A stretch of DNA of 64,000 bases from an uncultured Clostridia bacterium. Lineage in GTDB: Bacteria; Bacillota; Clostridia; TANB77; CAG-465. The stretch covers positions 139,767 to 203,766 of the forward strand of contig CAKPEI010000002.1 of NCBI GenBank assembly GCA_934149365.1, given 5' to 3'. Both the position numbers and the translations under genes were made by a program. The notes below the pieces were generated by a model, which had not been told where the DNA came from, did not search any database, and saw only the letters and a program-made list of their open reading frames with translations. Below are positions 1-64,000 of this stretch, piece after piece (the first letter of the stretch is position 1; the number at the start of each line of letters is the position of its first letter).

Positions 1-553
1 AAACATCACTGTTATAGATAAGGACAAGGTTGATGTAACAAACATAAATAGGCAGATTATAGCAACAGTTGATAATGTGGATAAACCTAAAGTTTTATGT
101 GCCAAAGAGAGAATAAGTAGTATAAATCCAAGTATAAAAGTGGACTATATAGAAGCTTTTTTAGATGAAAGTAATGTTAACGAGTACATTAATAAAGATT
201 ATGACTATGTTATAGATGCCATAGATAGCATTAATTCTAAGATTCAAATTATAAAATGCTGCACAGAAAATAACATAAAAGTTATATCATCTATGGGAAT
301 GGCAAATAAGTTAAACCCACTTATGATTAAGGTAAGTGATATATATAAAACTAATGTGTGTCCTTTAGCTAAAATAATGAGAAAAAAATTAAAAGAGGCA
401 AGGATAAAAAAACTTAAAGTCGTTTATACAGAAGAAACGCCCAAAAAATCAGATACAAATATATTAGGCAGTGTTTCTTTTGTACCTTCAGTTGCAGGGC
501 TTGTAATTGCTTCTGAAGTTGTTAAAGATATACTAAATAAGGAGGAGAAGTAA
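1..553 (+). CDS. ThiF/MoeB-family adenylyltransferase-like protein (TcdA/YgdL-like), 5'-truncated at the window edge
   Basis: The reading frame is open from nt 2. The translation NITVIDKDKVDVTNINRQ... contains the ThiF-family NxNRQ motif. The ORF track starts at GTG 77 but the frame continues upstream to the edge. Confidence 0.55.
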   Translation, partial: NITVIDKDKVDVTNINRQIIATVDNVDKPKVLCAKERISSINPSIKVDYIEAFLDESNVNEYINKDYDYVIDAIDSINSKIQIIKCCTENNIKVISSMGMANKLNPLMIKVSDIYKTNVCPLAKIMRKKLKEARIKKLKVVYTEETPKKSDTNILGSVSFVPSVAGLVIASEVVKDILNKEEK

Positions 554-703
554 ATGGGTAGAGGGAAGTTTGATACTTGTGAAAATTGTATTTATGGAAC
601 AGAAGAAAGAGACGGTAAATATAGTTGCAAGTTTGATAAAAAGAACGAATATGATGCAAATGATTGGTGTAAATATCATGAAAGTGAAGATGAACAAAAT
701 TAG
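554..703 (+). CDS. small 49-aa Cys-rich protein (MGRGKFDTCENCIYGTEERDGKYSCKFDKKNEYDANDWCKYHESEDEQN), not in the ORF track
   Basis: ATG lies 1 nt after the stop of the upstream gene and is preceded by an AAGGAGGAG ribosome-binding site. The protein has a CxxC..C..C pattern, and a hairpin plus T-run follows at about 706-745. Confidence 0.3.
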   Translation: MGRGKFDTCENCIYGTEERDGKYSCKFDKKNEYDANDWCKYHESEDEQN

Positions 704-999
704 AGAGTAAAGTAAATAAATTACTTTACTTGTTATATAAATAATGTTAAAATATACATAGATAGAGATAGCAGATTATATGAAAATCTACAACTATATG
801 ATAAGGGAATCGAAATATCATGATTTGTGTTGAATGCTCTTTTATTAGAGAATCCTGATAATCATGACAAGATGCCCACCTTTAACAAAAGGGTTTTATC
901 ATCTACTGCTATTTCTATCTTTTTTTGCAATGAGACAAATATGACATGCAATATATATTAATAAAGAGAATAACATTAATCATAAGGAGTTGTGATTTA

Positions 1000-1692
1000 A
1001 TGTTATCTTTTTTATCTAGTATATTTTCATATGTAGCTTTTTTATTTGGGTATATATCAAATGCAAATTTGTTTCCTGAGCCACTTAGTAAATCAGAAGA
1101 ACAGTACCTGCTTAAAAAGTACTTTGGTGGGGATAAAGAGGCAAAAGATAAATTAGTGGAACATAATTTAAGGCTTGTTGCGCATATAGCCAAAAAGTAC
1201 GCAAACAACAAGCAAGATAATGAGGAATATATTTCTATAGGTACAATTGGACTTATAAAGGGAATAAACAGTTTTAGTGAAGAAAAAGGATATAAATTAA
1301 GCACGTATATATCAAAGTGTATTGAAAATGAAATACTAATGCATATTAGGAGTATGAAAAAGACACAATCAGATGTATCAATGAACAATATCATAGGTAC
1401 AGATAAAGACGGAAATGACATGGAGCTAATGGATGTATTAAACAGTGATGAAATAGACCCTATAGATAATATATATAACAAAATGATAACCAAACAAATG
1501 CTAGAATATATAAAAAATGAATTGCCGGAAAGAGAAAGAGAAATTATGTATGATAGATATGGCCTTTTTGGAAGAAAAATTAAGACTCAGCAAGAGGTAG
1601 CAGATAGTATGGGTATATCACGTTCTTATGTTTCAAGAATAGAAACCAAAGTACAGAAAAAACTAAATAAAATTATAAAGTATTGTGAGTAA
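1000..1692 (+). CDS. sigK: RNA polymerase sporulation sigma factor pro-sigma-K (with N-terminal pro-sequence)
   Basis: It aligns with B. subtilis SigK: pro-sequence ...YISNANLFPEPLSKSEE, region 2 LVEHNLRLVAHIAKKY and IGTIGLIKGI, region 4 GISRSYVSRIE. ATG 1000 has an AAGGAG site 10 nt upstream; the ORF-track start at 946 is probably too long. Confidence 0.85.
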   Translation: MLSFLSSIFSYVAFLFGYISNANLFPEPLSKSEEQYLLKKYFGGDKEAKDKLVEHNLRLVAHIAKKYANNKQDNEEYISIGTIGLIKGINSFSEEKGYKLSTYISKCIENEILMHIRSMKKTQSDVSMNNIIGTDKDGNDMELMDVLNSDEIDPIDNIYNKMITKQMLEYIKNELPEREREIMYDRYGLFGRKIKTQQEVADSMGISRSYVSRIETKVQKKLNKIIKYCE

Positions 1693-1696
1693 AAAA

Positions 1697-1740
1697 ATAG
1701 TGTGCTTGCTTAATTTAGCAGCACACTATTTCCGTTTTTG
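1697..1740. terminator. bidirectional rho-independent terminator between sigK (+) and the GDPD gene (-)
   Basis: Hairpin AGTGTGCT...AGCACACT flanked by T-runs on both strands; the minus-strand gene ends inside the 3' arm. Confidence 0.6.
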
Positions 1741-2616
1741 TAATTCTTTTAATATGTCGTTCATGAATGGGATATATTCCTCATATTTTTCAGCTTCAAA
1801 TATATAGTTATCATAAATAAGGGGAGATATATTGAGTTCATGTATGCTAGTCAAAGTCCAACCTATTACAGGCCTTTTGGTAACCTTACTAGCTATTCCT
1901 ACAACAGTATTCTGAACTTCATCGGTTTTGTCGTTAATGAATTCTTCGATTTTGTTGTTCCACTTTCTACTCTTACTGATTTCCAGACCTATGTAGTCAG
2001 CTCTTGCTATCCAACATATAGTAGACATCAGTTTTTCATACAAATTCGCAATGGATTCGGGGTTTTTCATTGTGAATGTATCAATAATAGTTTTTCCTCT
2101 GCAGATAAGTTGACCTCTTAGAGCACTTGGTAATTCTCTTCCCATTATTAAAACAAAAAAAGGGTTGAAAGATTGTAGTGCATATTCTGCTTTGTAATTT
2201 TCAAGTAAACTAATTATATTTTTTCGGTATTTAGTTAGCTTGAGTAAAGAGGTTTCCTTAAAGTCCAAGACCATTGGAACCTTTCCATTATTAAATTTGA
2301 TACATTCTTCTAACGTTAATATTTTACTCCCTTTGATTGAAGAATTTAATTCGCCTAGGGTCAGCTTGCTAATTGGAACCTCCTTTCCATTAATAGAGAC
2401 ATAAAAATCGTGAAAGACAATTGGAATATTATCTTTTGTTTGCACAATATCTATCTCGAATGGAATGTTCTTTTCCATAGAAAGCTGTATGGACTCTAAG
2501 GAATTGTCAAAAACTTGCTTACCATTAATGTTTCCAAAAATTCCTTTATGTGATATCGGAAAATCTAGAAGGGCGCAGTCGCGCTTGAGCCGTTCAATAT
2601 ACAAGGTAATCATCAT
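1726..2616 (-). CDS. glycerophosphodiester phosphodiesterase (GDPD) family protein
   Basis: N-terminal DFPISHKG...FEIDIVQTKDNIPIVFHD pattern typical of GDPD/PI-PLC-like TIM-barrel enzymes. Confidence 0.5.
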   Translation of the reverse strand: MMITLYIERLKRDCALLDFPISHKGIFGNINGKQVFDNSLESIQLSMEKNIPFEIDIVQTKDNIPIVFHDFYVSINGKEVPISKLTLGELNSSIKGSKILTLEECIKFNNGKVPMVLDFKETSLLKLTKYRKNIISLLENYKAEYALQSFNPFFVLIMGRELPSALRGQLICRGKTIIDTFTMKNPESIANLYEKLMSTICWIARADYIGLEISKSRKWNNKIEEFINDKTDEVQNTVVGIASKVTKRPVIGWTLTSIHELNISPLIYDNYIFEAEKYEEYIPFMNDILKELQKRK

Positions 2617-2746
2617 CCTCCTTTGATAATTATTACATGGTGATAATTATACTATAATATACGTTCAAAGTCAAATTTGGGGGGGATTTGTCAAACATAA
2701 AAAATCAATATAAGCGTATAAATAGTACTAGTAAAGGAGCGTAAAA

Positions 2747-4141
2747 TTGAATATAGATGCAGTTATAATAATTATATATTTATTAATAATACTTTTAATT
2801 GGTTTGGTGTCTTCAAGGAAATTAAACACAATAGATGATTTTGCGGTGTCTAATGTAAAATATGGAAAAACAGTTATTTTCATTACTATGTGCTGTTCCT
2901 TTTTAGGTGGTGGCTTTTCATTTGGTAATGCTGCAGAGGTATATAAAAATGGTATAGGAAATATATTTGCACTTTTTGGGTTTGGCATAGGTCAAATTTT
3001 TATTGGAAAATATATAGCAACAAAAATGGGAAGATTTGAGGGCTGTATTTCAACTGGAAACATAATGGAAAGAATGTATGGGAAAAGAATGCAAGTTATA
3101 ACAGGGATACTTGCTACCATAATTTGTTCAGGAATATTAGGAGCACAAGTTAGCGTTATGGGAAATATATTTTACGCATTTATGGGAATACCTCCTGTAG
3201 TTGGTGTAATAATTGGTTTTGGTATAGTATTAATATATTCTACAATGGGTGGAATAAAAGCTGATATAATAACGGACATAATTCAGTTTGGTATTTTGAT
3301 TATAGGAATACCGTTTTTAGTTATATATGGAACCCATGCTGCAGGTGGAGTGACAAATGTACTAACTAGTGTACCAAAAGAATATTTTAATATTTTTAAT
3401 AATAGTAGTATAGGAAGTTTCCTTTCAGTATTTTTTACACTTATGATAGGAGAAATGCTAGTGCCACCATACATACAAAGATTATTGATTGGTAAAGAGG
3501 CACAAGATACATCTAAAGCTACAATAATGAGTGGTTTCGCATCGTTTATTTTCTTTATTTTGACTGGTCTTGTTGGACTTATATCATATAGTATAGATAA
3601 AAATATGGTTCCAGAAATGGCTATGATAGGAATCATACGAAAGGTACTTCCTGTAGGACTTAGTGGGGTGATTATATCGGCTATGATGGCCATAGTTTTA
3701 TCAACTGCTGATTCTTTTTTAAATAGTGCAGCTGTTAGTGTTATAAATGATGTGTATTTACCTTTAAAGCAAGGAAATGTTGGTCAAAAAGAAAAACTAA
3801 AGATAGTAAGAATTGCAAATATAATCATAGGAGTAATAGCAGTACTAGTGGCATTACTTGTACCTAGACTTTTAGATATATTAACATTATCATATAGTTT
3901 TTGGGCACCTACTTTACTTCCGATTTTACTTCTTTCTATATTGGGACTTAACTTGAGTAAAAAATCAGTTTGGATAGGTGTAATTTCAGGAATAGGAAGT
4001 TCCCTATACTGGAATTTGATATTAAATAAATCATATAGCATTGATGGTCTTTTAATAGGTTTTGCTATTAACATGATAATAACTGTATTATTACATTTCT
4101 CTAAGAAAGTTATATATGTTAAAATAAACTCTAAGACATAG
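2747..4141 (+). CDS. sodium:solute symporter (SSS) family transporter
   Basis: 464-aa polytopic membrane protein with SSS-like segments (GGGFSFGNAAEVY, ST(A)DSFLNSAA...). TTG start with AGGAG 9 nt upstream. Confidence 0.6.
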   Translation: MNIDAVIIIIYLLIILLIGLVSSRKLNTIDDFAVSNVKYGKTVIFITMCCSFLGGGFSFGNAAEVYKNGIGNIFALFGFGIGQIFIGKYIATKMGRFEGCISTGNIMERMYGKRMQVITGILATIICSGILGAQVSVMGNIFYAFMGIPPVVGVIIGFGIVLIYSTMGGIKADIITDIIQFGILIIGIPFLVIYGTHAAGGVTNVLTSVPKEYFNIFNNSSIGSFLSVFFTLMIGEMLVPPYIQRLLIGKEAQDTSKATIMSGFASFIFFILTGLVGLISYSIDKNMVPEMAMIGIIRKVLPVGLSGVIISAMMAIVLSTADSFLNSAAVSVINDVYLPLKQGNVGQKEKLKIVRIANIIIGVIAVLVALLVPRLLDILTLSYSFWAPTLLPILLLSILGLNLSKKSVWIGVISGIGSSLYWNLILNKSYSIDGLLIGFAINMIITVLLHFSKKVIYVKINSKT

Positions 4142-4193
4142 AGAATATTTAGCTATTGATTTTGATAAAATTAATGATATAATAATACAAATT

Positions 4194-4269
4194 GCTTCCA
4201 TAGCTCAGTAGGTAGAGCGCATCCATGGTAAGGATGAGGTCATGAGTTCAATTCTCATTGGAAGCTCCA
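4194..4269 (+). tRNA. tRNA-Thr (anticodon GGT)
   Basis: Cloverleaf read manually: acceptor GCTTCCA/TGGAAGC, D arm GCTCAGTAGGTAGAGC, anticodon loop ATGGTAA, T arm ATGAG-TTCAATT-CTCAT, CCA encoded. Confidence 0.85.
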
Positions 4270-4279
4270 AAATATAGAA

Positions 4280-4326
4280 AAACAAGCAGATTTTAAAAAT
4301 GTTTAGAACTGCTTGTTTTTTACTTT
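4280..4326 (+). terminator. rho-independent terminator after tRNA-Thr
   Basis: Hairpin AACAAGCAG...CTGCTTGTT followed by TTTTTTACTTTTTT. Confidence 0.6.
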
Positions 4327-4445
4327 TTTAGGTAGCATCAAACATGTATATTATTAATTTTTCGATAAAAGTATAAATTTGTCTTTTTTAGTTGAAATAT
4401 TTTGAAATATATAATAATATATTAGTATAATTTTGGAGAAAAATA

Positions 4446-5399
4446 ATGGACGATAAGAATGTATTAAACGGCGAAAGTTTTTCTTCATTATATACCAAGT
4501 TATATAATGAAAATTTTGAAGAACTAGAAAATCTTAGAAAAAAAGAAGCAAGTAATGCACTAAAGATATTGTTACCGGTACTTGTTGTAATGTTGGCTAT
4601 ATTTATATTCCCTTTTGCTAATTTTGCAGTAGTGCCATTAGTAATATTGTTTGTTTTTGCATGTATAGTAAGCACAACCAAAAAAGGTGTGGGAAATCAG
4701 GCAGCTGGCAAGGCTTCGTATAGTGAAACATTTAAGAAAAAAATTATTTCGCCTATGATAAATGAAGCAATACCAGGAAGTGAATATTTCCCAAATGATG
4801 GGTTAACAAAAGTAGAATATGACAAGGGTGAATGGGAATTTTACGATAGGTTTTATTCAGAGGATAAACTTATTATTCCTTTAAAATTTGCTTTTAATGA
4901 AAATGTAAAAATTAATTTGCAAGTTGCAGAAGTGCATACAGAGAATAGACATGAAGATTCTGAGGGTAATGTTTCATATGTAACAAAATTTTATGGTATG
5001 GCTGGATTTGTTACATTACCAAAGAGCATAAATGGCAAAATAAAGGTTAAAAATGACGGAGCTGCATTATTTTCTAAAGATAAAATAAAAATGGACATGG
5101 TTGAGTTTGAAAAGTTATTTGACGTTCAAGCAGATGATAAAATAAAGGCAATGCAGATACTTACATCGGATGTAATGGCTGATATGATAGATGTGGTTAA
5201 GGCCACAAAAATTAAGTTTGAGTTTTATTTAAAAGATGATAAAATGTATATAAGGTTTCATACAGGAGCAATGTTTGAGCCAGACACATTTGGTAAAGCA
5301 ATGAAATTTGAAGAACTTAAAAGATATTTTGATATTACAACTTTGTTAAGCAAAGTAACTACTGATATATGTAAAGTTATACTAGAAACAGAGTTATAA
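4446..5399 (+). CDS. DUF3137-like membrane protein (N-terminal two transmembrane helices), partner of LemA
   Basis: Transmembrane hairpin in the N-terminal 90 aa followed by a soluble domain; directly upstream of a LemA gene, a conserved pairing. GGAGA ribosome-binding site. Confidence 0.4.
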   Translation: MDDKNVLNGESFSSLYTKLYNENFEELENLRKKEASNALKILLPVLVVMLAIFIFPFANFAVVPLVILFVFACIVSTTKKGVGNQAAGKASYSETFKKKIISPMINEAIPGSEYFPNDGLTKVEYDKGEWEFYDRFYSEDKLIIPLKFAFNENVKINLQVAEVHTENRHEDSEGNVSYVTKFYGMAGFVTLPKSINGKIKVKNDGAALFSKDKIKMDMVEFEKLFDVQADDKIKAMQILTSDVMADMIDVVKATKIKFEFYLKDDKMYIRFHTGAMFEPDTFGKAMKFEELKRYFDITTLLSKVTTDICKVILETEL

Positions 5400-5412
5400 A
5401 AAGGAGAGAAAA

Positions 5413-6096
5413 ATGGAAGGTAATAAATTTGTTCAAACAATTTTAACAATAATTTTTGTGTTGTTTTTTATAATGTTGATACTTGGTTCTATGATACCTC
5501 TTTGGCAGCTTAAGGCACCAAATATTATTAAAGTTGATCATTTTAGCAATATTAGACCAATTAGTTGGATATCACTAGCGGTTGTTGTTTTTTTGCTATA
5601 TATAATATCTACATATAACGGTCTTGTGGCACTAAAGAAAAAAGTAGAGCAATCAAAAAGTGGAGTAGATGTGTACTTAAAGCAGAGATTTGATTTGATA
5701 CCAAACGTAGTCGAAACTGTAAAAGGTTATGCCAAATATGAAGAAGATGTTTTAGAAAAGATAATAAAAATAAGAAATGAATATAGTAATAATTCACAGG
5801 ATAATATGAAAGTAAATGCTACACTTAATGAGGAATATAATAAACTTATGGCAGTAGTTGAAAGTTATCCAGAACTTAAAGCAAACGAATCTTTTTTAAT
5901 TTTACAAAAGCAACTTTCTAAAATCGAAAGTCAACTGCAAGCTGCTAGAAGAATATATAATTTAGATGTGACAGAATACAACACTAAAGCTCAGAGCTTT
6001 CCAACAAATGTGGTAGCTGCTATATTTAAGTTTAAAGAGATAGCATTGTTTGAAATTGATGCTTCAGAAAAAGAAAATATAAATATAGAAATTTAA
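5413..6096 (+). CDS. lemA: LemA family protein
   Basis: N-terminal transmembrane helix, then GLVALKKKVEQSKSGVDVYLKQRFDLIPNVVETVKGYAKYEEDVLEKI..., typical of LemA. Confidence 0.8.
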   Translation: MEGNKFVQTILTIIFVLFFIMLILGSMIPLWQLKAPNIIKVDHFSNIRPISWISLAVVVFLLYIISTYNGLVALKKKVEQSKSGVDVYLKQRFDLIPNVVETVKGYAKYEEDVLEKIIKIRNEYSNNSQDNMKVNATLNEEYNKLMAVVESYPELKANESFLILQKQLSKIESQLQAARRIYNLDVTEYNTKAQSFPTNVVAAIFKFKEIALFEIDASEKENINIEI

Positions 6097-6188
6097 AATA
6101 TGTTTTTTACCAAAGATAAAGTTGAAACAGTACATTTACTGTTTCAGCTTTTCTGCGGTCAAAATGACGAATTATAGGAGAGGGTAAG

Positions 6189-8342
6189 ATGAATGACAAT
6201 ATAATGTTAGAGATAAGCAAAGATATGAATATAAAAAAATCACAGGTAGAGAAGACTTTAGAATTATTAAAAGACAATAACACGATTCCTTTTATAGCAA
6301 GATATCGTAAAGAGGTTACAGGTAATTTAGACGAGGAACAAATAAGAAAAATAAGCGAAGTGTACGAATACCAAGTTAATCTTCAAAAGAGAAAAGATGA
6401 TGTTATAAGATTAATAGATGAAAAAGGAATGCTTACAGAAGAATTAAAGCAAGAAATATTAAAAGCAAGTAAACTTGTTGAAATAGAAGATATATATAGA
6501 CCATTTAAAGAAAAAAAGAAAACAAAAGGTTTAGAGGCAATAAATAATGGACTAGAACCTCTTGCTAAAGAAATTATGACTTTTCCAACTAATATGCCCG
6601 ATGTGTCAAAATATATAAATGAAAAAGTAAAATCAGAAGAGGAAGCTATAACTGGAGCAAAGTATATTATAGCAGAAATAGTTAGTGATAATTCTAATTA
6701 TAGAAAATGGATAAGAAATAATATATTTAGATATGGAAGCATAAGTAGCAAAATAAAGAAAAATGCTGAGGATGAGAATAAAGTATATAATATGTACTAT
6801 GATTACGCAGAAAAGATAAGGAATATAAAATCCCATAGGGTACTTGCTTTAAATAGGGGAGAAAAAGAAGGAATACTTACAGTTTCAATATCTGATGATA
6901 AGGAAAATGTACTAAAATGGCTAGAAAGTAAAGTAGTAAAAAGTGAGAAGCAAAAAACATCACCTGCATATAAATTTGTTATAGAAGCTATTGAAGATAG
7001 CTATAAAAGATTAATATTTCCTAGCATTCAAAGAGAAATACGTAAGGAACTTACTGAAAAAGCAGATGAAGTCGCAATAGATGTATTTGCTAAAAATTTA
7101 GAAAAATTGCTTTTACAGCCTCCTATGAAAGAAAAAGTTGTTTTAGGCTTAGATCCTGCATATAGAACTGGATGTAAATTAGCTGTTATTGATGGGACTG
7201 GTAAGCCTGAGAATATATCTGTAATATATCCGCATGAACCTAAAAATCAATACATGGAGAGTAAAAATAAATTGCTAGAATTGATAGATAAATATTCCGT
7301 TGATGTTATTGCAATTGGAAATGGAACTGCATCAAGAGAGAGTGAAGCACTAGTTGCTGATACTATAAAAAGCAGTAAAAGACCTGTTAAATATATAATG
7401 GTAAATGAAGCTGGTGCAAGTGTATATTCTGCAAGTAAACTAGCTATAGAAGAATTTCCTAATTTGCATGTAGAAGAAAGAAGTGCAATAAGTATTGCCA
7501 GAAGATTGCAAGATCCATTAAGTGAACTTGTAAAGATAGATTCTAAAAGTATAGGAGTAGGTCAGTATCAACATGATGTGCAAGAAAAAAGGCTAGATGA
7601 GTCATTAGAATTTGTTGTAACAAAAGCTGTAAATAGTGTAGGTGTAAATGTTAATACTGCAAGTAAATCACTTTTATCACATGTATCTGGACTTAATAAA
7701 AAATCAATTGAGGCTATACTTGATTATAGAGATAAGAAAGGAAAGATAAAATCTAGAAAAGAATTAAAAAACATAAAATCATATGGTGATAAGGCATATG
7801 AACAATCAATAGGCTTTATTAGAATAGTAGATGGAGAAAACATTTTAGATAAAACCGCTATACATCCTGAAAGTTATGATAAAACACTTAAATTATTAGA
7901 TAGCTTGGACATTAATATTTCAGAAATTGGAAATGATGATGTAAAGAATAAGCTTAAAAATGTAGATATAAAGAAAGAATCTGAAAGTATAGGAATAGAT
8001 GAATATACGTTAACTGATATAGTATCTTGTTTAATAGCACCAGGAAGAGATCCAAGAGATGATGTCCCTGCTCCTATCTTAAGAGGGGATGTATTAAAAT
8101 TAGAAGACTTAAAAGTTGGAATGAAATTAAAAGGAACTGTTAGAAATGTCGTTGATTTTGGAGCTTTTATCGACATCGGAATAAAAAATGATGGACTAGT
8201 GCATATTTCTAAGATAACAGACAGATATATAAAACATCCGCTAGAAGTATTAAATGTAGGTGATACTGTAGATTGTTATGTTGATGAGGTTTTTATGGAT
8301 AAGAAAAAGGTATCACTTTCTTTAATAGAACCTAAAAAATAA
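6189..8342 (+). CDS. tex: transcription accessory protein Tex (YqgF/RNase H-like, HhH and C-terminal S1 domains)
   Basis: 717 aa. N-terminus matches Tex (IPFIARYRKE). YqgF region LGLDPAYRTGCKLAVID; C-terminal S1 domain GTVRNVVDFGAFIDIG. Confidence 0.9.
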   Translation: MNDNIMLEISKDMNIKKSQVEKTLELLKDNNTIPFIARYRKEVTGNLDEEQIRKISEVYEYQVNLQKRKDDVIRLIDEKGMLTEELKQEILKASKLVEIEDIYRPFKEKKKTKGLEAINNGLEPLAKEIMTFPTNMPDVSKYINEKVKSEEEAITGAKYIIAEIVSDNSNYRKWIRNNIFRYGSISSKIKKNAEDENKVYNMYYDYAEKIRNIKSHRVLALNRGEKEGILTVSISDDKENVLKWLESKVVKSEKQKTSPAYKFVIEAIEDSYKRLIFPSIQREIRKELTEKADEVAIDVFAKNLEKLLLQPPMKEKVVLGLDPAYRTGCKLAVIDGTGKPENISVIYPHEPKNQYMESKNKLLELIDKYSVDVIAIGNGTASRESEALVADTIKSSKRPVKYIMVNEAGASVYSASKLAIEEFPNLHVEERSAISIARRLQDPLSELVKIDSKSIGVGQYQHDVQEKRLDESLEFVVTKAVNSVGVNVNTASKSLLSHVSGLNKKSIEAILDYRDKKGKIKSRKELKNIKSYGDKAYEQSIGFIRIVDGENILDKTAIHPESYDKTLKLLDSLDINISEIGNDDVKNKLKNVDIKKESESIGIDEYTLTDIVSCLIAPGRDPRDDVPAPILRGDVLKLEDLKVGMKLKGTVRNVVDFGAFIDIGIKNDGLVHISKITDRYIKHPLEVLNVGDTVDCYVDEVFMDKKKVSLSLIEPKK

Positions 8343-8422
8343 ATTATTGATATTCAAAAGAAGCCGTAAATAAACTTAAGATAAAATTTAAAAATACATT
8401 ATTATATTTAGGAGGATTATAT

Positions 8423-9016
8423 ATGGCAAAGTTAAAATTATGCTATGGAGCTATGAATGCTGGTAAAACTATGGAAGCAATAAGAGTTATGTTTAATTAT
8501 GAACAATTAGGGCATAGAGTGTTGCTTATGAAACCTGAGGTTGATACCAAAGGTGGAGACATGATTGTAAGTAGAACAGGTTATAACAAAAAAGTGGATG
8601 TTATGTTAAAAAAAGATGATGATGCATATAAAGTATTTCTTAAGGAAAATTCTCATGGTAAAAATATCAAGTGTGTAATTGTAGATGAAGCTCAATTCTT
8701 AACAAAAAAACAAGTTGAAGAACTTACAGATATTTGCGATAAAAAAGATATTGCAGTTATGACATATGCTTTAAAAAATAATTTTCAAGGTGAGCTTTTT
8801 CCAGGAGTAAAAGCATTGATAGAATATGCTGACGAAATAGAGGAAATACCTACACTATGCTTCAATTGTTTAGATGAACCTAGAAAAGCAAGATTTAATG
8901 TTAGGATAAAAGACGGCAAGCCTATTACTATTGGTGATGAAGTAGCAATAGATGGAGAGGGCGTAGAATATATACCTGTTTGTAGAAAGTGCTTTAAGGA
9001 AATAAAAAGAGGTTAA
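8423..9016 (+). CDS. tdk: thymidine kinase
   Basis: P-loop GAMNAGKT, VDEAQF, and C-terminal zinc ribbon CFNCLDEP...VCRKCF. Confidence 0.9.
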   Translation: MAKLKLCYGAMNAGKTMEAIRVMFNYEQLGHRVLLMKPEVDTKGGDMIVSRTGYNKKVDVMLKKDDDAYKVFLKENSHGKNIKCVIVDEAQFLTKKQVEELTDICDKKDIAVMTYALKNNFQGELFPGVKALIEYADEIEEIPTLCFNCLDEPRKARFNVRIKDGKPITIGDEVAIDGEGVEYIPVCRKCFKEIKRG

Positions 9017-9070
9017 CCTGCTTTAGCTTGTTGAAATGTGTAATATATTATGATAAAATATATTACACAT

Positions 9071-9144
9071 GCGAGATTAGTTTAGTGGTAGAATAGAAGG
9101 CTTCCGATCTTTTGACGCGGGTTCGATTCCCGCATCTCGCTCCA
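9071..9144 (+). tRNA. tRNA-Gly (anticodon TCC)
   Basis: Acceptor GCGAGAT/ATCTCGC, T arm GCGGG-TTCGATT-CCCGC, anticodon loop CTTCCGA. Confidence 0.8.
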
Positions 9145-9189
9145 ATTTGTAAGTAGACCATAGGCATAGCCTATGGTCTACTTACAAAT
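9145..9189. repeat. perfect 20-bp inverted repeat (hairpin with 5-nt loop) immediately 3' of tRNA-Gly
   Basis: ATTTGTAAGTAGACCATAGG-CATAG-CCTATGGTCTACTTACAAAT, with no mismatches. Confidence 0.7.
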
Positions 9190-9260
9190 GAAAAAATACA
9201 CCCCAGAATTTAATGTTCTGGGGTAATTTGTTATATTTTTTTCATTCTTTTATAAGGTTA

Positions 9261-10445
9261 TTAGCTTGAAAGAGAAGAAGTATCTTCTTGCACATTTTCT
9301 AATATTTTAGCATCGTCAATTTGTTTTAAACCTAAGTTTATGAAATAAACTATTACAAGCCAAGCAAGAACTGTCATTGTTAATTGTACTAGATAATATG
9401 GAGCTTCAATAGGCATATCCCATACACCATGTAATACAACTGGTATTAGACAAATTAATAAGAATCTTCTATCATTTATGTGTTTTTTGTCTAGCTTATC
9501 AAAGCCTTTAACGTACATTAATGCTGCACCTTCAATAGCTGCCCAAGCAACGTGCCCGCCAGGAGCTAAGAAACCACGTAATTTTATTATTTCAAGCATT
9601 GCTTGAAGACCACTATTTAAACCGAATTTTAATATATATCCAGCTGTTTCAAAAGCTGCGAAACCGGCACCAACTGCTGCACCTATTAACAAACCATCTA
9701 ATATATAGTTACTCTTTTTACTTTTGAATAAGAAAACTGCAACTATAACTGCTTTTGCCGCTTCTTCAACTAAACCAATTAGTAATGCACCCATGTAAGT
9801 TTGGGTTGTAGCGTTTGCATCGAAGTATGGGAGTGAAAAATAAAGTATTGCCAAAATCAATGATAATGCTCCACCCAGTACAAAGTATTTTATAACTTTA
9901 TAAAAAGGTATGTTCCTAAATAAATTAATTTCAAAGAAAAACATTAATACTGTTACAGGAACAGCAAAAGCAGCTAGCATAATCATTATAGGTAAAAAGT
10001 TAATGTTTCCATATGATATAAATCCAATACGTGTAGGAATATATGCAATTAGGAAAAATACTAATATTTTGAAATATACCCATGCACTAGCTTTAGTAGG
10101 ATCAATATCTTTTAGCTCAGGAGTGGTTTTTTCTGAGCCACAAGTAAATAATTCATCTAATTCTTCATCAGAATGTTTTTTTAAAGTGTTTTTAAATAAG
10201 TCTTTAAAAGTTACATAGCTTTTTGATGTTGCTCCAGTTAACCTATCTAGGTTTTCAGTAATTATATTTGTTGCATTTTTTTTATTGATAGGGTACCCGC
10301 AATCAGGGCAATTTATTTCATCACCTTTTAATTTTCTGCCACATTCTGGGCAAGTTTCTAAGTTTATTTTTACTCCACAATGTGGACAAGTTTTTGCACT
10401 TGAAGAAATACTTTCTCCACATTCTTCACATTTTATTAGTGCCAT
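9261..10445 (-). CDS. PrsW-family intramembrane protease with tandem N-terminal zinc-ribbon domains
   Basis: N-terminal CEECG..CPHCG and CPECG..CPDCG. Multi-pass membrane domain with the PrsW motifs EEAAKA (EExxK), FAAFETAGY (FxxxE) and GGHVAWAAIEGAAL (H...W). A terminator hairpin ACCCCAGAA...TTCTGGGGT + T-run lies 3' of the gene. Confidence 0.65.
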   Translation of the reverse strand: MALIKCEECGESISSSAKTCPHCGVKINLETCPECGRKLKGDEINCPDCGYPINKKNATNIITENLDRLTGATSKSYVTFKDLFKNTLKKHSDEELDELFTCGSEKTTPELKDIDPTKASAWVYFKILVFFLIAYIPTRIGFISYGNINFLPIMIMLAAFAVPVTVLMFFFEINLFRNIPFYKVIKYFVLGGALSLILAILYFSLPYFDANATTQTYMGALLIGLVEEAAKAVIVAVFLFKSKKSNYILDGLLIGAAVGAGFAAFETAGYILKFGLNSGLQAMLEIIKLRGFLAPGGHVAWAAIEGAALMYVKGFDKLDKKHINDRRFLLICLIPVVLHGVWDMPIEAPYYLVQLTMTVLAWLVIVYFINLGLKQIDDAKILENVQEDTSSLSS

Positions 10446-10446
10446 A

Positions 10447-11169
10447 TTATTTTCCTCCTTCTGTTAGGGTAGATAAGATATGTTCAGCTACGCTATTAAT
10501 TTCACTTGTGTTTGTATTTTCTTCTTTAGAACCAACCATGTATACTTTACCATTTATGAGTACAGCATATCTATTGTCAATTATTAAATGATTATTAGAA
10601 GAGTAAGAATATGCAATACCGTATACCGTTCTGTTTCCAACAACTCCAGAAAGTAAATCTATTACAATTTTAAGATCGCTACATTCTTTTTTCATGTATT
10701 CAGTAAAACTATTTAAGAATGTAGTTTCGTTATTAAAGTTATCATATCTTCCAACAATTATATATGGGATAAGAGGCCCTTGGTCATCTATATTTTGACC
10801 AACATATACATAACCTTCTTTATCAGTTGTAACCTTGTAACCATTAGGTATTTCAAAAGATATACCTAAATATGGATCGGTATATACTGAATAACCGCTG
10901 TTTGATGAAGGAGTAGTAGTTGGTGAAGAAGGATTACCAGTTCCAGTACCACCTGTATTATTGTTATTACTACTTTGACCAAACATGAAATAACATATTG
11001 CAATAATTGCAACTACTATTATTACATATTTTAAGTTCCCAGTATTTAAAGAAATTTTGTTTTTCTTTTCACCAGAAGCAGGAGCTTTTAATTCATATCC
11101 ACATTTTGGACAGCTATCTGCCTGGTCACTTATTTTGTTTTTACATTCAGGACATTCTATTAATGCCAT
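10447..11169 (-). CDS. zinc-ribbon membrane protein (N-terminal CxxC-x-CxxC ribbon, transmembrane helix, Thr/Gly/Pro/Ser-rich linker, extracytoplasmic domain)
   Basis: N-terminus MALIECPECKNKISDQADSCPKCG is paralogous to the N-terminus of the downstream PrsW-like gene (MALIKCEECGESISSSAKTCPHCG). Its stop codon is 1 nt from that gene's start codon. Confidence 0.5.
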   Translation of the reverse strand: MALIECPECKNKISDQADSCPKCGYELKAPASGEKKNKISLNTGNLKYVIIVVAIIAICYFMFGQSSNNNNTGGTGTGNPSSPTTTPSSNSGYSVYTDPYLGISFEIPNGYKVTTDKEGYVYVGQNIDDQGPLIPYIIVGRYDNFNNETTFLNSFTEYMKKECSDLKIVIDLLSGVVGNRTVYGIAYSYSSNNHLIIDNRYAVLINGKVYMVGSKEENTNTSEINSVAEHILSTLTEGGK

Positions 11170-11634
11170 AATATCACCTTCCTTTCTATAAAAATGTATA
11201 ATTAAAAAATATAAATTATTCCTAGTTTAAGTATAATATAAATATAGTATAATTCAAAACAACTTTACCAAATAGTCAGTGCCATTTTGGTAATAATGTT
11301 AAATAGGATAGAGTAGAAAAATAAAAAAATTCTGGTATCTAGCCATACCAGAATCAAAAATGGGGATTATATGAATAACTAAAGTAAAGTAGTTAGTTTT
11401 CTATCTACTTTATAAACATATTATACCTGTATAATGTGAACAGAGTATGAACAAGAAGTGATAAAAGTGTAATATTCAAAAATGTATAAAATAGTATATG
11501 AGGTTGATAACGTAGAACTAGGTTCTTCTTAATAACATATTTTGTATCTACAGTTTGATAAATTTTTATCAAATTGTAGATATTTTTTTGCAAAGTATGA
11601 TATACTAAGTTAAATTAGTTTACAAGGAGAGATT

Positions 11635-12213
11635 ATGAGGATAATATTAGCATCTAAATCACCTAGAAGAAAAGAAATACTAGGTATGATAGTTGATAAA
11701 TTTGATATAATGGTGAGTGAAGAAGATGAGATCTTAGATAATACTCTTAGCATTAAAGATCAATCTATAAAATTAGCATATGATAAGGCAAAAAACATAT
11801 TTAATAGAACAAATGGTGATAGAATCGTTATTGGCTCAGATACGATTGTGGTAGACGAAAATGATAAAATATATGGAAAGCCAAAAGATAGAGAAGATGC
11901 AATAAAAATACTAAATAGCATAAAAGGAAAAGAGCATAGAGTTTTTACTAGTTTGGCTGTTTTGGTAAGTAAAAATGGTAAAACATATGAGGAGACTGAC
12001 TGTGATATAGCTAAAGTATATATAGATAATATGACAGATGAAGAAATCGTAAAATGGGTAGATACGGGTGAAGCATATGATAAAGCCGGAGCTTATGCAG
12101 TTCAAGGAAGATTTGCAAAACATATAGAAAAAATAGATGGTAATTTTTGGACAGTTATGGGGCTTCCAATAAATAAAGTATATAATATACTAAAAAAATA
12201 TATAGAGGTTTAG
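11635..12213 (+). CDS. maf: Maf-like nucleoside triphosphate pyrophosphatase / septum formation protein
   Basis: MRIILASKSPRRKEIL...GSDTIVV...; classical Maf signature. Confidence 0.9.
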   Translation: MRIILASKSPRRKEILGMIVDKFDIMVSEEDEILDNTLSIKDQSIKLAYDKAKNIFNRTNGDRIVIGSDTIVVDENDKIYGKPKDREDAIKILNSIKGKEHRVFTSLAVLVSKNGKTYEETDCDIAKVYIDNMTDEEIVKWVDTGEAYDKAGAYAVQGRFAKHIEKIDGNFWTVMGLPINKVYNILKKYIEV

Positions 12214-12239
12214 ATTTAGAAAAAACAAAGGAGAATGAT

Positions 12240-13283
12240 ATGGAAATTGTACTAAGTGTATTTTTGATGATCGTAGGACTTGTTATGCTTGTAAAAGGAG
12301 CAGATATATTTGTTGATGCAGGTTCTAATATTGGTAGAATATTTAAGATAAGTGAAATAATAATTGGACTGACTTTTGTTTGCATAGGTACAGGTTTACC
12401 TGAACTATTACTTTCTATAACCGCTTCAGCAAATGGAAATGCTGATTTTGTAATAGGTAATATTGTAGGTACAAATATATTTAATATGTGTTGTATTATG
12501 GGAATGATTTGTATAATGAATCCTTTAAAGTTGTTAAGACAAACGGTAAGAAAAGATATGAACATGAGCCTTCTTTCAAGTGTTATACTTTTAGTTTTAC
12601 TTATGGATACATTTGGAACGGATTTAACAGATAATGTTATTTCAAGGACTGATGGTATAATTTTACTTCTTTTCTTTGCAGTGTTTATGTATTACACTTT
12701 GTATGAATTTGGAGAATATTTAAGAGATAGAAGAGAGAAAAAATATAGAGAAAGATTAGAAAAAAAGGCAAGAGGAGAAGAGGTCCCAGAAGAGAAAAAA
12801 GAAGAGCATGTGCTTACGATGAAGGATGTAAAGGCAATACTGAAAAATCTTGTTATAGGTATTATAGGTGCTGCAATGGTATACTTTGGTGCAGAAATAG
12901 TTGTTGATAATGCGGTTGTTATAGCACATCACTTTAATGTTAGCCAAACTTTTATATCTATAGCTATAATAGCTGTTGGAACTTCGCTTCCTGAAATAAC
13001 AACATCTATTGCGGCTATTAAGAAGAACAGAATTAATATTGCTATAGGAAATTTAATAGGAAGTAATATGTTTAATACTCTTTTTGTAATAGGAATGGCT
13101 GCACTTGTTAATCCTATAAAGCTTACAGAAACATCTCTACTTATAGATTGTGCTGTATTTGTAATTACTTGTTTGACATTAGTGCTATTTACAAAGAGAA
13201 AACCTGAAATATCTAGGACAGAGGGGTTAACTTTAATTAGTATATATATTGTATATATTGCCTATGTAATATTTAGAAGGTAA
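12240..13283 (+). CDS. Ca2+/Na+ antiporter (CaCA family, YrbG-like)
   Basis: Two alpha-repeats, GNIVGTNIFNM and GNLIGSNMFNT, separated by a charged loop. Confidence 0.8.
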   Translation: MEIVLSVFLMIVGLVMLVKGADIFVDAGSNIGRIFKISEIIIGLTFVCIGTGLPELLLSITASANGNADFVIGNIVGTNIFNMCCIMGMICIMNPLKLLRQTVRKDMNMSLLSSVILLVLLMDTFGTDLTDNVISRTDGIILLLFFAVFMYYTLYEFGEYLRDRREKKYRERLEKKARGEEVPEEKKEEHVLTMKDVKAILKNLVIGIIGAAMVYFGAEIVVDNAVVIAHHFNVSQTFISIAIIAVGTSLPEITTSIAAIKKNRINIAIGNLIGSNMFNTLFVIGMAALVNPIKLTETSLLIDCAVFVITCLTLVLFTKRKPEISRTEGLTLISIYIVYIAYVIFRR

Positions 13284-13310
13284 TTAGAAAATTGAAAATG
13301 GGGGAATAAT

Positions 13311-14180
13311 ATGTTTGGAAAGAGAGCTGATGGTGTAGCTATAAAAGGGCTAAATCCTTTTTATAGAATAATACCGTATATAATGAAGAAAAGAAGTGAT
13401 TCTCAAGTATTCTTTGAAGATAGAGTATATTTAGATAATATTAATGCATATATAAAAAAGAAAAAGGATGAGGGAATCAGGGTAACACATATGGACATTA
13501 TGCTTACAGCGATAGGAAGACTTTTATGTGAAAGGCCACATCTTAATAGGTTTGCTATGAATGGTAGAATATATCAAAGAAATGAGCAAGTTTTATCTTT
13601 AGCTATAAAGAAAAAGTTATTAGATGATGCGGTAGAAACCACAGTTAAATTTAAAGTCAATCCAGATGATACTGTGTTAGATGTATCTAAACAAGTAGCA
13701 ACTATCGTACAAGAAAATAAAGAGGAAAATGTTGCAAACGGAACGGACAAGCTTGCTAAAACTATAATGTCCTTTCCAAACTTTTTTATAAAAGGTGTTG
13801 TTGGAATGATAATGTGGCTAGATAAACACGGAATGTTACCTAAGAAAGTAATTGATGCATCACCTTTCCACACAAGTGCATTTTTAACCAATTTAGGCTC
13901 ATTAGGTATTAATTCTATATATCATCATATATATGATTTTGGTACAACTAGTATATTCTTTGCTATGGGAAATAAAAGATATGAAAAAGATGCTCAGGGA
14001 GATATACGAGTATATATGGACTTAAAGGTGGTAGCAGATGAAAGAATTTGTGATGGACTTTACTATGCAAGGTCATTTTTACTTTTAAGAAAATATTTGG
14101 AAAATCCAGAACTATTAGAAGAACCTTTGAGTTCAAAACATAATCAAAGCATGAAAGATGACGTCATAAGTAGTATATAG
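13311..14180 (+). CDS. 2-oxoacid dehydrogenase acyltransferase (E2) catalytic-domain-like protein, stand-alone; catalytic His replaced by Glu
   Basis: C-terminal ...MDLKVVADERICDGLYYARSFLLLRKYLENPELL aligns with the E2 catalytic motif S-x-DHR-x-IDG...LE-P..LL, but reads DER instead of DHR. Confidence 0.45.
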   Translation: MFGKRADGVAIKGLNPFYRIIPYIMKKRSDSQVFFEDRVYLDNINAYIKKKKDEGIRVTHMDIMLTAIGRLLCERPHLNRFAMNGRIYQRNEQVLSLAIKKKLLDDAVETTVKFKVNPDDTVLDVSKQVATIVQENKEENVANGTDKLAKTIMSFPNFFIKGVVGMIMWLDKHGMLPKKVIDASPFHTSAFLTNLGSLGINSIYHHIYDFGTTSIFFAMGNKRYEKDAQGDIRVYMDLKVVADERICDGLYYARSFLLLRKYLENPELLEEPLSSKHNQSMKDDVISSI

Positions 14181-14193
14181 CAAATAGTTTTTA

Positions 14194-14227
14194 AATGGTC
14201 AGTTTAAATATATTGACCATTTTTTTG
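14194..14227 (+). terminator. rho-independent terminator
   Basis: ATGGTCA...TGACCAT hairpin followed by TTTTTT. Confidence 0.5.
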
Positions 14228-14447
14228 TATTCATGTAGAAATTTTAAAATTTACTTGCATATTTGCCAAAATAATTATATAATTTATCATAGGTGTATTA
14301 GATATACACTTTGCATATAAGAGATAAACAGAAAGAAAAGATAATCAAATCAATATCAATATATAATAAATATTGCCATAATATTGGCAAATGTGTGAAT
14401 ATAATAGATGTTGAACATTGAAAATTGTATATTTATGGAGGGAATTT

Positions 14448-15998
14448 ATGTTAGTACCAATAATAGTAACATTTGCTATTACTGCGGCTATTACCTCACC
14501 TATATTCTTTAATATAGGTTCTAATCACAGAAAAAAAGTAGCAAAACAAGAATTAGATAGTGCGGAAATTCAAGCTAAAAAAGTGATAGAAGAAGCTGAA
14601 AAGGATTCAGAGAGGATAAAAAAGGACGCTGCAGTTGAAGCAAAAGCCAGTGCTTTAAAGCAAAAGGAAGAAACTGAAAGAGAAATAGCTCATAGGAAAA
14701 ATGAATTAAAAGAATCAGAAAGAAGAATTAACCAAAGACAAGATTTACTAGATAAAAGATTTAGTATAATAGAAGAAAAAGAAGATAGTCTGGTAAAAAA
14801 ACAAAAGCAGATTGAAAAATCGGAAGAATTACTTAAAGAAAAAGAAATAGAAAAGCAAAATGAACTTTTAAGAATTTCTAAAATGACAGAACAAGAAGCT
14901 AAAAAAGAGCTTATGAAAAACTTAGAAAATGATATGAAAAAAGAAATGGCTGCATATATAATAGAAAGCCAAAATAAAGCTAAATATGAAGCTGAAAAGA
15001 AAGCTAAAGTTATGGTAGCAGAGGCAATACAAAGATGCGCTACAGATCATACAGCAGAAGCAACTGTATCTGTTGTAAATCTTCCAAGTGATGATATGAA
15101 AGGCAGGATTATAGGAAGAGAAGGAAGAAATATTAAAGCAATAGAAACACTTACAGGAATAGATATCATAATAGATGATACTCCGGATGTTATTGTTTTA
15201 TCAAGTTTTGATCCTATAAGAAGAGAAGTGGCAAGAATAGCTATAGAAAGACTTATGATGGATGGTAGAATACATCCTGGAAAAATAGAAGAAATGATAG
15301 AAAAAGCTAAAGTTGAAGTTGCTAATACTATAAAAGATGAAGGAGAAAGAGCTCTTTATGAAACAGGTGTCATTAATCTTCACCCAGATTTAGTACAACT
15401 TTTAGGAAAACTTAGATATAGAACAAGTTATGGACAAAACGTATTAAATCATTCAATTGAAGTTTCTCATATTGCAGGGCTTTTAGCATCAGAATTAGGC
15501 CTTGACGTACCTTTTGTAAAGAGAGCAGGATTACTTCATGATATAGGTAAATCTGTTGACCATGAAGCAGAAGGAACTCACGTTGAGTTAGGTGTAGAAA
15601 TACTTAAAAAGTATAAAGAAGACCCTAAAGTTATTAATGCTGTTGCAGCACATCATGGAGATTGTGAACCAGAAACATTAGAAGCTATTTTAGTTCAGGC
15701 AGCTGATACAGTTTCTGCTGCAAGACCAGGTGCAAGAAAAGAAACAGTTAGTACATATATTAAACGTCTTCAAAAACTTGAAGAAATATGTAATAGCTAT
15801 AAAGGTGTAGATAAATCATATGCAATTCAAGCCGGACGTGAGGTTAGAATTATAGTTAAACCAGAAGAAATTGATGATGCAGGTGCTGTTATAATGGCAA
15901 GAAATATAGCAAATCAAATTGAAAAAGAAATGAATTATCCAGGTCAGGTAAAAGTTAATGTTATAAGGGAAACAAGAGCAATAGAAACAGCAAAATAA
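14448..15998 (+). CDS. rny: ribonuclease Y
   Basis: N-terminal transmembrane helix, coiled-coil, KH domain ([13 protein letters not shown]), HD domain ([13 protein letters not shown]...LLHDIGK). ATG 14448 with GGAGGG site is preferred over the TTG at 14418 in the ORF track. Confidence 0.9.
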
Positions 15999-16058
15999 TA
16001 GGAGATATAAGGGCGGATGGTAAATCTGCTCTTTTGTTTAGATAGAGGTGAATTTAAA

Positions 16059-16847
16059 GTGAAATTTTTGGTTATAGGAGACGTGGTTGGAAGAAGTGGG
16101 CTTAATGTGATAAAGAATAACATAGACCAAATAATAAAAAATGAAAGTATTGATTACATCATAATAAATGGTGAAAATTCAGCTAGTGGTAGAGGTATTA
16201 AAGAGAAAGAAATGAAAGAAATATTTTCGTTCGGAGCTAATGTTATCACAATGGGAAATCATTTGTATTATAGAAAAGAGGCCAAAGCATTATATCAGAA
16301 TGTTGTTAAACTTCTTATACCTGCAAATGTAACAAATCTAGTGGGTCATGGCGTTAATGTGCAAGAAAAGAATGATAAAAAAATTGCTGTTATAAATCTA
16401 CTTGGAAAAGTAGGAATGGGAGAACTTAACCAGGAAAATATTTCAGACCCATTTGCAAAAGCAAGGGAAATAGTAAATGATTTAAAGAAACAAAATGTAG
16501 ATTATATATTTGTTGATTTTCATGCAGAAGCAACTGCAGAAAAAATAGCAATGAGCTATTTCTTAGAAAATGATGTTACCTGCGTTTTTGGGACACATAC
16601 TCATGTTCAAACATCTGACGAGGCTGTATATGATTCTGGACTTGCATATATAACAGATGTGGGAATGTGTGGACCAAGACATAGTGTGCTGGGATTAAAG
16701 AAAGAAATAGCCGTAGCAAGATTTGTTACTGGAGAGAAAATAAAGTATGAATGTAGTGATAATCCTGGAATATTTAGAAGTATAATTGTAGAAACTGATG
16801 ATAATACAAATAGAGCAATAAGTATTAAAAGATATAATATAGGGTAA
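16059..16847 (+). CDS. ymdB: YmdB-family metallophosphoesterase (2',3'-cyclic-nucleotide phosphodiesterase)
   Basis: VKFLVIGDVVGRSGL..., GNH, DFHAEATAEK and GTHTHVQTSDE motifs of the TIGR00282 family. Likely GTG start at 16059 after AGAGGTG; the ORF track begins at 16017. Confidence 0.8.
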   Translation: MKFLVIGDVVGRSGLNVIKNNIDQIIKNESIDYIIINGENSASGRGIKEKEMKEIFSFGANVITMGNHLYYRKEAKALYQNVVKLLIPANVTNLVGHGVNVQEKNDKKIAVINLLGKVGMGELNQENISDPFAKAREIVNDLKKQNVDYIFVDFHAEATAEKIAMSYFLENDVTCVFGTHTHVQTSDEAVYDSGLAYITDVGMCGPRHSVLGLKKEIAVARFVTGEKIKYECSDNPGIFRSIIVETDDNTNRAISIKRYNIG

Positions 16848-16871
16848 ATATAACAAAAATCAAGTTAGCCC

Positions 16872-16900
16872 TTGCATATTTTTTTAATATTAAGTATAAT
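16872..16900 (+). promoter_or_regulatory. sigma-A-type promoter upstream of spoVS (TTGCAT-N17-TATAAT)
   Basis: TTGCAT, an exact 17-nt spacer, TATAAT, about 45 nt upstream of the spoVS ATG. Confidence 0.45.
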
Positions 16901-16944
16901 GCTTGTAGAGTTAAAAGCTCAAGTGTACATAAGAGGAGGAAAAA

Positions 16945-17214
16945 ATGGAAATATTAAAGATATCAGCAAAGTCTAGTCCAAATGGAGTAGCAGGAGCAAT
17001 AGCAGGTTTAGTAAAGGAAAATGGAAAAGTAGAAATGCAAGCAATAGGCGCAGGAGCAATAAATCAAGCAATTAAAGCAGTAGCAATAGCAAGAGGGTTT
17101 GTAGCACCATCAGGTGTTGAGCTTACATGTACACCATCATTTACAGAAGTTACGATAGATAATGAAGAAAAAACTGGAATTAGATTTACAGTAGAACCCA
17201 AAAATCAGTTATAA
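16945..17214 (+). CDS. spoVS: stage V sporulation protein S
   Basis: 89 aa, near-identical to the SpoVS family (MEILKISAKSSPNGVAGAIAG...AIGAGAINQAIKAVAIARGF). Conserved rny-ymdB-spoVS gene order. Confidence 0.9.
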   Translation: MEILKISAKSSPNGVAGAIAGLVKENGKVEMQAIGAGAINQAIKAVAIARGFVAPSGVELTCTPSFTEVTIDNEEKTGIRFTVEPKNQL

Positions 17215-17230
17215 TATAGATAAATAAGGA

Positions 17231-17259
17231 AAACGCAAGCCATTTGGCTTGCGTTTTTT
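17231..17259. terminator. bidirectional terminator between spoVS (+) and a convergent gene (-)
   Basis: AACGCAAGCC-ATTT-GGCTTGCGTT followed by TTTTTT. Confidence 0.6.
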
Positions 17260-17260
17260 C

Positions 17261-17734
17261 TCAATTAAACAGTTTGGAAATCTCAGCAGGTGTAAGTGCT
17301 ATTTGAACTTTTTCAAATTCTTTTATAAATTTGATTTTTTCTTCAATACTTAAGGTATTGAAAAGTTGCATGCAGTCTGCGTGAGTGGGTTCCGGTAAAA
17401 TTTTTGCTGTTGTTGTCATGTTATTACTCCTTTTTAATTTAATTTGTGTTTCTGACATCGGTATTTTTAGAAGAGAGCACCAGCTTAAAAACTCGTCAGA
17501 AGATGCAGAAATATATCTGTTCTCTTTGAAATAATTTGATTTAAATTCAAAGAAATCAGGATTATTATCTTCAACCATTTTTTGCAGGGTGTCAAACTCC
17601 ATTTTTAACCGTGTTGCAGCATTTTTCAGCATCATGTATAAGAATGTGTCGATATCTTCTATGGATATATAACCATTTCTTGAGAAATTTGACACATTTT
17701 TAAACTCTTCTGCTGTAACAAAGGTAAATTTCAA
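17261..17734 (-). CDS. hypothetical protein (157 aa)
   Basis: ORF with coding-like composition, convergent with spoVS; no recognisable motif. Confidence 0.4.
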   Translation of the reverse strand: MKFTFVTAEEFKNVSNFSRNGYISIEDIDTFLYMMLKNAATRLKMEFDTLQKMVEDNNPDFFEFKSNYFKENRYISASSDEFLSWCSLLKIPMSETQIKLKRSNNMTTTAKILPEPTHADCMQLFNTLSIEEKIKFIKEFEKVQIALTPAEISKLFN

Positions 17735-17897
17735 ATCTTTTTCACTTCCTTAAAATAATTATTTAAAAACTAAAAGTATCAATATATATATTTTACCACA
17801 AAGTTATGTAAAATGCAATAAAGCGTATTGTAGTAAATAAGCAATAAGCCATATATGTAATATACATATGTAAGCTCTGAAAACAATATTAAAGTAG

Positions 17898-17926
17898 TTG
17901 AAAAAAGTTTTTAGATATAGTAGAAT
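17898..17926 (+). promoter_or_regulatory. promoter of leader L1 (TTGAAA-N17-TAGAAT)
   Basis: Consensus-like -35 and -10 hexamers with a 17-nt spacer, about 40 nt upstream of the leader ORF's ATG. The three paralogous leaders carry the same architecture. Confidence 0.45.
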
Positions 17927-17967
17927 AAATGCGTAGAGTTTTAACATAGAAAGAAGAGGTGAAATAT

Positions 17968-18048
<81 letters not shown>

Positions 18049-18109
18049 AAATGAAGCTACAAAAGTAGCTGTATTTGGCGTGCAAGAAATATATATGAAA
18101 AATATAGAA

Positions 18110-18147
18110 GTTAGTTATGTATAAAAAAGTACATAGCTAACTTTTTT
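18110..18147 (+). terminator. intrinsic terminator/attenuator of leader L1 (12-bp stem + TTTTTT), 34 nt upstream of the gene's ATG
   Basis: GTTAGTTATGTA-taaaaaag-TACATAGCTAAC followed by TTTTTTCTGC. There is no room for another promoter before ATG 18182. Confidence 0.6.
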
Positions 18148-18181
18148 CTGCTCAAAATAAAAGAAGGGAGAAAAGTAGTAA

Positions 18182-19786
18182 ATGAAAAAACAAAGAAAAG
18201 GAATATCACTAGTAGTACTTACAATAACAATAATAGTGTTAATAATACTAGCAGGAGTAACAATATTAACAATATCAAATGCAGACTTAATAAATAAATC
18301 GACTGAAACTGCATTTAGGTCAAATATATCAAATTATTTAGAAGAGTATAACGCATGGTTATCGATAGAAAAAATGAAACATAGAGGTAATTTAGAAATA
18401 TCAAAAATAAATGCATCAAATAAAGTTGCATATAACGGGAATTATATAACAGATATAATAAAAAATATAAAGAGTGAAGATATAGAAAAGTATGAAATAA
18501 TAGGTGGGAATTTAGTATATACAGGAACAGGAGAGAAAGATAATACTAAATTAGAAAATGAAACAAAATGGGCAAAAGAAGTAGGTTTGAAATCAGTAGA
18601 AAAAGCAAAAGGAGAAGAAGATACAATAGTATTTACCAATACCACAAGTGATAGTAGATATAACGATTTAAAAGTGTGTGGAAGCAGTGAAAATGGAGTA
18701 ACTGGTTTAAGTGAAATATCACTTACAGTAACACAAAACTTGATAGATAATGGCTTCGGAGAGTACAAAGATGGAACGAACTTTTCATCATATGTGGCTA
18801 ATATTCCAAGTGAAAAAGTAAAAGGTGGAATATCTTGCTTTTACACTGAAGAAACAGGAGGCTTTCACCAAAATTGTAGAATCAAAGACTATATTACAAT
18901 AGATAGAAATAAAAAGTATGAAATATCCATGTATGTAAAACCAAATGTTGTTGGTGAAAGGATATATTCAGGACTTATGGAATACGATGTGGATAAATTA
19001 TTAGTAAAGGCAGAACAAGTAATGTATATACCAGATACACTAACATATCTTACAGAAGATTTAAAAAATGGAGATACAGTAGTACATTTAGATGATGTAA
19101 GTAATTTTGTGAATAGTACTCAAACATATAAAATGGGCTTTATTTTTTGGAATTATAAAGATAGTACAGGGCATTTGTATGAACCATTGACGTACTCATT
19201 AAATACATGGAGTGATTTATATACAGCAGATAATGTAGATAAAACAAATAACACAATAATATTAAAAAGCGCATGGAATAAAGGGACTATTAAGGCAGGA
19301 ACAAAATTAAGTCAATGTGATAGCGGAAGTACTTTTAATTATTCACTTGATTTTAATATTAAGGAGTCAACAGACTGGGAATATAGGCATGAAACTATTT
19401 CTGGTGTGGGTTTTGGCCGTACTGTGTTTAGAGCTGCTACAAAATATGTTCAGTGGTTTATAATGCCAAATTATAACTATATAGAGGGCGGAGGAGCTAA
19501 GGTAGCAAATATAATCTTTGCAGAAAGTGATAAGTATAATAAGATATATACAATAGATATGACAGGACATGAACCATTAAGAACAATGGAAGATGGAACA
19601 AGTGATTATATAGATTTTAAGACAAAGAAGATAGTAAGAAATGTAGGAGTAAATAATGGAACAATGTATAAATTAAGTAGTGTAACATATGAAGATATAC
19701 TACTTCCAAATATTCCAATATATGAGAGGAATACCGCAATAACATTAAATCAAACAGGAAGGCTAGAAGGAACATACCTAAAATAA
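18182..19786 (+). CDS. prepilin-like N-terminus protein, paralog 1 (MKKQRKG|ISLVVLTITIIVLIILAG..., large variable C-terminal domain)
   Basis: Basic N-terminus, K-G, then a ~25-aa hydrophobic helix, as in type IV (pseudo)pilin or class III signal peptides, but without Glu+5. The N-terminal region is shared with the genes at 35486, 38954 and 60954. GGGAG ribosome-binding site. A 12-bp perfect hairpin lies 3' of the gene. Confidence 0.55.
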   Translation: MKKQRKGISLVVLTITIIVLIILAGVTILTISNADLINKSTETAFRSNISNYLEEYNAWLSIEKMKHRGNLEISKINASNKVAYNGNYITDIIKNIKSEDIEKYEIIGGNLVYTGTGEKDNTKLENETKWAKEVGLKSVEKAKGEEDTIVFTNTTSDSRYNDLKVCGSSENGVTGLSEISLTVTQNLIDNGFGEYKDGTNFSSYVANIPSEKVKGGISCFYTEETGGFHQNCRIKDYITIDRNKKYEISMYVKPNVVGERIYSGLMEYDVDKLLVKAEQVMYIPDTLTYLTEDLKNGDTVVHLDDVSNFVNSTQTYKMGFIFWNYKDSTGHLYEPLTYSLNTWSDLYTADNVDKTNNTIILKSAWNKGTIKAGTKLSQCDSGSTFNYSLDFNIKESTDWEYRHETISGVGFGRTVFRAATKYVQWFIMPNYNYIEGGGAKVANIIFAESDKYNKIYTIDMTGHEPLRTMEDGTSDYIDFKTKKIVRNVGVNNGTMYKLSSVTYEDILLPNIPIYERNTAITLNQTGRLEGTYLK

Positions 19787-19928
19787 TTTAGAGAGTCATG
19801 TAAGTAACATATAAAGTGTAACTTACATGACTATTTATACATTCTGAAATTTAATACTCTATTTAACATAAAGTATATATTTTTTGCTTATTTTATGTTA
19901 AAATATATTATACTTGTAAATAATATAT

Positions 19929-21533
19929 ATGGTGAGTGATATGGAAAAGAAATTTGTACATGAAGAAAGGTATAAAAAGGTTCCACGAACTACTAGAAGA
20001 AAAAGAGGAGTAAAAAGTTCTAGTGTAAAAACTAGTAGAAAAAATATACAAAAGAAAAAAGTATCTAACAAGAAAAAATATAAAGCGAAGACTGGTAAAT
20101 TTGTTAGATTTATTTTTTGCTTTATTTTACTTCTGATAGTAGCAGTTATTACAAGAGTTGTTACTCTTAAGGAAAATGAACCGTTTATACCAACTTTCAC
20201 AAATAGTGAAGTAAAAGAAAACACGACTAGTGTGAATTTAGCGATATATGATAATACTGAAATAGGTGTTAATAACTTGGTTATATCAGAACTAGAAAGA
20301 TATATTTATCCTATGTTACTTAGAATTAATTCAAATTATTCTATTAAATACGAAATTTTATCTAGTGTAAATAAAATAAATAGTAAAGAATATGAACTTG
20401 TATTAAACGAAGTGCCAGGTATAACAGCAATAGATATAAAAGACAGCTTGGATAAGATTATTAAGGAGAAAAGTAAGTATTACTACAAAGTGGAAAATGT
20501 TGATAAAATAGAGATAAAATCAAACAACACTTTAAAAATATCCTTAAAAAATTCAGATGATTATTTTGTATATAACCTAGATATTCCAATATATAAACAA
20601 AATGATAATTTTGGAATATATTCTATTGATAGCTCAAGTAGCAACACTAAATTGATTTTAAATAGAAAAAATACGGTTAATAAAGAATATATAAAGCAAA
20701 TAAATATAGTTAAATTATCGGGCGAAGAAGAGGCTATAGAAATGTATAAACAAGGCAAAATAGATGTGTTTTTTGCCAGCTCTAAAAACTCTATTAAAAT
20801 GCTAGGCAAATATGAATATGATATAAAGGCATATAATAGTGGCGAGGGAATATTTTTAATGTTTAACCCTTCATCTAATATAGTAAAAGAAAAATATGTA
20901 AGACAAATAATAGCATATAGTATAGATAGAGAAAAAATATTATCAGAAACTATTGATAATCAAGGAAAGATAATTGATTTGCCATATATTTTTGATGAAC
21001 AAAAATATAAATATGATGTGTATGCAGCAGATAATTTACTATTATCAAATGGGTACAAAAAGCAAAATCTTTATTACATTAAATCAGGAAATAAATTATC
21101 ATTAGAATTACTTGTAAACAAAGATGATGAAGGAAAAGTTAATGTGGCAAACAAAATAAAAAGTGATTTGCTAAAGGCTGGAGTAAATGTCAATGTGAAT
21201 AAATTAAGTGAAAAAGAAATGGATAAAAGGAAAAGTTTAGGTAACTATGATTTGATTTTGGCAAGTGTTTACACGAATGAAAGTCCAAACTGTTCATATT
21301 TGAATGGCAATATTATTACTTCTGATGAAATAAATGCTCAAATGTCCAAAATAAGTGAGGATGGCGTAGATAAACTTGAGGAAAATATACAGAAGTTAAA
21401 AACAACCATGTCTGATAATATTGCAATATATGGTATCTATTCAAAAAATAATTATGTTATATATAAAAAAGGACTAGAATTATTTAAAAATATAAACTAT
21501 ATGAATTTATTTAGTGATTATTTTAATTACTAA
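19929..21533 (+). CDS. membrane-anchored extracellular solute-binding-protein family 5-like protein with Lys/Arg-rich N-terminal tail
   Basis: About 60 aa of highly basic N-terminus (RTTRRKRGVKSSSVKTSRKNIQKKKVSNKKKYKAK), then a transmembrane helix, then a domain with the SBP_bac_5-like pattern (...YELVLNEVPGI..., KIEIKSNNTLKISLKN). An alternative ATG at 19941 follows a GGTGA site. Confidence 0.4.
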   Translation: MVSDMEKKFVHEERYKKVPRTTRRKRGVKSSSVKTSRKNIQKKKVSNKKKYKAKTGKFVRFIFCFILLLIVAVITRVVTLKENEPFIPTFTNSEVKENTTSVNLAIYDNTEIGVNNLVISELERYIYPMLLRINSNYSIKYEILSSVNKINSKEYELVLNEVPGITAIDIKDSLDKIIKEKSKYYYKVENVDKIEIKSNNTLKISLKNSDDYFVYNLDIPIYKQNDNFGIYSIDSSSSNTKLILNRKNTVNKEYIKQINIVKLSGEEEAIEMYKQGKIDVFFASSKNSIKMLGKYEYDIKAYNSGEGIFLMFNPSSNIVKEKYVRQIIAYSIDREKILSETIDNQGKIIDLPYIFDEQKYKYDVYAADNLLLSNGYKKQNLYYIKSGNKLSLELLVNKDDEGKVNVANKIKSDLLKAGVNVNVNKLSEKEMDKRKSLGNYDLILASVYTNESPNCSYLNGNIITSDEINAQMSKISEDGVDKLEENIQKLKTTMSDNIAIYGIYSKNNYVIYKKGLELFKNINYMNLFSDYFNY

Positions 21534-21551
21534 TAAAGTGGGGGAATTAAT

Positions 21552-21701
21552 GTGAAAAATGATATTTCTACAGATGAATTAAGCAAGTTGATAGATAATA
21601 TATTAGGTAATAAAAAGGCAGAAGATACTATTTATACTAATGAGTATGTTGATGAAAAAGCAGAAAACTTTATTAAATCTTTGAAAGATATGGTAAAGTA
21701 G
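21552..21701 (+). CDS. possible small protein (49 aa, VKNDISTDELSKLIDNILGNKKAEDTIYTNEYVDEKAENFIKSLKDMVK)
   Basis: GTG start after a GGGGGA site, immediately 3' of the preceding gene. Confidence 0.2.
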   Translation: MKNDISTDELSKLIDNILGNKKAEDTIYTNEYVDEKAENFIKSLKDMVK

Positions 21702-21821
21702 TAAATTATATCACTTGACATATAGTGTATAATATATATGTGCCTTATACTATGATATAATTTTCCTTAAGAATTATTTCTTGGTTTAAGGTGAATTGTT
21801 AATATTAAGGAGGATGTCAAA

Positions 21822-22085
21822 ATGACAAAAGAAAGAAAGACTGAAATAGTTAAAACTTACGCAAAAGGTGAAAATGATACTGGTTCAACAGCTGTTCAAG
21901 TAGCATTATTAACTGAAAGAATTAATGAATTAACAGAACATTTAAAAGTTCATAAAAAAGATGAACATTCAAGAAGAGGCCTTTTAAACATGGTTGGTAA
22001 GAGAAAAAGCTTACTTAGATATTTAGAAAACAAAAATATCGAAGAATACCGTGAATTAATTGCTAAACTTGGAATAAGAAAATAA
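21822..22085 (+). CDS. rpsO: 30S ribosomal protein S15
   Basis: 87 aa, ...[35 protein letters not shown]..., a canonical S15 sequence. Confidence 0.9.
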
Positions 22086-22246
22086 AACGTTCTTAAAAGT
22101 ATACTGAAATTAAACAGTTTGTTTGGTTTTGGTATATTTTTTTATATATAACAACTTATTCAAGAATGATTTAAACTAATCTGTTTGAATAAATGCAATT
22201 TATGATGTATAATGTAACCTATCGTATGAAAGGTAGAGTGTGATTA

Positions 22247-24202
22247 ATGGGCAAGCAAGTTATAATTGCGGAAAAACCAAGTGTTGCAAAAGAGTTTGCT
22301 AAAGTACTAAAAATAAATGCTAAAAATCAAAATGGGTATATGGAATCAGAAGATTATATAGTTACTTGGTGTGTAGGCCATTTAGTTACTATGAGTTATC
22401 CAGAAGTTTATGATGAAAAACTTAGATATTGGAATTTGAAAACGTTACCATTTATACCAGAAGAATTTAAATATGAAGTAATAAATTCAGTATCAAAGCA
22501 ATTTGATATTGTTAAGAGTATATTGACTCGTGAAGATGTTGACACTATATATGTTTGTACTGACTCAGGAAGAGAAGGAGAATACATATATAGATTAGTT
22601 GATGATATGGCAGGTAGGCCTAATAAGAATAAAAAAAGAGTATGGATAGATTCTCAAACTGAAGAGGCAATTCGTGAGGGAATTGAGAATGCTAAAGATT
22701 TATCTGCATATAATAGTTTGTCAGATGCAGCATATCTTAGAGCTAAAGAAGATTATTTAATTGGAATAAATTTTTCAAGGTTGCTTTCAATTATTTATGG
22801 AAAAGACCTTGCTAAGAAATTGTCACAAGATAGAGCAGTTATATCAATCGGTAGAGTTATGACATGCGTTTTAGGTATGATTGTCTCAAGAGAAAGAGAA
22901 ATAAGGAACTTTAAAAAAGTTAATTTCTATAAGTTACAGGGGCTTTTTGGAGAAGATGAAAATAATATAATCAATGCAGATTTTAAAGTATGTGAAAGTT
23001 CAAAAATTTTTGAAAGTCCTCTGTTATATAACGAAACTGGCTTTAAGAAAAAAGAAGATGCTGAAAGATTTATTAACTATTTAAAGCAAAATAATGAATA
23101 TGCGATTATAGAGGAAATTACAAAGAAGACACAAAAAGACAAACCACCTTTGTTATATAACTTGGCGGAAATACAAAATGAGTGCAGTAAAAAGTTTAAA
23201 ATAACTCCAGAGGAAACTCTTAATGTAATACAAGAGTTGTATGAGAAAAAATTAGTTACTTATCCAAGAACTGATGCAAGAGTTTTATCTACCGCTGTTG
23301 CAAAGGAAATTACCAAGAATTTAAATGGCCTTGCAATGTCAAATATAGATAGCGAAATAAAAGAATATATATCTAAAATGGCAAAAGAAAAGTATAGTAC
23401 GAATTTGATTAAAACTAAGTATGTTGATGATAAAAAAATAACTGACCATTATGCTATTATTCCAACAGGGCAAGGCTTTGAAAATTATACTAACCTTAAA
23501 GAATTGCAAAAAGACATATACCACCTTATAGTGAAAAGGTTTTTGAGTATATTTTATCCACCTGCAGAGTTTAATAAACTAGCAATTAAACTAAAGGTTG
23601 GCACAGAAGAATTTAATGTTAATGGAAAAGTATGCGTAAAACAAGGCTATTTAGAAGTATTAAAACAAGAAAAAACGAAAGCTCCAGGTAATGAAGAGGA
23701 AAAACTGGAAAATATGGAGCTTTTAAAGAATTTGAAAAAAGGTGAAAAACTTAGGATATCAGATATTGTGATTAAAGAAGGAGAAACAACACCACCTAAT
23801 AGATACTCTTCTGGCTCTATAATTCTTGCTATGGAAAATGCAGGTAAATTAATTGAGGACGAAGAGTTAAGGGAACAAATAAAAGGTAGCGGAATAGGTA
23901 CTAGTGCAACTCGTGCAGAAATTATAAACAAATTAACTAGAATAGAATATATAGCTATAAACAAAAAAACGCAGATACTTACTCCAACTAAAAAAGGTGA
24001 AGCTATATACGACATTGTAGCAAAGACAATGCCAGATATGTTAAATCCTAAACTTACTGCAAGTTGGGAAAAAGGACTGACTATGGTTGCTCAAAATGAA
24101 ATAAAAGCAGATGAGTTTATGAAGAAACTGGAAGATTATGTTAGTTTAAAAGTTGTGAAATTAAAAAAAGCATATAATAGTTATTACTATGGAATAAATT
24201 AG
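22247..24202 (+). CDS. topB: DNA topoisomerase III (type IA)
   Basis: Toprim N-terminus VIIAEKPSVAKE; active-site region TYPRTDARVLS with the catalytic Tyr. Confidence 0.8.
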   Translation: MGKQVIIAEKPSVAKEFAKVLKINAKNQNGYMESEDYIVTWCVGHLVTMSYPEVYDEKLRYWNLKTLPFIPEEFKYEVINSVSKQFDIVKSILTREDVDTIYVCTDSGREGEYIYRLVDDMAGRPNKNKKRVWIDSQTEEAIREGIENAKDLSAYNSLSDAAYLRAKEDYLIGINFSRLLSIIYGKDLAKKLSQDRAVISIGRVMTCVLGMIVSREREIRNFKKVNFYKLQGLFGEDENNIINADFKVCESSKIFESPLLYNETGFKKKEDAERFINYLKQNNEYAIIEEITKKTQKDKPPLLYNLAEIQNECSKKFKITPEETLNVIQELYEKKLVTYPRTDARVLSTAVAKEITKNLNGLAMSNIDSEIKEYISKMAKEKYSTNLIKTKYVDDKKITDHYAIIPTGQGFENYTNLKELQKDIYHLIVKRFLSIFYPPAEFNKLAIKLKVGTEEFNVNGKVCVKQGYLEVLKQEKTKAPGNEEEKLENMELLKNLKKGEKLRISDIVIKEGETTPPNRYSSGSIILAMENAGKLIEDEELREQIKGSGIGTSATRAEIINKLTRIEYIAINKKTQILTPTKKGEAIYDIVAKTMPDMLNPKLTASWEKGLTMVAQNEIKADEFMKKLEDYVSLKVVKLKKAYNSYYYGIN

Positions 24203-24278
24203 TATTGTAAATGGTTCTAAATTAAACTTCTTATAACTTTATTAGAAATGTAAAATAAGTAAAACACATAATGTTAAA

Positions 24279-24307
24279 TTGACATAAAACTATAGCCATG
24301 ATATAAT
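24279..24307 (+). promoter_or_regulatory. sigma-A-type promoter (TTGACA-N17-TATAAT) upstream of the 24360 gene
   Basis: Perfect consensus hexamers with a 17-nt spacer. Confidence 0.45.
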
Positions 24308-24359
24308 ATCTCAGGAAATTACTATATAAACCCAAAAATAATTTTAGGAGGTAGAGTAT

Positions 24360-24827
24360 ATGGAATTAAAATTAGGTGGAAACGTTAAGGACATTGTGGC
24401 TATGATGTATGTAGGTGCAGTATATGAAAAAATTCCTGATATCAGCTTGAAAGAAATTCATGAAAAGTTAATCTACGGCGGAGTTTCTGGAAATTCGGTA
24501 ATGTATTGGAAACAAGATGGAACAAATGTTAGCTTTTATTCACCCAAGAGACTTATAACAACTGGTTATGAAGCTATCATCAAAATGGTGAAAGAAAGTG
24601 CGTATATTGATGGCGGTTTGGCATTAAATGAAGAACTTTTTAGGAAATTCAGTCATAACTGTTTGGCAGTTATTTATTATATACTTGATAATAAATGTAC
24701 TTGTGCTCAATCTGGACTTTACATAGAAGATATATGTAAGGCTTTCACAAACGAAGAAGTGGCGCGTTATGCTCATGAATCTACTTATTCACACTGGAAG
24801 GAACTTATGAAAGCGATTCAATGTTAA
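24360..24827 (+). CDS. hypothetical protein (155 aa)
   Basis: ORF with a ribosome-binding site (AGGAGG), preceded by a consensus promoter. Confidence 0.4.
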   Translation: MELKLGGNVKDIVAMMYVGAVYEKIPDISLKEIHEKLIYGGVSGNSVMYWKQDGTNVSFYSPKRLITTGYEAIIKMVKESAYIDGGLALNEELFRKFSHNCLAVIYYILDNKCTCAQSGLYIEDICKAFTNEEVARYAHESTYSHWKELMKAIQC

Positions 24828-24954
24828 AGAGAAAAGCAGGTAATAAGTTATAGTAAATAAAATCAAATATATTAACAAATAGAAGTAAAAATATTGTTAC
24901 TTCTATTTGTTTATGTTAAAATCATTATATTAAAAAATATAAGGAGTCTTATGT

Positions 24955-27606
24955 ATGGAAAAAGATATTTATAATTTGAGTGTAGAAGAAGTAATTAAAA
25001 ACATGTCTAGTTCAAGTGAAGGATTGACTGACAATGAAGCTTCATTAAGATTGGAAAAAAATGGACCAAACAAGTTAAAAGAAGGCAAAAAGAAAACAAT
25101 GATAGGAAGATTTATAGATCAGTTCAAGAATATTATGATAATAATATTACTTGTAGCTTCTGTAGTTTCTGGTATTGTTGCTAAAATCGAAGGAGATTCA
25201 CTTACTGATGCAATTATTATTCTTGTTGTTGTGTTTCTTAATGCAATAATGGGAGTTATGCAAGAAAGCAAGGCAGAAAAGGCAATTGACTCTTTAAAGA
25301 CTATGTCTCTTCCTTTTATAAAGGTAAGAAGAAATGGTATTGTTAAGAGTATTAAAACAGAAGATCTTGTTGTAGGTGATATTGTTTTATTAGAAGCAGG
25401 AGATTTTGTTCCTGCTGATATGAGAATAACATTAAACAATTCTCTTAGAGTTGAGGAAGCTGCATTAACAGGGGAATCACTTCCTATTGATAAAAAGATT
25501 GATACTTTAGAAGGTGAGATTGCACTTGCAGATAGGAAAAATATGCTATATTCAGGTAGTTCTGTAGTTTATGGTAGAGGCGAAGGTATAGTTACAGCAA
25601 CTGGTATGGACACAGAACTTGGAAAAATTGCAACTATACTTACAGATTCTAAAGAAGAGCTTACTCCTCTTCAAAAGAAAATGAATGAAATAAGTAAAGC
25701 TCTAAGTATTATTGTTGTTATAATAGGGCTTCTTATGGTGATAGTGGGAGTTGCTAGAAATAATCCACTACTTGAAGTGTTCATGCTTGCTGTATCTTTG
25801 GCTGTTGCGGCAATACCAGAGGGGCTACCTGCAGCTATAACTATAATACTTTCAATAGGCGTACAAAAAATGGCTAAAGAAAATAGTATAGTTAGAAAGC
25901 TGTCATCTGTGGAAGCTTTGGGTTCAACTGAAGTTATTTGCTCAGATAAAACAGGTACACTTACTCAAAACAAAATGACTGTTAAAGAAATTTGCTTAGG
26001 AGTACAAACTAAGAAGTTAGAAGATATAGAGCTAGCAGAAGCTAAGTCAGAAGATATGGCTACTCTTATGCATGGAATGTTACTTTGTAATGATACAAAA
26101 TATGGCGAAAAGGAAGGTGAACTTTTAGGTGATCCTACTGAAACAGCATTAGTTGCTGCGGCGCATAAGTATGATATCGAAAAAAGTCGTTATGATATAA
26201 GGCATGAAAGAAAGGGTGAAATACCTTTTGATTCGGATAGAAAGATGATGTCAACCATAAATGAATACAAAGGTGCATTTAGAATGTATACTAAAGGCGC
26301 TATAGAATCTATACTTGCAAGATGTACACATGCTGTTATAGACGGAAAAATTGTTGATATGACAGATGATGTAAAAACTCAAATACTTGAGAAAAACAAT
26401 GAGATGTCTACAAAAGCATTAAGAGTTTTGGCATTTGCATATAAAGATTTAAAAGCGATACCTAATGATTTAGTAAGTGATAAAGTTGAAAAATCATTAA
26501 CTTATGTTGGACTTGTAGGAATGATAGATCCACCAAGACCAGAGGCAAAGGATGCTGTTACAAAATGCTTTGAAGCTGGAATGACACCTGTTATGATTAC
26601 AGGAGATAACAAAGAGACTGCAGTGGCAATAGCAACTGAACTTGGAATAATGAAAAAAGGTCTTCTTGCTATAACTGGTGCAGAATTAGATAAAATGTCT
26701 GACGAAGAGTTTGAAAAGAAGATTGACAAGATAAGAGTTTATGCTAGAGTTTCACCTGAGAATAAACTTAGAATAGTTAAAACATGGAAGAAACTTGGCA
26801 AAACTGTTGCAATGACAGGTGACGGAGTTAATGATGCACCGGCTCTAAAAAATGCTGATATAGGTGTAGGTATGGGAATAACTGGTACTGAAGTATCAAA
26901 AAGTGTATCTAGTATGGTTATCACAGATGATAATTTTGCAACAATTGTTGTGGCTATTAAAGAGGGAAGAAGAATATATAACAATATACAAAATGTTATA
27001 GCATATTTACTTGCTTCAAACCTTGCAGAGGTAATAATCATATTCTTTGGAACGCTATTTGGACATAATATAATGTTGCCACTTCAACTTTTATGGATAA
27101 ACCTAATAACAGATACAATTCCTGCTATAACGTTGGGCTTTGAAAAGGCTGAAAAAGGTGTTATGAAAGAAAAACCAAGAAGTGCAAAAGAGAAATTCTT
27201 TAATCCTTTCTTAACATGCAGAATAATAATACCTGCGATCGTAAAAAGTATATTAATACTTACAGTATTTATGATTACAGAAAAAACGTATGGACACGCA
27301 GAGGCTATGACTATGGCATTTATAATGTTATCGTTTATTGAACTTCTTTTTGCGTACACAATGCGCTCAGACAGAAGGCTCGTAACAAGTATAGGAATAT
27401 TTTCGAACAAACCAATGGTAATTGGTACAATTATCACTCTTGGATTGCAGTTTATAGTTATACTTGTGCCAGTGCTTGCAGATGTGTTTAAAGTAGCCAG
27501 ACTTGATAGTCATTTGTATTTAATTTGTTTATTATCTGCAATTGGTTTTGTAATTTTTGCTGAAGTAGTAAAAGTTACATTGGCTAAAATATTTCATAAA
27601 AATTAG
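24955..27606 (+). CDS. P-type Ca2+-transporting ATPase (PMCA/SERCA-like, type IIA)
   Basis: Phosphorylation site CSDKTGTLT, TGES, hinge TGDGVNDAPAL, ten predicted transmembrane helices. 883 aa. Confidence 0.85.
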   Translation: MEKDIYNLSVEEVIKNMSSSSEGLTDNEASLRLEKNGPNKLKEGKKKTMIGRFIDQFKNIMIIILLVASVVSGIVAKIEGDSLTDAIIILVVVFLNAIMGVMQESKAEKAIDSLKTMSLPFIKVRRNGIVKSIKTEDLVVGDIVLLEAGDFVPADMRITLNNSLRVEEAALTGESLPIDKKIDTLEGEIALADRKNMLYSGSSVVYGRGEGIVTATGMDTELGKIATILTDSKEELTPLQKKMNEISKALSIIVVIIGLLMVIVGVARNNPLLEVFMLAVSLAVAAIPEGLPAAITIILSIGVQKMAKENSIVRKLSSVEALGSTEVICSDKTGTLTQNKMTVKEICLGVQTKKLEDIELAEAKSEDMATLMHGMLLCNDTKYGEKEGELLGDPTETALVAAAHKYDIEKSRYDIRHERKGEIPFDSDRKMMSTINEYKGAFRMYTKGAIESILARCTHAVIDGKIVDMTDDVKTQILEKNNEMSTKALRVLAFAYKDLKAIPNDLVSDKVEKSLTYVGLVGMIDPPRPEAKDAVTKCFEAGMTPVMITGDNKETAVAIATELGIMKKGLLAITGAELDKMSDEEFEKKIDKIRVYARVSPENKLRIVKTWKKLGKTVAMTGDGVNDAPALKNADIGVGMGITGTEVSKSVSSMVITDDNFATIVVAIKEGRRIYNNIQNVIAYLLASNLAEVIIIFFGTLFGHNIMLPLQLLWINLITDTIPAITLGFEKAEKGVMKEKPRSAKEKFFNPFLTCRIIIPAIVKSILILTVFMITEKTYGHAEAMTMAFIMLSFIELLFAYTMRSDRRLVTSIGIFSNKPMVIGTIITLGLQFIVILVPVLADVFKVARLDSHLYLICLLSAIGFVIFAEVVKVTLAKIFHKN

Positions 27607-27676
27607 TAAAACATAAAGACATAAAAATCTCTTCTTTACAATATACATGTAGTATGTTGCAAAGGGGAGATTTTTT

Positions 27677-28153
27677 ATGAATAATATGATGGGAAATGGT
27701 CAAAACATATTTGCTCAAATAAGAAACTTTTTAGGGTTGAACAGAGGTATGCAAAATGGTTATGGTAATAGATGTATGACAAGAATTTTAAGCCAGGAAG
27801 ATGCATATATGCAGATTATATCTGGCACATGCAAAGTGCTTGATGTAAGATCAGAGAGCGAATACAAAGTTATGAGAATAAGAGGTGCAATTAATATCCC
27901 TATAAATATACTTGCATCAAATGTTCAAAATATATTACCAAATAAGTCTGAATGTATAATGGTGTATTGTGCAAGTGGGCCAAGAGCTGCGCAGGCAGTT
28001 CAAATAATGAAAAATATGGGATATATGAATATATGTATATGGGAAGGAGCAGGAATAAATAACTTTAAATACAAAGATGTGATAGAAAAATATACAGATT
28101 TAGATAAAAAGGAAACTTTAAATAATAGTGAAATTAATATACAAATGCAGTAA
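27677..28153 (+). CDS. rhodanese-domain sulfurtransferase with Gly/Asn/Met-rich N-terminal extension
   Basis: Rhodanese fold with active-site loop CASGPRA; C-terminal part KVLDVRSESEY... Confidence 0.6.
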   Translation: MNNMMGNGQNIFAQIRNFLGLNRGMQNGYGNRCMTRILSQEDAYMQIISGTCKVLDVRSESEYKVMRIRGAINIPINILASNVQNILPNKSECIMVYCASGPRAAQAVQIMKNMGYMNICIWEGAGINNFKYKDVIEKYTDLDKKETLNNSEINIQMQ

Positions 28154-28316
28154 ATAAGCAGTAAAACTGGCACAAATTGAATTTTGTAACATTTTTGTAA
28201 CAAAAAATGATATATTTTGATACAAAAATGTTATTCTTTTGTAGTTGTAATTGTTTCGCAAGATAGTATAATAGAAGTATAATAAAATATATGTAATTTA
28301 CAAATGAGGTGTTTAT

Positions 28317-29156
28317 ATGAAAGATTTTTTTAAGAACGAATGGAAATTGTTTTTACAAGATATGGAATCAATAGGAAATGCGGTGCTTAGTTTCTTCTCA
28401 AGAAAAGAAGAACCACTTATGATAGCAGCAGCACCAGAAGTTCCAGTAGAACCAGAAATACAGGAATATGTTCCTGATGAGGTTGATTACAAAGTTGAAA
28501 CATATTTTGGTGAGAATATAGGTGAATTAGAACAAAGTATGTGTGGAGATAAAACACAACATGAAGTTTTAAGAGAATATGCACAATTCTTCAAACCTTA
28601 TGGCGAGAATGCAGAAATGTGCCAAACAGCATTTAAAAAATATTATGATAGACATGCTTTAAAAATGGCTGTTAATGAATTCCCTGTTGAACAAGCAAGA
28701 ATAATTCAAAACAATGTTGATTTATTTATTCAAGGACAAGAGGTGTTCGGTGAAAATGGACAATTTATAGATTCAAGAGTAGATACAATATTTGAAAAAG
28801 TAGGTATGGATAAAGTTTCAAAAATGGTAAACATCTTAGGTGAAGCTGATGAAAACGGTGTAAACTATCAAGGTGAAAGAACTTTCGCTGAAGCTATATG
28901 CCATATGGTTGATAATGGAATAAAGGTTGATAAAGACGGAGATTTAGTAAACCCAGTAAGAAAAGCTTTAGAAGAGAAATTAAATGAAGTACATGCTTCT
29001 TTAAGAAGTCATGAAGATTGGAATGATGATTACCAAGCATTACTTTCTCAAGAAAGAAAATATTTATATGCTTTAAATAGAATTGAACAATATGAAACTG
29101 AAGAAAGAATAGCAGAGTTCGAAAACAAATTAAACGAACTTGATGTTGTAGTCTAA
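28317..29156 (+). CDS. hypothetical protein (279 aa, acidic)
   Basis: ORF followed by a terminator hairpin GGAATAGCAG...CTGCTATTCC + TTTTTT at 29178-29213. Confidence 0.4.
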   Translation: MKDFFKNEWKLFLQDMESIGNAVLSFFSRKEEPLMIAAAPEVPVEPEIQEYVPDEVDYKVETYFGENIGELEQSMCGDKTQHEVLREYAQFFKPYGENAEMCQTAFKKYYDRHALKMAVNEFPVEQARIIQNNVDLFIQGQEVFGENGQFIDSRVDTIFEKVGMDKVSKMVNILGEADENGVNYQGERTFAEAICHMVDNGIKVDKDGDLVNPVRKALEEKLNEVHASLRSHEDWNDDYQALLSQERKYLYALNRIEQYETEERIAEFENKLNELDVVV

Positions 29157-29177
29157 TAGGCGATATATAAGAGGTGC

Positions 29178-29213
29178 GGAATAGCAGGATATATAACTGC
29201 TATTCCATTTTTT
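29178..29213 (+). terminator. rho-independent terminator
   Basis: 10-bp stem plus T6. Confidence 0.6.
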
Positions 29214-29283
29214 ATGTTTTTGTGATATAATTACTTTTGCTAGGAATTAAGTCTCGTTAAATAATTTTAGGGAGGTAGTATAA

Positions 29284-29898
29284 ATGAAAGAAAAACGGTA
29301 TAATCAATTCGAAGAGGAAAGGATAAAAAAGCTTGCCTATGAAGAATATGCTTGTGAATTTGAAAAAGTAATAGACACGGTGTTTGATAAAGTAAGCTCT
29401 GGAAAAATACGTTGGGAAAAATGGGATAAAGAGCAATTTGAAACTGGTTTAACTAAGCGGTATAAAAGAAATTGGAAAACAGACATAGATACTGCTGAAA
29501 TCTATAACGGAGTACTGTCAGAACATGTTAGAGTGTACGTTCAGCAAGATTTCATGAAAGAGCTTTACGGCTATACTTATTCTTCTGGTAAAGGTAACTT
29601 TAAAGATTATGGTACAGTTTTATTCTTTGCAATACCTGGAGATGATGGTAATTATGATATCTTAGACTTTTTGTCATATTGGGTGCTTACAGTTTTAAAA
29701 CCTAAGTACAACAAGTGGGTAAAAAGTCAAAAGATTGGCAAAGAAGAGATTTCTCAAAGATGGAGCCCTTTGTATGATGTTATCAAGTTTTATGACAGTA
29801 CTATTTCAAAGGAAGAAGCAAAGGAAAACCTTATTTATTCGCTAAAACTTCATGACATCAAATTTGACAAAATTACAGATTACGAAATATTTTTTTAA
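29284..29898 (+). CDS. hypothetical protein (204 aa)
   Basis: ORF with GGGAGG ribosome-binding site; followed by a terminator hairpin CCCTTGAGG...CCTCAAGGG at 29908-29936. Confidence 0.4.
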   Translation: MKEKRYNQFEEERIKKLAYEEYACEFEKVIDTVFDKVSSGKIRWEKWDKEQFETGLTKRYKRNWKTDIDTAEIYNGVLSEHVRVYVQQDFMKELYGYTYSSGKGNFKDYGTVLFFAIPGDDGNYDILDFLSYWVLTVLKPKYNKWVKSQKIGKEEISQRWSPLYDVIKFYDSTISKEEAKENLIYSLKLHDIKFDKITDYEIFF

Positions 29899-29907
29899 AT
29901 CTAAATG

Positions 29908-29936
29908 CCCTTGAGGATAAACCTCAAGGGTATTTG
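29908..29936 (+). terminator. rho-independent terminator
   Basis: 9-bp GC-rich stem followed by a T-rich run. Confidence 0.5.
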
Positions 29937-30050
29937 CTATTTTACACTAATAATTAACCACTATTTTAATTATTTTCTTTACAAATTCCGACTTTTGGTA
30001 TATTATGTATATGTAAAATTTTATAACGGTTTACGAAGGATGGTATTTAT

Positions 30051-31490
30051 ATGAAAATTAAATTAAATATTCAAAAAGATGGAGAAAACTTGATTAAGGA
30101 AAAATTAATAAAAAGAAGCGAAGAAAAGCCTAAAAAAGTATACTTTTATATGGGGAATATGAAAGAAAGTGGCTTTGATATATTAGAAGAATGCTTGATT
30201 GATTTAAAAGCTAAGAAATTGATAGTTTTAGGTGTAGATAAAAAGAACACTACTAAAAAAATGCTAGATACGTTATATAACTATACAAAGAGTGTATATG
30301 TTTTTAATAACAATGGTGTAGTCGAATTTGATAGCAATATTGCTGTATTTGAACATGAAGAAAAAGCATATGTGTACATAATGAATTCTAATGTTTCTGA
30401 GGGAACATTTGTAGATGATATAGCTACATATACAGAAATAGAGTTTGATTTTAACTCTGAAGAAGATGTTTTGCAATATAAAGAATATACTAAGCAGTTG
30501 GTTAGTATGTCAAAATTTGAAGAAGCAATAAAGTTGGATAAGGAAGTTATTAAAGACTTATTTGATAATTCTCAGATATTTACAACTAAACAATATACAC
30601 ATAGTGTAATGACAATAGCAGAGCTTTTAGGCGAAAAAGAGAAAAATGAAAAGAAAGAGATTAAAAAAGGTGAAATAGAAGTTCCAGATACAGATGAAAT
30701 TATAGGGACTAAAATACCAAAAATAGATTTAAGCGAAGTAGAAGATTTTAGTATTGACATAGATATAGATGACTCTGTAAAAAGAGAGGAAAATATTATA
30801 CAAAAAGAAGAAAACAAAAAACAGGAAGCTAAAAAAGTAAAAGCAGAAAAAAAGAAAATTGAAGAAGTAGAAGATATAGAAGACATTCAAGAAAGCGAAG
30901 AATTTGATGCTAATGATGTGCTTGATATAGAAAGCATGCTTTTTGAAAAGGCAGATATAAAGCTAGATAAGGAAGGAATAAACGCTAAATTATCAGAAAA
31001 GGATGATGAAGAGGAAAAAGTTTCTTCTAAAAAAGTTGATTTAACAAAAGTTAGTAATTTAATTATGGAACTTCCTAAAAAACCAACAAAGGGAAAAGAT
31101 TTTTCTGTAATTAAAGTGCCAAATTATATAAAAGATATGATACCTGATTTCTTTTCTGCTATGGCAAAACAAAAAACAGTAGAAAGAGATGGCGCTACAT
31201 ATAAAGAAAGTAAGATTAAACTTGAAGTAGTAGATGTTTCAAACAATGAAAAGTATGTGGATAAGAATGCAAAAATTATTTCTAAAACAGGACAAACATA
31301 TATAATGTTTTCATCTGATTATTTAGGAAATGTAGAATATGATGAAAATGATATAGTTAGGATTATTAAACTTGATAATAATACTTATCATATAGAAATT
31401 GTACCACAAGATGTACAAGAATATAAAATATGGAAAAAATTATGTACAAATAACTTTAAGGGGTCAAGTAGAAGTTATGGCGTTATGTAA
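30051..31490 (+). CDS. hypothetical acidic Lys/Glu-rich protein (479 aa), immediately upstream of smc
   Basis: Conserved-looking N-terminal ~130 aa and C-terminal ~150 aa domains, separated by a low-complexity KE/D-rich linker. Confidence 0.4.
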   Translation: MKIKLNIQKDGENLIKEKLIKRSEEKPKKVYFYMGNMKESGFDILEECLIDLKAKKLIVLGVDKKNTTKKMLDTLYNYTKSVYVFNNNGVVEFDSNIAVFEHEEKAYVYIMNSNVSEGTFVDDIATYTEIEFDFNSEEDVLQYKEYTKQLVSMSKFEEAIKLDKEVIKDLFDNSQIFTTKQYTHSVMTIAELLGEKEKNEKKEIKKGEIEVPDTDEIIGTKIPKIDLSEVEDFSIDIDIDDSVKREENIIQKEENKKQEAKKVKAEKKKIEEVEDIEDIQESEEFDANDVLDIESMLFEKADIKLDKEGINAKLSEKDDEEEKVSSKKVDLTKVSNLIMELPKKPTKGKDFSVIKVPNYIKDMIPDFFSAMAKQKTVERDGATYKESKIKLEVVDVSNNEKYVDKNAKIISKTGQTYIMFSSDYLGNVEYDENDIVRIIKLDNNTYHIEIVPQDVQEYKIWKKLCTNNFKGSSRSYGVM

Positions 31491-31510
31491 TTAGAATAGT
31501 AGGGGTAAAA

Positions 31511-34500
31511 ATGCAATTAAAAAGAGTAGAAATACATGGATTTAAATCATTTGCTGAAAAGACAAATATAGAATTTTTAGATGGTGTTACAACTATTGTT
31601 GGACCAAATGGAAGTGGTAAGAGTAACGTTTCAGACGCAATAAGGTGGGTACTAGGAGAACAAAGTGCTAAAAGCCTTAGAGGTTCAAAAATGGAGGATG
31701 TTATATTTGCCGGAACAGAGCAAAGAAAAATGCTTGGACTTGCTGAAGTTACACTTGTTTTAGATAATTCTGATAACAAACTGCCAGTAGAATATAACGA
31801 AGTGGCAGTAACAAGAAGAGTATATAGAAGTGGCGATAGTGAATATTATATAAATAAAAATCAATGTAGATTAAAAGATATTCAAGAACTTTTTATGGAT
31901 ACAGGTGTAGGTAGAGACGGTTATAGTATAATTGGGCAAGGAAAAATCGATGAAATATTGTCTTCTAAGTCAGAAGAACGTAGAAGTATATTTGAAGAAG
32001 CATCGGGAATAGTTAAATATAGAACAAGAAAAGAAGAAGCCTTAAGAAAATTAGAACACACTAATACTAATTTAACTAGAGTTACAGATGTTTTAAATGA
32101 AATAGAAACTTCTTTAGGACCACTTGAAGAAAAATCTAAAGTGGCAAAAAAATATTTGGAATTAAGAGATGAACTTAAAGGTTTAGAAGTTAGATCTTTT
32201 ATTAATACTATATTTAGTGCAGAAGAAGAAATAAATAAAATAAATGAAGCAATAGAAGGACTAGAACAAAGTATAGCAGGTAGTCAAAAAGAGATAGAAA
32301 ATATAGAAAAAGAAAAAGATGAATCTAAGGTATCTCTTGAAAAAATATTATTAAATATAGAAAAAAGTCAAGAGGAATATTTTGAAAAAGCAAATGAAAT
32401 AGAAAAATTAAAAACTAGAATAGAAACTTTTGATGATAGAATGGATAACAACAAAGTTGCTATAGAAAGACTTAACTTAGAAATAGAAGAAGATATGATA
32501 TCTATAGAATCTTTAAAAGAAGATATAGAAAAAAGAAATGTAAAAAAGAAAAACATGTTAGACAATAAAGTTAGATTTGAGCAAGAACTAGAAGAAAAAG
32601 AACTAGAATTAGAAGAATTAACTGCCAACATGACAACTAAAGAACTTGAAATTGAAGAAATAAAAAGATATATTGAATCTTTGAAAGATAAGTTAACTGA
32701 ATATAAAGTGGAGACAAGCTCACTTGAATCAACAATGGAAGCAAACCAAAAAAGAATAGATACTCTTTTAAAAGAAAATACTTCTAATATTTCTTCTGCA
32801 GATAGCATAAGAATTTCTGAAGCTGAGGAAAGAGAAAACTTCTCTAAGATTAAAAAGCAAAAAACAGATTTAGAGGAAGCTATAAAAAACTTGGATGAAG
32901 TAAAAGAAAGAATAGAAATAAACATTACTGGTTTTAATGATAAAGATGCAGAATTTAAACAAAAAATGCTTGAAATAAAATCTAAGATAAACTACTTAAC
33001 TAACTTAGAAAATGAAAACGAAGGATATATAAAGAGCGTTAAAGAGGTAATAGAAAAATCTAAAACAGATGGTACATATGGTCACTCTGTTTATGGAACT
33101 CTTGCTTCTATAATAACAACAGAAGAAAAATATGAAAAGGCAATAGAGATTGCATTAGGTGGATACTTACAAAACATAGTTGTGGAGACAGACAAGGATG
33201 CTAAAGATGCAATAAGATTTTTAAAACAAAATTCTTTGGGAAGAGCAACATTTTTACCTTTGAAGAGTGTTAAATCTTCTAGAGAAGATAATTTTAAAAC
33301 TAAGGAAAGTGGCTTTGTTGGACATGCCATGAACCTAATAAAGTATGACAAAAAATTTGAGAACGTAGTAAGGCTTGCACTTGGCCGAGTTATTATAGCA
33401 GATAATATAGATAATGGTGTAGTTATATCAAAAACTATACCACAAGGAACTAAGGTAGTAACATTAGATGGAGATATAGTAATGTCTACAGGTAGTATGA
33501 CAGGTGGAGCCGCTATGTCTAAAAAAACATCACTTCTTGGCAGAAGCTCTAAAATAGATAAGGCAAAAGAAGAATTGCAAAAACTAGAGAGTGAATATAA
33601 CAAATTTAATGAAAGTATAAAGAGTGATAGAGAGTCATATCAGAATGTTGTAAATGAGATAGAACAAAAAACAGATGAATTACACAAAGTGAACATCGAT
33701 TATAGTGTAACTGAAGAAAAGTTAAATAATATAGTAAAACAATCTGAAAAAATAGCTAATTTGAGAAAAAATAGAGAAGAAGAAAAAGAAAGCTTGTTTA
33801 AACAAAATGAAGAAATAATTGCTAAAAAATTAAGTATAGCTGAGGCTTCTGCAATGATTCAAAATGAAATAGAAATAAAAAATGGTGAAGTAGAAGAGTA
33901 TGCTAGATTTAATAAAGAAAAAGAAGATAATGTTAATTTCTTAAATGAAGATATTGTTAATCTTAAAATATCATTATCATCATTTGACGAATCAAATATT
34001 GCAATAGATGAAATGGTAGAAAAAATAAAAGAAGATATAACATCATTAGAAGCTTCGATAGAAAAGAAAAAACAAAACATAGCTGATTGTCAAAATGAGA
34101 TTGAAAGATCAGAAGAAGATAATAAACAAGATAATGTTAATATAGAAAAATTAAATGAAGAAATTGAAGGTCTTAAGAAATACAACAATACTTTAAAAGA
34201 ATCAAAAACTCAAAATATGGAAAATCAAGCTAAGCTAGAACAAGCATATATTCAGAAACTACAAGATTTAGATAAATTAAGAGATCAAAAAGGAAAGGTT
34301 GAGGGCAAAAGAGTTAAATTCGATATTGAAATAGATGCTCTTAAAAACAAAATGTGGGATGACTATGAGCTTACTATTAGTAGTGCAAAAGAGTACGATA
34401 AAGTAAGTACAGTAGATAAAGAACTATCTAAAACTAAGATAGATAGTAGTATAAACAAGATAAAATCTCAGATTAAATCTTTAGGTGAGGTTAGTGTAAG

Positions 34501-35074
34501 TAGTATAGAAGAATATAAAGAACAGAGCGAAAGAGCTGTATTTATATCTACGCAGAAAAAAGATTTAGAAGAAACCGCAAATAAACTTACTAATTTAATT
34601 GAAAATACTACATCTATAATGAAAACTCAATTTGCAAAACAATTTAAGATAATAAGAGAAAACTTCTCAAAAGTATTTGTTGAACTATTTGATGGAGGAA
34701 GAGCAGATTTAAGATTGTCTGATGAAGCAAACATATTAGAAAGTGGAATAGAAATAGAAGTACAACCACCTGGTAAAAAACTTCAAAATATGATGCTTCT
34801 ATCTGGTGGAGAAAGAGCACTTACTGCCATAGCACTACTATTTGCTATATTAAAAATAAAGACACCACCGTTTTGTATATTAGACGAAATCGAAGCTGCA
34901 CTTGATGATATAAATGTAGCAAGATTTGCTAAATATATTAAAAAATATTCAAAACAAACTCAATTTATAGTAATAACACACAGAAAAGGTACAATGGAAG
35001 TAGCATCTTCTGTATATGGTGTAACAATGCAGGAATATGGTGTATCAAAACTTGTATCTATGAAATTGAAATAA
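31511..35074 (+). CDS. smc: chromosome segregation protein SMC
   Basis: 1187 aa. N-terminal Walker A GPNGSGKSN, long coiled coils, hinge, C-terminal signature LSGGERALTAIALLFA and Walker B ILDEIEAALD. Confidence 0.92.
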   Translation: MQLKRVEIHGFKSFAEKTNIEFLDGVTTIVGPNGSGKSNVSDAIRWVLGEQSAKSLRGSKMEDVIFAGTEQRKMLGLAEVTLVLDNSDNKLPVEYNEVAVTRRVYRSGDSEYYINKNQCRLKDIQELFMDTGVGRDGYSIIGQGKIDEILSSKSEERRSIFEEASGIVKYRTRKEEALRKLEHTNTNLTRVTDVLNEIETSLGPLEEKSKVAKKYLELRDELKGLEVRSFINTIFSAEEEINKINEAIEGLEQSIAGSQKEIENIEKEKDESKVSLEKILLNIEKSQEEYFEKANEIEKLKTRIETFDDRMDNNKVAIERLNLEIEEDMISIESLKEDIEKRNVKKKNMLDNKVRFEQELEEKELELEELTANMTTKELEIEEIKRYIESLKDKLTEYKVETSSLESTMEANQKRIDTLLKENTSNISSADSIRISEAEERENFSKIKKQKTDLEEAIKNLDEVKERIEINITGFNDKDAEFKQKMLEIKSKINYLTNLENENEGYIKSVKEVIEKSKTDGTYGHSVYGTLASIITTEEKYEKAIEIALGGYLQNIVVETDKDAKDAIRFLKQNSLGRATFLPLKSVKSSREDNFKTKESGFVGHAMNLIKYDKKFENVVRLALGRVIIADNIDNGVVISKTIPQGTKVVTLDGDIVMSTGSMTGGAAMSKKTSLLGRSSKIDKAKEELQKLESEYNKFNESIKSDRESYQNVVNEIEQKTDELHKVNIDYSVTEEKLNNIVKQSEKIANLRKNREEEKESLFKQNEEIIAKKLSIAEASAMIQNEIEIKNGEVEEYARFNKEKEDNVNFLNEDIVNLKISLSSFDESNIAIDEMVEKIKEDITSLEASIEKKKQNIADCQNEIERSEEDNKQDNVNIEKLNEEIEGLKKYNNTLKESKTQNMENQAKLEQAYIQKLQDLDKLRDQKGKVEGKRVKFDIEIDALKNKMWDDYELTISSAKEYDKVSTVDKELSKTKIDSSINKIKSQIKSLGEVSVSSIEEYKEQSERAVFISTQKKDLEETANKLTNLIENTTSIMKTQFAKQFKIIRENFSKVFVELFDGGRADLRLSDEANILESGIEIEVQPPGKKLQNMMLLSGGERALTAIALLFAILKIKTPPFCILDEIEAALDDINVARFAKYIKKYSKQTQFIVITHRKGTMEVASSVYGVTMQEYGVSKLVSMKLK

Positions 35075-35088
35075 AAGGCAAAAAAGTA

Positions 35089-35117
35089 TTGAAAAAAGAA
35101 AATAGATAAGGTAAAAT
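35089..35117 (+). promoter_or_regulatory. promoter of leader L2 (TTGAAA-N17-TAAAAT)
   Basis: Same TTGAAAAAAG... architecture as the L1 and L4 promoters. Confidence 0.4.
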
Positions 35118-35160
35118 TAGAACTTGAGAAGAAAAGAAAAAATAACAAAGGAGAAAAGTT

Positions 35161-35292
35161 ATGTTGGCAATAATGCGTGCAAGTGTTGAAACTCTAGAGA
35201 GAAGTACAACTAAAAATATAGCTACAAAAGTAGCTTTAGTTTGCATGCAAAAAATAAATTATATAAAAAACATAAAGTTAGGTATATACTAA
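35161..35292 (+). CDS. leader peptide ORF L2 (43 aa, MLAIMRASVETLERSTTKNIATKVALVCMQKINYIKNIKLGIY), long form ending in the terminator loop
   Basis: AAAGGAGAA ribosome-binding site. Its C-terminal half is homologous to the alternative-frame extensions of L1, L3 and L4 (ATKVA.F/C.QKI...). The stop TAA sits in the loop of the terminator hairpin. Confidence 0.4.
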   Translation: MLAIMRASVETLERSTTKNIATKVALVCMQKINYIKNIKLGIY

Positions 35293-35315
35293 GAAAGTAT
35301 ATAGCTAGCTTTTTT
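35276..35315 (+). terminator. intrinsic terminator/attenuator of leader L2
   Basis: AGTTAGGTATATAC-taagaaa-GTATATAGCTAGCT (14 bp, 1 mismatch) followed by TTTTT. Confidence 0.55.
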
Positions 35316-35485
35316 GAGCTATATGTAAAAGATAAAATAAAGGTATAAACATAGTAAATGCAATTAAAAATGATTGCAAAAATTAAATTAATGTGAAATA
35401 ATATGTATATATTAAAATAATTTGTTTAAAGAATACGAGGGGGTAAAAAATATGGGAACAAATAAAAAACGGTATATCATTAATA

Positions 35486-36652
35486 GTGTTAGTAATAACA
35501 ATAATAGTGATGATAATTTTAGCCGCAGCAATAATTTTATCACTATCAAATAACGGAATAATAGGAAAAGCAGATAAAGCCAAAATAGATAGTGATACAG
35601 CAAGTTTAAAAGAGTATGTAAACACATTAAGAGCAGAGTATGAGCTAATGACAGCAGATGAAAGAAATAGGAAAACATTTGAAGCATATGCAAATGCCAA
35701 ACTGGAAGAAAATGGCTATAAAGGAGCTGCCATAGATGTAGATGGCAAAGTACATTCTAACTTAACTGAATCAGCAAAGACGGCAATAAAAGCAGGAATA
35801 AAAGTAGGAGATAAAGTTGAGGGGTATATATTAACAGAAAAAAGTTATACAACAAGTGGTGAAGAAAATGATGGTATAAAACAAACGTTAAAAACAGATA
35901 CATCAGTAACATGGAAATATATAGGAATAGGAGAAGATGGAAACTTAGAGATAGTAGCAGATATTTCAGCCACTGAAATTTCTAAGTCTGCTGCAGAATA
36001 TAAAATATCGTTATTAGCAACTGGTGGACCAACAGAAGAAACGGGAACTTCTAAGAAAACTTTGACGTTATCAGGAAAAGGTGGATATTTAAATGGACCA
36101 GCAGAACTAGATAAAGCGTGTGCAACACTATATTCAGTAGATGGAAAAGGAACAGCAAAAAGTATGAACATAGACCATGTAACAAGAATATTAGGTTATA
36201 CAGGAGAAAAAGGTTCATATTTGGATGCAGATGGTAATTACGTAAAAACAGCAGAAGCAATGACAATAGGAGAAATAGAAAAAAAACTTGGAACAGAGCT
36301 AAGGTATAGAACAACACCAGATGGAAAAGATATATCAACATATAAATCAGACGATTACTATATAAATAAAACAAGTGATGTAAGTAAAATGCAAAATGCC
36401 GGAAATGTAGGACTAGTATATGGCTCAACAGAATATTGGCTTGCCTCTTCGTCTGTCTATGCAGATTTCAGTAATAAATGTACAGAATTTTATATGCGTT
36501 ACGTGCAATTAGAAGGAGTGGATAGATTTGCTATGTTTAAGTCATTTAATTACTGGGATAAATTTTCATGTGCCATTCGACCGGTAGTTTCATTAGCATC
36601 TAATATTCAGATAGAAAACGGAAGAAATGTTGGTACTTGGGTTATAAAATAG
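35486..36652 (+). CDS. prepilin-like N-terminus protein, paralog 2 (closest to paralog 4); apparent frameshift at the 5' end
   Basis: The ORF track begins at GTG 35486 (MLVITIIVMIILAAAIILSLSNNGIIGKADKAK...). The paralog-consistent ATG at 35452, with a GAGGGGG ribosome-binding site, is out of frame because of an A6 tract at about 35464-35469; A5 would restore MGTNKNGISLIV.... Confidence 0.55.
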   Translation: MLVITIIVMIILAAAIILSLSNNGIIGKADKAKIDSDTASLKEYVNTLRAEYELMTADERNRKTFEAYANAKLEENGYKGAAIDVDGKVHSNLTESAKTAIKAGIKVGDKVEGYILTEKSYTTSGEENDGIKQTLKTDTSVTWKYIGIGEDGNLEIVADISATEISKSAAEYKISLLATGGPTEETGTSKKTLTLSGKGGYLNGPAELDKACATLYSVDGKGTAKSMNIDHVTRILGYTGEKGSYLDADGNYVKTAEAMTIGEIEKKLGTELRYRTTPDGKDISTYKSDDYYINKTSDVSKMQNAGNVGLVYGSTEYWLASSSVYADFSNKCTEFYMRYVQLEGVDRFAMFKSFNYWDKFSCAIRPVVSLASNIQIENGRNVGTWVIK

Positions 36653-36839
36653 CTGACAACCTGACATTTTAGTCGAAACACCTGATAACAGGGGAACAGA
36701 GGCGTAAAATAAGCCGCCCAACATATTTAAAATTGCAGGAAACTGCAATTTTTTTATGCAAATAACAAATAAGACATAATACTTGAATAAAATATTGGAA
36801 AATGATAGAATTGTAATTAAATTAAAATGGAGGGAATAT

Positions 36840-38618
36840 ATGATACTTGAAAGTTTCGCTATTGCTACTTTTGGTTTAACAGAATTTACTAAAACACAGC
36901 ATTATAGCCTAGAAGAAGATAGTAAAGAAAAAATATTATCAGATGGATTATATCACTTTACTAGTAAAGATGCCGCAGAAAAAATAATGAAAGACGGTTT
37001 TCTTAGACCATCTAAAGGACGTATTAGAAATCATATGGGAAAAGATAAGGTGTATATGTTTGCAGGTATGCCTGATGTTGATAATTTTGCTAAAAATTTA
37101 CCAGCAAAGTTAAACCCATTTATATCAGGGAATTTAGAATTTTCTGCAGTTAAAGTAAATCCGGATGAGCAAGAATTACACAAGTTTAAGGAAAGATTAC
37201 AAGATAGCGCTATTGTATATGAAGGTAGATATGATATAGGAAATAAAGGTAAAGCAGTAGACTTAGTAGTGGATATTGATAACTCAGGAAAATGCACGTT
37301 TAGAGAAAAAACAGAGGAAGAAATACAAAATGGCTATATGCCAAGTGAAGAATTGCTAAAGTATATAGAAGACCATAAGATATCTAAAAAATTTAGTGCT
37401 ATAAGATTACTGGGAATGGAAGTTAAATTTGGAATGTCTTCTATACCTAAAATGCCTAAGAGAGTATATAGAGATTTTAAAGATAAAGCACAAAGAAGAA
37501 AAGAAATAAAAGAATTTGAAAAATATTCATTTAGTATGAATATAAAAGATAGTGATGATGTAGAAAATTTATATAATGTAAATTGCGATAAGCTTGAATT
37601 TTATGGAGATAAGAAATTAAATAGAGTTAATATAGAAAAGATAAATAAGCAAACTGGTGAAAAGGAGTCATATAGATGTTATGCAGACGGCCACTTATTA
37701 AATTTGGGTGATGAAGCTGCAGCAATGTATATGCAAAAAATAGAAGAGGCAAGTCAAAATGGCATGTTGAACAAAATAAATGGAATTGACTATATAGGTC
37801 AGCCTATGTTAGATACAGAAGAAGGTCGTATAACGATAGGTGTTGATGCTAAATTTAATGAAATGTTAAGGGAAAGAAATAGAGCAGAAGAACTTGGAAA
37901 TATAACCAATAAGTCGTACGATATATTTAATACTAAAAAGAAAGAATATTATAGCAAACATCCTTTTAAGAGAATAATGGAAAAGCTAACTGGTAAGGCG
38001 CCTAAAAGACTAGAAAGCAGAGATAATATAGGAAAGTATACAAATAATAAATTAGACAAAGTCGCTATAGAAAATATAGAAACACGTGGGCAAGAAGATA
38101 ATTCATTTATAGCTAGTAAAAAGTGTGAAATATCATATAAAGAAGGAAGCGATTATACAGTATTTTTAGGAGATACAGTTGATTTGGATGGTAAACTTTT
38201 AAGAAAAATAATGATATCTGAAGAAAATTATTTAAATAAAAATGCTATGGATACAGTAAAACTTCCTCAAAATTACTATATTGAAGATTTTGATGTGGAA
38301 AGTGTAAATAAAAAAGATTTGGCTAAGCTTTTTTCTACATTAGGAAGAAATCAAAGAGAAGATAATATAAAAATAGAAAATAATGGTTTTGTTGGAACTT
38401 ATTTAGGCGGAGTAAATATAGATAAAAAAGGCAAAGTTAAAGGAATGACTTATGATAGTACGTTAAAAGAAAAGTATGGTCAGAATATTAATATAGATAA
38501 AGAGGAAGATTCACTTGATATGTCTGAATACGTGAATGCAGAGGAAGTTATAAAAGAGAATTATTCTAAAGGAAATGAATCAAAAGAGATAGAAAAAAAT
38601 ATGGAAAAAGAATTGTAA
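36840..38618 (+). CDS. hypothetical protein (593 aa) lying between two prepilin-like paralogs
   Basis: ATG 36840 after a GGAGGG site; the ORF track starts at 36783. N-terminus DGLYHFTSKDAAEKIMKDGFLRPSKG; no transmembrane helix or signal peptide. Confidence 0.45.
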   Translation: MILESFAIATFGLTEFTKTQHYSLEEDSKEKILSDGLYHFTSKDAAEKIMKDGFLRPSKGRIRNHMGKDKVYMFAGMPDVDNFAKNLPAKLNPFISGNLEFSAVKVNPDEQELHKFKERLQDSAIVYEGRYDIGNKGKAVDLVVDIDNSGKCTFREKTEEEIQNGYMPSEELLKYIEDHKISKKFSAIRLLGMEVKFGMSSIPKMPKRVYRDFKDKAQRRKEIKEFEKYSFSMNIKDSDDVENLYNVNCDKLEFYGDKKLNRVNIEKINKQTGEKESYRCYADGHLLNLGDEAAAMYMQKIEEASQNGMLNKINGIDYIGQPMLDTEEGRITIGVDAKFNEMLRERNRAEELGNITNKSYDIFNTKKKEYYSKHPFKRIMEKLTGKAPKRLESRDNIGKYTNNKLDKVAIENIETRGQEDNSFIASKKCEISYKEGSDYTVFLGDTVDLDGKLLRKIMISEENYLNKNAMDTVKLPQNYYIEDFDVESVNKKDLAKLFSTLGRNQREDNIKIENNGFVGTYLGGVNIDKKGKVKGMTYDSTLKEKYGQNINIDKEEDSLDMSEYVNAEEVIKENYSKGNESKEIEKNMEKEL

Positions 38619-38632
38619 AAACATAAAAAATA

Positions 38633-38661
38633 TTGACAGGTAAAAAAATATAATATAAAAT
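38633..38661 (+). promoter_or_regulatory. promoter of leader L3 (TTGACA-N17-TAAAAT)
   Basis: Consensus hexamers with a 17-nt spacer, 40 nt upstream of the leader ORF. Confidence 0.45.
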
Positions 38662-38699
38662 CAAATGTAGAGAATAAAAAACAAAGGAGTGAAAAAATA

Positions 38700-38771
<72 letters not shown>

Positions 38772-38834
38772 TATCTAGAAATAAACTAGATAGAGGTTTT
38801 TGCACTCAAAAAATAGATATATTAGATAAAATAA

Positions 38835-38874
38835 AGTTAGTTATACAGAGTAAAAAGTATAGCTAGCTTTTTTG
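38835..38874 (+). terminator. intrinsic terminator/attenuator of leader L3
   Basis: AGTTAGTTATAC-agagtaaaaa-GTATAGCTAGCT followed by TTTTTT. Coordinates may be off by 1. Confidence 0.55.
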
Positions 38875-38953
38875 CGTTTAAAACAAGGTATAACCATTGC
38901 ATTAAGCAATGTAAATATACAATATTAAGTTTTATATGAAATGGGAGGTAAAA

Positions 38954-39904
38954 ATGATGAAAAACTTAAGAAAAAACAAAAGCGGAATATCACTGATAGT
39001 ACTAGTAATAACAATAATAGTAATGATAATACTAGCCGCAGCAATAATATTATCGCTATCAAACAGTGGAATAATAGGAAAGGCGAATACTGGTAAGACA
39101 GAATATTCTTTAGCTAGCATAAGAGAAAAAATAGGACTTGAATTGTTAGAGCAAAAGCTTAATGATAATGTAAGCAAAGAAAACGTGGAAAGTGTACTAT
39201 CAAAATATGGAGAAGTAACGTATGAAGATGAAGGAAAAAATATAATTAGGGGAGTTAAAGTAAAAGAATATGATAAAGAAATATTAATTTCAGAAATAGC
39301 AGAAGAATATGCACTTCCAAAGATAGAAGACTTTGAATATACGTTTGATTTTGAAATGGCGGCAAAGCAAATTCCGCTTGATCAAGGAAATTTGAATAAA
39401 TCGAGTAATGTAGTTGCTGTGTCATATAAAAAAGGCGAAATAGAAACAGCATGGTTTACAGATAGTTTTTCAAAAAAAGGTCTTAAGCTTTGTTATAATA
39501 ATTCTCCAAAAGAAACGGGTAAAAGAAATGTACAAAATGTAAACTTTAGTACATTAAAAATTGGATCTGGACAATTTTCAATGAGTGTAACAGGAAATAT
39601 GACAGAGTGGACAAGTGAAACGTTGAAATGGAATAAACCAATAACCAAGGAAATAATTTTGGAAAATACATCGTCTGAGGAAATGACTGGTAGTTACATA
39701 GTATATTTAGTGGGAAAAGATATAGAAGTAAGTGATAATGTACAAAAGTGTTTAAAGATAAGAATAAAGGATGAAAATGGAAATCTTGTAAAAGTATTTT
39801 CACCTAGAGAAGTGTTTTCTGGAACTACACTTGTAACAGGAGTTATACAACCAGGTGAAACAGCCAAATATACCATAGAATTTGAATTACATTTTGATAT
39901 ATAA
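38954..39904 (+). CDS. prepilin-like N-terminus protein, paralog 3 (MMKNLRKNKSG|ISLIVLVITIIVMIILAAAIILSLSNSGIIGKA..., distinct C-terminal domain)
   Basis: ATG 38954 after a GGGAGG site; the ORF-track start at 38936 overlaps the ribosome-binding site. The N-terminal 45 aa are near-identical to paralogs 2 and 4. A terminator hairpin follows at about 39918-39952. Confidence 0.55.
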   Translation: MMKNLRKNKSGISLIVLVITIIVMIILAAAIILSLSNSGIIGKANTGKTEYSLASIREKIGLELLEQKLNDNVSKENVESVLSKYGEVTYEDEGKNIIRGVKVKEYDKEILISEIAEEYALPKIEDFEYTFDFEMAAKQIPLDQGNLNKSSNVVAVSYKKGEIETAWFTDSFSKKGLKLCYNNSPKETGKRNVQNVNFSTLKIGSGQFSMSVTGNMTEWTSETLKWNKPITKEIILENTSSEEMTGSYIVYLVGKDIEVSDNVQKCLKIRIKDENGNLVKVFSPREVFSGTTLVTGVIQPGETAKYTIEFELHFDI

Positions 39905-40231
39905 AATTTTAAATGAGAGGAAGCAAGTTACACTTACTTGTTTCTTTTTATTGCATATAAATGAACTGTAATAAAAATGTAATATAAATAGTATTGAAAA
40001 AAGTAATTGCATAGGTAAATTAAAAATTGGTCAAAGGAATGCTTTGAGAATTGAATTTAAATTTATTGGATATATTGAATATCAAGAAGATAAGTAGAAA
40101 AAAGAGGATAAGCAGATTTAATTTGTTTATCCTATTTGATATATAATATCAAATATAGTTACATTTGCTCTTGCATAATCTATGACATTAATAGTATAAT
40201 TATTGTGTACTAAAGACTTGAGGTGAAACGT

Positions 40232-41329
40232 ATGAAACTAGAGGAATTAACATTAAAAGAAAGAATAGGGCAAATGTTCATGGTTGGTATGCCAGGAACA
40301 GAAATTGATGATATAACTAGAGAACTTATAACTAAGTATAAAGTAGGGGGAATTATACTTTACAGAAAAAATATACTTAGTTTAGAACATTTTGTTCATT
40401 TGTTAAATAGTTTAAGAGAATTAAATAAAGGAAATAAAGTACCTCTAATTATAGGGATAGACCAAGAGGGTGGAAGAGTAAATAGAATGCCTAGCAAGAT
40501 AAATAATCTTGCTAATGCTAAACTTATTGCAAATGTTGGTGGCCCAGATTTATGTTATAAATCAGGTAAAGTACTTGGAGAAATGTTAAAAGAATTTAAT
40601 ATAAATATGAACTTTGCACCTGTACTTGATATAGGTGGCTTTAGAGATAGTCATCCACTTGGAAATAGATGCCTTGGAGAAAATGCGGAAGAGGTATCAA
40701 AAAATGGTATAGCATTAATGAATGGCATAAAATACCACAATGTAATATCTACAATAAAACATTTTCCTGGCCACGGAGCAAGTAAAATAGATTCTCATGT
40801 ATTTATGCCTACTGTGTATAAAAGTGTAAAAAGATTAAAAACAGAAGATATGCTTCCTTTTATAAATGCTATAAAATCTGGAGCAGATAGCATAATGGTA
40901 GGACATCTTTTAATAGCAGATGTTAATTCTATATATCCTGCATCCTTATCTGATAGAGTAATTACTAAAATATTGAGAAAAGATTTAGGATATAATGGGC
41001 TAGTAGTAACAGATGATTTATCTATGAAAGGAATTACTTTCCTATTTGGAATAACACATGCGACAATGAAAGCAATTACAGCTGGGGCAGATATTGTGAT
41101 GATAAATAAAGAACACAAGAGCAAAATAAGAATAATGAATAATCTGTTTAAGATATGTAAGAAAAACACAAGATTTACTAGTACTAGAATAAATGAAAGC
41201 GTTAGAAGAATATTAGAAATGAAAGAAAAATATGAAATAGAAGATAAAATAATAACGGAATATAATATTGATAGAATAAATGAAGAAGTAGAAGAAATAA
41301 ATAACATAGCAAGAGGAAATATTGAATAA
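40232..41329 (+). CDS. nagZ: beta-N-acetylhexosaminidase (glycoside hydrolase family 3, NagZ-like)
   Basis: GH3 N-terminal domain motifs: GQMFMVG, IGIDQEGGRV.R, KHFPGHG, and the catalytic region ...VVTDDLSMKG. ATG 40232 after GAGGTG. Confidence 0.75.
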   Translation: MKLEELTLKERIGQMFMVGMPGTEIDDITRELITKYKVGGIILYRKNILSLEHFVHLLNSLRELNKGNKVPLIIGIDQEGGRVNRMPSKINNLANAKLIANVGGPDLCYKSGKVLGEMLKEFNINMNFAPVLDIGGFRDSHPLGNRCLGENAEEVSKNGIALMNGIKYHNVISTIKHFPGHGASKIDSHVFMPTVYKSVKRLKTEDMLPFINAIKSGADSIMVGHLLIADVNSIYPASLSDRVITKILRKDLGYNGLVVTDDLSMKGITFLFGITHATMKAITAGADIVMINKEHKSKIRIMNNLFKICKKNTRFTSTRINESVRRILEMKEKYEIEDKIITEYNIDRINEEVEEINNIARGNIE

Positions 41330-41566
41330 ATTGAAGTTTGGCTGCTTTATAGCAGCTTTACTTTTTTGCATAAAAAAAGCAAGGAACTATATAATTCCTT
41401 GCTAAACAAAAGTAAAATATATATTGAAAAGAGTGTTTATGAAAATGGGTGTTTTGTATTGTAAATACAAATATATTATAGTAGAATAGATGAGAGAAAA
41501 ATGTAGAAGTTTGGAAGTAAAGCTTAAAAATAACATAAAGTTTTGTCGAAAGGAAATTGTGGTTAA

Positions 41567-42880
41567 ATGGTAGTTAATATAATAGGGGCAGGACTAGCCG
41601 GCTCAGAGTGTGCAAATATAATTGCTAAGAATGGTATAAATGTAAGATTATATGAAATGAAACCAAACAAAAAAAGTGCTGCTCACGTAAGCAATAATTT
41701 TGGAGAACTTGTTTGTAGTAATTCATTAAAATCGAATAGTATTACTAATGCTTGTGGACTTTTAAAAGAAGAGATGAGAAGATTAGGAAGTTTAGTTATA
41801 AAGGCAGCAGATGTAACTAAAGTTGAAGCAGGACAGGCTTTAGCTGTAAATAGAGATGATTTTTCTAGTTATATAACTGAAGAAATAAAGAAAAATAGTT
41901 TAATTGAAATAGTAAGTAAAGAAATAGTAGACTTAAATGAATTTGAAAAAGATGATATAGTTGTTATTGCAACAGGCCCTCTTACAAGTGATAGTTTATC
42001 TAAAACTATTAATTCATATATTGGTCAAGATGAGTTGTATTTTTATGATGCTGCAGCTCCAATAGTTACCAAAGAGAGTTTAGACATGGAAAAAGTGTAT
42101 AAAAAAGATAGGTACGGTGAACTTGGAAAAGGAGATTATTTAAATGCTTCTATGAGTGAGGAAGAGTACAATACTTTTTATGATTTACTAGTAAATGCAG
42201 AGAGCGCGGATAGACATTCATTTGATAAATTAGAATTCTTCGAAGGATGTATGCCTATTGAAGAGATGGCAAGAAGAGGGAAACAAACTTTGGTTTTTGG
42301 ACCATTAAAACCAGTTGGACTAAACAAAAATGATGGTGAAAAACCTTTTGCAGTATTGCAACTTAGAGCAGAAAATAAAGAAGAAACGTTATATAATCTA
42401 GTTGGTTTCCAGACTAGTCTTAAGTTTAAAGAGCAGGAAAAAGTTTTTAGAAGTATTCCAGGGCTAGAAAATGCAGAGTTTGTTAGATATGGTGTAATGC
42501 ACAGAAATACATATATAAATGCACCTAAAATATTAAATGATAAATTTAATATGAAAGAAAGACCGAATATATATTTTGCAGGTCAAATATCAGGTGTAGA
42601 GGGATATGTAGAATCTGCTGCTTCTGGACTTATGGTAGGATATAACATAGTATGCAGAATAAAAAACAAAAAGATTAAATTTCCAAGCTATACAATGTTA
42701 GGAAGTTTGGCTAAACATGTTAGCATGGAAAATAAGGACTATCAGCCAATGAATGCTAATTTTGGAATAATTCAGCCATTAGATAAAAAAATAAAAGATA
42801 AAAAGTTGAAATATGAAATGTACGCAAAAAGAGCGTTGGAGAGTATAGAGGTGCAAAAAAATGAGTTTGAAAATTCTTGA
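41567..42880 (+). CDS. trmFO: methylenetetrahydrofolate--tRNA-(uracil54-C5)-methyltransferase TrmFO
   Basis: FAD-binding N-terminus VNIIGAGLAGSE; conserved TrmFO/Gid architecture, 437 aa. Confidence 0.88.
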   Translation: MVVNIIGAGLAGSECANIIAKNGINVRLYEMKPNKKSAAHVSNNFGELVCSNSLKSNSITNACGLLKEEMRRLGSLVIKAADVTKVEAGQALAVNRDDFSSYITEEIKKNSLIEIVSKEIVDLNEFEKDDIVVIATGPLTSDSLSKTINSYIGQDELYFYDAAAPIVTKESLDMEKVYKKDRYGELGKGDYLNASMSEEEYNTFYDLLVNAESADRHSFDKLEFFEGCMPIEEMARRGKQTLVFGPLKPVGLNKNDGEKPFAVLQLRAENKEETLYNLVGFQTSLKFKEQEKVFRSIPGLENAEFVRYGVMHRNTYINAPKILNDKFNMKERPNIYFAGQISGVEGYVESAASGLMVGYNIVCRIKNKKIKFPSYTMLGSLAKHVSMENKDYQPMNANFGIIQPLDKKIKDKKLKYEMYAKRALESIEVQKNEFENS

Positions 42881-43814
42881 TGATAAAATAAAAAGCAAGG
42901 ACGTATCAGGAGTATATTTATTTTATGGAGACGAAGAGTTTGACAAAGAAAGATATGAAGAAAAAATCAAGAAATGCTTTGATAATTTAGAAGTGGGAGT
43001 TAATCTATATATTTTAGATAAAACGAATATAGATATGCTTGCTGATTTGTGTGATTTAGTTTCTTTTTTAGGCTCTAAGAAATTAATAATAGTAAAAGAA
43101 ACAGGTCTTAAATTTAATACAAGTATATTAGATAATATAAATGAGGATACTACAATTATAATAGAGGAAAAAAGTGTAGATAAAAGAACAAGCGAATGGA
43201 AATATTTAAGTAAAAATCATATATGCATAGAATTTTCAAAATTAAACGATAAAGAAGCTGCACAGTATGTTATAAAAACATTAGGACTATATGGTATAAG
43301 GGTTACACCAGATGTTGCAGATTACATGATTGCAAGTTGTACATCTGATAAATTGTTATTAATAAATGAGTTTAAGAAAATAACAGCTTACTTAAATAGT
43401 GGCGATGAACTTACAAAAGATGTTATCGATTATATATGTGTAAAAACCTTGAATGCGAAAGTGTTTGATATGCTTGATTTAGCAGTAAATAAAAAGCATG
43501 ATAAAGCTACAAAGAAACTTAAAGAACTGTTAGAGCAAAAAGAGTCTGCTATAGGAATAAGCATAATGCTTTTCAAACAAGTTAAGCAAATGTATATGAT
43601 AAAACTTTTAGAGCTAGACGGACACATTTCAAACGTTGCAGAAACACTGGGAATACATCCTTTTGTGTATAGAAAGTTAAGTTATGCTGTTAAGAATTAT
43701 ACAATTGACGAACTTAGGAAAATATTACTTGAAATTTCAGAGTATGATGAAAAAACTAAATTAGGTGAAATGGATATGGAAATTGGGCTAATTCAAATAG
43801 TCACGTCTATGTAA
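42861..43814 (+). CDS. holA: DNA polymerase III subunit delta
   Basis: N-terminus ...VYLFYGDEEF...; 317 aa; the position upstream of gpr is conserved in Clostridia. It overlaps the trmFO 3' end by 20 nt. Confidence 0.7.
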   Translation: MSLKILDDKIKSKDVSGVYLFYGDEEFDKERYEEKIKKCFDNLEVGVNLYILDKTNIDMLADLCDLVSFLGSKKLIIVKETGLKFNTSILDNINEDTTIIIEEKSVDKRTSEWKYLSKNHICIEFSKLNDKEAAQYVIKTLGLYGIRVTPDVADYMIASCTSDKLLLINEFKKITAYLNSGDELTKDVIDYICVKTLNAKVFDMLDLAVNKKHDKATKKLKELLEQKESAIGISIMLFKQVKQMYMIKLLELDGHISNVAETLGIHPFVYRKLSYAVKNYTIDELRKILLEISEYDEKTKLGEMDMEIGLIQIVTSM

Positions 43815-43864
43815 TTGTTAGAATAAATTAAATAGCTTTTACTCATAATACATTAAAGAGGTGT

Positions 43865-44854
43865 ATGTATATGAATAAAAGCTATTTGAATTTTAGAACA
43901 GATATGGCAGATGAAAGAGTTGATACGTATAAAAAGGTACATAATTTAAGTGAAATTGATGGAATAAAAGTAGATAGCAAGACAAATGGCAAAATATCTA
44001 CAACAATAGTAGATGTACTTAATGATAATGGAAAAAACGCAGTGGGCAAAGAAATTGGAAAATATATAACTGTTGAGATGCAAGATGCACAGTATTTAGG
44101 TGAAGACGAGAAAGAAACTTTGATAAATGAACTAGCAGGAAATTTAGAAATTTTGGTAAATGGTGTGTTAAATGAAAAGAAAGAAATTTCTGTTTTAATA
44201 GTAGGACTTGGAAATGAATATGTTACGCCTGATGCTTTAGGACCTAAAGTGGTTTCATATGTGGATATAACAAGACATTTATTTAAATACGCTAAAGAGT
44301 ATGTTGAACCAGGAACAAAAGAAATAAGTGGAATATCTCCTGGTGTGCTCGGAACTACTGGTATAGAAACAAGTGAAATAATAACTTCAATAGTAAATAA
44401 AATATCACCTATGCTCGTTATAGTTATAGATAGTTTGGCTTCAATGAGTGTGTCAAGAGTTGGAAAGACTATACAAATGTCAAATACAGGAATAACTCCT
44501 GGAGCGGGCGTAGATAATAAAAGAGAAGCATTAAATAAAGAAACATTAGGTGTTCCCGTTATAGCGGTAGGAGTTCCTACAGTTGTGGATATGGCAACAA
44601 TAACCAATGAAGCAATAGATAAACTTACTGATAGTATAAAAAGAGAAGCCACAGAATATAGCAATTATGGAGTAGATGTAAATAAGATAAAAGAAGTGTT
44701 TGAACTTTTTGAAAGAGATGGTAGATATGGTATGATAGCAAATGCTTTAAATACAGAAAATTACATAGTTACTCCTAAAGAAATTGATGGCGTTATTTCT
44801 AAGATATCTGAAATAATAGCTAGTTCTATAAACACAGCGTTAAGGCCAAAATAA
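43865..44854 (+). CDS. gpr: germination protease (GPR endopeptidase, peptidase A25)
   Basis: 329 aa. ...ISVLIVGLGNEYVTPDALGPKVV..., ...VIAVGVPTVVD...; hallmark GPR motifs. Confidence 0.85.
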   Translation: MYMNKSYLNFRTDMADERVDTYKKVHNLSEIDGIKVDSKTNGKISTTIVDVLNDNGKNAVGKEIGKYITVEMQDAQYLGEDEKETLINELAGNLEILVNGVLNEKKEISVLIVGLGNEYVTPDALGPKVVSYVDITRHLFKYAKEYVEPGTKEISGISPGVLGTTGIETSEIITSIVNKISPMLVIVIDSLASMSVSRVGKTIQMSNTGITPGAGVDNKREALNKETLGVPVIAVGVPTVVDMATITNEAIDKLTDSIKREATEYSNYGVDVNKIKEVFELFERDGRYGMIANALNTENYIVTPKEIDGVISKISEIIASSINTALRPK

Positions 44855-44856
44855 AA

Positions 44857-44886
44857 CATCGCTCCTAATTGGAGCGATGCTTTTGT
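44857..44886. terminator. terminator hairpin between gpr (+) and a convergent gene (-)
   Basis: CATCGCTCC-taatt-GGAGCGATG followed by TTTTG. Confidence 0.55.
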
Positions 44887-45578
44887 CATATAATTATGAA
44901 ATAAATTGAGCTCGGGAACCCTTTTGTAGTAAAATCTTTTCTGAAAAGTTGGAATGTTATACCCTCTACAAAATATATGCGGTTGTAACCTAAAGCATGA
45001 AGCATAACATTACAGCCAGGGTAGAAATCATCAGAGTCCCAAACAAGTCTTTCCATACCGCGATATGCCGAGATAGTTGAAGTGTTTTTCTTAAGTTTTA
45101 CGTATGTGTCTTCTGTTAAGAAAAACAGTGAGTTGTTAAATTCGGGAATATCAGTCATAATGCAATCAATAGGAGAAGCATTTCCATCAGCAATAAGTGT
45201 GTTGACTGAAACTTCGTTTGGAGCGAATTCATCATCATAAGTGATAAATAATATTTCGTCGGGAATGTAACAGTCATTACGATGGAAATAATTCATTTCT
45301 TTTGCACACAAGTACTCCAGAAATACCCAATCTGATGCATATAGCTGTATAAAAGAAATACTTGCTACTCCGTCATCAGTAAATTGAATAAAATTTTTGG
45401 CCGCCGGCAAACTTAAATCTTCACTTGATAGGTAAGAAGTATCGATTACACTTTTATAGCAATCGTTACTTAAAAAAATCATTGTGCCTTTTTTCAAACA
45501 AAAGTAAGGCAACATCTTTAAAATACTTTTTTCCTCCCGCGGAACTACATGGGTTGATACTTTAATCATAGAAGCCAT
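44886..45578 (-). CDS. hypothetical protein (230 aa)
   Basis: ORF convergent with gpr; no recognised motif. Confidence 0.4.
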   Translation of the reverse strand: MASMIKVSTHVVPREEKSILKMLPYFCLKKGTMIFLSNDCYKSVIDTSYLSSEDLSLPAAKNFIQFTDDGVASISFIQLYASDWVFLEYLCAKEMNYFHRNDCYIPDEILFITYDDEFAPNEVSVNTLIADGNASPIDCIMTDIPEFNNSLFFLTEDTYVKLKKNTSTISAYRGMERLVWDSDDFYPGCNVMLHALGYNRIYFVEGITFQLFRKDFTTKGFPSSIYFIII

Positions 45579-45772
45579 AGTTAAACCTCCTTATTAATTA
45601 ATATAGAGCCTGAATTTGTCACAGGCTCATTATAGCATAGGTGGGTGCATAAATGCAATATATTGAGGGTTAAATTGAAATATGTATATTGAAAAAGCAT
45701 GATAAATATTATACAATATAGTAAAACTTAAACAGGGGATGATAAGCTGCTTAAGTGGTTAGGAGGAAAGGT

Positions 45773-46942
45773 ATGTATAAAAAAGTAATTTGTATTGCAT
45801 TTGCGCTACTATGTATTTTTAGTCTTACAACAGTAAATGCAGCTACTCAATCAAATTTTATAGATTTACAGGCATATAATGAAATCTATAAAATGAGTGA
45901 GGAAAGTGATGTTTCACTTCCATTTATAAAAGTTTTCTCTGAAAAAGCAATATATGATAAACCTATAACTAAATCAGGTCTGTCTATAGCTTCGAAGGGA
46001 ATTAGTACAAATCAGAATATTGGGGGAGTTCAAACAATTATTTCTAATGATACCGTTCAAATTGATGGAACATTAGAATATGCCGTTATAATGGCTACAA
46101 ATGTAGAAATTACAGGAACAATAAGTAAAGATGTATTGATATTAGCAGAAAGTGTATTTATAACAGATAGCGCGACTATTGGTGGAGATGCTATTGTTAT
46201 GGCTAAAACTACTGAGTTAAAAGGAATTGTTGTTGGCAATTTTATAGCTAATTCTTCAAGCTTTCTAATGAATGGAACTGTAGGAAAAGACTTTAGAGTT
46301 CGTAGTGAAAACATTGAATTTAATAACTATACAATAGGTGGGAACATTTATGTAGAAACAAATTCGGATGTTAATTTGTCTGAAAAATATCCTGAGGCTG
46401 TTGTAGCAAAATTTCAAACAAATGTAGTAACTAAAGAAGAAAAGACTCAGCAGACTTTAAATAAAGTATATAAATGTGTTATAGCAATTGTATTATTTAC
46501 AATAACAAATATGATAATTAAGAAAATAAATCCTAATTTATTTACTAATATGGCAAACAAGGTTAAAAATAATTCTACATATGCAATTATTTTAGGAGTA
46601 CTTTCACTAGTTACAATACCGCTAGTTATATTCTTATTAGTAATATTATCAGCATTTGGCTTAAGTGCAATCACAATGCCTTTATTTGTTGCATATATAG
46701 CTCTAGTTATAATTACTATATCTTTAGCTAAATTTATAACTGGTTCTGTGTTATATGAATATATAAAGGAAAAAGCAAAAGCCAATACAAAATTAAAAGA
46801 GATTGCTACTTTAATAGGAATATTTGCTGGAATATACATATTATGCAATATTCCATATATTGCAGGTATAATGACAATGGCTACAGTTCTATTCTCTGCA
46901 GCTTCAGTTATAACTGCTATGACTAAGAAAAATAAAGAGTAA
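45773..46942 (+). CDS. secreted/membrane protein with bactofilin-like (polymer-forming, DUF583-type) beta-helical repeats and a C-terminal polytopic membrane domain
   Basis: ATG 45773 after GGAGG; the ORF-track start 45755 overlaps the ribosome-binding site. Signal peptide MYKKVICIAFALLCIFSLTTVNA; repeating I/V-x-G-x-I/V segments; 4-5 C-terminal transmembrane helices. Confidence 0.45.
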   Translation: MYKKVICIAFALLCIFSLTTVNAATQSNFIDLQAYNEIYKMSEESDVSLPFIKVFSEKAIYDKPITKSGLSIASKGISTNQNIGGVQTIISNDTVQIDGTLEYAVIMATNVEITGTISKDVLILAESVFITDSATIGGDAIVMAKTTELKGIVVGNFIANSSSFLMNGTVGKDFRVRSENIEFNNYTIGGNIYVETNSDVNLSEKYPEAVVAKFQTNVVTKEEKTQQTLNKVYKCVIAIVLFTITNMIIKKINPNLFTNMANKVKNNSTYAIILGVLSLVTIPLVIFLLVILSAFGLSAITMPLFVAYIALVIITISLAKFITGSVLYEYIKEKAKANTKLKEIATLIGIFAGIYILCNIPYIAGIMTMATVLFSAASVITAMTKKNKE

Positions 46943-47044
46943 AACTTGAAAATACAAAAAATAGTAGAAAATTTAAAAAAATAGAAAAAACATGTTGACA
47001 AAGCATGTTTTTTCTATTATAATATGTCTTGTCAGTAAAGAAAT

Positions 47045-47120
47045 GGGCGCATAGCTCAGTTGGGAGAGCATCTGCCTTACAAGCAGGGGGTCATAGGTTC
47101 GAGCCCTATTGTGCCCACCA
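47045..47120 (+). tRNA. tRNA-Val (anticodon TAC)
   Basis: GGGCGCATAGCTCAGTTGGGAGAGC..., anticodon loop CTTACAA, T arm GGTTCGAGCCC, CCA encoded. Confidence 0.85.
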
Positions 47121-47131
47121 TTTTTTTATTT

Positions 47132-47208
47132 GGCCTGGTAGTTCAGTTGGTTAGAACGCTAGCCTGTCACGCTAGAGGTCGTGGGTTCGAGTCCCATCCA
47201 GGTCGCCA
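47132..47208 (+). tRNA. tRNA-Asp (anticodon GTC)
   Basis: GGCCTGGTAGTTCAGTTGGTTAGAAC..., anticodon loop CTGTCAC. Confidence 0.85.
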
Positions 47209-47219
47209 TTTTTTTATAT

Positions 47220-47295
<76 letters not shown>

Positions 47296-47341
47296 ATAGT
47301 AGTACTAAAAGAAAATATGTTACATATAATATATTAAGAAC

Positions 47342-47417
47342 GCGGGAATAGCTCAGTTGATAGAGCGCTGCCTTGCCAAGGCAGAGGTCGCGGGTTTGAG
47401 CCCCGTTTCCCGCTCCA
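47342..47417 (+). tRNA. tRNA-Gly (anticodon GCC)
   Basis: GCGGGAATAGCTCAGTTGATAGAGC..., anticodon loop TTGCCAA. Confidence 0.85.
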
Positions 47418-47476
47418 AATTTTATGTACATAAGAAATGCTGCTTTGCATATGATGTAGTATAAAATATTATATAG

Positions 47477-47550
47477 GGCGCTATAGCCAAGTGGTAAGGC
47501 ACGAGTCTGCAAAACTCTGATCCCCGGTTCAAATCCGGGTGGCGCCTCCA
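47477..47550 (+). tRNA. tRNA-Cys (anticodon GCA)
   Basis: GGCGCTATAGCCAAGTGGTAAGGC..., anticodon loop CTGCAAA, T arm CCCGG-TTCAAAT-CCGGG; the short D loop is typical of tRNA-Cys. Confidence 0.75.
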
Positions 47551-47564
47551 AATAAATAAAAAAA

Positions 47565-47597
47565 CCGTATAAGTTTGTATGAGCTTATACGGTTTTT
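47565..47597 (+). terminator. rho-independent terminator after the tRNA cluster
   Basis: CCGTATAAG...CTTATACGG followed by TTTTT. Confidence 0.65.
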
Positions 47598-47693
47598 ATG
47601 TAGTTAACTCAAATATAACTAGTAATTTTTATCATGTTGCAAAAAATGTCGAAATAATATATAATTTGTATATATTTTGGAGAGGTTTTATTT

Positions 47694-48518
47694 ATGGAGA
47701 AAGAAATTAAGTTAAAAAGTAATAACGAAGAAAGTAACACCAAGATAACAGTATGGTTATTATTATCTTATTTTATAATATACAGTGTAATAGGGTATAT
47801 ACTAGAAACAGCATTTGGTATTTTAACCAAAGGAGTACTAGAAAGTAGGAAAGGTTTTTTATATGGACCTTTTTGCCCTATATATGGCTTAGGAGCAGTT
47901 GTAATGATACTGTCACTTAAGAAATTTACTAAGAATAATTATTTGCTTTTTACGGCAGGTGCAATAGTTGGTTCAATAGTCGAATACTTAGTTAGTTTCT
48001 TTGGCGAAGTTATTTTTAACACTAAGTGGTGGGATTATTCAGACCAGATATTAAATATAAATGGAAGGGTTTGCCTAAGTTTTGCTCTTATGTGGGGGTT
48101 ACTTTCTATTTATCTTATGCAGCATTTTAATCCTAAAGTGGACAAGTTTATTACTAATGTAAAAGGAAAAGCTAAAAATAATGTGTTAAAAGCTAGCATA
48201 TGCGTATTATCTGTTTTCTTACTTTTAGATATGATGATTACTTGTGTGGGAGTTAAAGTTTTTTATAGCAGAATAATATATACTTATGAACTTAATGTAG
48301 AAAATAAAGAAATGTATGTACAAGACTATGAAAAGCTAAAGTCAAATAGTAAAAAATATGAACTATATAACAAAATATTTTCTGATAAGTTTATGCTTAA
48401 GACATTCCCTAATCTTAAAATAGAGACTAAAGATGAAAATATAGTATATGTAAGAGATTTATTAAGTGATATATCTCCATATTATTTGAAATTATTTACA
48501 CCTAAATATAACAAGTAG
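47694..48518 (+). CDS. polytopic membrane protein, putative ABC-transporter type IV (CmpB-like, PF06541)
   Basis: GPFCPIYG motif and 5-6 transmembrane helices. Confidence 0.4.
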   Translation: MEKEIKLKSNNEESNTKITVWLLLSYFIIYSVIGYILETAFGILTKGVLESRKGFLYGPFCPIYGLGAVVMILSLKKFTKNNYLLFTAGAIVGSIVEYLVSFFGEVIFNTKWWDYSDQILNINGRVCLSFALMWGLLSIYLMQHFNPKVDKFITNVKGKAKNNVLKASICVLSVFLLLDMMITCVGVKVFYSRIIYTYELNVENKEMYVQDYEKLKSNSKKYELYNKIFSDKFMLKTFPNLKIETKDENIVYVRDLLSDISPYYLKLFTPKYNK

Positions 48519-48571
48519 TGTTAAAGGAAGTGATTTTTATTAATCATTTCCTTTTTTACGTATAATAGAAG

Positions 48572-48600
48572 TTGACATTTTACATAAAAAATAGTATACT
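48572..48600 (+). promoter_or_regulatory. sigma-A promoter of the zur-znuACB operon (TTGACA-N17-TATACT)
   Basis: Consensus hexamers with a 17-nt spacer, about 40 nt upstream of the zur ATG. Confidence 0.5.
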
Positions 48601-48612
48601 ATTTAAAGTTAT

Positions 48613-48627
48613 TGAGAATTATTATCA
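48613..48627 (+). promoter_or_regulatory. Fur-family (Zur) box, 7-1-7 inverted repeat TGAGAAT-T-ATTATCA
   Basis: An imperfect palindrome (one mismatch) between the -10 hexamer and the zur ribosome-binding site. It lies within the longer palindrome TTATTGAGAATTATTATCAATAA. Confidence 0.5.
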
Positions 48628-48640
48628 ATAAGGAGAGAAT

Positions 48641-49054
48641 ATGGTTAAAAAAAGAAATACCAAACAAAAAGAAATAATAATTAACTTTTTGAAAGAAAAT
48701 AAAGATAGACATTTAACAGCAGAAGATATTTTGCTAGAACTTAGAAAGCAAAGTGAAGAAATAAGTCAGGCTACAATATATAGAAATTTATCAGAGCTGG
48801 TTAAAGAAGGAGAACTTAGAAAATATATTTCGGATGTTGCTAAAAAAGCTTGCTTTCAATATGTTGATAATGTGAATAAATGTAGTAAACATTATCATTT
48901 AATTTGTGATGAATGTGGAAGTATAATTCATTTTGAAGGAACAGAACTGCAAAAACTAAAAGATAAAATATTAGACCAAAATAAGTTTGAAGTAAATCTT
49001 GAAAAAGTAGTTCTATATGGAAAATGTGATAAATGTAAGGAGAATAAGAAGTGA
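48641..49054 (+). CDS. zur: Fur-family transcriptional regulator, zinc-uptake regulator Zur
   Basis: DNA-binding helix ATIYRN and metal sites HYHLICDECG...GKCDKC; first gene of a znu operon. Confidence 0.75.
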   Translation: MVKKRNTKQKEIIINFLKENKDRHLTAEDILLELRKQSEEISQATIYRNLSELVKEGELRKYISDVAKKACFQYVDNVNKCSKHYHLICDECGSIIHFEGTELQKLKDKILDQNKFEVNLEKVVLYGKCDKCKENKK

Positions 49055-49992
49055 AAAAAATAGTGAGTGTGTTTGTAACTTTTATTGCTATTATGATAAT
49101 GATAATATTTTTTTCTGTAAATTTTACTATAGAAAATAAAGAGAGTGATTCTAAAGTTAGCGTTGTGGCTACGCTTTTTCCACAGTATGATTTTGTAAAA
49201 CAAATAAGTAAGGAAAAGGTAAATGTAACTCTTTTACTTCCACCAGGAACAGAGACTCATACTTATGACCCTTCTCCAAAAGATATTATTAATATAAACA
49301 AGAGTAAATTGTTTATATATACAGGAAAATACATGGAGCCTTGGGCAGAAAGTATCGCAAATAGTATTGATAAAAGTGTTATAGTTTTAGATGCTTCTAA
49401 AAACATATCATATATTAAAGAGGACCATGACGGAGAAGGACATGAAGAAACATCACATGAGCATGAATACGATCCTCATATATGGCTAGATATATCAAAT
49501 GCTAAAAAAATGGTGGATAATATACTAGAAGAGTTAATAAAAGTAGATGAACAAAATGCGGACTATTATACACAGAACGCAAGAGAATATAAAAGGAAAT
49601 TAGATGAGTTAGATAGCAAGTTCAAGGAAGTTATAAATAATGGAAAAAGAAATGTTATTTGTTTTGGTGACAAATTTGCATATATGTATTTCATTTCAAG
49701 TTATAATTTAGACTATATAACTGCATATGAAGGTTGTGGTAGTAATGCAGAGCCTAGTGTATCAAAAATATTGGAAGTTGAAGAAAAAATAAAAAAAGAA
49801 AATATCCCAGTTATATTTTATGAATCTTTGTCAGAAGGAACTGTTGCTAAATCTATTGCCAAAGATACTAATACAACTCCGCTTGTGTTTAGTAGTGTGC
49901 ATACTGTATCAAGTGAAGATATACAAAATGGTGCTACATATATTTCGGTAATGGAAAATAATTTGAATAACTTAAAAAAAGCATTAAACTAA
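49051..49992 (+). CDS. znuA: zinc ABC transporter substrate-binding protein (ZnuA/AdcA family, His-rich loop)
   Basis: Lipoprotein-like N-terminus; HTYDPSP; His/Glu-rich loop DHDGEGHEETSHEHEYDPHIWLD. Confidence 0.8.
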   Translation: MKKIVSVFVTFIAIMIMIIFFSVNFTIENKESDSKVSVVATLFPQYDFVKQISKEKVNVTLLLPPGTETHTYDPSPKDIININKSKLFIYTGKYMEPWAESIANSIDKSVIVLDASKNISYIKEDHDGEGHEETSHEHEYDPHIWLDISNAKKMVDNILEELIKVDEQNADYYTQNAREYKRKLDELDSKFKEVINNGKRNVICFGDKFAYMYFISSYNLDYITAYEGCGSNAEPSVSKILEVEEKIKKENIPVIFYESLSEGTVAKSIAKDTNTTPLVFSSVHTVSSEDIQNGATYISVMENNLNNLKKALN

Positions 49993-50010
49993 TTGATAGG
50001 AAGTGTAATA

Positions 50011-50691
50011 ATGAATTTGATAGAAATAACAAATCTTACAGTGTCATATAACGGACATGTTGCTGTTGATAAGGTAAGCCTTAATATAAAAGAAAAAGAA
50101 TTCGTTTGCCTTGTTGGAGAAAATGGTTCTGGAAAAAGTACAATAATAAAAACTATATTAGGACTTCATAAACAAGATAAGGGAAAGATAAAATTAAAGA
50201 TAGACCCTAGTGAAGTTTCGTATTTGGAACAATTCAATATGAGAGATGTAGATTTTCCAGGTACTGCTAAAGAAATAATAATGACTGGAATGCAGAAAAA
50301 AGGTTCAAGACTTTTTTATACTAAAGAAGATGTAGAAGCTTTTAAAGAAATTTGTAAGATACTTGGAATACAAGAAATTGTTAGTAAAAGAATAGGTGAA
50401 TTATCTGGAGGCCAAAGACAAAGAGTAATGCTTGCCAGAGCCATGATAAGCAAGCCTAAATTACTTATACTAGATGAGCCATGTTCAGGACTAGATAAAA
50501 AAATATCAGATAAACTTTATGATGTTTTACTTAAGATAAATAAAGAATATGGCACTACTGTAATAATGTCTATACACAATGCTTACGAACTTGCTGAAAG
50601 AAATGAAAAAGAAAATGTAGATATAAGAGTAGTACATATATCTAGAAGTATAAAATATGATGGAAATTTAAATGATTGGAAGGGATTATAA
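50011..50691 (+). CDS. znuC: zinc ABC transporter ATP-binding protein
   Basis: Walker A GENGSGKST, signature LSGGQRQRV, Walker B LLILDEP. ATG 50011 after AGGAAGTG; the ORF-track start is TTG 49993. Confidence 0.8.
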   Translation: MNLIEITNLTVSYNGHVAVDKVSLNIKEKEFVCLVGENGSGKSTIIKTILGLHKQDKGKIKLKIDPSEVSYLEQFNMRDVDFPGTAKEIIMTGMQKKGSRLFYTKEDVEAFKEICKILGIQEIVSKRIGELSGGQRQRVMLARAMISKPKLLILDEPCSGLDKKISDKLYDVLLKINKEYGTTVIMSIHNAYELAERNEKENVDIRVVHISRSIKYDGNLNDWKGL

Positions 50692-51506
50692 TGCAAGAAA
50701 TATTAGAAATGTTTTCGTATCCGTTTGTTATAAAAGCACTGATATGTGGAATTTCCGTATCTATCTCGGCAGCATTGATAGGGGTCATACTGGTTTTAAA
50801 AAAATATTCCATGATAGGACATGGACTTGGAGAAGTTGGTTTTGCTGCGTTATCTTTAGCACTTGCGTTTAATCTACCTCCGCTTACAGTTTCAATACCT
50901 CTTGTAATTATAGCAGCTTTTATAATAATGACAATAAGTCAGAAAAAAGGTGAGGCAGGAGATATAACAATAGCATTGGTGTCAGCCGGTGCACTTACGT
51001 TTGGAGTTATAGTAACAGCAATTACCAAAGGCTTTAATGTAGATGTGTATGGTTATATGTTCGGAAGTATTTTGGCAATGGACATGCAAGATATAATAAT
51101 TAGTGTTGGGTTATCAATACTTTTAATAGTACTATTTGTAGTTTTGTATAATAGAATATTCATGGTTACGTTTGATGAAAAATTTGCGAAGGTTAAAGGA
51201 ATAAACATAACATTCTATCAGTTTCTTATTTCGTTTATAACAGCGCTTGTTGTAGTAATAGGAATGAGAATAATGGGTACTTTGCTTATATCAAGTTTAA
51301 TAGTATTTCCTGCTATTATAGCTAGGAAATTAACTGGCAGTTTTAAAGGAATGATAGTTATGTCTGCAGTTATATCAGTTATATGTTTTGTGTTTGGAAT
51401 GATGATATCATTTACGTTAAGTCTTCCAACTGGTGCAAGCATAGTAATGGTGTATATTATACTTTTAGTTATAACTAATATGTATGGATATATATATAAC
51501 AGATAA
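50691..51506 (+). CDS. znuB: zinc ABC transporter permease
   Basis: ZnuB/FecCD-type polytopic membrane protein. ATG overlaps the znuC stop (ATAATG). Confidence 0.75.
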   Translation: MQEILEMFSYPFVIKALICGISVSISAALIGVILVLKKYSMIGHGLGEVGFAALSLALAFNLPPLTVSIPLVIIAAFIIMTISQKKGEAGDITIALVSAGALTFGVIVTAITKGFNVDVYGYMFGSILAMDMQDIIISVGLSILLIVLFVVLYNRIFMVTFDEKFAKVKGINITFYQFLISFITALVVVIGMRIMGTLLISSLIVFPAIIARKLTGSFKGMIVMSAVISVICFVFGMMISFTLSLPTGASIVMVYIILLVITNMYGYIYNR

Positions 51507-51523
51507 AAATTTCAAAGTGGTAA

Positions 51524-51565
51524 AATAACTTAGTATCAAAAAAAGGTTACTAAGTTATTTTTTGT
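51524..51565 (+). terminator. rho-independent terminator after znuB
   Basis: Perfect 12-bp stem AATAACTTAGTA...TACTAAGTTATT followed by TTTTT. Confidence 0.65.
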
Positions 51566-51682
51566 TACATAATAGATGATATGTTAATATACAATTAACT
51601 TACATTAAAAAGGTGACATTTTTCATTGACATGAGTTAAATGATATAGTAAAATTTATAATGAATAATTAGGAAAAGAGGTA

Positions 51683-52639
51683 ATGGATATGGGACTTACA
51701 ACTACAACAGAAATGTTTAAAAAAGCATATGAAGGAAAATATGCAATAGGAGCTTTTAATGTAAACAACATGGAGATTGTACAAGGCATTATGGAAGCTG
51801 CAGTAGAGGCAAATTCTCCTGTTATACTTCAAGTATCTAAGGGGGCTAGAAATTATGCTAATCCAATATATTTGAGAAAGCTTGTTGAGGCAGCAATAGA
51901 AGATGCTAAAGCAAAAGGTAAAGAAATTGACGTAGTACTACATCTAGATCATGGTGATAGTTTTGAACTATGCAAAGATTGTATAGATAGTGGTTTTACA
52001 TCAGTTATGATAGATGGCTCTAAATACGACTTTGAAGAAAATGTAGAGCTTACAAAAAAAGTAGTAGAATACGCACATCCAAGGGGAGTAGTGGTTGAGG
52101 CAGAACTTGGAAAACTTGCAGGTATAGAAGATGAAGTTAATGTAAAAGATGAAGATGCTAATTTTACAAGCCCTGATGAAGCTGTAGAATTTGTTAAAAG
52201 AACTGGTTGTGATTCTTTAGCAATAGCAATCGGAACAAGCCATGGTGCATATAAATTTAAAGGCGAACCAAGACTTAGATTTGATATACTAGAAGAAATA
52301 ACAAACAGAATGCCAGGATATCCACTAGTATTACACGGCGCTTCATCAGTTCCACAAGAATTTGTTGAAATGTGTAATAAATATGGCGGAAAAATTCCAG
52401 GAGCTAAAGGTGTTACAGAAGAGCTTTTAAGAAAAGCTGCAACATATGGAGTATGTAAAATAAACATAGATTCTGATATTAGACTTGCTATGACTGCTAA
52501 TATTAGAGAATGTTTTGTAAATAGCCCTGAAGTTTTTGATCCAAGGACATATTTAGGCAAAGGAAGAGAAGCAGTAAAGGCTATGGTTAAACATAAAATA
52601 GTAGATGTTTTAGGTAGTAAAGATGCTATGTTGAAATAG
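51683..52639 (+). CDS. fba: class II fructose-1,6-bisphosphate aldolase
   Basis: GAFNVNNMEIVQGIMEAA..., VILQVS, LHLDHG; a typical FbaA sequence. A TTGACA-N17-TAAAAT promoter lies at about 51627-51655. Confidence 0.9.
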   Translation: MDMGLTTTTEMFKKAYEGKYAIGAFNVNNMEIVQGIMEAAVEANSPVILQVSKGARNYANPIYLRKLVEAAIEDAKAKGKEIDVVLHLDHGDSFELCKDCIDSGFTSVMIDGSKYDFEENVELTKKVVEYAHPRGVVVEAELGKLAGIEDEVNVKDEDANFTSPDEAVEFVKRTGCDSLAIAIGTSHGAYKFKGEPRLRFDILEEITNRMPGYPLVLHGASSVPQEFVEMCNKYGGKIPGAKGVTEELLRKAATYGVCKINIDSDIRLAMTANIRECFVNSPEVFDPRTYLGKGREAVKAMVKHKIVDVLGSKDAMLK

Positions 52640-52654
52640 AAACGAGGAGTTAAA

Positions 52655-53056
52655 ATGGTAGATAAAAAAGCTTGTAAAGTAAGGAAAAGAAAATATAAAG
52701 TAAATGGAGCAGTGCTAGCAACTAGGCTATCAATTTTTGTACTAGTTGTAGGAGCGGTGTTTACTTGCTATACTAAATTTTCAAAGGATAATCTTGGAAA
52801 GGTAGTTGAAAGTAGTAGTTACATTGATAGCGATGGTATATCTTCCATGGTAACTGGTGTCCAAAATGGAGGAGTGTATACATCTGCTGTTACTCCTGTA
52901 ATCAAAGATAGTGTTGTAAATGCTACACTTTCAAAAGATGGCGAAGAAATAAAATTTAAAAGTGGCAAGAAAATTTCTAAAATGGGTAGTTACATACTAG
53001 TTTTAGAAGACAAAGATGGAAACATTGATACAGTATATTTTGATATAGAAAAATAA
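52655..53056 (+). CDS. hypothetical membrane-anchored protein (133 aa)
   Basis: Basic N-terminus, one transmembrane helix, small extracytoplasmic domain. Confidence 0.35.
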   Translation: MVDKKACKVRKRKYKVNGAVLATRLSIFVLVVGAVFTCYTKFSKDNLGKVVESSSYIDSDGISSMVTGVQNGGVYTSAVTPVIKDSVVNATLSKDGEEIKFKSGKKISKMGSYILVLEDKDGNIDTVYFDIEK

Positions 53057-53068
53057 CAAAGGTGACAA

Positions 53069-53335
53069 ATGGAATACATAAAAGAAAAAAACAAAATTTA
53101 TGTACAAAATGAGCAAGGAGAAATTGTAGCAAAAGTAGAATTTGAGGAAACATCAAAAGGAAAGTTTAACATATTTAATACGTTTGTGGACCATAGCCTT
53201 AGAGGAAAAGGCGTTGCGTCAGAGCTGGTTAAAGAGGCTGTGGATGAAATACACAAAAGAGGCGGAGAGGTTTTTGCTACATGTTCTTATGCTAAGAAGT
53301 GGTTAGAGAATAACAAGATTGTGAGAGGAGAATAA
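53069..53335 (+). CDS. small GNAT-like acetyltransferase (PF14542-type, 88 aa)
   Basis: ...VDHSLRGKGVASELVKEAVDEIHKRGGEVFATCSYAKKW resembles the acetyl-CoA-binding segment of minimal GNAT proteins. Confidence 0.5.
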   Translation: MEYIKEKNKIYVQNEQGEIVAKVEFEETSKGKFNIFNTFVDHSLRGKGVASELVKEAVDEIHKRGGEVFATCSYAKKWLENNKIVRGE

Positions 53336-53341
53336 AGGTTA

Positions 53342-55951
53342 ATGAGAAAAAAATATGAAGTCGTAGATAGTATTGAAACATTAGACACAGCTATAAAAAG
53401 AGTAAGAACTGCACAACAAGAGTTTGCAAATTTTTCTCAGGAAAAAGTAGATGAAATATTTAAGGCTGCGGCTATTGCTGCAAATTCAGCTAGAATAAAA
53501 CTCGCTAAAATGGCAGTAGAAGAAACGTCAATGGGAGTAATCGAAGATAAGGTTATAAAAAACCATTATGCAGCAGAGTATATATATAACAAATACAAAG
53601 ATGTTAAAACTTGTGGAGTTATAGAAGAGGATAACTCTTACGGAATTAAAAAGATAGCAGAACCAGTGGGAGTGATTGGAGCAGTAATTCCAACTACAAA
53701 TCCTACATCAACAGCTATTTTTAAAACATTGTTAGCTTTAAAAACTAGGAATGGTATTATAATAAGTCCACATCCTAGAGCTAAAGGAAGTACGATTGAA
53801 GCTGCTAAAATAGTTTTAGAAGCTGCAGTAAAAGCAGGAGCTCCTGAAGGAATAATATCTTGGATAGATGTTCCAGCATTAGATTTAACTAATTACCTAA
53901 TGCAAAATTCTGATATAATACTTGCGACAGGCGGACCAGGAATGGTTAAAGCAGCTTATTCTAGTGGCAAACCTGCACTTGGGGTGGGAGCTGGAAATAC
54001 ACCTGCTGTTATAGATGACACAGCAGATATATTACTAGCAGTAAACTCTATAATTCATTCAAAAACATTTGATAATGGAATGATATGTGCATCAGAACAA
54101 TCTGTAATTGTTTTAGATAAAGTGTATGATGAGGTTAAAGAAGAGTTTCAAAAAAGAGGTTGCTATATATTAAATGATGAGGAAACCGAAAAGGTTAGAA
54201 AAACAATAATAATAAACGGCGCGTTGAACGCTAAAATAGTAGGTCAAAAAGCTTATACAATAGCAAAACTTGCTGGAGTAGAAGTAGCAGAAGATACTAA
54301 AATACTAATTGGAGAAGTGGAAAGTGTTGATATTTCAGAGGAATTTGCTCATGAAAAGTTATCACCTGTACTTGCAATGTATAAAGCAAAAGACTTTGAA
54401 GATGCTATTTTAAAAGCACATAGGCTTATATTAGATGGTGGACTTGGACATACATCTTCATTATATGTAAACGTAGCTAGCGGTAAAGATAAGATAGAAA
54501 GATTCTATAGTAAAATGAAAACATGTAGAGTGCTAATTAATACTCCATCTTCACAAGGTGGCATAGGTGATATATACAACTTTAGCCTTACACCATCTCT
54601 TACACTTGGTTGTGGAACTTGGGGTGGAAACTCTGTTTCAGAAAATGTTGGAATAAAACATTTGATTAATATAAAAACAGTAGCTGAAAGGAGAAATAAT
54701 ATGCTTTGGTTTAGAGCACCTGAGAAGGTATATATTAAAAGAGGCTGTTTACCGGTTGCCTTAGAAGAATTAAAAACGGTTATGGATAAAAAGAAAGTGT
54801 TTATAGTAACTGATACTTTCTTATTTGAAAATGGTTATACTAAAGTTATAACTGATAAATTAGAAGAATTAAAAATTCAGTATACAACATTTTCAGATGT
54901 GGCACCAGATCCTAATTTAGAATGTGCTAAAAAAGGTGCAGAACTTATGAAATCATTTAAACCAGATTGCATAATAGCCTTAGGTGGTGGTTCTGCAATG
55001 GATGCTGCGAAAATAATGTGGGTACTATATGAACATCCTGAGGTTGATTTCTTGGATATGGCAATGAGATTTATGGATATTAGAAAGAGAGTATATACAT
55101 TCCCTAAAATGGGTGAAAAAGCATATTTTATTGCGGTGCCAACATCTGCTGGAACAGGTTCAGAAGTTACACCATTTGCTGTAATTACTGATGAAAGTAC
55201 AGGAGTTAAATATCCACTAGCAGATTACGAATTATTGCCTAAGATGGCAATAGTAGATGCTGATTTGATGATGAATGCACCAAAGGGATTAACATCAGCT
55301 TCTGGTATAGATGCATTAGTTCATTCTATAGAAGCTTATGTGTCTACAATGTCTACTGAATTTACAGATGGACTAGCTTTAGAAGCTATTAAATTAATTT
55401 TTGAATATTTGCCAAGAGCATATGAAAAAGGTGCAGAAGATGTAGAAGCAAGAGAAAAAATGGCACATGCAGCTACTATTGCTGGTATGGCTTTTGCTAA
55501 TGCCTTTTTAGGAATTTGTCATTCAATGGGCCATAAACTTGGAGCTTTTCATCATTTACCACACGGAGTAACAGTTTCACTTGTGTTAAATGAAGTTATG
55601 AAGTTTAATAGCAGTGAAAAGCCTGTTAAAATGGGAACATTTCCACAATATGAATATCCAAAAGCATTAAGAAGATATGCTGAAATAGCTGAATATTTAG
55701 GTATTGATGGAAAAGATGATGAAGAAAAATTAAGTAAGCTTTTAGTTAAAATAGATGAATTAAAAGACAAGATTGGTATAAAGCATACAATAAAAGATTA
55801 TGATATTTCTGAAAAAGATTTTTTAGAAACGTTAGATGAAATGTCAGAGCAAGCCTTTGATGATCAATGTACTGGTGCAAACCCAAGATATCCTTTAATA
55901 GAAGAAATTAAAGAAATCTATTTAAAGGTATATTATGGAGGTGAAAAGTAA
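53342..55951 (+). CDS. adhE: bifunctional acetaldehyde-CoA dehydrogenase / alcohol dehydrogenase
   Basis: 869 aa. N-terminal ALDH domain (catalytic Cys region MICASEQS) and C-terminal iron-containing ADH domain (GGGSAMDAAK, HxxxH motifs). Confidence 0.92.
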   Translation: MRKKYEVVDSIETLDTAIKRVRTAQQEFANFSQEKVDEIFKAAAIAANSARIKLAKMAVEETSMGVIEDKVIKNHYAAEYIYNKYKDVKTCGVIEEDNSYGIKKIAEPVGVIGAVIPTTNPTSTAIFKTLLALKTRNGIIISPHPRAKGSTIEAAKIVLEAAVKAGAPEGIISWIDVPALDLTNYLMQNSDIILATGGPGMVKAAYSSGKPALGVGAGNTPAVIDDTADILLAVNSIIHSKTFDNGMICASEQSVIVLDKVYDEVKEEFQKRGCYILNDEETEKVRKTIIINGALNAKIVGQKAYTIAKLAGVEVAEDTKILIGEVESVDISEEFAHEKLSPVLAMYKAKDFEDAILKAHRLILDGGLGHTSSLYVNVASGKDKIERFYSKMKTCRVLINTPSSQGGIGDIYNFSLTPSLTLGCGTWGGNSVSENVGIKHLINIKTVAERRNNMLWFRAPEKVYIKRGCLPVALEELKTVMDKKKVFIVTDTFLFENGYTKVITDKLEELKIQYTTFSDVAPDPNLECAKKGAELMKSFKPDCIIALGGGSAMDAAKIMWVLYEHPEVDFLDMAMRFMDIRKRVYTFPKMGEKAYFIAVPTSAGTGSEVTPFAVITDESTGVKYPLADYELLPKMAIVDADLMMNAPKGLTSASGIDALVHSIEAYVSTMSTEFTDGLALEAIKLIFEYLPRAYEKGAEDVEAREKMAHAATIAGMAFANAFLGICHSMGHKLGAFHHLPHGVTVSLVLNEVMKFNSSEKPVKMGTFPQYEYPKALRRYAEIAEYLGIDGKDDEEKLSKLLVKIDELKDKIGIKHTIKDYDISEKDFLETLDEMSEQAFDDQCTGANPRYPLIEEIKEIYLKVYYGGEK

Positions 55952-56712
55952 TGGAATACAATTTGAAAAATGAAATAGCAACAAGAAGTAATAAAAATAT
56001 ATACCAAGATAATGATTCTGTTATAAAGCTATTTGAGGAGAACTATTCGAAGGCAAATATTTTGAATGAAGCTTTAAATCAGGCAAGAGTTGAAGAAGGG
56101 ACAGATTTAAATATACCGAAGCTCAAAGAAGTTGTAAAAATAAATGGAAGATGGGCCCTTGTTTCTGAATATGTAGAAGGAAAATCAATACAAGAATTAA
56201 TGGATGAAAATCTAGAAAAAGAAGATGAATATTTAGAGCAATTTGTGGATATTCAACTTGAAGTATTGTCTAAAAAAGTACCTTTACTAAATAGAATAAA
56301 GGACAAGTTTAAAAGGAAATTAAATGAAACACCTTTAATAGAAAATAACACAAAATATGAACTTTTAGAAAGATTAGAAGGAATGAAAAGTCATGCAAAG
56401 CTATGTCATGGAGATTTTAATCCAACTAATGTAATAATAAATGAAAAAGGTGAGCATTATATAATTGATTGGTCTCATGCAACTAGCGGAAATGCTTCAG
56501 CTGATGCAGCAAGAACATTTTTACTATTTTCTATGGAGGGTAAAGCAGAACTTGCAGAAAAGTATTTAAATCTATTTGCTAAAAAAAGTACAATTGAAAA
56601 GGCAAATATTCAAAGATGGATACCAATAGTTGCAGCAACACAGCTTACAAAAGGAAACAAGGAAGAACAAGAATTCTTAAGCAAGTGGATAGATGTTGCA
56701 GATTATGAGTAA
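55951..56712 (+). CDS. aminoglycoside/choline-kinase-like phosphotransferase (APH family)
   Basis: Catalytic loop LCHGDFNPTNVII and IIDW motif. Confidence 0.6.
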   Translation: MEYNLKNEIATRSNKNIYQDNDSVIKLFEENYSKANILNEALNQARVEEGTDLNIPKLKEVVKINGRWALVSEYVEGKSIQELMDENLEKEDEYLEQFVDIQLEVLSKKVPLLNRIKDKFKRKLNETPLIENNTKYELLERLEGMKSHAKLCHGDFNPTNVIINEKGEHYIIDWSHATSGNASADAARTFLLFSMEGKAELAEKYLNLFAKKSTIEKANIQRWIPIVAATQLTKGNKEEQEFLSKWIDVADYE

Positions 56713-56743
56713 AATAGTATTAAGTAAAGAGGAGTAATGAAAA

Positions 56744-58987
56744 ATGGATTTTAAACAAGAATGGAAAGATTTAGGATTTAAAGAAGGAAAATGGGATAAA
56801 TATATTGATGTAAGAGATTTTATTCAGAATAACTATACACCATATGAAGGTGATAGCTCATTTTTAAAAGGAGCAACAGATAAAACTAAAAAATTATGGG
56901 ATGAAGTATTAGAACTTTATAAAAAGGAAAGAGAAAATGGTGGAGTTCTAGATTGTTCAACAGATGTAGCTTCTACTATAACTAGTCACGGCCCAGGATA
57001 CATAGATCAGAGCTTAGAAACAATAGTTGGGCTTCAAACTGATGCACCACTTAAAAGAGCAATTATGCCAGAAGGTGGTATAAGAATAGTAGAAAAGTCT
57101 TGTGAAGCATATGGATTTAAAGTATCTGAAAAAATAGAAGATATATATCATAACTACAGAAAAACACATAACGATGGAGTGTTTGAAGTATATACACCAG
57201 AGATAAGAGCAGCAAGAAAAAATAAATTACTTACAGGACTTCCTGATGGTTATGGTCGTGGAAGAATTATAGGTGACTATAGAAGAGTAGCTTTATATGG
57301 CGTAGATGAACTTATAGCTCAAAAAAAAGCAGATTACAACAATGAAAGAAGCTCTTGGATGAGTGAAGAAGTAATAAGAGGAAGAGAAGAATTATTTGAA
57401 CAAATAAAAGCATTAGAAGACTTAAAGAAAATGGCAATGTCATATGGCTTTGATATTTCTAGGCCTGCAACATCTGCCAAGGAAGCAATACAATGGACAT
57501 ATTTTGGCTATCTAGCTTCAATAAAGCAACAAAATGGTGCAGCAATGAGTATGGGAAGAGTGTCAACATTTTTAGACATATACATTGAAAAAGACTTAAA
57601 AGATGGTAAGATTACAGAAGAAGAAGCTCAGGAAATGATGGACCACTTTGTAATGAAGCTTCGTATGGTAAGATTTATAAGAACACCAGAATATAACGAA
57701 CTATTTTCAGGAGATCCAGTATGGGTAACTGAAAGTGTTGGTGGAATGGGAATAGATGGTAGAACTTTGGTAACTAAGAATTCATTTAGACTAGTACATA
57801 CATTAGAAACAATGGGAACATCACCAGAACCAAATATAACAGTGTTATGGAGTAAAAATCTTCCAGAAGGATTTAAACATTATGTAACAAAAATATCAAT
57901 TGACACATCTTCAATACAATATGAAAATGATGATCAAATGAGAGCAACATTGGGTGACGATTATGGTATAGCTTGTTGTGTTTCTCCAATGAGAATAGGT
58001 AAACAAATGCAATTCTTTGGAGCAAGAGCTAACCTTGCTAAGACATTAACTTATGCAATAAATGGTGGAATAGACGAAGTAACTAAAGCTCAGGTAACAC
58101 CAAAATATGCACCTATTACATCAGAATATTTAGATTATGATGAAGTATGGAATAGATATATGCAAATGATGGATTATGTTGCAAAGCTATATGTTGATAC
58201 ACTTAATATAATTCATTACATGCATGATAAATACTCATATGAAAGTTTAGCAATGTCACTTCATGATAAAGAAGTAATAAGAACTATGGCTTGTGGTATA
58301 GCAGGACTTTCAATTGCAGCAGACTCATTCTCCGCTATAAAATACGCAAAGGTAAAAACTATAAGAGATGAAAATGGAGTAGTTGTAGATTACGAAATAG
58401 AAGGAGATTTCCCAAAATACGGAAATGACGATGATAGAGTAGATAAAATTGCAGTAAGAATTCAGAAAGAATTTATGGATAGATTAAGAAAACAAAAAAC
58501 ATATAGAGATGCAATACCAACAATGAGTATTTTAACAATAACATCTAATGTAGTATACGGAAAAGCAACGGGTAACACGCCAGATGGAAGAAGAGCAGGA
58601 GCTCCATTTGGACCAGGTGCAAATCCAATACATGGAAGAGATGTAAATGGAGCCATTGCAGTATTAAACTCTATTGCTAAATTAAATTACAAAGAGTCAG
58701 AAGATGGTATCTCTTATACATTTGCAATAGTTCCAACAGCTTTAGGAAATGATGAACAGACACGTGTCAAAAATTTAACTGGTTTATTAGATGGTTACTT
58801 TGCACAATTATCACATCATATAAATGTTAATGTATTTAATAGAGAACTATTACTTGACGCTATGGAGCATCCTGAAAAATATCCGCAACTTACAATTAGA
58901 GTTTCAGGATATGCTGTAAACTTTATAAAACTAACTAGAGAACAACAACTTGACGTTATAAACCGTACTATTCATGAAAAAATGTAA
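56744..58987 (+). CDS. pflB: formate C-acetyltransferase (pyruvate formate-lyase)
   Basis: 747 aa. Active-site CC (GIACCVSPM); glycine-radical motif RVSGYAVNF near the C-terminus. Confidence 0.92.
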
Positions 58988-59009
58988 ATATAAATTATGA
59001 GGTAATGAT

Positions 59010-59747
59010 ATGGGGAATGATAAATTAAAAGGAAGAGTTCATTCATTTGAAACATTTGGAGCAGTGGATGGACCAGGTATCAGATTCATCGTGTTTATGC
59101 AAGGATGTCCTTTAAGATGTAAGTATTGCCATAATAGAGATACTTGGGACACATCAAAAGGTACAGAATATACAGTATATGAAATAATGCAAAAAGCTAT
59201 AAGGTGTAAACCATATATGGATGCAACAGAAGGTGGCGGAATTACTGTATCAGGTGGAGAGCCGCTACTTCAGGCTAAATTTGTAACTGAGCTGTTTAAA
59301 GAGGCACATAGAAATGGTATGTCTACATGTTTAGATACATCTGGAAATATGTATATTGATGAAGATGTAAAAGCATTATTAAAAGTTACTGATGTAGTTT
59401 TACTTGATATTAAACATATAGATGAAGAAAAATGTAGAAAACTTACTGGATTTTCAAATGTAAATGAATTGAATTTTGCAAGATATTTATCTGATAAGGG
59501 AATTAAAATGTGGATAAGACAAGTATTAGTTCCAGGATATACAGATAATGAGGAAGATTTGATAAAAACTAAGAAATTCATAGACACACTTAAAACTGTA
59601 GAAAAGGTGGAAGTTCTTCCATATCATGATTACGGAAAAGAAAAATGGATAAGTTTAGGACTTAAATATCCTTTAGAAGGGACTAAAGCTCCCACAAATG
59701 AGGAAGTAGAAAAGGCACGAAGTATTTTATCACTAAAAAATAATTAA
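59010..59747 (+). CDS. pflA: pyruvate formate-lyase activating enzyme (radical SAM)
   Basis: CPLRCKYCHN radical-SAM cluster motif; 245 aa; immediately 3' of pflB. Confidence 0.9.
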   Translation: MGNDKLKGRVHSFETFGAVDGPGIRFIVFMQGCPLRCKYCHNRDTWDTSKGTEYTVYEIMQKAIRCKPYMDATEGGGITVSGGEPLLQAKFVTELFKEAHRNGMSTCLDTSGNMYIDEDVKALLKVTDVVLLDIKHIDEEKCRKLTGFSNVNELNFARYLSDKGIKMWIRQVLVPGYTDNEEDLIKTKKFIDTLKTVEKVEVLPYHDYGKEKWISLGLKYPLEGTKAPTNEEVEKARSILSLKNN

Positions 59748-59779
59748 TATATTAAAATATGTAGGTGGAGGTAAGATAT

Positions 59780-59953
59780 ATGAAAGAGTATTTAATGGTT
59801 GTTTTAGTAACAATAGTATGTGTACTTGCAATAGTGGGAGCTTGGTTTTGGAGAAAATCACAAGAGCCAAGTAGAAGTGAAGTAGAAAATAAAATTGAAA
59901 AATACGTTGATATATATAAAGAGAAAGTAAATGTATATAGCGACATAGACTAA
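59780..59953 (+). CDS. small membrane protein (57 aa, MKEYLMVVLVTIVCVLAIVGAWFWRK...)
   Basis: ATG after a GGTGGAGG site; the ORF-track GTG 59765 lies inside the ribosome-binding site. One transmembrane helix. Confidence 0.35.
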   Translation: MKEYLMVVLVTIVCVLAIVGAWFWRKSQEPSRSEVENKIEKYVDIYKEKVNVYSDID

Positions 59954-59960
59954 AACAAAA

Positions 59961-59999
59961 AAAGTACAATTAAGCTCAAAAACTTAGTTGTACTTTTTT
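59961..59999. terminator. bidirectional terminator between the small protein (+) and the Smr gene (-)
   Basis: AAAGTACAATTAAG...CTTAGTTGTACTTT followed by TTTTT. Confidence 0.55.
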
Positions 60000-60439
60000 A
60001 AATGTGCTACAGTTACTCCAAGGCCACCTTCATGATACATACCAAGAGAGTATGAAGAAACAAAAGGTGAGTTATCTAAATATTCATGAACAGCTTTCCT
60101 TAAAATTCCACCACTTCTTCCATGAATTATTTTAACTCTTGGAAGATTTGCACAAATAGCTGTATCTATGAATTTATCAAGTTCATACATAGCCTCTTCT
60201 TTAGTTTTATGCCTTAGCATAATTTCAGAAGGCACGTCAGCGCTTCTATTTATATTCAAATTTATAGAAGTGTCAGTTACTGGAATATAATCATTTAATA
60301 GCACTATGTTATTTATATCTGTAACCATTTTTTTATTATTCATTTCTAAATACACTTTATTTTTATCCACTTTATATATTTTCCAAATAAGTTTAGAACC
60401 TTTTAAAGTGCAGTAGCTGTTTTCCATTATTATCACCAT
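59984..60439 (-). CDS. Smr-domain protein
   Basis: The C-terminal half matches the Smr nicking-endonuclease domain (...LDKFIDTAICANLPRVKIIHGRSGGILRKAVHEYL). Confidence 0.6.
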   Translation of the reverse strand: MVIIMENSYCTLKGSKLIWKIYKVDKNKVYLEMNNKKMVTDINNIVLLNDYIPVTDTSINLNINRSADVPSEIMLRHKTKEEAMYELDKFIDTAICANLPRVKIIHGRSGGILRKAVHEYLDNSPFVSSYSLGMYHEGGLGVTVAHLKKYN

Positions 60440-60522
60440 AGTTATTATATCAGAAAAATATGGAAAGTTAAAGAAGAATGTGTTACAGAAAAATTACAAA
60501 TAAATAAATAATACCAAAAGTG

Positions 60523-60551
60523 TTGAAAAAAGAAATAATATATAGTAATAT
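60523..60551 (+). promoter_or_regulatory. promoter of leader L4 (TTGAAA-N17-TAATAT)
   Basis: Same architecture as the L1 and L2 promoters. Confidence 0.4.
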
Positions 60552-60592
60552 AAAAAGGTAAGAGAAAGAATAAAAAGAAAAGAGGTGAAAAT

Positions 60593-60655
60593 ATGTTAAC
60601 TAAAGAGCATGCAAACGGTATAACTCTAGAGAGAGCATACAATTTAAGAATATAG
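60593..60655 (+). CDS. leader peptide ORF L4 (20 aa, MLTKEHANGITLERAYNLRI) with a short (GA)3 tract
   Basis: GAGGTG ribosome-binding site. MLTK...TLER is conserved with L1 and L2. The alternative frame (minus 2 nt in the GA tract) extends to a TAA at about 60733, in the terminator loop. Confidence 0.4.
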   Translation: MLTKEHANGITLERAYNLRI

Positions 60656-60716
60656 CTACAAAAGTAGCTGCGTTTTGCGTGCAGAAAATAAAAGAATATA
60701 GTAAAGTAAAAAAAGA

Positions 60717-60756
60717 AGTTAGTTATACAGAGTAAAATGTATAGCTAGCTTTTTTG
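60717..60756 (+). terminator. intrinsic terminator/attenuator of leader L4
   Basis: AGTTAGTTATAC-agagtaaaat-GTATAGCTAGCT followed by TTTTTT. Confidence 0.55.
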
Positions 60757-60953
60757 CGTCTAAATAAAAAGAAAAGCAAAAATTAATTAAGGTATAATCA
60801 TGATAGTAAATCATGTAAATATACACAGCCATATATACATAAAAAACATAACCAAAAATACATAAAAGCAATTAAAAACAATTGCAAAATTTAAAGTAAT
60901 GTGAAATAATATGTATATATAAAAATTGTTCTAAGAAAATGGAGGAAAAAAGT

Positions 60954-62132
60954 ATGAGAACAAAAGTTAAACTAAAAGGCGGAATATCATTAATAGTATT
61001 AGTAATAACAATAATAGTAATGATAATATTAGCCGCAGCAATAATTTTGTCACTATCAAATAGTGGAATAATAGGGAAGGCAAATAAAGCAAAGACAGAT
61101 AGTGATACAGCAAATTTAAAAGAGTATGTAAATACCCTAAGAGCAGAATGGGAGTTAATGACAGCAGATGAGCAAACAGCAGAAGGTTCATTTGAAGCGT
61201 ATGCAAACAAAAAGCTAGAAAAGAGTGGCTACAAAGGAGCAGTAGGAGCAGATGGAGAAGTATATTCAAACTTAAATGAAAATGCAAGAAAAGCAATAGT
61301 AGCGGGAATAAAGGTAGGAGATGTAGTAACAGGATATACAGTAACATCGACTACATATACAACAGACGGAAGAGAGAATACATGTGACCAAAATAGCCAC
61401 ACAGAAACCAATCCACAACCACAAACCATAACAACAAATACAGATATAACATGGAAATACTTAGGAACAAATGCAAATGGAGAGCTAGAAATAATGGCAG
61501 ATTTATCAACGGCAAATGCAGTAGCAACAAATACAAAAGTAACGTTAGGAGGAAAAGGTGGATACCTAAATGGACCTGCAATGTTAAACACAATATGTGA
61601 AAAGCTATATTCAAAAGAAGGAGTAGGAACAGCAAGAAGTATGAATATAGATGATGTAAATAATATATTAGGATATACAGGACCAAAAGGAACATATTAC
61701 GATAATAATAATAATGAAGTAAAAACACCAACAGCATTAACAATAGGAGAAATAGAAAGTAAACTGGGAACGACATTAGGAAATGGAACAACACCAGATG
61801 GAAAAGACTTAGGAACATATTATGCAGATTATTACTATATAAATAAAACAAGTGATGTAAAAGAGATGGAAAATCCGGGTAATATAGATTTAGTATACAA
61901 TGCTAAAAATACGTACTGGCTTGCTTCTCCATGTGTCAGTATGGCTTTTGGTCTCAGCGATGCAAACTTCCTTGTACGCTGCGTTGGCTCTGCTGGCGTG
62001 GACGCGAGCGGTGCGTTCGGTTCGAATGTCTACTCTAGCATCTATGCGTATGCGGTTCGCCCCGTAGTTTCTCTAAAATCTAATATCCAGTTAACACGAG
62101 ATGCTGGGGAAACAGAATGGAAAATAAAGTAG
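60954..62132 (+). CDS. prepilin-like N-terminus protein, paralog 4 (MRTKVKLKGG|ISLIVLVITIIVMIILAAAIILSLSNSGIIGKA...; C-terminal YWLASP...AVRPVVSLKSNIQ)
   Basis: ATG after a GGAGG site; the ORF-track start 60939 lies inside the ribosome-binding site. The N-terminal ~110 aa and C-terminal ~130 aa are paralogous to the gene at 35486, with a divergent Thr/Asn-rich middle. Confidence 0.6.
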   Translation: MRTKVKLKGGISLIVLVITIIVMIILAAAIILSLSNSGIIGKANKAKTDSDTANLKEYVNTLRAEWELMTADEQTAEGSFEAYANKKLEKSGYKGAVGADGEVYSNLNENARKAIVAGIKVGDVVTGYTVTSTTYTTDGRENTCDQNSHTETNPQPQTITTNTDITWKYLGTNANGELEIMADLSTANAVATNTKVTLGGKGGYLNGPAMLNTICEKLYSKEGVGTARSMNIDDVNNILGYTGPKGTYYDNNNNEVKTPTALTIGEIESKLGTTLGNGTTPDGKDLGTYYADYYYINKTSDVKEMENPGNIDLVYNAKNTYWLASPCVSMAFGLSDANFLVRCVGSAGVDASGAFGSNVYSSIYAYAVRPVVSLKSNIQLTRDAGETEWKIK

Positions 62133-62385
62133 GCACAAAACTAGGAAAAATGGGAAGTGCGTAAACATGGGAAGATATGAAATTAACATAAAATGCACAG
62201 TGTAAGTAGGAACAAAACATAAAAAATAGGCGCTTCCAAAAGTAAGTGCATGCCACATATGTATACATAAAAGTATTAAATGCAGATGTTTTAGTTGACA
62301 TATTTATATATTTAGTCATGTAGACAAGCTCTTTCGTCTATGTGGCTATTTTTGTTTGTGATATATATTTTATGTAATGTATGTG

Positions 62386-62414
62386 TTGAAAAAGTATACA
62401 TAATATGGTAAAAT
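62386..62414 (+). promoter_or_regulatory. sigma-A-type promoter (TTGAAA-N17-TAAAAT) upstream of the 62471 gene
   Basis: Consensus-like hexamers with a 17-nt spacer. Confidence 0.35.
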
Positions 62415-62470
62415 TATATTGTTAGGAATTTTGTATATATTAATTAATATGGATATATAGGAGGTTTAAA

Positions 62471-63247
62471 ATGAAATCAAAAGCTAAAAAAATTGATACA
62501 ACATTTCTTACTCCATTAGAGGTGTATAGTCTTGTTGTAAATGGAGATTTAAAAAAATTTCCAAATGGGTATATTACAAAAGAAAGTATGAAAGAAATTC
62601 TTCGGCAAGTTATTTTAGAAAAACTTCATATGTCGCGGGAGGAAATATGTCATACTATATCTTATCCATATCTTCGGAAGTATAAGTTAGGAGGTACAAG
62701 AAGGGCTTTTAATTCTTCCATTTTTTCATTGATAACTTATTGTTTTCCTGAGTTTGATATCAATTATTGGGAATTAAATAAAGTTGAGAATGGTTTCTGG
62801 GAGAAAGAGGAAAACAGAAAAGATTTCATGACATGGCTTGCTGAAAAAGAAGGCATTTGCCTAGATTCTATTCCTGATTTAACTAAAATCGATGCCAAAT
62901 TAATTCAAAAATATGGTGGAAGTAAAGCCATAAAGTATGGTGGAGGCGTATATGAATTAATAAAACTTGTGGCAATGGTGGATGTTAAAGAATGGCAAGT
63001 TATTAAAATGCCTGTTTGGACAGAAGAAAAGGTAAAGAACGCAGTGAAATGGCTTGTAGAAGAAAGGCTTAAGTGGACAAAAGAACAAGTTGTAGATGGT
63101 ATAAGTGCAAATGTTTTTTATGATAATGATTTAGGCGGTATGCTAAAACGTTATTGTAATCATAGTCCATTAAGAGCGCTTCAAATTGCTTATCCAGGTG
63201 AGTATACTAAGGTAAGAAATTCAAGGCCAGAATATCTAAGGCATTAG
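62471..63247 (+). CDS. hypothetical protein (258 aa)
   Basis: ORF with an AGGAGG ribosome-binding site; no recognised motif. Confidence 0.4.
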   Translation: MKSKAKKIDTTFLTPLEVYSLVVNGDLKKFPNGYITKESMKEILRQVILEKLHMSREEICHTISYPYLRKYKLGGTRRAFNSSIFSLITYCFPEFDINYWELNKVENGFWEKEENRKDFMTWLAEKEGICLDSIPDLTKIDAKLIQKYGGSKAIKYGGGVYELIKLVAMVDVKEWQVIKMPVWTEEKVKNAVKWLVEERLKWTKEQVVDGISANVFYDNDLGGMLKRYCNHSPLRALQIAYPGEYTKVRNSRPEYLRH

Positions 63248-63353
63248 TTTAAAATAAGTGGTAACTATATAAATTATGGTTATCACTTGTTTTTTTATAT
63301 AGCTATCGACTTTTAATCTGATATATGTTAAAATTTATTCATGGTAGGAAGGA

Positions 63354-64000
63354 ATGACAGTATTGATAAACAAGGATAATATTAGAAATTTTAGTATAAT
63401 AGCTCATATTGATCATGGGAAATCTACACTTGCAGATAGACTATTAGAACTTACTAAAACAGTCGAAGTAAGGGACTTAAAAGAACAAGTACTAGATAAC
63501 ATGGATATAGAGCGTGAAAGAGGAATAACAATAAAATCACAAGCAGTAAGAATGAAATATACTGCAAAAGACGGAGAAGAATATATCTTAAATCTGATAG
63601 ATACACCGGGACATGTTGATTTTAATTACGAAGTATCAAGAAGTTTAGCAGCTTGTGAAGGTGCTATACTTGTGGTAGATGCAGCTCAAGGTGTAGAAGC
63701 TCAAACTTTAGCAAATGTTTATTTGGCTTTAGAGAATAATCTAGAAATTATACCAGTTATAAATAAAATAGACTTACCTGCCGCAAGACCTGATGAAGTA
63801 AAAGAAGAAATAGAAAATATTATTGGAATAGAAGCAATGGATGCTCCTTGTATTTCTGCTAAAACAGGATTAAATGTAGAAGCTGTATTAGAGGAAATAG
63901 TAAATAAAGTGCCAGCACCTAAAGGAGATAGTAATTTACCCCTTAAAGCTTTAATATTTGATTCTATATATGATAATTATAAAGGGGCTGTGGCTCACAT
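63354..64000 (+). CDS. lepA: elongation factor 4 (LepA), 3'-truncated at the window end
   Basis: [32 protein letters not shown]...DTPGHVDF...NKIDLP: the translational GTPase G1-G4 motifs and LepA N-terminus. Not in the ORF track because there is no stop codon inside the window. Confidence 0.9.

Follow-up and report, generated by a model that had tools for sequence, protein, structure and literature searches.

A probable two-helix RNA fold in the leaders of putative phase-variable attenuators from uncultured gut Clostridia

Attenuators that depend on a translated leader

The closest described system to the leaders discussed here is that of the S. gallolyticus pil1/pil3 loci where GCAGA repeats alter the length of a leader peptide and translation into a stem-loop terminator was shown experimentally to relieve termination (Danne 2014, PMC3894217). 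In the tlrB/yxjB and vmlR leaders of B. subtilis NusG-dependent hairpin pauses give time for leader translation (PMC6851288, PMC12288461), and the signature of such a pause is a non-template TTNTTT at -11 to -6 with a hairpin 11-12 nt upstream of the pause (PMC12288461). Within the literature searched, a repeat-in-leader-peptide switch that is read through a terminator has been described experimentally only in S. gallolyticus.

In the pyrBI leader of E. coli the ORF extends through the attenuator, so that a ribosome translating it physically obstructs the terminator hairpin, and in the trp leader of the same organism hairpin 1:2 pauses polymerase until a ribosome arrives. Das and colleagues reportedly found in 1983 that base-pairing of a distal part of the leader with the trpL ribosome-binding site shuts off further leader translation. 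Poot and colleagues are said to have reported in 1997 that a distal segment of the phage MS2 maturation gene pairs with the start region and that ribosomes load only on nascent unfolded RNA. In Firmicutes transcription usually outruns translation.

The leader modules and their repeat-driven frame

Mutual alignment within the 64-kb window, by which is meant the whole stretch of DNA that was analysed, revealed four homologous leader modules, L1-L4, all on the + strand. Each is made up, in order, of a promoter-like site, a Shine-Dalgarno sequence, a short ORF, a dinucleotide tract, a hairpin (here P2), a box, an AT-rich spacer and a strong terminator. The promoter-like sites of L1-L4 have the form TTGAAA/TTGACA-17-TAnAAT, a Shine-Dalgarno sequence and an ATG are found in 4/4 window leaders and in the homologues described below, and the start of the leader ORF is kept as ATGTTAAC or ATGTCAAC in all homologues. 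The box would form the 3' strand of a long-range helix, P1, with a 5' strand in the start region of the leader. The features are listed by their window coordinates:

17898..17926, + strand: L1 promoter-like site, TTGAAA-17-TAGAAT, 10/12 consensus matches (a match to consensus only)
35089-35117, + strand: L2 promoter-like site, homologous to that of L1
38633-38661, + strand: L3 promoter-like site, homologous to that of L1
60523-60551, + strand: L4 promoter-like site, homologous to that of L1
17955..17970, + strand: L1 Shine-Dalgarno sequence AGAGGTG and leader start codon, ATG 17968-17970
17980..17989, + strand: predicted L1 P1 5' strand, GCGCGTGAAA, leader ORF codons 5-8 (MFE, RNAduplex)
18003..18036, + strand: L1 dinucleotide repeat (AG)17 = (GA)16 in the leader ORF, the putative frame switch
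18039..18048, + strand: L1 OFF-frame stops, TAG 18039 and TAA 18046, 16 and 9 nt 5' of the hairpin
18055..18070, + strand: L1 hairpin P2, AGCTAC-AAAA-GTAGCT
18074..18091, + strand: L1 box, of which 18074-18083 (TTTGGCGTGC) is the predicted P1 3' strand
18106..18147, + strand: L1 intrinsic terminator, a 13-14 bp stem with conserved U.G pairs, then T6 (RNAalifold)
18182..19786, + strand: gene placed under L1, 534 aa, with a hydrophobic pilin-like N-terminus
35161..35315, + strand: L2 module, ATG 35161; P1 35174-35183 with 35240-35249; (GA)3; hairpin 35220-35235; box 35239-35256; terminator 35274-35315; locked in the ON frame
38700..38873, + strand: L3 module, ATG 38700; (CA)15, i.e. (AC)15.5, at 38736-38766; OFF stops 38769 and 38776; hairpin ATCTAG-AAATAAA-CTAGAT 38773-38791; box 38798-38815; terminator 38833-38873
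38710-38715 with 38802-38807 and 38718-38723 with 38795-38800, + strand: predicted L3 P1 (MFE z = -3.3)
60593..60755, + strand: L4 module, ATG 60593; P1 60607-60615 with 60674-60682; short GA tract 60629-60635; OFF stops 60645 and 60653; hairpin 60654-60669; box 60673-60690; terminator 60714-60755; MFE z = -3.55
35453-36652, + strand: gene behind L2, equivalent to that behind L1
38954-39904, + strand: gene behind L3, likewise
60954-62132, + strand: gene behind L4, likewise

Further leaders were collected in scans anchored on the terminator alone (AGTTAGNTAT...ATAGCTARCTTTT), so that the test of hairpin and box stays unbiased. A genome scan of this kind yielded five leaders in the MAG CALXJE01 and a metagenome scan four more, and the remainder came from contigs encoding relatives of the downstream proteins, on which leaders were detected with an nhmmer profile. 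With the repeat tract collapsed, the collection amounts to 26 distinct leaders in five lineages: a GA type (L1, L2, L4 and their relatives), CA-type L3, L035 and MAG groups, and a divergent second clade (L050-L059). The sources of the sequences are human-gut metagenomes (Hadza and other cohorts) and MAGs of uncultured Clostridia, with many leader copies per genome, each in front of a member of a large paralogous surface-protein family. The downstream proteins matched no Pfam or NCBIfam family and carried no cluster names; their N-terminal part is common to at least 721 database proteins. Viral contigs scanned for CA-type leaders gave no matches, and no leader was found at the loci of ~42%-identical proteins (L031) or at the P0060 loci (L044-L049). 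The leader element is restricted to a narrow clade.

The repeat unit inside the leader ORF is a dinucleotide, (GA)n or (CA)n, and its length is not a multiple of 3. When the leaders were translated in three frames by deleting 0, 1 or 2 repeat units, exactly one frame stopped +8 to +30 inside the ~34-nt terminator in 25/25 complete repeat-bearing leaders, and in the same 25 the other two frames stopped 33-71 nt 5' of the terminator. In the window the ON stops lie at 18122, 35290, 38864 and 60733 and the OFF stops at 18039/18046, 35211/35219, 38769/38776 and 60645/60653; the latter either precede the hairpin by 0-16 nt or overlap its first bases. L1 as assembled is OFF, and the removal of two repeat units brings it into the frame that enters the terminator. 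Long-tract leaders are mostly assembled OFF and decayed-tract leaders (L2, L003, L001, L019) are fixed ON. Repeat number varies between samples in otherwise identical leaders, with 9, 11 or 13 units at one locus and 15 vs 16 at another. RNAalifold on a MAFFT alignment of 21 leaders gave 14 conserved pairs in the terminator, two of them compensatory, and because its arms pair through conserved U.G pairs the terminator folds only in + strand RNA. Slippage in the tract would shift the leader reading frame. In the ON frame a ribosome would translate through hairpin, box and spacer into the terminator stem and keep the terminator from forming, much as in pyrBI, and in the other two frames it would halt 0-16 nt 5' of the hairpin, with formation of the terminator.

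In pil1/pil3, as here, the leader-ORF repeat is not a multiple of 3, the terminator lies before surface-structure genes, short-frame stops are ~30-70 nt 5' of the terminator and long-frame stops are within it, and read-through is attributed to a ribosome covering the terminator, which would be its cause in the present leaders also (PMC3894217). There are differences too, since the unit is a GA or CA dinucleotide here and GCAGA in pil1, and ON corresponds to one of three frames here and to out-of-frame variants in pil1 (PMC3894217). Unlike pil1, the present leaders occur in many copies per genome before a large paralogous family and belong to uncultured gut Clostridia; they have no sequence homology to pil1. 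The available part of PMC3894217 does not describe a leader fold of the P1/P2 type for pil1/pil3, and none was found in the literature searched. Judged by their sequence hallmarks, the modules appear to be phase-variable leader-peptide transcription attenuators of the pil1 type, in which read-through would depend on translation. The kind of switch is already known, and what appears to be new is its presence in a new host group, with dinucleotide repeats and an added P1/P2 RNA layer. Here the switch precedes a >700-member surface-type protein family and has a conserved RNA fold in addition.

The hairpin and the box as parts of probable helices P2 and P1

The P2 sequence of L1, L2 and L4, AGCTACAAAAGTAGCT (AGCTAC-AAAA-GTAGCT), has three exact + strand matches in the window (18055, 35220, 60654) as against 0.01 expected, and the L3 version, ATCTAG-N7-CTAGAT, has a single match at 38773-38791 as against 0.03 expected. 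The first-pass annotation had placed hairpins at these sites in L1-L4, to the exact coordinate, and had remarked that both stem halves have changed and still pair. That is indeed so, for the 6-bp stem is perfect in 4/4 window leaders and two of the six pairs differ between the versions by compensatory change (G:C to U:A, C:G to G:C). A perfect stem of 6-7 bp stands at the same place in all five lineages; the decayed leader L005, which is without the ATG, has lost it. Covariation was counted on an alignment in which the loop had been swapped for a fixed linker, and there two of the six core pairs are altered on both sides (U:A to G:C, G:C to C:G), paired cells amount to 88% compared with 82% in shuffles (3/500 reach it) and the covariation score is 0.232 compared with 0.098 (0/500), slid controls being 16-41% paired. 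The main weakness of this count is that the two compensatory changes fall on one deep split and may be a single event. The sole type of stem change seen is U:A to U:G, which occurred at one P2 position twice independently (L010, L054a). Among eight CA-type leaders 0/12 stem columns and 3/7 loop columns are variable, and the loop itself exists in six versions of 7 nt and one of 4 nt. A dimeric DNA-binding site is hard to reconcile with loops of both 4 and 7 nt, and the U.G changes argue for RNA.

At up to two mismatches the box has four matches in the window, all at the leaders, compared with 0.38 expected. The consensus proposed for it earlier is exact in L1 but fits the other three only with 1-2 mismatches, and the near-palindromic core that was described is present in L1, L2 and L4 but not in L3 (TTTTGCACTCAAAA). 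The box follows the hairpin by 3-6 nt in all four leaders, and the terminator begins 15-25 nt after it. Over the 26 distinct leaders the box is the most variable segment, and what is conserved is its complementarity to the start region of its own leader. The complementary 5' strand lies at codons 4-8 (+11 to +24) in the window clade and at the AUG itself in the second clade, and the helix encloses the repeat tract together with P2. The strands of P1 are GAGCGUAAAA with UUUUACGCUC in L003, where pairing is perfect, AGCAUAAAA with UUUUAUGCU in L005, AUGCACGUAAAACC with GGUUUUGACGCGCAU in L035, UGCGUGCAAG with UUUGCAUGCA in L2, GAGUGC..GAAACC with GGUUUU.GCACUC in L3 and GCAUGCAAA with UUUGCGUGC in L4. 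The suggestion that the box is a second hairpin or a protein site does not agree with its variability, with the absence of a palindrome in the CA type or with its pairing to the start region. As an internal palindromic hairpin it would have no room for a loop, and CA-type boxes are not palindromic. A further candidate helix would join AUGUC at the start codon to GAYAU 3' of the box, but it is AT-rich and its weakness precludes a claim.

For box and 5' region RNAduplex gives energies between -6 and -17.5 kcal/mol (-12.2 in L1), the place of pairing being equivalent in every leader, and the start-region site is the best partner of the box leader-wide in 24/26, usually by 4-8 kcal/mol over the next-best. 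Weak pairing (-6 to -9 kcal/mol) is seen in L016, L001 and L036, and several others have one mismatch. Cognate P1 pairs average -12.5 kcal/mol and non-cognate pairs -9.6 (permutation p 5e-5 overall and 7e-4 in the CA type), the advantage being not significant within the small GA group and having p = 0.043 when stratified by the five lineages, so that the covariation signal lies mostly between lineages and is marginal within them. In a structural alignment registered by hand, with registers fixed per lineage and bulges entered as N, which leans towards the structure, 8/14 P1 pairs are altered on both sides, 77% of cells are paired where shuffles give 66.5%, and the covariation score of 0.397 exceeds that of shuffles (0.213; 0/500), slid controls being at 26-50%. 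RNAalifold on the plain MAFFT alignment of 21 leaders called the terminator but not P1 or P2. The plain alignment misses P1 because its register differs between lineages, and the hairpin types are also misaligned. Single-sequence MFE structures place P1 around the repeat tract and P2 in 7/10 leaders tested, and at the real repeat length they recover P1, P2 and terminator in 4/4 window leaders (z = -1.9 to -3.6), the L1 structure pairing 17980-17985 with 18078-18083. Taken together, these results make it probable that P1 and P2 are real RNA helices.

The second clade (L050-L059) has an identical hairpin and a box, GTTAACAT(GCC), which is the exact complement of the start region AUGUUAAC; GTTAACAT exactly complements ATGTTAAC. 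The MFE structures there place 8-14 bp over the AUG and at times reach the Shine-Dalgarno sequence, and the two box variants found, GTTGACAT and GTTAGCAT, differ by an A-to-G change, with which U.G pairing is retained. Complementarity of a distal segment to the leader's own ribosome-binding region, the mark of a start-site-closing interaction, was thus found. With box and spacer included, opening the region around the AUG (-13 to +16) is predicted to cost 7.5 kcal/mol on average, compared with 4.2 before they are present and 4.7 with a shuffled tail, and in 16/25 leaders the observed cost was reached by no more than 2/40 shuffles. The rise is +6.6, +4.3, +5.1 and +1.2 kcal/mol for L1-L4, and second-clade leaders show +3.7 to +9.2, the effect being weak in L4 and the MAG group and nil in some leaders of that group. 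Occlusion of the start site is weaker in the window clade because the P1 5' strand begins there at +11 to +15, the edge of the ribosome footprint.

A proposed role for the fold and its rivals

The evidence inclines, by no great measure, to the view that the hairpin and the box belong to a single folded domain, and that the leader RNA containing it is that of a transcription attenuator which is phase-variable and depends on the ribosome. The function that we propose for P1 and P2 is more tentative and has clearly less than an even chance of being correct. Once the box has been transcribed, P1 would close the ribosome-binding region of the leader, so the leader frame would be read only by ribosomes loaded on nascent RNA close behind polymerase, and released short leader RNAs would not be translated. 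P2 lies at the OFF-frame stops, where it may make polymerase wait or pause for the ribosome or, alternatively, may block sliding or re-initiation by the ribosome after an OFF-frame stop. By analogy with trp, P1 or P2 might provide pausing or a shut-off of translation. As in the MS2 maturation gene a distal segment pairs with the start, and the second-clade box exactly complements the AUG region, but in the present case the closing strand is downstream of the start and the ORF is a regulatory leader, with a kinetic effect suggested by predicted opening energies only. In contrast to pyrBI and trp there are no regulatory codons and there is no nucleotide sensing, the input being a heritable frame change, and there is no 2:3-type antiterminator such as trp has. 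A stronger version, in which P1 and P2 form a co-transcriptional timing device that leaves the start site open until the box is made and holds polymerase at the OFF stops by means of P2, must be regarded as unlikely; in it, only a ribosome directly behind polymerase would read the repeat-encoded frame.

A reading that differs from the preferred explanation in emphasis, and is compatible with it, is that P2 and the T-run that follows it act chiefly as a hairpin-dependent pause, or weak first terminator, letting the ribosome catch polymerase, with P1 secondary. This is a minority possibility. Firmicute leader-peptide attenuators need NusG- or hairpin-dependent pauses (PMC6851288, PMC12288461), P2 lies 0-16 nt 3' of the OFF-frame stops so that an arriving ribosome would melt it, and a consensus scan marked P2 and CGTTTTGCGT in L4 as terminator-like. 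A hairpin followed by a T-rich stretch in a Firmicute leader-peptide attenuator is also what the B. subtilis NusG-pause leaders have, but the leader types here do not share the NusG motif TTNTTT at -11 to -6; after P2 there is TTTT in the GA type, TTTTT at 5 nt from the stem in most of the CA type and no T-run in the second clade. The possibility that the complementary segments act in DNA as inverted repeats, whether as the site of a recombinase or invertase or as a cruciform with an influence on slippage, draws on the fact that the P1 strands flank the repeat tract and on the appearance of the leaders as recombination hot spots. It is nevertheless improbable, as all recovered leaders have a single orientation and no inverted variant was seen, the single-side changes observed are of the G.U type, and pairing is stronger in the + strand RNA than in its complement, with -237 and -199 kcal/mol respectively for P1 and, summed over the second clade, -68.5 and -44.2 kcal/mol.

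That the leader is riboswitch-like or protein-binding, with hairpin and palindromic box binding a ligand or regulator that controls the terminator in addition to the frame switch, was the suggestion of the first-pass annotation, together with antiterminator regulation. The strict conservation of the P2 stem and the near-palindrome of L1, L2 and L4 speak for such a leader, and a protein recognising P2 is compatible with the sequence data. However, the box varies more than any other segment and lacks the palindrome in CA-type leaders, the P2 loop varies freely and there is no conserved unpaired core, no conserved alternative terminator pairing is available for a ligand to switch, and half-sites spaced by N4 in one version and N7 in the other would not be tolerable to a dimeric DNA-binding protein. 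A search of Rfam 15 matched no riboswitch class: it gave no match at the leaders with gathering thresholds, and at E up to 10 there were only chance-level miRNA/sRNA matches at least 40 bits below thresholds, with no family near threshold. Pairing of the 5' region, of box and spacer and of the hairpin with both terminator arms was tried as an antiterminator and gave energies at shuffle level, box and spacer against the terminator 5' arm being weaker than shuffles. Nor do the leaders have the antiterminator of a trp/his-type attenuator, or any regulatory-codon run shared by their peptides beyond the repeat. Regulation by a ligand or regulator is therefore a very poor candidate, and a ligand or protein sensor is neither needed nor indicated, since there is no conserved antiterminator, no Rfam relative and no conserved unpaired core. 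There is just as little to be said for the idea that the conservation stems only from the overlapping leader peptide and that hairpin and box are by-products of its codons. Both do lie within the ON-frame ORF and a short F-C/Y-x-Q motif recurs in several leaders, but the variable columns of the box (11/22) are shared evenly among the three codon positions (3/8, 4/7, 4/7), its peptide varies (C/Y/N/D, T/A/V/M, Q/P/H/R/K), and the hairpin peptides of the two types are unrelated (IATKVA and ISRNKLD), yet both fold. The hairpin stems contain zero synonymous changes; the stem region has a single change, a non-synonymous one (D to G), with which a U.G pair is nevertheless retained. The earlier proposal of selection on RNA structure and not only on the peptide is thus upheld by invariant stems, a variable loop, even codon positions and differing peptides, the last two being at odds with a peptide-only origin.

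Should the fold time or limit leader translation, it would offer a testable answer to how ribosome-dependent antitermination can be reliable despite uncoupled transcription and translation. If the less likely timing device were real it would explain ribosome-blocked termination in Firmicutes, and would represent a new reusable RNA module on repeat-driven switches throughout a large family of surface proteins in gut Clostridia. The signature of terminator, hairpin and repeat can serve for the annotation of phase-variable genes in gut metagenomes, where the ON or OFF state is readable directly from repeat counts. In the contigs recovered the same gene is found behind differing upstream contexts, and for this reason the leaders appear to be recombination hot spots.

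Leader contexts and downstream genes

Genes and upstream contexts or leaders are found in differing combinations, and this suggests, on sequence comparison, that genes are swapped as cassettes via recombination at the leaders. Three loci of the second, more divergent leader clade (L050, L051 and L052) share one downstream gene (10001-11110) in three distinct upstream contexts. Conversely, L051 and L057 share the upstream SMC-199aa-596aa context and the leader, and their downstream gene differs by sample (P0038 versus P0029). The entire L2 module and its gene (window 35095-36652) are missing from a related strain, in which the SMC gene is followed directly by the gene that comes after them (L030, 7789-7905); the L2 module and gene are a presence/absence polymorphism.

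The genes of the regulated proteins are:
18182-19786
35453-36652
38954-39904
60954-62132

Their products have in common a pilin-like hydrophobic N-terminus (K-G-[GI]-S-L-[IV]-V-L...), in which the Glu5 found in type IV pilins is missing, and no family was matched by them. There are 721 relatives, and a few among those listed contain a dockerin domain, leucine-rich repeats or a sulfatase-modifying domain (FGE-sulfatase).

Conserved and decayed parts of the leader

The segment directly 5' of the repeat tract is kept within each leader type:
38724-38736, CA type (L3 and related groups): TTGGGAGAGTAA ahead of (CA)n
60616-60628, GA type (L1, L2, L4 and relatives): GGTATAACTCTA ahead of (GA)n

The CTCT of GGTATAACTCTA is able to pair with the first GAGA units of the tract. 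In the spacer between box and terminator, a 13-nt stretch, ATATATTAGATAA (window 38816-38830 and homologues), is invariant in eight CA-type leaders, and the adjoining box varies freely in the same leaders. The repeat tract has shrunk to 2-4 units in L2 (window 35089-35320) and in the homologous loci L003, L001 and L019; these leaders are fixed in the ON frame, which runs into the terminator. Another homologue, L005, has lost the ATG and hairpin and retains a perfect P1, the long-range helix, and the terminator.

Elements between terminator and gene

A conserved GGTATAA motif, a hairpin and AAATATA follow each terminator in that order, also in L050-L059:
35342-35378, L2
38887-38920, L3; arms CCATTGC/GCAATGG-like
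60791-60826, L4; arms TCATGAT/ATCATGA
second clade; arms CACAA/TTGTG

The hairpin differs in sequence among leaders with pairing preserved. The region may form another structured element, or it may serve as a processing site. The same interval in L4 holds a promoter-like site at window 60882-60910, TTGCAA-17-AATAAT, which also has a TG upstream, and there is homologous sequence in L2 (about 35374-35403); if active, this predicted promoter past the terminator would bypass the switch.

Elsewhere in the window are ordinary chromosomal features:
767-915, 6S RNA (48 bits)
47045-47547, cluster of five tRNA genes

Follow-up and report, generated by a model that had tools for sequence, protein, structure and literature searches.

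A probable tract-contracted, locked-on leader in a family of candidate attenuators upstream of pilin-like genes in uncultured gut Clostridia

Main finding

Leader L2 lies upstream of a pilin-like gene in the 64,000-nt stretch of clostridial DNA analysed here (the window). It is probably a tract-contracted, locked-on member of a group of candidate transcription attenuators that depend on translation and stand before pilin-like genes of uncultured gut Clostridia. The value of this result is mainly corrective: a leader without a repeat tract is not, for that reason, an ancestral one.

Anatomy of the L2 leader

The L2 region begins 15 nt after the stop of an SMC gene (31511-35074, 1187 aa). The following features were located in this region and in the gene behind it.

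35089..35117, + strand: P1 of the L2 leader, promoter-like, TTGAAA-17 nt-TAAAAT, 10/12 matches
35147..35153, + strand: Shine-Dalgarno sequence AAAGGAG, 7 nt 5' of the leader ATG, read from the sequence
35161..35292, + strand: L2 leader ORF, 43 aa, in the long (terminator-reaching) frame, TAA at 35290-35292, from translation
35196..35202, + strand: residual AGAGAGA tract, where the paralogues have the (AG)n/(AC)n microsatellite
35220..35235, + strand: hairpin 1, AGCTAC-aaaa-GTAGCT (6 bp), from covarying stems across 15 leaders
35274..35315, + strand: intrinsic terminator, 16-pair hairpin 35274-35312 with one G.G mismatch, loop 35291-35295, T6 at 35310-35315, from fold and covariation
35355..35418, + strand: post-terminator block with P2, TTGCAA 35374-35379, 17 nt, AATAAT 35397-35402, from conservation in L4
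35452..35553, + strand: ATG preceded by a Shine-Dalgarno sequence, opening a 33-aa dead-end ORF with A6 at 35464-35469 and CGG at 35470-35472
35486..36652, + strand: main ORF, a pilin-like / C-type-lectin-like surface protein, from GTG 35486

The leader peptide, MLAIMRASVETLERSTTKNIATKVALVCMQKINYIKNIKLGIY, has 43 aa and runs from the ATG at 35161 to the TAA at 35290-35292. Its ORF is predicted as a gene and is identical in 10 of the 10 places listed (21 contigs read), and the 7-nt tract AGAGAGA is likewise invariant in the 10 places examined. An earlier reading of the letters alone (the sequence-only reading) had proposed a 43-aa ORF at 35161-35292 that passes through the conserved hairpin and ends with a TAA inside the terminator, and both the sequence and the computations confirm this. 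The same reading drew the terminator stem at 35276-35310, followed by T5; the position is right to within 2 nt, and the exact limits have to be moved to 35274-35312 with T6. The TAA straddles the final base of the 5' arm and the loop, and thus sits at the apex of the terminator hairpin. Directly after hairpin 1 comes the T-rich TTAGTTTGCATGCAAA (35236-35251) and then an A-rich spacer. From the T-run to the ATG at 35452, 136 nt were measured, in line with the earlier estimate of about 135 nt between terminator and gene.

Support for P1 comes from positional conservation, as its layout is repeated 5' of the paralogous leaders L1 (17898), L3 (38633) and L4 (60523); by count, promoter-like sites are no more frequent in the region than in shuffled sequences. 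The leader RNA downstream of the tract (35203-35316) folds at -28.1 kcal/mol, compared to a shuffle mean of -16.0 (z = -4.71), with 0 of 200 shuffles being as stable. The two other frames of L2, +2 and -2, meet stops at 35219 and 35211. In 5.6% of dinucleotide-preserving shuffles of L2, some frame remains open all the way from tract to terminator loop; taken alone, the long frame is only modestly improbable by chance. In Rfam 15, no match at the gathering threshold was obtained for the leaders of the window, nor any match with E <= 1 for 35060-35480.

Paralogous leaders in the window

The window holds four genes whose products share a near-identical N-terminus (KG followed by ISLIVLVITIIVMIILAAAIILSLSN) and diverge over the rest. 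Each has a leader of the same plan upstream.

17898..18147, + strand: L1 leader, ATG 17968, (AG)17 at 18003-18036, short frame, 26 aa; long frame after gain of one unit, with stop TAA 18122 at the hairpin apex
35161..35292, + strand (ORF): L2 leader, ATG 35161, AGAGAGA, already in the long frame, 43 aa; stop TAA 35290 at the apex
38633..38873, + strand: L3 leader, ATG 38700, (AC)15.5 at 38736-38766, short frame, 23 aa; long frame after loss of one unit, with stop TAG 38864 in the 3' arm
60523..60755, + strand: L4 leader, ATG 60593, (AG)4 only at 60628-60635, short frame, 20 aa; long frame after loss of one unit, with stop TAA 60733 in the loop

In L1 to L4, a single frame reaches the terminator and the other two stop 2-17 nt past the tract. 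Two earlier proposals are borne out here: L1, L3 and L4 attain the long register after a one-unit repeat change (+1 for L1, -1 for L3 and L4), and L2 is fixed in that register, which is the one ending in the terminator in all paralogues. L2 was also said to be without a microsatellite; this is correct, as only AGAGAGA is present, but it is not unique in this respect, L4 having just (AG)4 (8 nt). Downstream of the tract, L2 is closest to L1 (82% identity), which carries (AG)17, while the L2 and L4 leaders share about 78% identity.

Recurrence in gut Clostridia and the controlled proteins

When one genome per species was scanned, many uncultured Clostridia of the human and sheep gut proved to have the gene family, and at least 10 paralogues per genome were common. 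The same type of leader stands before a subset of the family genes and has a shared order: promoter, Shine-Dalgarno sequence, ATG, about 10 codons, (AG)n or (AC)n, hairpin, GCGTTTTT, A-rich spacer and long terminator. This architecture recurs in at least 15 leaders of about 8 species. One frame is fully open to the terminator loop in 12 of the 15; in the remaining three, its end falls within the 5' arm or a few nt short of the terminator. The other two frames contain some 3.7 stops on average over the 15 leaders.

[quoted passage not shown] According to RNAalifold, compensatory changes are present in five of the six consensus terminator pairs; it recovered only these six pairs because the L3-type hairpin 1 is misaligned in the MAFFT alignment of the 15 leaders; the hairpin-1 stems were counted directly, outside the alignment. 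The comparative recurrence is a stronger argument against chance than the shuffles of L2. Literature searches found no description of this clostridial leader family.

The four downstream proteins gave no significant match in Pfam/NCBIfam and no sequence match in the PDB, and a Foldseek search against the PDB gave no match with E <= 0.001. In the model of the L4 protein (pLDDT 90.4), globular domains come after a long N-terminal helix. Behind the gene of the homologue P0004, bAvd and a reverse transcriptase follow. The C-terminal 155 nt of P0004 match a template repeat, with 25 of the 35 mismatches at template adenines, a signature by which P0004 is a predicted target of a diversity-generating retroelement (DGR). 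A DGR cassette was also sought in the 64,000-nt window and none was found.

Leader peptide and RNA constraint

The extension peptides had been described as homologous. This stands at the nucleotide level, and the similarity ATKVA.FC.QKI is real for L1, L2 and L4, but conservation of the peptides as such does not hold. In a gap-free 45-nt block of five leaders, the variable sites are spread over codon positions 1/2/3 as 8/4/4, and 46 of the pairwise codon differences are non-synonymous versus 10 synonymous. L3 and leaders of other species retain hairpin 1 through compensatory changes and have a rewritten peptide (SRNKLD, TLQSSG, SNEQTLE). The spread over codon positions, together with the rewritten peptides, points to a constraint on the open frame and the RNA structure and not on the peptide product. 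A search with the 43-aa peptide returned only L2 itself and the peptide of L112, a chimeric allele described below. A functional small protein encoded by the L2 leader was considered as well and rejected, being without peptide-level constraint.

These data also bear on whether leaders of the L2 type are regulated attenuators that sense stalling in the style of trp/his or ermC, with read-through set by ribosome speed or a ligand. The conserved hairpin 1 with its T-rich run does look like a pause site synchronising ribosome and polymerase, and a long frame open in 12 of 15 leaders would suit such a device. However, inspection of the 43-aa peptide reveals no run of regulatory codons, and the leader peptide sequence is not conserved. 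Moreover, the minimum-energy and centroid folds contain hairpin 1 and the terminator only, with no mutually exclusive antiterminator, and no environmental modulator was found for the Streptococcus gallolyticus pil1/pil3 system (PMC3894217). Stalling-sensing regulation is thus very improbable here.

Tract turnover and the origin of the L2 state

Tract length varies among near-clonal metagenome contigs of the same strain, in which the SMC gene is 100% identical. In these contigs, the L3 tract mostly has 31 nt; one contig has 33 nt and another 11 nt, the latter allele being in the long frame. The L1 tract has 34 nt here and 36 nt in another sample. In the lineage of the L4 leader, the 35 nt preceding the tract are identical and the tract takes four lengths across samples.

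L100: 7 nt, long frame, 48 aa
L4: 8 nt, short frame
L101: 26 nt, short frame
L092: 31 nt, long frame, 65 aa

L4 and L092 are 93% identical downstream of the tract. L100 with its 7 nt is an exact analogue of L2.

Other leaders show locked forms as well. L093 carries AGAGAGA and a 41-aa ORF with its TAA in the loop, has an intact gene downstream and is identical in every sample whose contig covers the tract. L044 has ACACACA and a 40-aa ORF in the long frame. In L089, a 6-codon ORF (MKLVIC) is joined straight to the terminator with its stop in the loop, and in L088 the entire leader is deleted. An interrupted tract, ACACACACATACAC, is seen in L014, and its paralogue in the same genome, L021, which is 85% identical, has (AC)26.

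A mosaic form was also found. L112 has the gene start, P2 block and terminator of L2 behind an L4-type 5' half with (AG)9. Its leader is in the long frame (47 aa) and the junction falls within 24 nt shared around hairpin 1. L112 is a single contig, and its point differences from both parental types argue against an assembly chimera. It may show a tract gained by recombination, in which case the allele without a tract would be the older at the L2 locus. In the nearest reference genome (L067, in which the C-terminal 93 residues of SMC are 97% identical), no leader or pilin-like gene lies directly after SMC. In L030 and L022, pilin-like genes do follow SMC directly, with no space for a leader.

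The sequence-only reading took the tract-less long form of L2 as ancestral and constitutive, and the microsatellite leaders as later, switchable derivatives. A repeat-based switch must indeed start from a repeat-poor leader, the 5' half of L2 itself is known with 7 nt only and never with a long tract, and the 5' half of L112, in which alone the L2 gene has a tract, is of the L4 type, suggesting an imported tract. Nevertheless, this order of events is unlikely. Long tracts occur in close and distant leader lineages alike, in both the AG and AC forms, and the nearest relative of L2 downstream of the tract is the tract-bearing L1. One lineage with an identical flank spans 7, 8, 26 and 31 nt, and 7-nt long-frame alleles recur independently (L093, L100 and L044). 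The interrupted tract of L014 is a sign of decay, (AG)9 is found at the L2 gene in L112, and the locus is absent after SMC in the closest reference genome.

Taken together, the tract polymorphism, the locked forms, L112 and the missing locus show a turnover of tract length and of leader halves on the timescale of strains. Most likely, L2 represents an allele that has arisen repeatedly and recently, by tract contraction or leader recombination, and not the ancestral one. A metagenome scan for the pre-tract sequence of L2 itself found nothing, and a second scan with the hairpin pattern found two loci only, both of the L4 type. As no long tract was encountered with the 5' half proper to L2, we infer its contraction from sister lineages, and strict polarity within that 5' lineage is not provable from these sequences.

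A bolder extension, to which we give little credence, is that the leaders are exchangeable cassettes on top of retroelement hypervariation, with the frameshifted L2 gene described below as a further conditional layer. Recombination in the 24 nt around hairpin 1 would then give a locked leader a tract-bearing 5' half in exchange for its own, as in L112, and locked-on, locked-off and switchable states would interconvert at each paralogue.

Second promoter-like block and the downstream gene

Part of the stretch between the terminator and the gene had been noted as shared with L4, possibly with an additional promoter. The shared part is confirmed as the block 35355-35418, which is 91% identical to 60863-60926 of L4. 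A promoter-like element, P2 (TTGCAA-17-AATAAT, 35374-35402), was indeed located in it after the terminator, in common with L4 (60882-60910) and with leaders of another species. A TG precedes its second hexamer and a small palindrome, GCAAT..ATTGC, lies over the -35. P2 is also present in L100. In the other species (L014 and L021) it was read by eye, and the blastn-short search with the P2 block confirmed only a 27-nt match in L014. Since promoter-like sites are not above shuffles in AT-rich DNA, the case for P2 rests on conservation. P2 is a plausible route by which the gene could escape the attenuator.

The start of the L2 gene is frameshifted, a point that the sequence-only reading does not mention. 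The main frame is open from 35447, with no ATG, GTG or TTG before GTG 35486, and in the A-rich N-terminal region the gene is 2 nt shorter than the intact homologue P0004 (MGTNKRKGISL..). Every contig with the L2 gene has this same frameshift, including the mosaic allele L099 and the chimeric L112. A sequencing error in the A6 run was rejected as an explanation, the frameshift being identical in many independent short-read assemblies. Read in this way, the L2 gene is probably unable to yield an exported protein. The dead-end ORF has CGG as its codon 7; this codon occurs 0 times in 11,741 codons of the window, and the frameshift might be rescued by a +1 ribosomal shift there, leading to the consensus N-terminus MGTNKKG followed by ISLIV. 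Programmed +1 frameshifting as a feature of the family is weakened by two frameshifted paralogues in L030 that need opposite shifts, which favours plain indels in A-runs.

A different possibility is that the L2 leader is a relic in decay and regulates nothing, the locus being a pseudogene or being transcribed only from P2 and the 43-codon frame being residual. The gene start is frameshifted in all copies, and L2 and L4 are more alike in the P2 block (91%) than in the leaders (about 78%). In addition, L088 keeps P2 without a leader, joined almost directly to P1 after the leader deletion, and L104 keeps leader and P2 and has lost the gene. The L2 contigs are nearly clonal as well, so their invariance says little on constraint. 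On the other hand, the leader still has an intact Shine-Dalgarno sequence, ATG, open frame, hairpin 1 and terminator, and the 388-codon main ORF is still open in DNA of 30% G+C. Mosaic versions of the gene with different C-terminal halves exist (P0007), L093 has the same leader configuration before an intact gene, and the number of promoter-like sites, not being above shuffles, counts against a P2-only locus. We consider a relic rather unlikely, and a locked-on attenuator remains the preferred reading of L2.

Proposed mechanism

On the anatomy, frame logic, comparative recurrence and tract polymorphism observed above, the leaders most likely work as repeat-in-leader-peptide attenuators of the S. 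gallolyticus kind, in an independent dinucleotide form. Transcription would start from P1 and the leader ORF would be translated, with tract length setting the frame. In the two short frames, the ribosome would be released just before hairpin 1, the long terminator would form and transcription would stop. In the third frame, the ribosome would translate into the terminator and reach a stop at the apex with the whole 5' arm inside it; the hairpin would be blocked and RNA polymerase would enter the gene. In L2, a ribosome at the TAA at 35290 would cover the 5' arm (35274-35290) and part of the 3' arm. Both this occlusion of the terminator by the ribosome and the role of hairpin 1 are inferred by analogy, hairpin 1 with its T-run being a plausible pause site that would let the ribosome catch up with the polymerase. 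Transcription-translation coupling is reportedly weak in some Firmicutes, which counts against the mechanism.

As AGAGAGA is too short for appreciable slippage and stands in the read-through frame, L2 should be constitutively on at the attenuator, which is plausible by this analogy. P2 could make the L2 attenuator irrelevant, and the on state of L2 may have no phenotype because the start of the downstream gene is frameshifted.

If the mechanism applies, leader-peptide repeat switches that act through a terminator would not be confined to one streptococcus, and a dinucleotide version would be spread over many paralogous surface-protein genes in uncultured Clostridia of the human and animal gut. 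L2, L093, L100, L044 and L089 would be natural locked alleles, equal to controls built in the laboratory, and would let the expression state be predicted from metagenome sequence. Given the predicted DGR target P0004, on/off switching and sequence hypervariation may combine on the same antigens.

Comparison with known systems

[quoted passage not shown] Short peptides stop 39 bp before the terminator and expression is low, whereas long peptides end within or beyond the terminator, where the ribosome footprint of about 30 nt blocks the hairpin and expression is high (PMC3894217). Mutants with an altered start codon, a triple stop or a deleted terminator bear this out, and the pil1 system also worked in Lactococcus (PMC3894217).

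The clostridial leaders resemble pil1/pil3 in having a repeat-bearing leader ORF 5' of a surface-appendage gene with an intrinsic terminator downstream, and in that a short peptide would mean OFF and a long peptide ON, with natural alleles predictable from sequence. The two differ in several respects. The repeat unit here has 2 nt (AG or AC) versus 5 nt (GCAGA), and one of three frames would be ON, whereas pil1 is ON after both +1 and -1 repeat changes. Only the clostridial leaders have an extra covarying hairpin and T-run between tract and terminator and, in some copies, a second promoter-like block. They precede a multi-paralogue family instead of a sortase-pilus operon, show no sequence relationship to pil1/pil3 and belong to an uncultured clostridial lineage.

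L2 itself shares with the pil1 type a leader ORF with Shine-Dalgarno sequence and ATG, an intrinsic terminator and a frame-dependent stop, but has no functional repeat. A repeat with a unit not divisible by 3 is absent from its 7-nt tract and present in L1 (34 nt) and L3 (31 nt). Tract polymorphism was not seen for L2 in 10 places, the sole variant being the chimeric L112, and was seen in L1 (34/36), L3 (11/31/33) and the L4 lineage (7/8/26/31).

As in E. coli trp/his, translation of a leader ORF would decide whether a downstream terminator forms, and the upstream hairpin could be a pause site. Unlike trp/his, no regulatory codon runs and no 2:3 antiterminator were detected in the leader, and the input would be a reading-frame genotype instead of tRNA charging. 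In cwpV of Clostridioides difficile, a DNA inversion decides whether a terminator in the 5' leader forms. The likeness lies in a heritable ON/OFF state of a clostridial surface protein through premature intrinsic termination; cwpV relies on site-specific inversion with no leader peptide, and the present leaders would rely on repeat slippage. Repeats in coding regions or promoters also underlie the phase variation of Neisseria opa and Haemophilus hif, with reversible ON/OFF surface proteins. Slipped-strand changes in a short repeat are common to both, but in the clostridial leaders the repeat lies in a separate upstream ORF and would act on transcription termination and not on the protein frame or promoter spacing. 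The kind of mechanism is already known, and the clostridial leaders would be an unrelated version of it, based on a dinucleotide repeat.

Rearranged and deleted leaders

Two contigs, L088 (1380-1500) and L089 (1290-1500), represent natural leader deletions in front of the same 392-aa L4 protein as that encoded at window positions 60954-62132. In L088, the leader ORF, the hairpins and the terminator are lost, placing the promoter-like site P1 directly against the promoter-like P2 block. In L089, a 6-codon ORF (MKLVIC) is joined to the terminator with its stop codon in the loop, and P2 is missing. These strains also differ from the window in the genes upstream of the L4 protein gene. On L104 (985-1170), it is the pilin-like gene of the L2 locus that has been deleted. 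The SMC gene is still followed by the L2 leader with its P2 block, and after these comes an nrdD-like gene with an ATP-cone N-terminus.

Leader L112 (1-420) is chimeric. Its 5' half is of the L4 type (MLTREHANGITLE, with an (AG)9 tract), and L2-type sequence makes up the 3' half, the terminator, the P2 block and the start of the gene. The breakpoint lies within 24 nt around hairpin 1 that are common to both types. Its terminator carries a T.G pair in place of the G.G mismatch.

Two leaders of one genome, L009 (AG) and L062 (AC), have different repeat units within near-identical flanks. Likewise, L3 of the window has an (AC)n tract and the similar MST.V.ET leader of L093 a residual AG. Therefore, the repeat unit itself turns over within leader lineages.

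L090 (1285-1407) is an allele of L1 (window 17968-18124) whose 36-nt tract gives the long leader frame. A CAAGAA to CAATAA change introduces a premature stop about 50 nt upstream of the terminator, and hairpin 1 carries one G-to-T change. This may represent a second-site 'off' mutation.

Just downstream of the terminator, a conserved AAGGTATAA(A/T)C element is found in the window (35340-35375 and 60786-60812) as well as in L089, L093 and L014. It is followed by a small covarying hairpin, with stems CATAG..CTATG, CATGAT..ATCATG and CACTT..AAGTG.

Start of the pilin-like genes

The start of the gene downstream of L2 is frameshifted, and this is the same in all contigs with the gene. The SD-preceded ATG gives a 33-aa dead-end ORF (window 35452-35553), and the pilin-like frame (35447-36652) lacks a start codon until GTG 35486. 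The dead-end ORF has CGG at codon 7, whereas CGG is used nowhere among the 11,741 codons of 22 long ORFs in the window. A +1 shift at this codon would produce an N-terminus in which MGTNKKG is joined to ISLIV.

Among the homologues with sequence read, 17 of 26 gene calls begin at an internal Met (MIILAA...). On contig L091 (1-1200), a large serine recombinase gene (Resolvase, Recombinase, Zn_ribbon_recom) ends 18 nt upstream of a truncated pilin-like gene copy. The junction, AATAGT followed by ATTAGTAATAACA, lies within the highly conserved N-terminal coding sequence of the pilin-like gene, as if this sequence served as an attachment site.

Other features and a DGR beside a homologue

Other features of the window
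767-915: 6S RNA (48 bits)
36840-38618: 592-aa ORF in the interval from the L2 gene to L3
47045-47547: five-gene tRNA cluster

The 6S RNA and the tRNA cluster are ordinary chromosomal features. The 592-aa ORF has no family match other than a sub-threshold hit to Tox-ART-HYD1, an ADP-ribosyltransferase domain (E 0.009).

No cassette of a diversity-generating retroelement (DGR) was found in the window. On L093 (2300-4158), a DGR consisting of a MutS_I-like protein, bAvd and a reverse transcriptase adjoins P0004, an intact homologue of the L2 and L4 genes. Its template repeat matches the 3' end of the P0004 gene over 155 nt, with 25 of the 35 mismatches at template adenines, and the family's C-terminal residues show variation in the matching pattern.

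Follow-up and report, generated by a model that had tools for sequence, protein, structure and literature searches.

Leader L4 precedes a pilin-like gene in the window (i.e., the whole 64,000-nucleotide [nt] stretch of DNA analyzed here) and carries only four AG units, whereas the related leaders L1 and L3 of the same window carry tracts of (AG)17 and (AC)15.5, respectively. The question raised by this locus is whether so short a tract belongs to a slippage-prone switch and, if so, in which state it places the downstream gene. A sequence-only reading had assigned L4 to a family of slippage-prone leader/terminator switches, currently in the short (terminating) frame, and our analysis agrees with that assignment. 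We consider it likely that L4 represents a phase-variable transcription attenuator in an allele whose tract has contracted to (AG)4. The elements that had been proposed for it (i.e., a promoter site, a GAGGTG ribosome-binding site, a short open reading frame [ORF], a (GA)3 tract, a hairpin, and a terminator) are all present and are listed, together with further features of the locus, in Table 1.

Table 1. Features of the L4 locus, in window coordinates.
Feature	Position	Strand	Sequence or description	Basis or remark
Direct repeat	60482-60498	+	GTTACA-N5-ATTACA, 5' of the -35 hexamer	Sequence; putative, possible regulator site or UP-like element
Promoter P1 (candidate)	60523-60551	+	TTGAAA-N17-TAATAT	Hexamers and 17-nt spacing conserved in L1-L3 and in leaders of other assemblies
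Shine-Dalgarno of leader ORF	60582-60587	+	GAGGTG, 5 nt 5' of ATG 60593	Conserved in L1, L022, L021, and orthologues
Leader ORF, present short frame	60593-60655	+	MLTKEHANGITLERAYNLRI-stop, 20 codons	Stop TAG at 60653-60655
Helix P1, 5' arm	60607-60617	+	Long-range helix; arm within leader codons 5-9	RNAfold
Repeat tract	60628-60635	+	AGAGAGAG, i.e., (AG)4 or A(GA)3G	Contracted allele of a polymorphic SSR; orthologues have 4, 13, or 15 units
Hairpin P2	60653-60670	+	TAGCTAC-AAAA-GTAGCTG	First three bases are the short-frame stop codon
Helix P1, 3' arm	60671-60682	+		RNAfold; RNAduplex
Intrinsic terminator	60718-60755	+	12-bp stem (60718-60749), 8-nt loop, then T6 (60750-60755)	RNAfold, -13.5 kcal/mol
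Conserved motif and hairpin	60791-60815	+	GGTATAAT, then CATGAT-AGTAA-ATCATG (60799-60815)	Sequence comparison of leaders
Palindrome	60868-60885	+	GCAATT-N6-AATTGC	Overlaps the -35 hexamer of the second promoter candidate
Promoter P2 (candidate)	60882-60910	+	TTGCAA-N17-AATAAT, TG at extended -10 (TGaAATAAT)	Downstream of the terminator
Shine-Dalgarno of structural gene	60941-60945	+	GGAGG, 8 nt 5' of ATG 60954	
Structural gene	60954-62132	+	392-aa orphan protein, pilin-like hydrophobic N-terminus (KGGISLIVLVITIIVMIILAAA)	Identical to P0001

The leader ORF, with a ribosome-binding site of its own, stands between the promoter and the structural gene, an arrangement that is kept in paralogues and orthologues, and the repeat tract lies inside this separate ORF, 318 nt upstream of the structural gene's start codon. 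Unlike the hexamers of promoter P1 and their 17-nt spacing, the spacer sequence is variable among leaders. The direct repeat farther upstream coincides with a period-11 row in the TRF output (60483-60505), and comparable direct repeats precede the same promoter in L001, L002, L018, and L022. By itself, an (AG)4 tract is at chance level in the window (3 independent sites versus 2.6 expected); it is notable at L4 because its position is that of the long tracts in related leaders, including the (AG)17 tract of L1, with which it aligns. The significance of L4 thus derives from its homology with other leaders and with its orthologues, not from the motifs alone.

Besides the terminator, the leader contains two RNA structures, helix P1 and hairpin P2. 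The terminator is conserved in all leaders, and an RNAalifold consensus supports it with 3 compensatory pairs; it was delineated with RNAfold and RNAalifold, whereas a simple terminator scan picked up a small hairpin only. In every SSR leader, the two arms of helix P1 flank the tract. In L4, its duplex with 60671-60682 reaches -15.4 kcal/mol, compared with -7.8 ± 2.7 kcal/mol in shuffles (RNAduplex), and equivalents of different sequence are found in the L1, L2, L3, and E03 leaders. Where hairpin P2 stands in L4, the CA-type leaders have TCTAG-N7-CTAGA. Applied to a MAFFT alignment, RNAalifold recovered the terminator only, not helix P1 or hairpin P2. As these two structures are out of register between GA- and CA-type leaders, helix P1 was documented sequence by sequence (RNAduplex versus shuffles), the independent sequences being too few for a formal covariation test of this helix. 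A conserved antiterminator pairing was also sought: L4 contains an 8-nt complement of the terminator 5' arm (GUAUAACU, 60617-60624), which is not conserved in L1-L3. The 5' arm of hairpin P2 resembles the terminator 3' arm, and an antiterminator formed from it was dropped because this likeness is not conserved in L1-L3 either. Searches of the leaders against Rfam 15 returned no match at gathering thresholds, and the sole match for 60450-60960 in E-value mode was mir-1, at chance level (E 0.81).

According to the sequence-only reading, one GA fewer would connect the start codon to a long frame ending at a TAA in the loop of the terminator. Removing one AG unit in silico indeed yielded a 46-codon frame, MLTKEHANGITLESIQFKNIATKVAAFCVQKIKEYSKVKKEVSYTE-stop, which ends at the TAA in that loop (60733-60735), and the peptide predicted for "L4 minus one unit" is matched in public data by peptide P0162. 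The same pattern of stops was present in 9/9 leaders (L1-L4, L021, L022, and three from the metagenome-assembled genome [MAG] E03), in each of which exactly one frame runs 14-30 nt into the terminator element before its stop, the remaining two closing 33-71 nt upstream of it. Taken singly, each such open frame is of only modest statistical weight, with a chance of 0.16-0.42 per leader (~0.009 jointly for three independent lineages). As this frame rule is common to GA- and CA-type tracts, it is tract length that matters, not tract sequence.

Tract length is polymorphic both at this locus and across the family. We anchored positional orthologues on an identical Smr protein, which was looked up from its second ATG (with a Shine-Dalgarno sequence). 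The L4 orthologues so obtained have 0 mismatches across the 119-140 nt after the tract, and their tract lengths, which are those of consensus metagenome assemblies, are (AG)4 in the window, L023, L024, and L030, (AG)13 with the short frame in L025 (ERZ27287315), and (AG)15 with the long frame, terminating at the loop TAA, in L026 (ERZ28615083). The expectation that orthologues might carry expanded tracts was thus borne out, at the same position beside the identical Smr gene. Compared with L4, the 13-unit allele is longer by 18 nt, which keeps the frame, and the common, locked-ON 3-unit allele is shorter by one unit. Positional orthologues of L1 likewise have either 17 units and the short frame or 18 units and the long frame, the latter called as a gene of 52 aa, such that repeat number varies between strains, with both frame classes occurring, at the L4 and L1 loci alike. 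At another locus (L022), a near-identical leader carries (AG)13, and L021 is a long-frame version that is 2 nt shorter. More broadly, a census of called ORFs gave 61 clusters of L4-type leader peptides; the long-frame peptides among public ORF calls have the form L-E-(RE)k-S with k = 0-5, implying (AG)3, 6, 9, 12, 15, and 18, and the called short-frame peptides imply (AG)16. L4 is better described as one of the allele states of a strain-polymorphic locus than, as suggested earlier, as an evolutionary intermediate between L2 and L1/L3.

Two loci at which an identical L4 gene follows different leaders (L001 and L002) were considered as sources of orthologous leaders and rejected; the upstream part of L002 is that of the locus of paralogue P0010 (L019). 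This paralogue and the L4 gene share ~200 nt of near-identical 5' gene sequence, which exceeds the assembler k-mer, and the L001 and L002 junctions may be either chimeric assemblies or real recombinants. At L019 itself, a "mini-ORF" (MKLVIC-stop) ends in the terminator loop, although its translation is doubtful because a purine-rich, Shine-Dalgarno-like sequence abuts the ATG. A terminator-motif scan of the genome collection matched two MAGs, with a pattern that is probably too strict and a lineage that is poorly represented. This lineage belongs to uncultured gut Clostridia and occurs in Hadza and other human metagenomes.

We propose the following mechanism. Transcripts from promoter P1 would carry the short leader ORF with its AG repeat, followed by the intrinsic terminator, and slipped-strand changes in the number of AG units would shift the leader reading frame. 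When the unit number is divisible by 3, the ribosome would pass hairpin P2 and then the 3' arm of helix P1 before entering the 5' arm of the terminator. By stopping in the loop, it would keep the terminator hairpin from forming and let RNA polymerase continue into the pilin-like gene. At L4, either of the two remaining frames would release the ribosome 63-71 nt upstream, the terminator would form, and transcription would end at ~60755. With its 4 units, the L4 leader is in the terminating frame. Repeat instability depends on length, in that slippage should be much rarer in a tract of 4 units than in one of 13-18; with so few units, L4 should be a far slower switch than the 13-18-unit alleles, resulting in a quasi-locked low state of P1-driven expression. 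The step in which translation prevents terminator formation is one that we infer by analogy with S. gallolyticus pil1. Transcription-translation coupling appears to be loose in at least some Firmicutes, so that ribosome-mediated anti-termination would need a pause; helix P1 and hairpin P2 may provide it by pausing the polymerase and letting the ribosome catch up.

In S. gallolyticus pil1 and pil3, GCAGA repeats in a leader ORF, together with a terminator, were shown experimentally to constitute a switch; expression is low when the leader stops 28 nt or more short of the terminator and high when it ends within the hairpin or past it, and the effect is translation-dependent (Danne et al. 2014, PMC3894217). 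The pil1 switch also functioned in Lactococcus. The L4 family shares with these loci a promoter, a short leader ORF with an SSR whose unit is not a multiple of 3, and an intrinsic terminator, with genes for a surface appendage (putative in the L4 family) downstream. In both systems, the short leaders end clear of the terminator, by 33-71 nt here and by at least 28 nt in S. gallolyticus, and the long ones within or after the hairpin, repeat number differs by strain, and a genome has more than one switch locus. The L4 leader family thereby has the sequence features of a pil1-type leader-peptide SSR attenuator, and translation-dependent read-through is predicted for it. There are also clear differences. 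The two systems have no sequence relationship, and the host here is an uncultured member of the Clostridia, a different class from Streptococcus. The repeat is a dinucleotide (AG or CA) rather than the pentanucleotide GCAGA, and only one of its three frames extends to the terminator; in pil1, by contrast, long leaders result from both out-of-frame classes. The tract here is enclosed by a conserved long-range helix and a hairpin. The two pilus operons of S. gallolyticus contrast with many dispersed, monocistronic loci (4 in 64 kb), whose products are orphan proteins that resemble type IV pilins at the N-terminus rather than sortase pili. Finally, some loci here have a candidate second promoter, and the switch here is a predicted one.

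The logic also resembles that of E. coli trp, his, and pyrBI attenuation, in which the position of the ribosome on the leader ORF decides whether the intrinsic terminator forms, and the trpL 1:2 hairpin, which overlaps its leader ORF, could correspond to helix P1 and hairpin P2 as an element for pausing and synchronization. Unlike in the trp and his attenuators, the leader peptides contain no regulatory codon run, and the input would be a heritable frameshift rather than the supply of charged tRNA or nucleotides used by trp, his, and pyrBI. In the CT/AG tracts of Helicobacter pylori and the CTCTT repeats of Neisseria opa, slippage in the 5' coding region switches the frame of a surface protein. 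The repeat in those genes is part of the structural gene and control is translational (a truncated protein), whereas the L4 repeat belongs to a leader ORF apart from the gene and is predicted to act on transcription.

The protein encoded downstream of L4 has >1500 homologues and no match in Pfam or NCBIfam. An AF2 model (pLDDT 90) features a 56-residue N-terminal helix (residues 13-68); Foldseek found no fold match for this model in PDB or BFVD, and a PDB profile search returned geopilin alone, weakly (E 0.12). Compared with the prepilin motif G-[FMI]-[TS]-L-[IV]-E, the protein reads G-I-S-L-I-V, i.e., it has Val, not Glu, at +5.

The most serious challenge to a present role of the L4 leader comes from the 200 nt between terminator and gene (60757-60953), which the sequence-only reading had left out. 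Besides a palindrome, these 200 nt contain another hairpin and a candidate promoter, both of them conserved. The stem of the hairpin at 60799-60815 varies with compensation between loci (CATTGC/GCAATG in L3, CATAGT/ACTATG in L019), and the palindrome lies within repeat D12 (L2 versus L4 identity, 91%). Candidate promoter P2 may make the gene partly independent of the leader and could permit expression whatever the leader frame. The earlier label "OFF-locked" consequently holds for transcripts from the upstream promoter P1, which are in the terminating frame, and for those only, given that candidate promoter P2 lies past the terminator. Taken further, the L4 leader would be largely irrelevant, the gene being driven from promoter P2 and possibly controlled via the overlapping palindrome, and the contracted tract would reflect relaxed selection; such a bypass is compatible with an attenuator family-wide and differs over the present role of L4 itself. 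We regard it as possible, if somewhat unlikely. The promoter P2 hexamers, their spacing, and the TG are conserved in L2, in L021, and at locus L003 of MAG E03 (another species), where the spacer has diverged. Moreover, the P2 module is found in four locus lineages with short or degenerate tracts and is absent from five with long tracts (L1, L3, L022, L006, and L007), and the (AG)4 allele occurs in at least 4 assemblies with the 392-codon gene intact. Against this, the L026 orthologue of the L4 locus has both the P2 module and a long-frame (AG)15 leader, indicating that the module does not preclude a live switch. The sample of P2 modules is small and phylogenetically non-independent, promoter-like matches in this AT-rich stretch are no commoner than in shuffles (8 versus 6.0 ± 2.3, i.e., no enrichment), and the (AG)4 assemblies are essentially one clone, so that the intact gene says little.

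A second alternative is that the repeat acts at the RNA level, its length setting the loop size of helix P1 and hence the folding, processing, or stability of the 5' UTR. There is precedent for such SSR-dependent 5'-UTR structure in H. influenzae hmw1A, in which a heptamer repeat forms one arm of a long hairpin that is cleaved by RNase III and expression falls gradually with rising repeat number (Rapun-Araiz et al. 2025, PMC12721329). Like the repeat upstream of that adhesin gene, the L4-type tract is a transcribed SSR in a structured 5' leader RNA, and the conserved helix around it in every SSR leader would suit a structural role. Unlike the hmw1A repeat, however, it is unpaired in the predicted folds and lies inside an ORF, and its allele series has a period of three units. 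GA and CA tracts share one position, the start codon and Shine-Dalgarno sequence are conserved, and the three-frame stop pattern, together with long-frame unit numbers of 3, 6, 9, 12, 15, and 18, fits a reading frame and not a graded length, making an RNA-level effect of the repeat quite improbable.

Still less probable is that the leader ORF encodes a functional small protein with two repeat-selected isoforms, the hairpin and U-tract ending this small gene and the downstream gene having a promoter of its own. The gene calls of many assemblies include long-frame ORFs of 45-60 codons, and a ATKVAAFCVQKI stretch is conserved among GA-type leaders. This stretch, however, overlies hairpin P2 and the 3' arm of helix P1, and RNA structure thus explains its conservation; the long-frame peptides of CA-type leaders are unrelated, the stretch from terminator to gene lacks a promoter candidate in L1, L3, and L022, and the stop codon is invariably inside the terminator. 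That the (GA)3 tract is a chance feature of A/G-rich leader sequence, unrelated to switching, can be set aside as extremely unlikely despite its chance-level frequency in the window, since it aligns with the L1 tract and orthologues with otherwise identical flanks have (AG)13 or (AG)15 in its place.

With L4 read as a contracted allele of a phase-variable attenuator, a wider picture can be sketched, which we offer tentatively and would not call probable. The window may sample a genome-wide set of phase-variable genes, in which dozens of dispersed pilin-like genes stand behind modular 5' cassettes, recombination via the near-identical 5' ends of the genes (~200 nt) reshuffles cassettes and gene bodies, helix P1 and hairpin P2 act as a dedicated pause element, and L4, with its second promoter, is moving from stochastic to conventional control. 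If so, the cassette types would comprise the GA/CA SSR attenuator, its locked-ON or locked-OFF short-tract form, the mini-ORF, and the leaderless promoter, and, thanks to the pause at helix P1 and hairpin P2, anti-termination by the ribosome would be feasible in a Firmicute.

The natural series of (AG)3-18 with its three-unit period, along with leaderless and mini-ORF versions at the same positions, amounts to a set of ready constructs for studying ribosome-terminator interference. For metagenomics, such loci matter in that assemblies break at them and leader ORFs are called or missed according to phase. The message of L4 itself is modest, in that it represents the short, slow end of the allele series. 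The only documented precedent of a leader-peptide SSR attenuator that we found in the literature is S. gallolyticus pil1/pil3, from which the present family differs in its dinucleotide repeats, its many loci, and its large, unannotated pilin-like protein family; that the same logic was built independently suggests a recurrent solution rather than a curiosity.

The sequence-only reading laid out L4, the leader ahead of the gene at 60954, as a promoter, ribosome-binding site, ORF, repeat tract, hairpin and terminator, and we found each of these parts at 60523-60953 (see table). The surrounding window has a G+C content of 30%, and its genes (pflB/pflA, SMC, topB, SpoVS and germination protease) form the housekeeping set of a spore-forming Firmicute. 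Deleting one AG unit in silico reproduced the claimed change of frame, yielding a 46-codon ORF that stops at the TAA in the terminator loop, and predicted folding of the 231-nt leader was much stronger than that of shuffled sequences (z = -6.1). Some 25 nt ahead of the P1 -35 hexamer stands a direct repeat, GTTACA-N5-ATTACA (60482-60498), and similar repeats precede the same promoter at L001, L002, L018 and L022, four loci from other assemblies.

Features of leader L4
Feature	Position	Basis or remark
Promoter P1 candidate, TTGAAA-N17-TAATAT	60523-60551	hexamer-pair scan
Ribosome-binding site, GAGGTG	60582-60587	5 nt ahead of ATG at 60593
Leader ORF, 20 codons, MLTKEHANGITLERAYNLRI-stop	60593-60655	ORF listing
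Repeat tract, AGAGAGAG = (AG)4	60628-60635	sequence
Small hairpin, TAGCTAC-AAAA-GTAGCTG	60653-60670	stop codon forms its first three bases
Terminator, 12-bp hairpin (-13.5 kcal/mol) then T6	60718-60749	predicted folding; loop TAA at 60733-60735
Candidate second promoter, TTGCAA-N17-TGaAATAAT, downstream of terminator	60882-60910	hexamer scan and conservation
Structural gene, 392-aa product identical to protein entry P0001	start 60954	GGAGG ahead of start

Taken singly, two of these parts are unremarkable: (AG)4 occurs at 3 independent sites in the 64-kb window against 2.6 expected, and promoter-like hexamer pairs are no commoner there than in shuffles. The case for L4 therefore rests on homology. 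Four paralogous leaders (L1 to L4) occur in the window, each ahead of a gene whose orphan product carries K-G-I-S-L-[IV]-V-L at its N-terminus. No dinucleotide repeat in the 64 kb is long except (AG)17 in L1 (18003-18036) and (AC)15.5 in L3 (38736-38766), and both align to the position of the L4 tract. No Rfam family matches the leader; gathering matches in the window were a 6S RNA gene (767-915) and a five-tRNA cluster (47045-47547).

We compared reading frames in nine leaders, namely L1 to L4, the metagenomic L4 relatives L021 and L022, and three CA-type leaders of another species (MAG E03__bin236). In 9/9, exactly one post-tract frame runs on into the terminator element and ends 14-30 nt inside it, in the loop or 3' arm (the long frame, predicted ON), and the remaining two end 33-71 nt upstream of that element (short frames, predicted OFF). 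For a single leader, an open frame of such length is only modestly unlikely (0.16-0.42 in shuffles); for three independent lineages jointly, the probability is ~0.009, a figure that excludes two further requirements, the simultaneous closing of the other two frames and a stop within the hairpin. As GA and CA tracts share one position, it is the length of the tract that matters and not its sequence.

Positional orthologues of L4 were anchored by exact protein identity of the neighbouring single-copy Smr gene, and eight contigs extend into the leader. Tract length, on whose variation among orthologues the sequence-only reading had staked its proposal, differs at this position: the window, L023, L024 and L030 carry (AG)4 and L025 carries (AG)13, all in the short frame, L026 carries (AG)15 in the long frame, stopping at the loop TAA, and the L028 contig stops within the tract. 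Across the 119-140 nt downstream of the tract, these contigs do not differ, so that only the tract distinguishes them. At the L1 position, anchored by SpoVS, 17 units (short frame) were found in the window and L034, and 18 units (long frame) in L032, in which the ORF was called as a 52-aa gene. The (AG)4 allele occurs in at least four assemblies, is separated in frame from the 13-unit allele by 18 nt, and differs from an (AG)3 allele by one unit. We read L4 as a contracted allele of its leader family. From the general behaviour of unstable repeats, four units would be expected to slip, and hence to switch, far more slowly than 13-18.

Using the long-frame L4-type peptide as a protein-search query, we recovered 61 clusters of called ORFs. 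These peptides read L-E-(R-E)k-S-I-Q-F with k = 0 to 5, implying (AG)3, 6, 9, 12, 15 and 18, and this series corresponds, at the level of called peptides, to the three-unit period expected under the frame rule. Of the short-frame peptides, three, LE(RE)4RAYNLKI, are long enough for calling and imply (AG)16; those with few units are too short, and the census is consequently no guide to ON:OFF ratios. The peptide predicted for L4 minus one unit exists as P0162, at another locus adjoining a peptidase U32 gene. Since the other short or degenerate tracts seen as DNA (L2, L021 and the E03 locus L003) are in the long frame in 3/3 cases, as are many (AG)3-type census peptides, the (AG)4 allele of the window, a short tract in a terminating frame, is the less usual case.

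The suggestion that L4 is OFF-locked holds insofar as its present frame is a terminating one, and it is confident only for transcripts from P1, given the candidate second promoter beyond the terminator. The hexamers, spacing and TG of this promoter, which in L4 overlaps a palindrome (GCAATT-N6-AATTGC), recur in L2 (35374-35402) and, with a diverged spacer, in L003 (5862-5890). The module is present at L2, L021, L003 and the L4 locus, all with short or degenerate tracts, and absent from L1, L3, L022, L006 and L007, all with long tracts, the exception being L026, which combines it with (AG)15.

Like this promoter, two further conserved elements go beyond what the sequence-only reading described. 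A long-range helix (60607-60617/60671-60682; -15.4 kcal/mol versus -7.8 +/- 2.7 in shuffles) encloses the tract and small hairpin, and its 5' arm lies within leader codons 5-9; equivalent helices with differing arms and retained pairing occur in the L1, L2, L3 and E03 leaders. As a guess, it might serve as a pausing or synchronising element, like the trpL 1:2 hairpin. After the L4 terminator, GGTATAAT is followed by a hairpin (60799-60815). The motif AAGGTATAAyCAT with a short hairpin stands just after the terminator at 60791-60815 and 38887-38915 and at about 2425-2460 of L019, with compensated stem changes between loci (CATGAT/ATCATG, CATTGC/GCAATG, CATAGT/ACTATG), and is absent from L1.

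Other architectures occupy the same positions. At the pflA-Smr...DUF4046-lepA position, a sister lineage (L029, L036 2381-2640, L037 and L040) lacks leader ORF, repeat and terminator alike: a strong extended -10 promoter (TTGAAA-N17-TGgTATAAT) leads into a 110-nt UTR, which contains the hairpin GTGCTTTACAAGGCAC and is followed by a paralogue (MRFNTKRGISL...). P1 is fused directly to the gene in L018, and a full (AG)13 leader is present at the same DUF308 locus in L022, with upstream sequence 98.9% identical. The L019 leader has only a 6-codon candidate ORF (MKLVIC-stop) running into the terminator, with TGA in the loop; this minimal leader (2340-2400) equals L002 2840-2900, and the mini-ORF begins right after a purine-rich stretch, a Shine-Dalgarno-like sequence abutting its ATG. 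At the L1 position, the cassette differs in some strains and the gene is gone entirely from others; L033 (2786-3200) keeps P1 and lacks leader and pilin-like gene, SBP_bac_5 standing directly next. Two MAGs (L004 3728-3775 and L005 7923-7959) also have the terminator motif (AAGTTAGTTAT...ATAGCTARCTTTT) at what seem to be ordinary gene ends, with no leader.

Paralogues are near-identical over ~200 nt at the 5' end of the gene (window 60954-61150 versus L019 2501-2700), and most metagenome contigs break within this stretch (contig ends in L010-L017). For this reason L001 and L002, in which the L4 gene follows other leaders, were rejected as orthologous, chimeric assembly being possible. One gene body stands behind different leaders in L001, L002, L020 and L026/L030, reflecting either recombinational shuffling or chimeric assembly. 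In the gene behind L2, a leader locked in the long frame, the ATG (35452-35454) is offset by one base from the frame of the main ORF (listed start GTG 35486), with an A6 run (35464-35469) between them; A5 would yield MGTNKNGISLIV..., and the offset could represent a switch at the homopolymer, a pseudogene or else an error of assembly.

Neither Pfam nor NCBIfam gives a domain for the 392-aa protein, and almost all of its >1500 homologues come from gut metagenome assemblies in ENA. Its confident AF2 model (pLDDT 90) places a mixed alpha/beta domain after an N-terminal helix of 56 residues and had no Foldseek match in PDB or BFVD; a PDB profile search returned only geopilin, non-significantly (E 0.12). 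The N-terminus is type IV pilin-like but lacks Glu at +5, which makes the protein at most a candidate pilin.

In the long frame, a ribosome at the loop TAA would cover about 60721-60748 and block the terminator hairpin; in the present short frame, it would be released at 60655, 63 nt ahead of the terminator. The anatomy, the frame rule and the tract polymorphism are read directly from the sequences; that translation of the leader blocks termination in this way we infer by analogy with the S. gallolyticus system described below. The H. influenzae hmw1A 5'-UTR repeat acts via RNA structure and RNase III, with expression graded by length (PMC12721329); this does not fit the three-unit period of the present alleles. 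Anatomy and allele series match a switch established by experiment in the pil1 and pil3 pilus operons of S. gallolyticus, an attenuation-like phase variation in which GCAGA repeats in the leader ORF determine where the ribosome stops. Expression is low when the leader ends 28 nt or more ahead of the terminator and high when it ends in or after the hairpin; translation is required, and terminator deletion locks expression high (PMC3894217). Our literature search found the same mechanism only for that system. The mechanism itself is not new; what is useful is that, as judged here from sequence, it occurs independently and at multiple loci in an uncultured gut lineage, and that it comes with a natural allele series.

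Follow-up and report, generated by a model that had tools for sequence, protein, structure and literature searches.

Modular type IV pilins include PilB (with a vWA module) and PilC (with a lectin module) of Streptococcus sanguinis, as well as CofB, TcpB, and ComZ; such subunits are predicted or have been shown to be located at the filament tip, and their lectin-type modules bind host glycans (PMC8179133, PMC9934059). Gly (rarely Ala) at position -1 is a known requirement of prepilin peptidase, and all systems tested need Glu at position 5 (Glu5) to assemble their filaments (PMC6497953). Capping minor pilins lacking Glu5 have been described, namely, the GspK/PilX-class "K" subunit and PilA of S. 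sanguinis (PMC6497953, PMC9934059). The pil1 locus of Streptococcus gallolyticus undergoes phase variation through leader-peptide repeats and transcription attenuation: a longer leader peptide takes the ribosome into the terminator, which results in read-through and in stochastic ON/OFF expression of the appendage (Danne et al. 2014, PMC3894217).

Here, we characterized four genes (c1 to c4) in a 64-kb stretch of DNA from an uncultured Clostridia bacterium (the whole of this stretch is referred to as the window). An earlier note, made from the sequence, had described them as a family of prepilin-like surface proteins. Its observations were partly confirmed, with three corrections (i.e., to the start of c2, the C-terminus of c2 and c4, and the repeat tracts), and its overall interpretation is supported. 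Our best explanation, in which we have moderate confidence as a whole, including the switch and the display, is that the four genes are part of a very large unannotated modular type IV pilin-like family of low-GC spore-forming gut Clostridia and encode Glu5-less modular pilin-like adhesins, each under the control of a repeat-plus-terminator leader switch.

The shared N-terminal module and its pilin-type signal

The four genes that had been reported in the window are present as open reading frames (ORFs), as follows:

18182-19786, + strand: c1, modular pilin-like gene (534 aa) with the N-terminus MKKQRKG-ISLVVLTITIIVLIILAG and a CBM-like beta-sandwich cargo
35452-36652, + strand: c2, full-length paralog of c4 with a 1-nt frameshift (A6 run at 35464-35469, between the ATG and the pilin helix)
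38954-39904, + strand: c3, pilin-like gene (316 aa) with the N-terminal 45 residues as in c4 and an unrelated C-terminal domain
60954-62132, + strand: c4, modular pilin-like gene (392 aa) with the leader MRTKVKLKG-G, the pilin-type helix ISLIVLVITIIVMIILAAAIIL, and an alpha1-C helix

Their shared N-terminus is near-invariant and consists of a short basic leader, a Gly, and ISL(I/V)VL(V/T)ITIIV. Residues L13, I15-V19, I21-A24, I28, L29, S32, and N33 are identical in all four aligned copies, and c2, c3, and c4 also share the next stretch, SLSN(S/N)GIIGKA, as had been proposed. Searches of the 64-kb window with tblastn and blastn recovered both the module and the leader region described below four times each and no more; the E-values of the module against c4 ranged from 3e-11 to 3e-31. 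The claim that all four proteins start with basic residues holds for c1, c3, and c4 but not for c2, because the start assigned to the latter (35486) is a GTG within the hydrophobic helix. The true RBS of c2 and its ATG (35452) lie one base out of frame through the A6 run, and removal of one A from this run gives back MGTNKNGISLIV. The same frameshift was found in the window, L023, L024, and L025 (four of the four samples aligned), and the same called c2 protein occurs on 12 contigs. The intact copies are c1, c3, and c4; c2 is either a pseudogene or a locked-off copy.

The family comprises approximately 2,959 clusters at 50% identity (E <= 1e-3), and the module is retained in hundreds of proteins with differing C-termini. 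Among 69 homologs that are otherwise 55 to 83% identical, N-terminal residues 11 to 45 are essentially invariant (entropy of 0.03 to 0.06 bits). At least six c4-type copies lie on a single 335-kb contig, and the 64-kb window holds four family genes; the genes sit singly, scattered among housekeeping genes and away from pilus clusters. Approximately one-third of the best family matches start at an internal Met, suggesting that many copies may be decaying. A profile search with the c4 alignment identified four loci in genome contigs and seven in metagenome contigs, none of which was from the source species. Searches with Pfam, NCBIfam, and PHROGs returned nothing meaningful for the four proteins, and a literature search for the motif strings gave no match.

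We compared the module with class III signals and type IV pilins (IPR012902, PF07963 N_methyl, and TIGR02532), and the resemblance to class III signals put forward earlier was borne out. Residue -1 is Gly in 230 of 238 distinct relatives (Ala in 6 and Glu in 2); it is preceded by a leader peptide of 3 to 10 aa (median, 7 aa) with K or R at -2 and followed by a hydrophobic helix of approximately 25 residues (ISLIVLVITIIVMIILAAAIILSL). The proteins possess the hydrophobic segment and alpha1 helix of type IV pilins (in which approximately 21 mainly hydrophobic residues open a helix of approximately 50 residues), and the AF2 models contain helices at residues 13-36 and 39-68 of c4 and at residues 10-31 and 34-66 of c1. 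A profile built from the four N-termini had five matches at E <= 10 among 177,635 PDB sequences, all of which were type IV pilins aligned in register; the best match was Geobacter PilA-N (E = 0.0067). The HMMs named in the earlier note, Pfam N_methyl (PF07963) and TIGR02532, match none of the four proteins, even at E <= 1. The reported absence of the canonical Glu at +5 also holds, with Val found in all four window copies and Val (70%), Ala (17%), and Glu (8%) across the family, where the Glu cases correspond to canonical GFxxxE relatives. In this lineage-specific version of the signal, Ile occupies +1, +5 is Val or Ala, and the Thr at +9 is conserved. Judged from its sequence, the shared module reads as a class III (prepilin-type) signal plus a pilin alpha1 helix with Val or Ala at +5.

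In agreement with the earlier note, no pilus-assembly genes were found among the Pfam-scanned ORFs of the 64-kb window. The linkage of this N-terminus to assembly genes, absent in the window, is present in two related Clostridia contigs (L030 and L031), in which small proteins of 118 to 123 aa with the same N-terminus lie within PilM/N-PilB-PilT-PilC clusters. One of these proteins (P0250; 119 aa), to which c4 residues 7-59 are 66% identical, is encoded in tandem with a paralog, and its neighbors are PilM/N-like, A24_N-domain, PilB (E 1.5e-119), PilT (E 4e-85), and PilC (E 1e-50) genes; a second pilus cluster of the same type surrounds P0238. The NCBI label for the cluster pilin is "hypothetical protein," and the neighbors are named PilB, PilT, and GspF. 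These pilin-sized proteins in the major-pilin position also lack Glu5, as do other small pilin-like ORFs of the related clusters (G-FTMVS and G-ITMMS, where the hyphen follows the Gly). The only PilD-like gene in the two related clusters encodes an A24 N-terminal domain and no detectable peptidase A24 domain.

The PilD-like gene without a peptidase domain, the lack of Glu5 and of any N_methyl match, and the position of the genes, which stand singly among housekeeping genes and far from any pilus cluster, would all fit ordinary surface proteins anchored in the membrane by the N-terminus (type II), in which the pilin-derived N-terminus serves as an uncleaved signal anchor holding lectin-like modules and no filament is formed. 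We consider this explanation unlikely, since it accounts neither for the near-absolute conservation of 35 residues across unrelated ectodomains nor for the 97% Gly and 2.5% Ala at -1, and since pilin-sized proteins with this N-terminus hold the major-pilin position in PilB/PilT/PilC clusters.

C-terminal cargo of the four proteins

The proposed full-length homology of c2 and c4 was confirmed (55% identity; E 7e-129). In c4, the alpha1-C helix is followed by an alpha/beta ectodomain and a C-terminal C-type-lectin-like module (YWLAS...VRPVVSL). The Thr/Asn-rich center is variable, as had been described, with variable residues and indels at positions 141-160 and 181-200. The conserved C-terminus attributed to c2 and c4 is limited to the motifs YWLAS and VRPVVSL, whereas the residues between them (331-365; entropy of approximately 2.4 bits) are the most variable part of the protein. 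The cargo of both proteins appears to have a C-type-lectin-like fold; the comparison was with the N-terminal domain of the Thomasclavelia ramosa IgA protease (9QA6), with the identity of the top match taken from PMC12237041, and with the C-terminal domain of Legionella Lcl (8Q4E), at sequence identities of 14 to 20%. A Foldseek search of the PDB with the c4 model gave no match with an E-value below 1. The motif pair W-x-L-A-S ... V-R-P-V of c2 and c4 may resemble DUF1566-type domains; Pfam DUF1566 gave no match. An ectodomain homolog of c4 (P0328) starts with MKKGFTLIELL, a canonical prepilin N-terminus (Pfam N_methyl, E 9e-28).

A diversity-generating retroelement was considered as the source of the variable C-type-lectin-like loops and was dropped because the divergence is spread across the whole ectodomain and no reverse transcriptase was found among the Pfam-scanned ORFs of the window. 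P0150, at first taken for a stand-alone pilin module, was rejected as such: it is part of a broken c4-type gene lying at the end of a contig.

The cargo of c1 is a CBM-like jelly-roll/beta-sandwich related to phage tail-fiber or tail proteins, and it occurs behind 17 GFxxxE/N_methyl N-termini and 20 GISLIV/GITLIA-type N-termini. The cargos of c1 and c4 are both also found behind canonical GFTLIE prepilin N-termini (Pfam N_methyl). Both c4 (C-type-lectin-like) and c1 (CBM-like) combine an N-terminal pilin module with a separate functional module that is not particular to pili, as modular pilins do (Raynaud et al. 2021). The C-terminal parts of c1 and c3 are unrelated, as stated earlier, with no match elsewhere in the set (E > 0.3); c3 has no Pfam, NCBIfam, PHROG, or PDB sequence match. 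We rejected a phage origin: phage tail proteins share the cargo of c1 only, c4 has no phage match, and the c4 alignment finds no viral contig. Among 2.9 million viral contigs, the GISLIVLVITIIV coding pattern had 0 matches, and the sister GITLIALVITIIV pattern had 3.

Leaders with repeat tracts and terminators

Each of the four genes is preceded by a leader with a common order of elements, i.e., a promoter, an RBS, a short ORF with an AG or AC tract, a structured region, and an intrinsic terminator:

17898-18147, + strand: c1 leader, with promoter TTGAAA-17-TAGAAT (17898-17926), ORF (17968-18048), (AG)17 tract (18003-18036), hairpin (18055-18070), and terminator (18110-18147)
35089-35402, + strand: c2 leader, with promoter (35089-35117), ORF (35161-35292), (AG)3 tract (35196-35201), hairpin (35220-35235), terminator (35277-35315), and second promoter-like site (35374-35402)
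38633-38873, + strand: c3 leader, with promoter TTGACA-17-TAAAAT (38633-38661), ORF (38700-38771; MSTRVLETIGRV(TH)n K), (AC)15 tract (38736-38766), inner hairpin, and terminator (38836-38873)
60523-60755, + strand: c4 leader, with promoter TTGAAA-17-TAATAT (60523-60551), ORF (60593-60655; MLTKEHANGITLERAYNLRI), (AG)4 tract (60628-60635), inner hairpin (60653-60670), and terminator (60718-60755)
60882-60910, + strand: second promoter-like site of c4 (TTGCAA-17-AATAAT with TG), between the leader terminator and c4

The architecture of the four window copies recurs at independent loci (L013, L016, L019, L020, and L026), and the leader invariably comes immediately before a family gene and on the same strand. 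The terminator hairpins are strong (z-scores of -3.8 to -6.2), and compensatory changes occur in both the terminator and the inner hairpin. Both structures were recovered by RNAalifold from seven leaders; the long-range stem of the single-sequence folds was not, probably because the c3-type leaders misalign. Screening the whole window against Rfam identified tRNAs and 6S RNA only, with no known family covering the leaders.

In all leaders, two reading frames stop 5 to 21 nt past the tract, and the third stays open for 86 to 128 nt and ends 15 to 48 nt past the start of the 5' arm of the terminator. By chance, an open frame of this length would be expected in only 6 to 9% of composition-matched sequences per leader. 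The c4 leader, with its 4 units, has an ORF stop 63 nt ahead of the terminator (predicted OFF), and 3 or 6 units would bring the frame into the terminator loop. The long frame is in place in two leaders, those of c2 (ORF of 43 aa, with the stop within the terminator) and L026, and the gene itself is frameshifted in both cases.

Tract lengths, as read from short-read metagenome assemblies, differ between samples. The c3 tract has 15 units in the window, L003, and L005, 16 in L006, and 13 in L004, with identical flanks; the c1 tract has 17 units in the window and 18 in sample L008, with flanks that are otherwise near-identical; and c4-type leaders have 3, 4, 13, or 15 units. In the window, long tracts are found only in c1, i.e., (AG)17, and c3, i.e., (AC)15, and the tracts of c2 and c4 have three to four units. 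Both c2 and related loci have conserved the second promoter-like site of c4, including loci from which the leader has been lost. With short tracts and this additional site, c2 and c4 are probably much less switchable, and their leaders may not act as switches. The switchable leader proposed earlier is supported by the variation in length between samples and by the frames, which are arranged as in a leader-peptide attenuator. By analogy, the leader architecture matches the attenuation switch of S. gallolyticus pil1, for which the precedent is experimental, while the match here is one of sequence.

Alternatively, the leader could be a small gene in its own right (for a peptide of 40 to 56 aa or a small RNA) that carries its own terminator and whose tract has no effect on the pilin-like gene. 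The partial conservation of the long-frame peptide (...NIATKVA.F.VQ...) is consistent with such a gene, as are the promoter-like sites of c2 and c4 downstream of the terminator and the location of the long-frame leaders (c2 and L026) before frameshifted genes. We nonetheless regard it as improbable. No promoter-like site besides the leader promoter was found ahead of the RBS of c1, where only approximately 20 nt separate the terminator from the RBS, and no second site was detected in the c3 leader. The invariable position and orientation of the leader relative to a family member also argue against independence. Moreover, distant relatives carry the same (CA)n-encoded HT repeat inside the pilin ORF itself, right before the Gly-1 site, which ties the repeat to pilin gene expression.

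Proposed function and comparison with known systems

It is very unlikely that these proteins are pseudopilins or substrates of a type II-secretion-like or competence-like filament, released or transiently displayed and not tip adhesins of a long pilus: the small cluster pilins show a weak NCBIfam likeness to GspG (E 0.045-0.09) and to the "prepilin peptidase-dependent pilin" model (E 0.026), both far below curated cutoffs, and GspK is an example of a subunit without Glu5 that caps a short pseudopilus (PMC9934059), but the related clusters contain the PilT-type retraction ATPase (E 4e-85) and a PilM/N-like gene, which are typical of type IVa pili and not of T2SS/Com systems.

We infer that the large subunits, as Glu5-less modular pilin-like adhesins, would be cleaved, incorporated into a filament or its tip, displayed at the surface, and able to bind ligands. 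Following Sec insertion, each protein would be seated in the membrane by its pilin-type helix and probably cleaved after Gly-1. A type IV pilus machine, which in related genomes has small pilins of its own with this N-terminus, would then take it up. The lack of Glu5 and the bulky C-terminal modules of these large subunits suggest that they cap the filament tip. The tip would then present a ligand-binding module, i.e., a C-type-lectin-like module (c2 and c4), a CBM/phage-receptor-binding-type beta-sandwich (c1), or the c3 domain.

Slippage in the tract would change the frame in which the short ORF is read. In two of the three frames, translation would halt just past the tract, the terminator would form, and the gene would be OFF; in the third, approximately 28 further codons would be translated into the terminator stem, termination would not occur, and the gene would be ON. 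We further infer actual ON/OFF switching, together with the rates at which the cassettes would switch, and the independent switching of many cassettes would vary the displayed adhesin. A broader reading, possible though tentative, is that a gut Clostridia lineage builds pili without Glu5 (with Val5 and Thr9 instead), the major pilin included; that its PilD-like protein has lost the protease domain and gained a pilin-like tail; and that the pili are capped by one of dozens of interchangeable lectin/CBM tip pilins, each encoded by a dispersed cassette and independently switched by the dinucleotide repeat of its leader-peptide attenuator. If true, this would represent a combinatorial adhesin wardrobe that is invisible to current annotation.

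Glu5 has been treated as both defining and essential for type IV pilins, and detection tools depend on it. The family described here keeps Gly-1 and the alpha1 helix and drops Glu5; confirmation of this pattern would mean that the assembly rule does not hold universally and that current tools overlook a sizeable group of pilins. Dozens of phase-variable glycan-binding modules per genome would constitute a system of adhesive or antigenic variation, which to our knowledge has not been described for uncultured spore-forming gut Firmicutes. Known variation in these bacteria mostly involves invertible promoters. We know of the S. gallolyticus-type leader-repeat attenuation switch from one genus only, and the present findings, if true, would extend it to a widespread, multiplied regulatory cassette.

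The window genes resemble the modular pilins of S. sanguinis in that their products join a large ligand-binding module to a short pilin module made up of a class III signal and alpha1. However, S. sanguinis PilB and PilC have the canonical GFxxxE and are encoded in the pil operon in one copy each, whereas here position 5 is Val or Ala and the genes form dispersed single-gene cassettes, each with a putative repeat-controlled leader, that are missed by pilin HMMs. Like the GspK/K-subunit class, they lack Glu5, the residue that neutralizes the N-terminus of the next subunit up; a subunit of this kind could occupy the extreme tip. Both also have a degenerate class III signal that bioinformatic tools miss. 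In known machines, however, Glu5 is missing from only one subunit and is retained by the major pilin; in the related clusters, the pilin-sized proteins in the major-pilin position lack it as well. The leaders share with S. gallolyticus pil1 the order of a promoter, a leader ORF with a slippage-prone repeat, an intrinsic terminator, and then the pilus gene. They differ from pil1 in that (i) the unit is a dinucleotide (AG or AC) instead of GCAGA, (ii) the controlled genes are type IV pilin-like and do not encode sortase pili, (iii) an extra conserved stem and hairpin lie between the tract and the terminator, and (iv) the module is multiplied many times per genome, with one gene per copy.

Paralogs and genomic setting

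Four paralogs in the window share a pilin-like N-terminal module:
18182-19786: c1
35452-36652: c2 (start earlier placed at 35486)
38954-39904: c3
60954-62132: c4

ORFs are present at all four positions, and the window contains four copies, no more, of both the N terminus (tblastn) and the upstream leader (blastn). Aligning the four paralogs shows G-ISL(I/V)VL(V/T)ITIIV(M/L)IILA to be near-invariant, with SLSN(S/N)GIIGKA common to c2, c3, and c4; in a set of 69 homologs, residues 11-45 hardly vary. The earlier note described all four genes as beginning with basic residues followed by this module, which holds for the ORFs and the module but not for the start of c2: an A6 run puts its RBS and ATG (35452) out of frame with the helix by a single base, leaving the gene without an in-frame start. 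As proposed there, c2 and c4 are homologous over their full length (55% identity; E = 7e-129), and outside the N terminus, sequence comparison found no relationship of c1 or c3 either to one another or to the c2/c4 pair. Within the supposedly conserved C terminus of c2 and c4, the stretch between YWLAS and VRPVVSL proved to vary more than any other part of the protein family.

The window has a G+C content of ~30% and a steadily positive GC skew. Its host is a spore-forming, uncultured member of the gut Clostridia; exact-sequence matches to the window proteins fell only on human-gut metagenome contigs and on one NCBI contig of 206 kb. The paralogs are indeed scattered among ordinary chromosomal genes, which by Pfam annotation include those for a sigma factor, Tex, thymidine kinase, Maf, RNase Y, YmdB, a topoisomerase, a P-type ATPase, SMC, a GH3 hydrolase, GidA-family and HolA proteins, a spore germination protease, Zur/ZnuABC, an aldolase, and pyruvate formate lyase. 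Genes for T2SSE, T2SSF, and peptidase A24 were absent from the same annotation, in agreement with the reported lack of pilus-assembly genes in the window. Other features are as follows:
767-915: 6S RNA (48 bits, just over the gathering score)
36783-38618: 611-aa ORF between c2 and c3, with a TTG start, no obvious signal, and no match in Pfam or PHROG; its 592-aa product is kept beside c2 and c3 in other samples
47045-47547: cluster of five tRNA genes
62471-63247: DUF4046 protein, directly downstream of c4 in every assembly examined

On a Clostridia metagenome-assembled contig (L011), two GISLI-type N-terminal modules (749-865 and 3346-3462) lie <3 kb apart; family members are therefore tandem, not scattered, in some genomes.

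Pilin-type N terminus and its cargo

Curated pilin HMMs, including the Pfam N_methyl and TIGR02532 models suggested as a check, did not match the four window proteins. A profile built from only their four N termini was searched against all PDB sequences and gave five matches at E <= 10, all type IV pilins (Geobacter PilA-N, a fimbrial protein, PilA, and MshA; best E, 0.0067), aligned in register at Gly-1, Ser/Thr+2, Leu+3, Ile+4, and the ILAA motif and on through alpha1-C. Among 218 distinct N termini of relatives, the leader peptide has 3 to 10 residues with Lys or Arg at -2, and Ile (87%) and Thr (90%) prevail at +1 and +9. The short basic leader, Gly-1, and a profile matching only type IV pilins bear out the suggested resemblance to class III signals, and the canonical Glu+5 is replaced by Val (70%) or Ala (17%), as had been noticed. 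When counted without requiring Gly, the residue preceding the hydrophobic motif was Gly in 230 of 238 cases, Ala in 6, and Glu in 2. Processing by prepilin peptidase needs Gly-1, and Glu5 is dispensable for processing and needed for assembly (PMC6497953). A plain signal anchor offers no ready reason for conserving Gly-1 so strictly. AF2 models of c4 (helices 13-36 and 39-68; pLDDT, 90.3) and c1 (helices 10-31 and 34-66) predict a pilin-length alpha1 followed by globular domains.

The module search also yielded proteins of 118 to 123 aa starting MKKG-ISLIVLVITIIV, two of which were placed on long contigs (L030 and L031; 26 to 28% G+C, with sporulation genes), each inside a pilus gene cluster.

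Contents of the L030 and L031 clusters
PilB: TIGR02538, E = 1.5e-119
PilT: E = 4e-85
PilC: E = 1e-50
PilM/N-like protein: Pfam PilN, E = 1e-5
L031 10515-11318 and L030 10530-11354: PilD-like protein with a peptidase A24 N-terminal domain, E = 2e-31
Small pilin: two tandem copies in L031
Two more pilin-like ORFs
Further small membrane proteins

NCBI annotation names the PilB, PilT, and GspF neighbors and calls the cluster pilin a "hypothetical protein." Since small pilins occur in these PilB/PilT/PilC clusters and one of them, P0250, matches c4 residues 7-59 at 66% identity, the window-type N terminus appears, from two related contigs, to be the pilin N terminus of this lineage. Glu5 is absent even from the presumed major pilin. 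The PilD-like protein, the only one in each cluster, contains the A24 N-terminal zinc-finger domain with no detectable peptidase A24 catalytic domain, and its C-terminal half is pilin-like with a class III signal (...KSG-VFLVEIAIAF in L031); it looks like a PilD-N/pilin fusion, and a functional peptidase, if any, would have to be encoded elsewhere.

The cargo (C-terminal domain) looks lectin-like in c2 and c4 and CBM-like in c1, and the c4 and c1 cargos both also occur behind canonical prepilin N termini. P0328 (MKKGFTLIELL; Pfam N_methyl) aligns to c4 residues 97-386 (E = 9e-28). Relatives of c1 include 17 proteins with GFxxxE N termini, several with precomputed PF07963, and 20 with GISLIV/GITLIA-type N termini; others look like phage tail proteins, judging from N termini and Pfam hits. 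A phage-borne origin of the module was rejected after phage and viral searches.

Leader cassettes and repeat state

A homologous ~250-nt cassette precedes each paralog. Its promoter (10 to 11 of 12 consensus matches for c1 to c3; 9 of 12 for c4) and RBS lead into a short ORF that carries an AG or AC tract; next come a stem with an inner hairpin and a terminator hairpin of 12 to 18 bp with a U-run. In every leader, two tract frames terminate 5 to 21 nt past the tract, and the third stays open for 86 to 128 nt and ends inside the terminator; an equally long open frame would arise by chance in 6 to 9% of composition-matched sequences per leader. No promoter-like site other than the leader promoter was found upstream of c1 or c3, and c2 and c4 each have one extra site downstream of the terminator. 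The claim that each copy has its own switchable leader stands for the homologous leader, but a long repeat tract lies upstream of c1 and c3 only.

Sequence past the inner hairpin pairs with the 5' portion of the leader ORF in a long-range stem that encloses the tract (approximate arms):
35175-35185 / 35238-35248: c2
38711-38724 / 38796-38808: c3
60607-60617 / 60671-60682: c4

Differing sequences preserve it in c2, c3, and c4 (GCAUGCAAACG/CGUUUUGCGUGC versus GAGUGC..AAACC/GGUUU..GCACUC). Just 5' of the c4-type promoter (window ~60470-60520) is a conserved direct-repeat motif, TGTTACA-N6-ATTACAAAT; this type of repeat, also present in five other contigs (L001, L002, L020, L021, and L026), may be a regulator-binding site.

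With n repeat units, the predicted states are OFF for c1 (n = 17), c3 (n = 15), and c4 (n = 4); for c2 (n = 3) the long, ON frame is predicted, yet the gene is frameshifted. At the same loci in other samples, tract lengths differ between otherwise identical flanks: the c3 tract has 13, 15, or 16 units, and the c1 tract elsewhere has 18, the long frame, though two SNPs create an earlier stop. Leaders of the c4 type found elsewhere have 3, 13, or 15 units. In some distant c1 relatives (P0476, P0481, P0505, and P0529), a (CA)n tract inside the pilin ORF encodes (HT)n a few residues before a KKG-ITL(VALV) site. This appears to be an attenuator leader peptide fused in frame to the pilin; lying in the segment that the peptidase would cut off, the tract would switch translation directly.

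Gene calls for about one-third of the best c4 homologs begin at the internal Met23. Two cases were examined; in both, a 1-nt change in the A-run encoding the lysine-rich leader is responsible, and the upstream leader ORF is in the long frame:
window 35464-35469: c2
L026 ~1445-1460: P0033

The c2 frameshift is identical in four samples, the window and L023 to L025, and the called c2 protein is carried by 12 contigs. Such frameshifts, and the leader changes that follow, may point to decay or to an additional level of control. L002 has lost the leader ORF and terminator, leaders are degenerate in L001 and L021, and contigs L004, L005, and L007 end inside the leader. Upstream of c4, the neighbors differ among all three of the window (60440-60960), L001, and L002 (9560-10010), and c4 and its downstream genes are the same; either the repeated leader has recombined or the assemblies are chimeric.

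Comparison with known systems

The reading of these genes as prepilin-like, switchable surface proteins was essentially right and can be stated more sharply: they form a family of type IV pilin-like proteins that lack Glu5, are modular, and bear cargo of lectin or CBM type, and each gene has a predicted attenuator in its leader, based on a dinucleotide repeat. The proteins are predicted to be cleaved, to enter a filament, to bind ligands, and to be switched ON and OFF. The family shares the "modular pilin" design of Streptococcus sanguinis PilB and PilC, whose pilin module bears an effector module that is displayed at the pilus tip (PMC8179133, PMC9934059). In Streptococcus gallolyticus pil1, GCAGA repeats lie in a leader peptide and the ribosome destabilizes the terminator, as shown experimentally (PMC3894217); the same mechanism is envisaged for the window leaders from their sequence, with a dinucleotide AG/AC tract in place of GCAGA. 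Modular pilins, Glu5-less tip pilins, and the pil1 attenuator are precedents for the separate components; the family stands apart in how these are combined, in its size, in a loss of Glu5 that extends to the cluster pilins, and in its invisibility to annotation.
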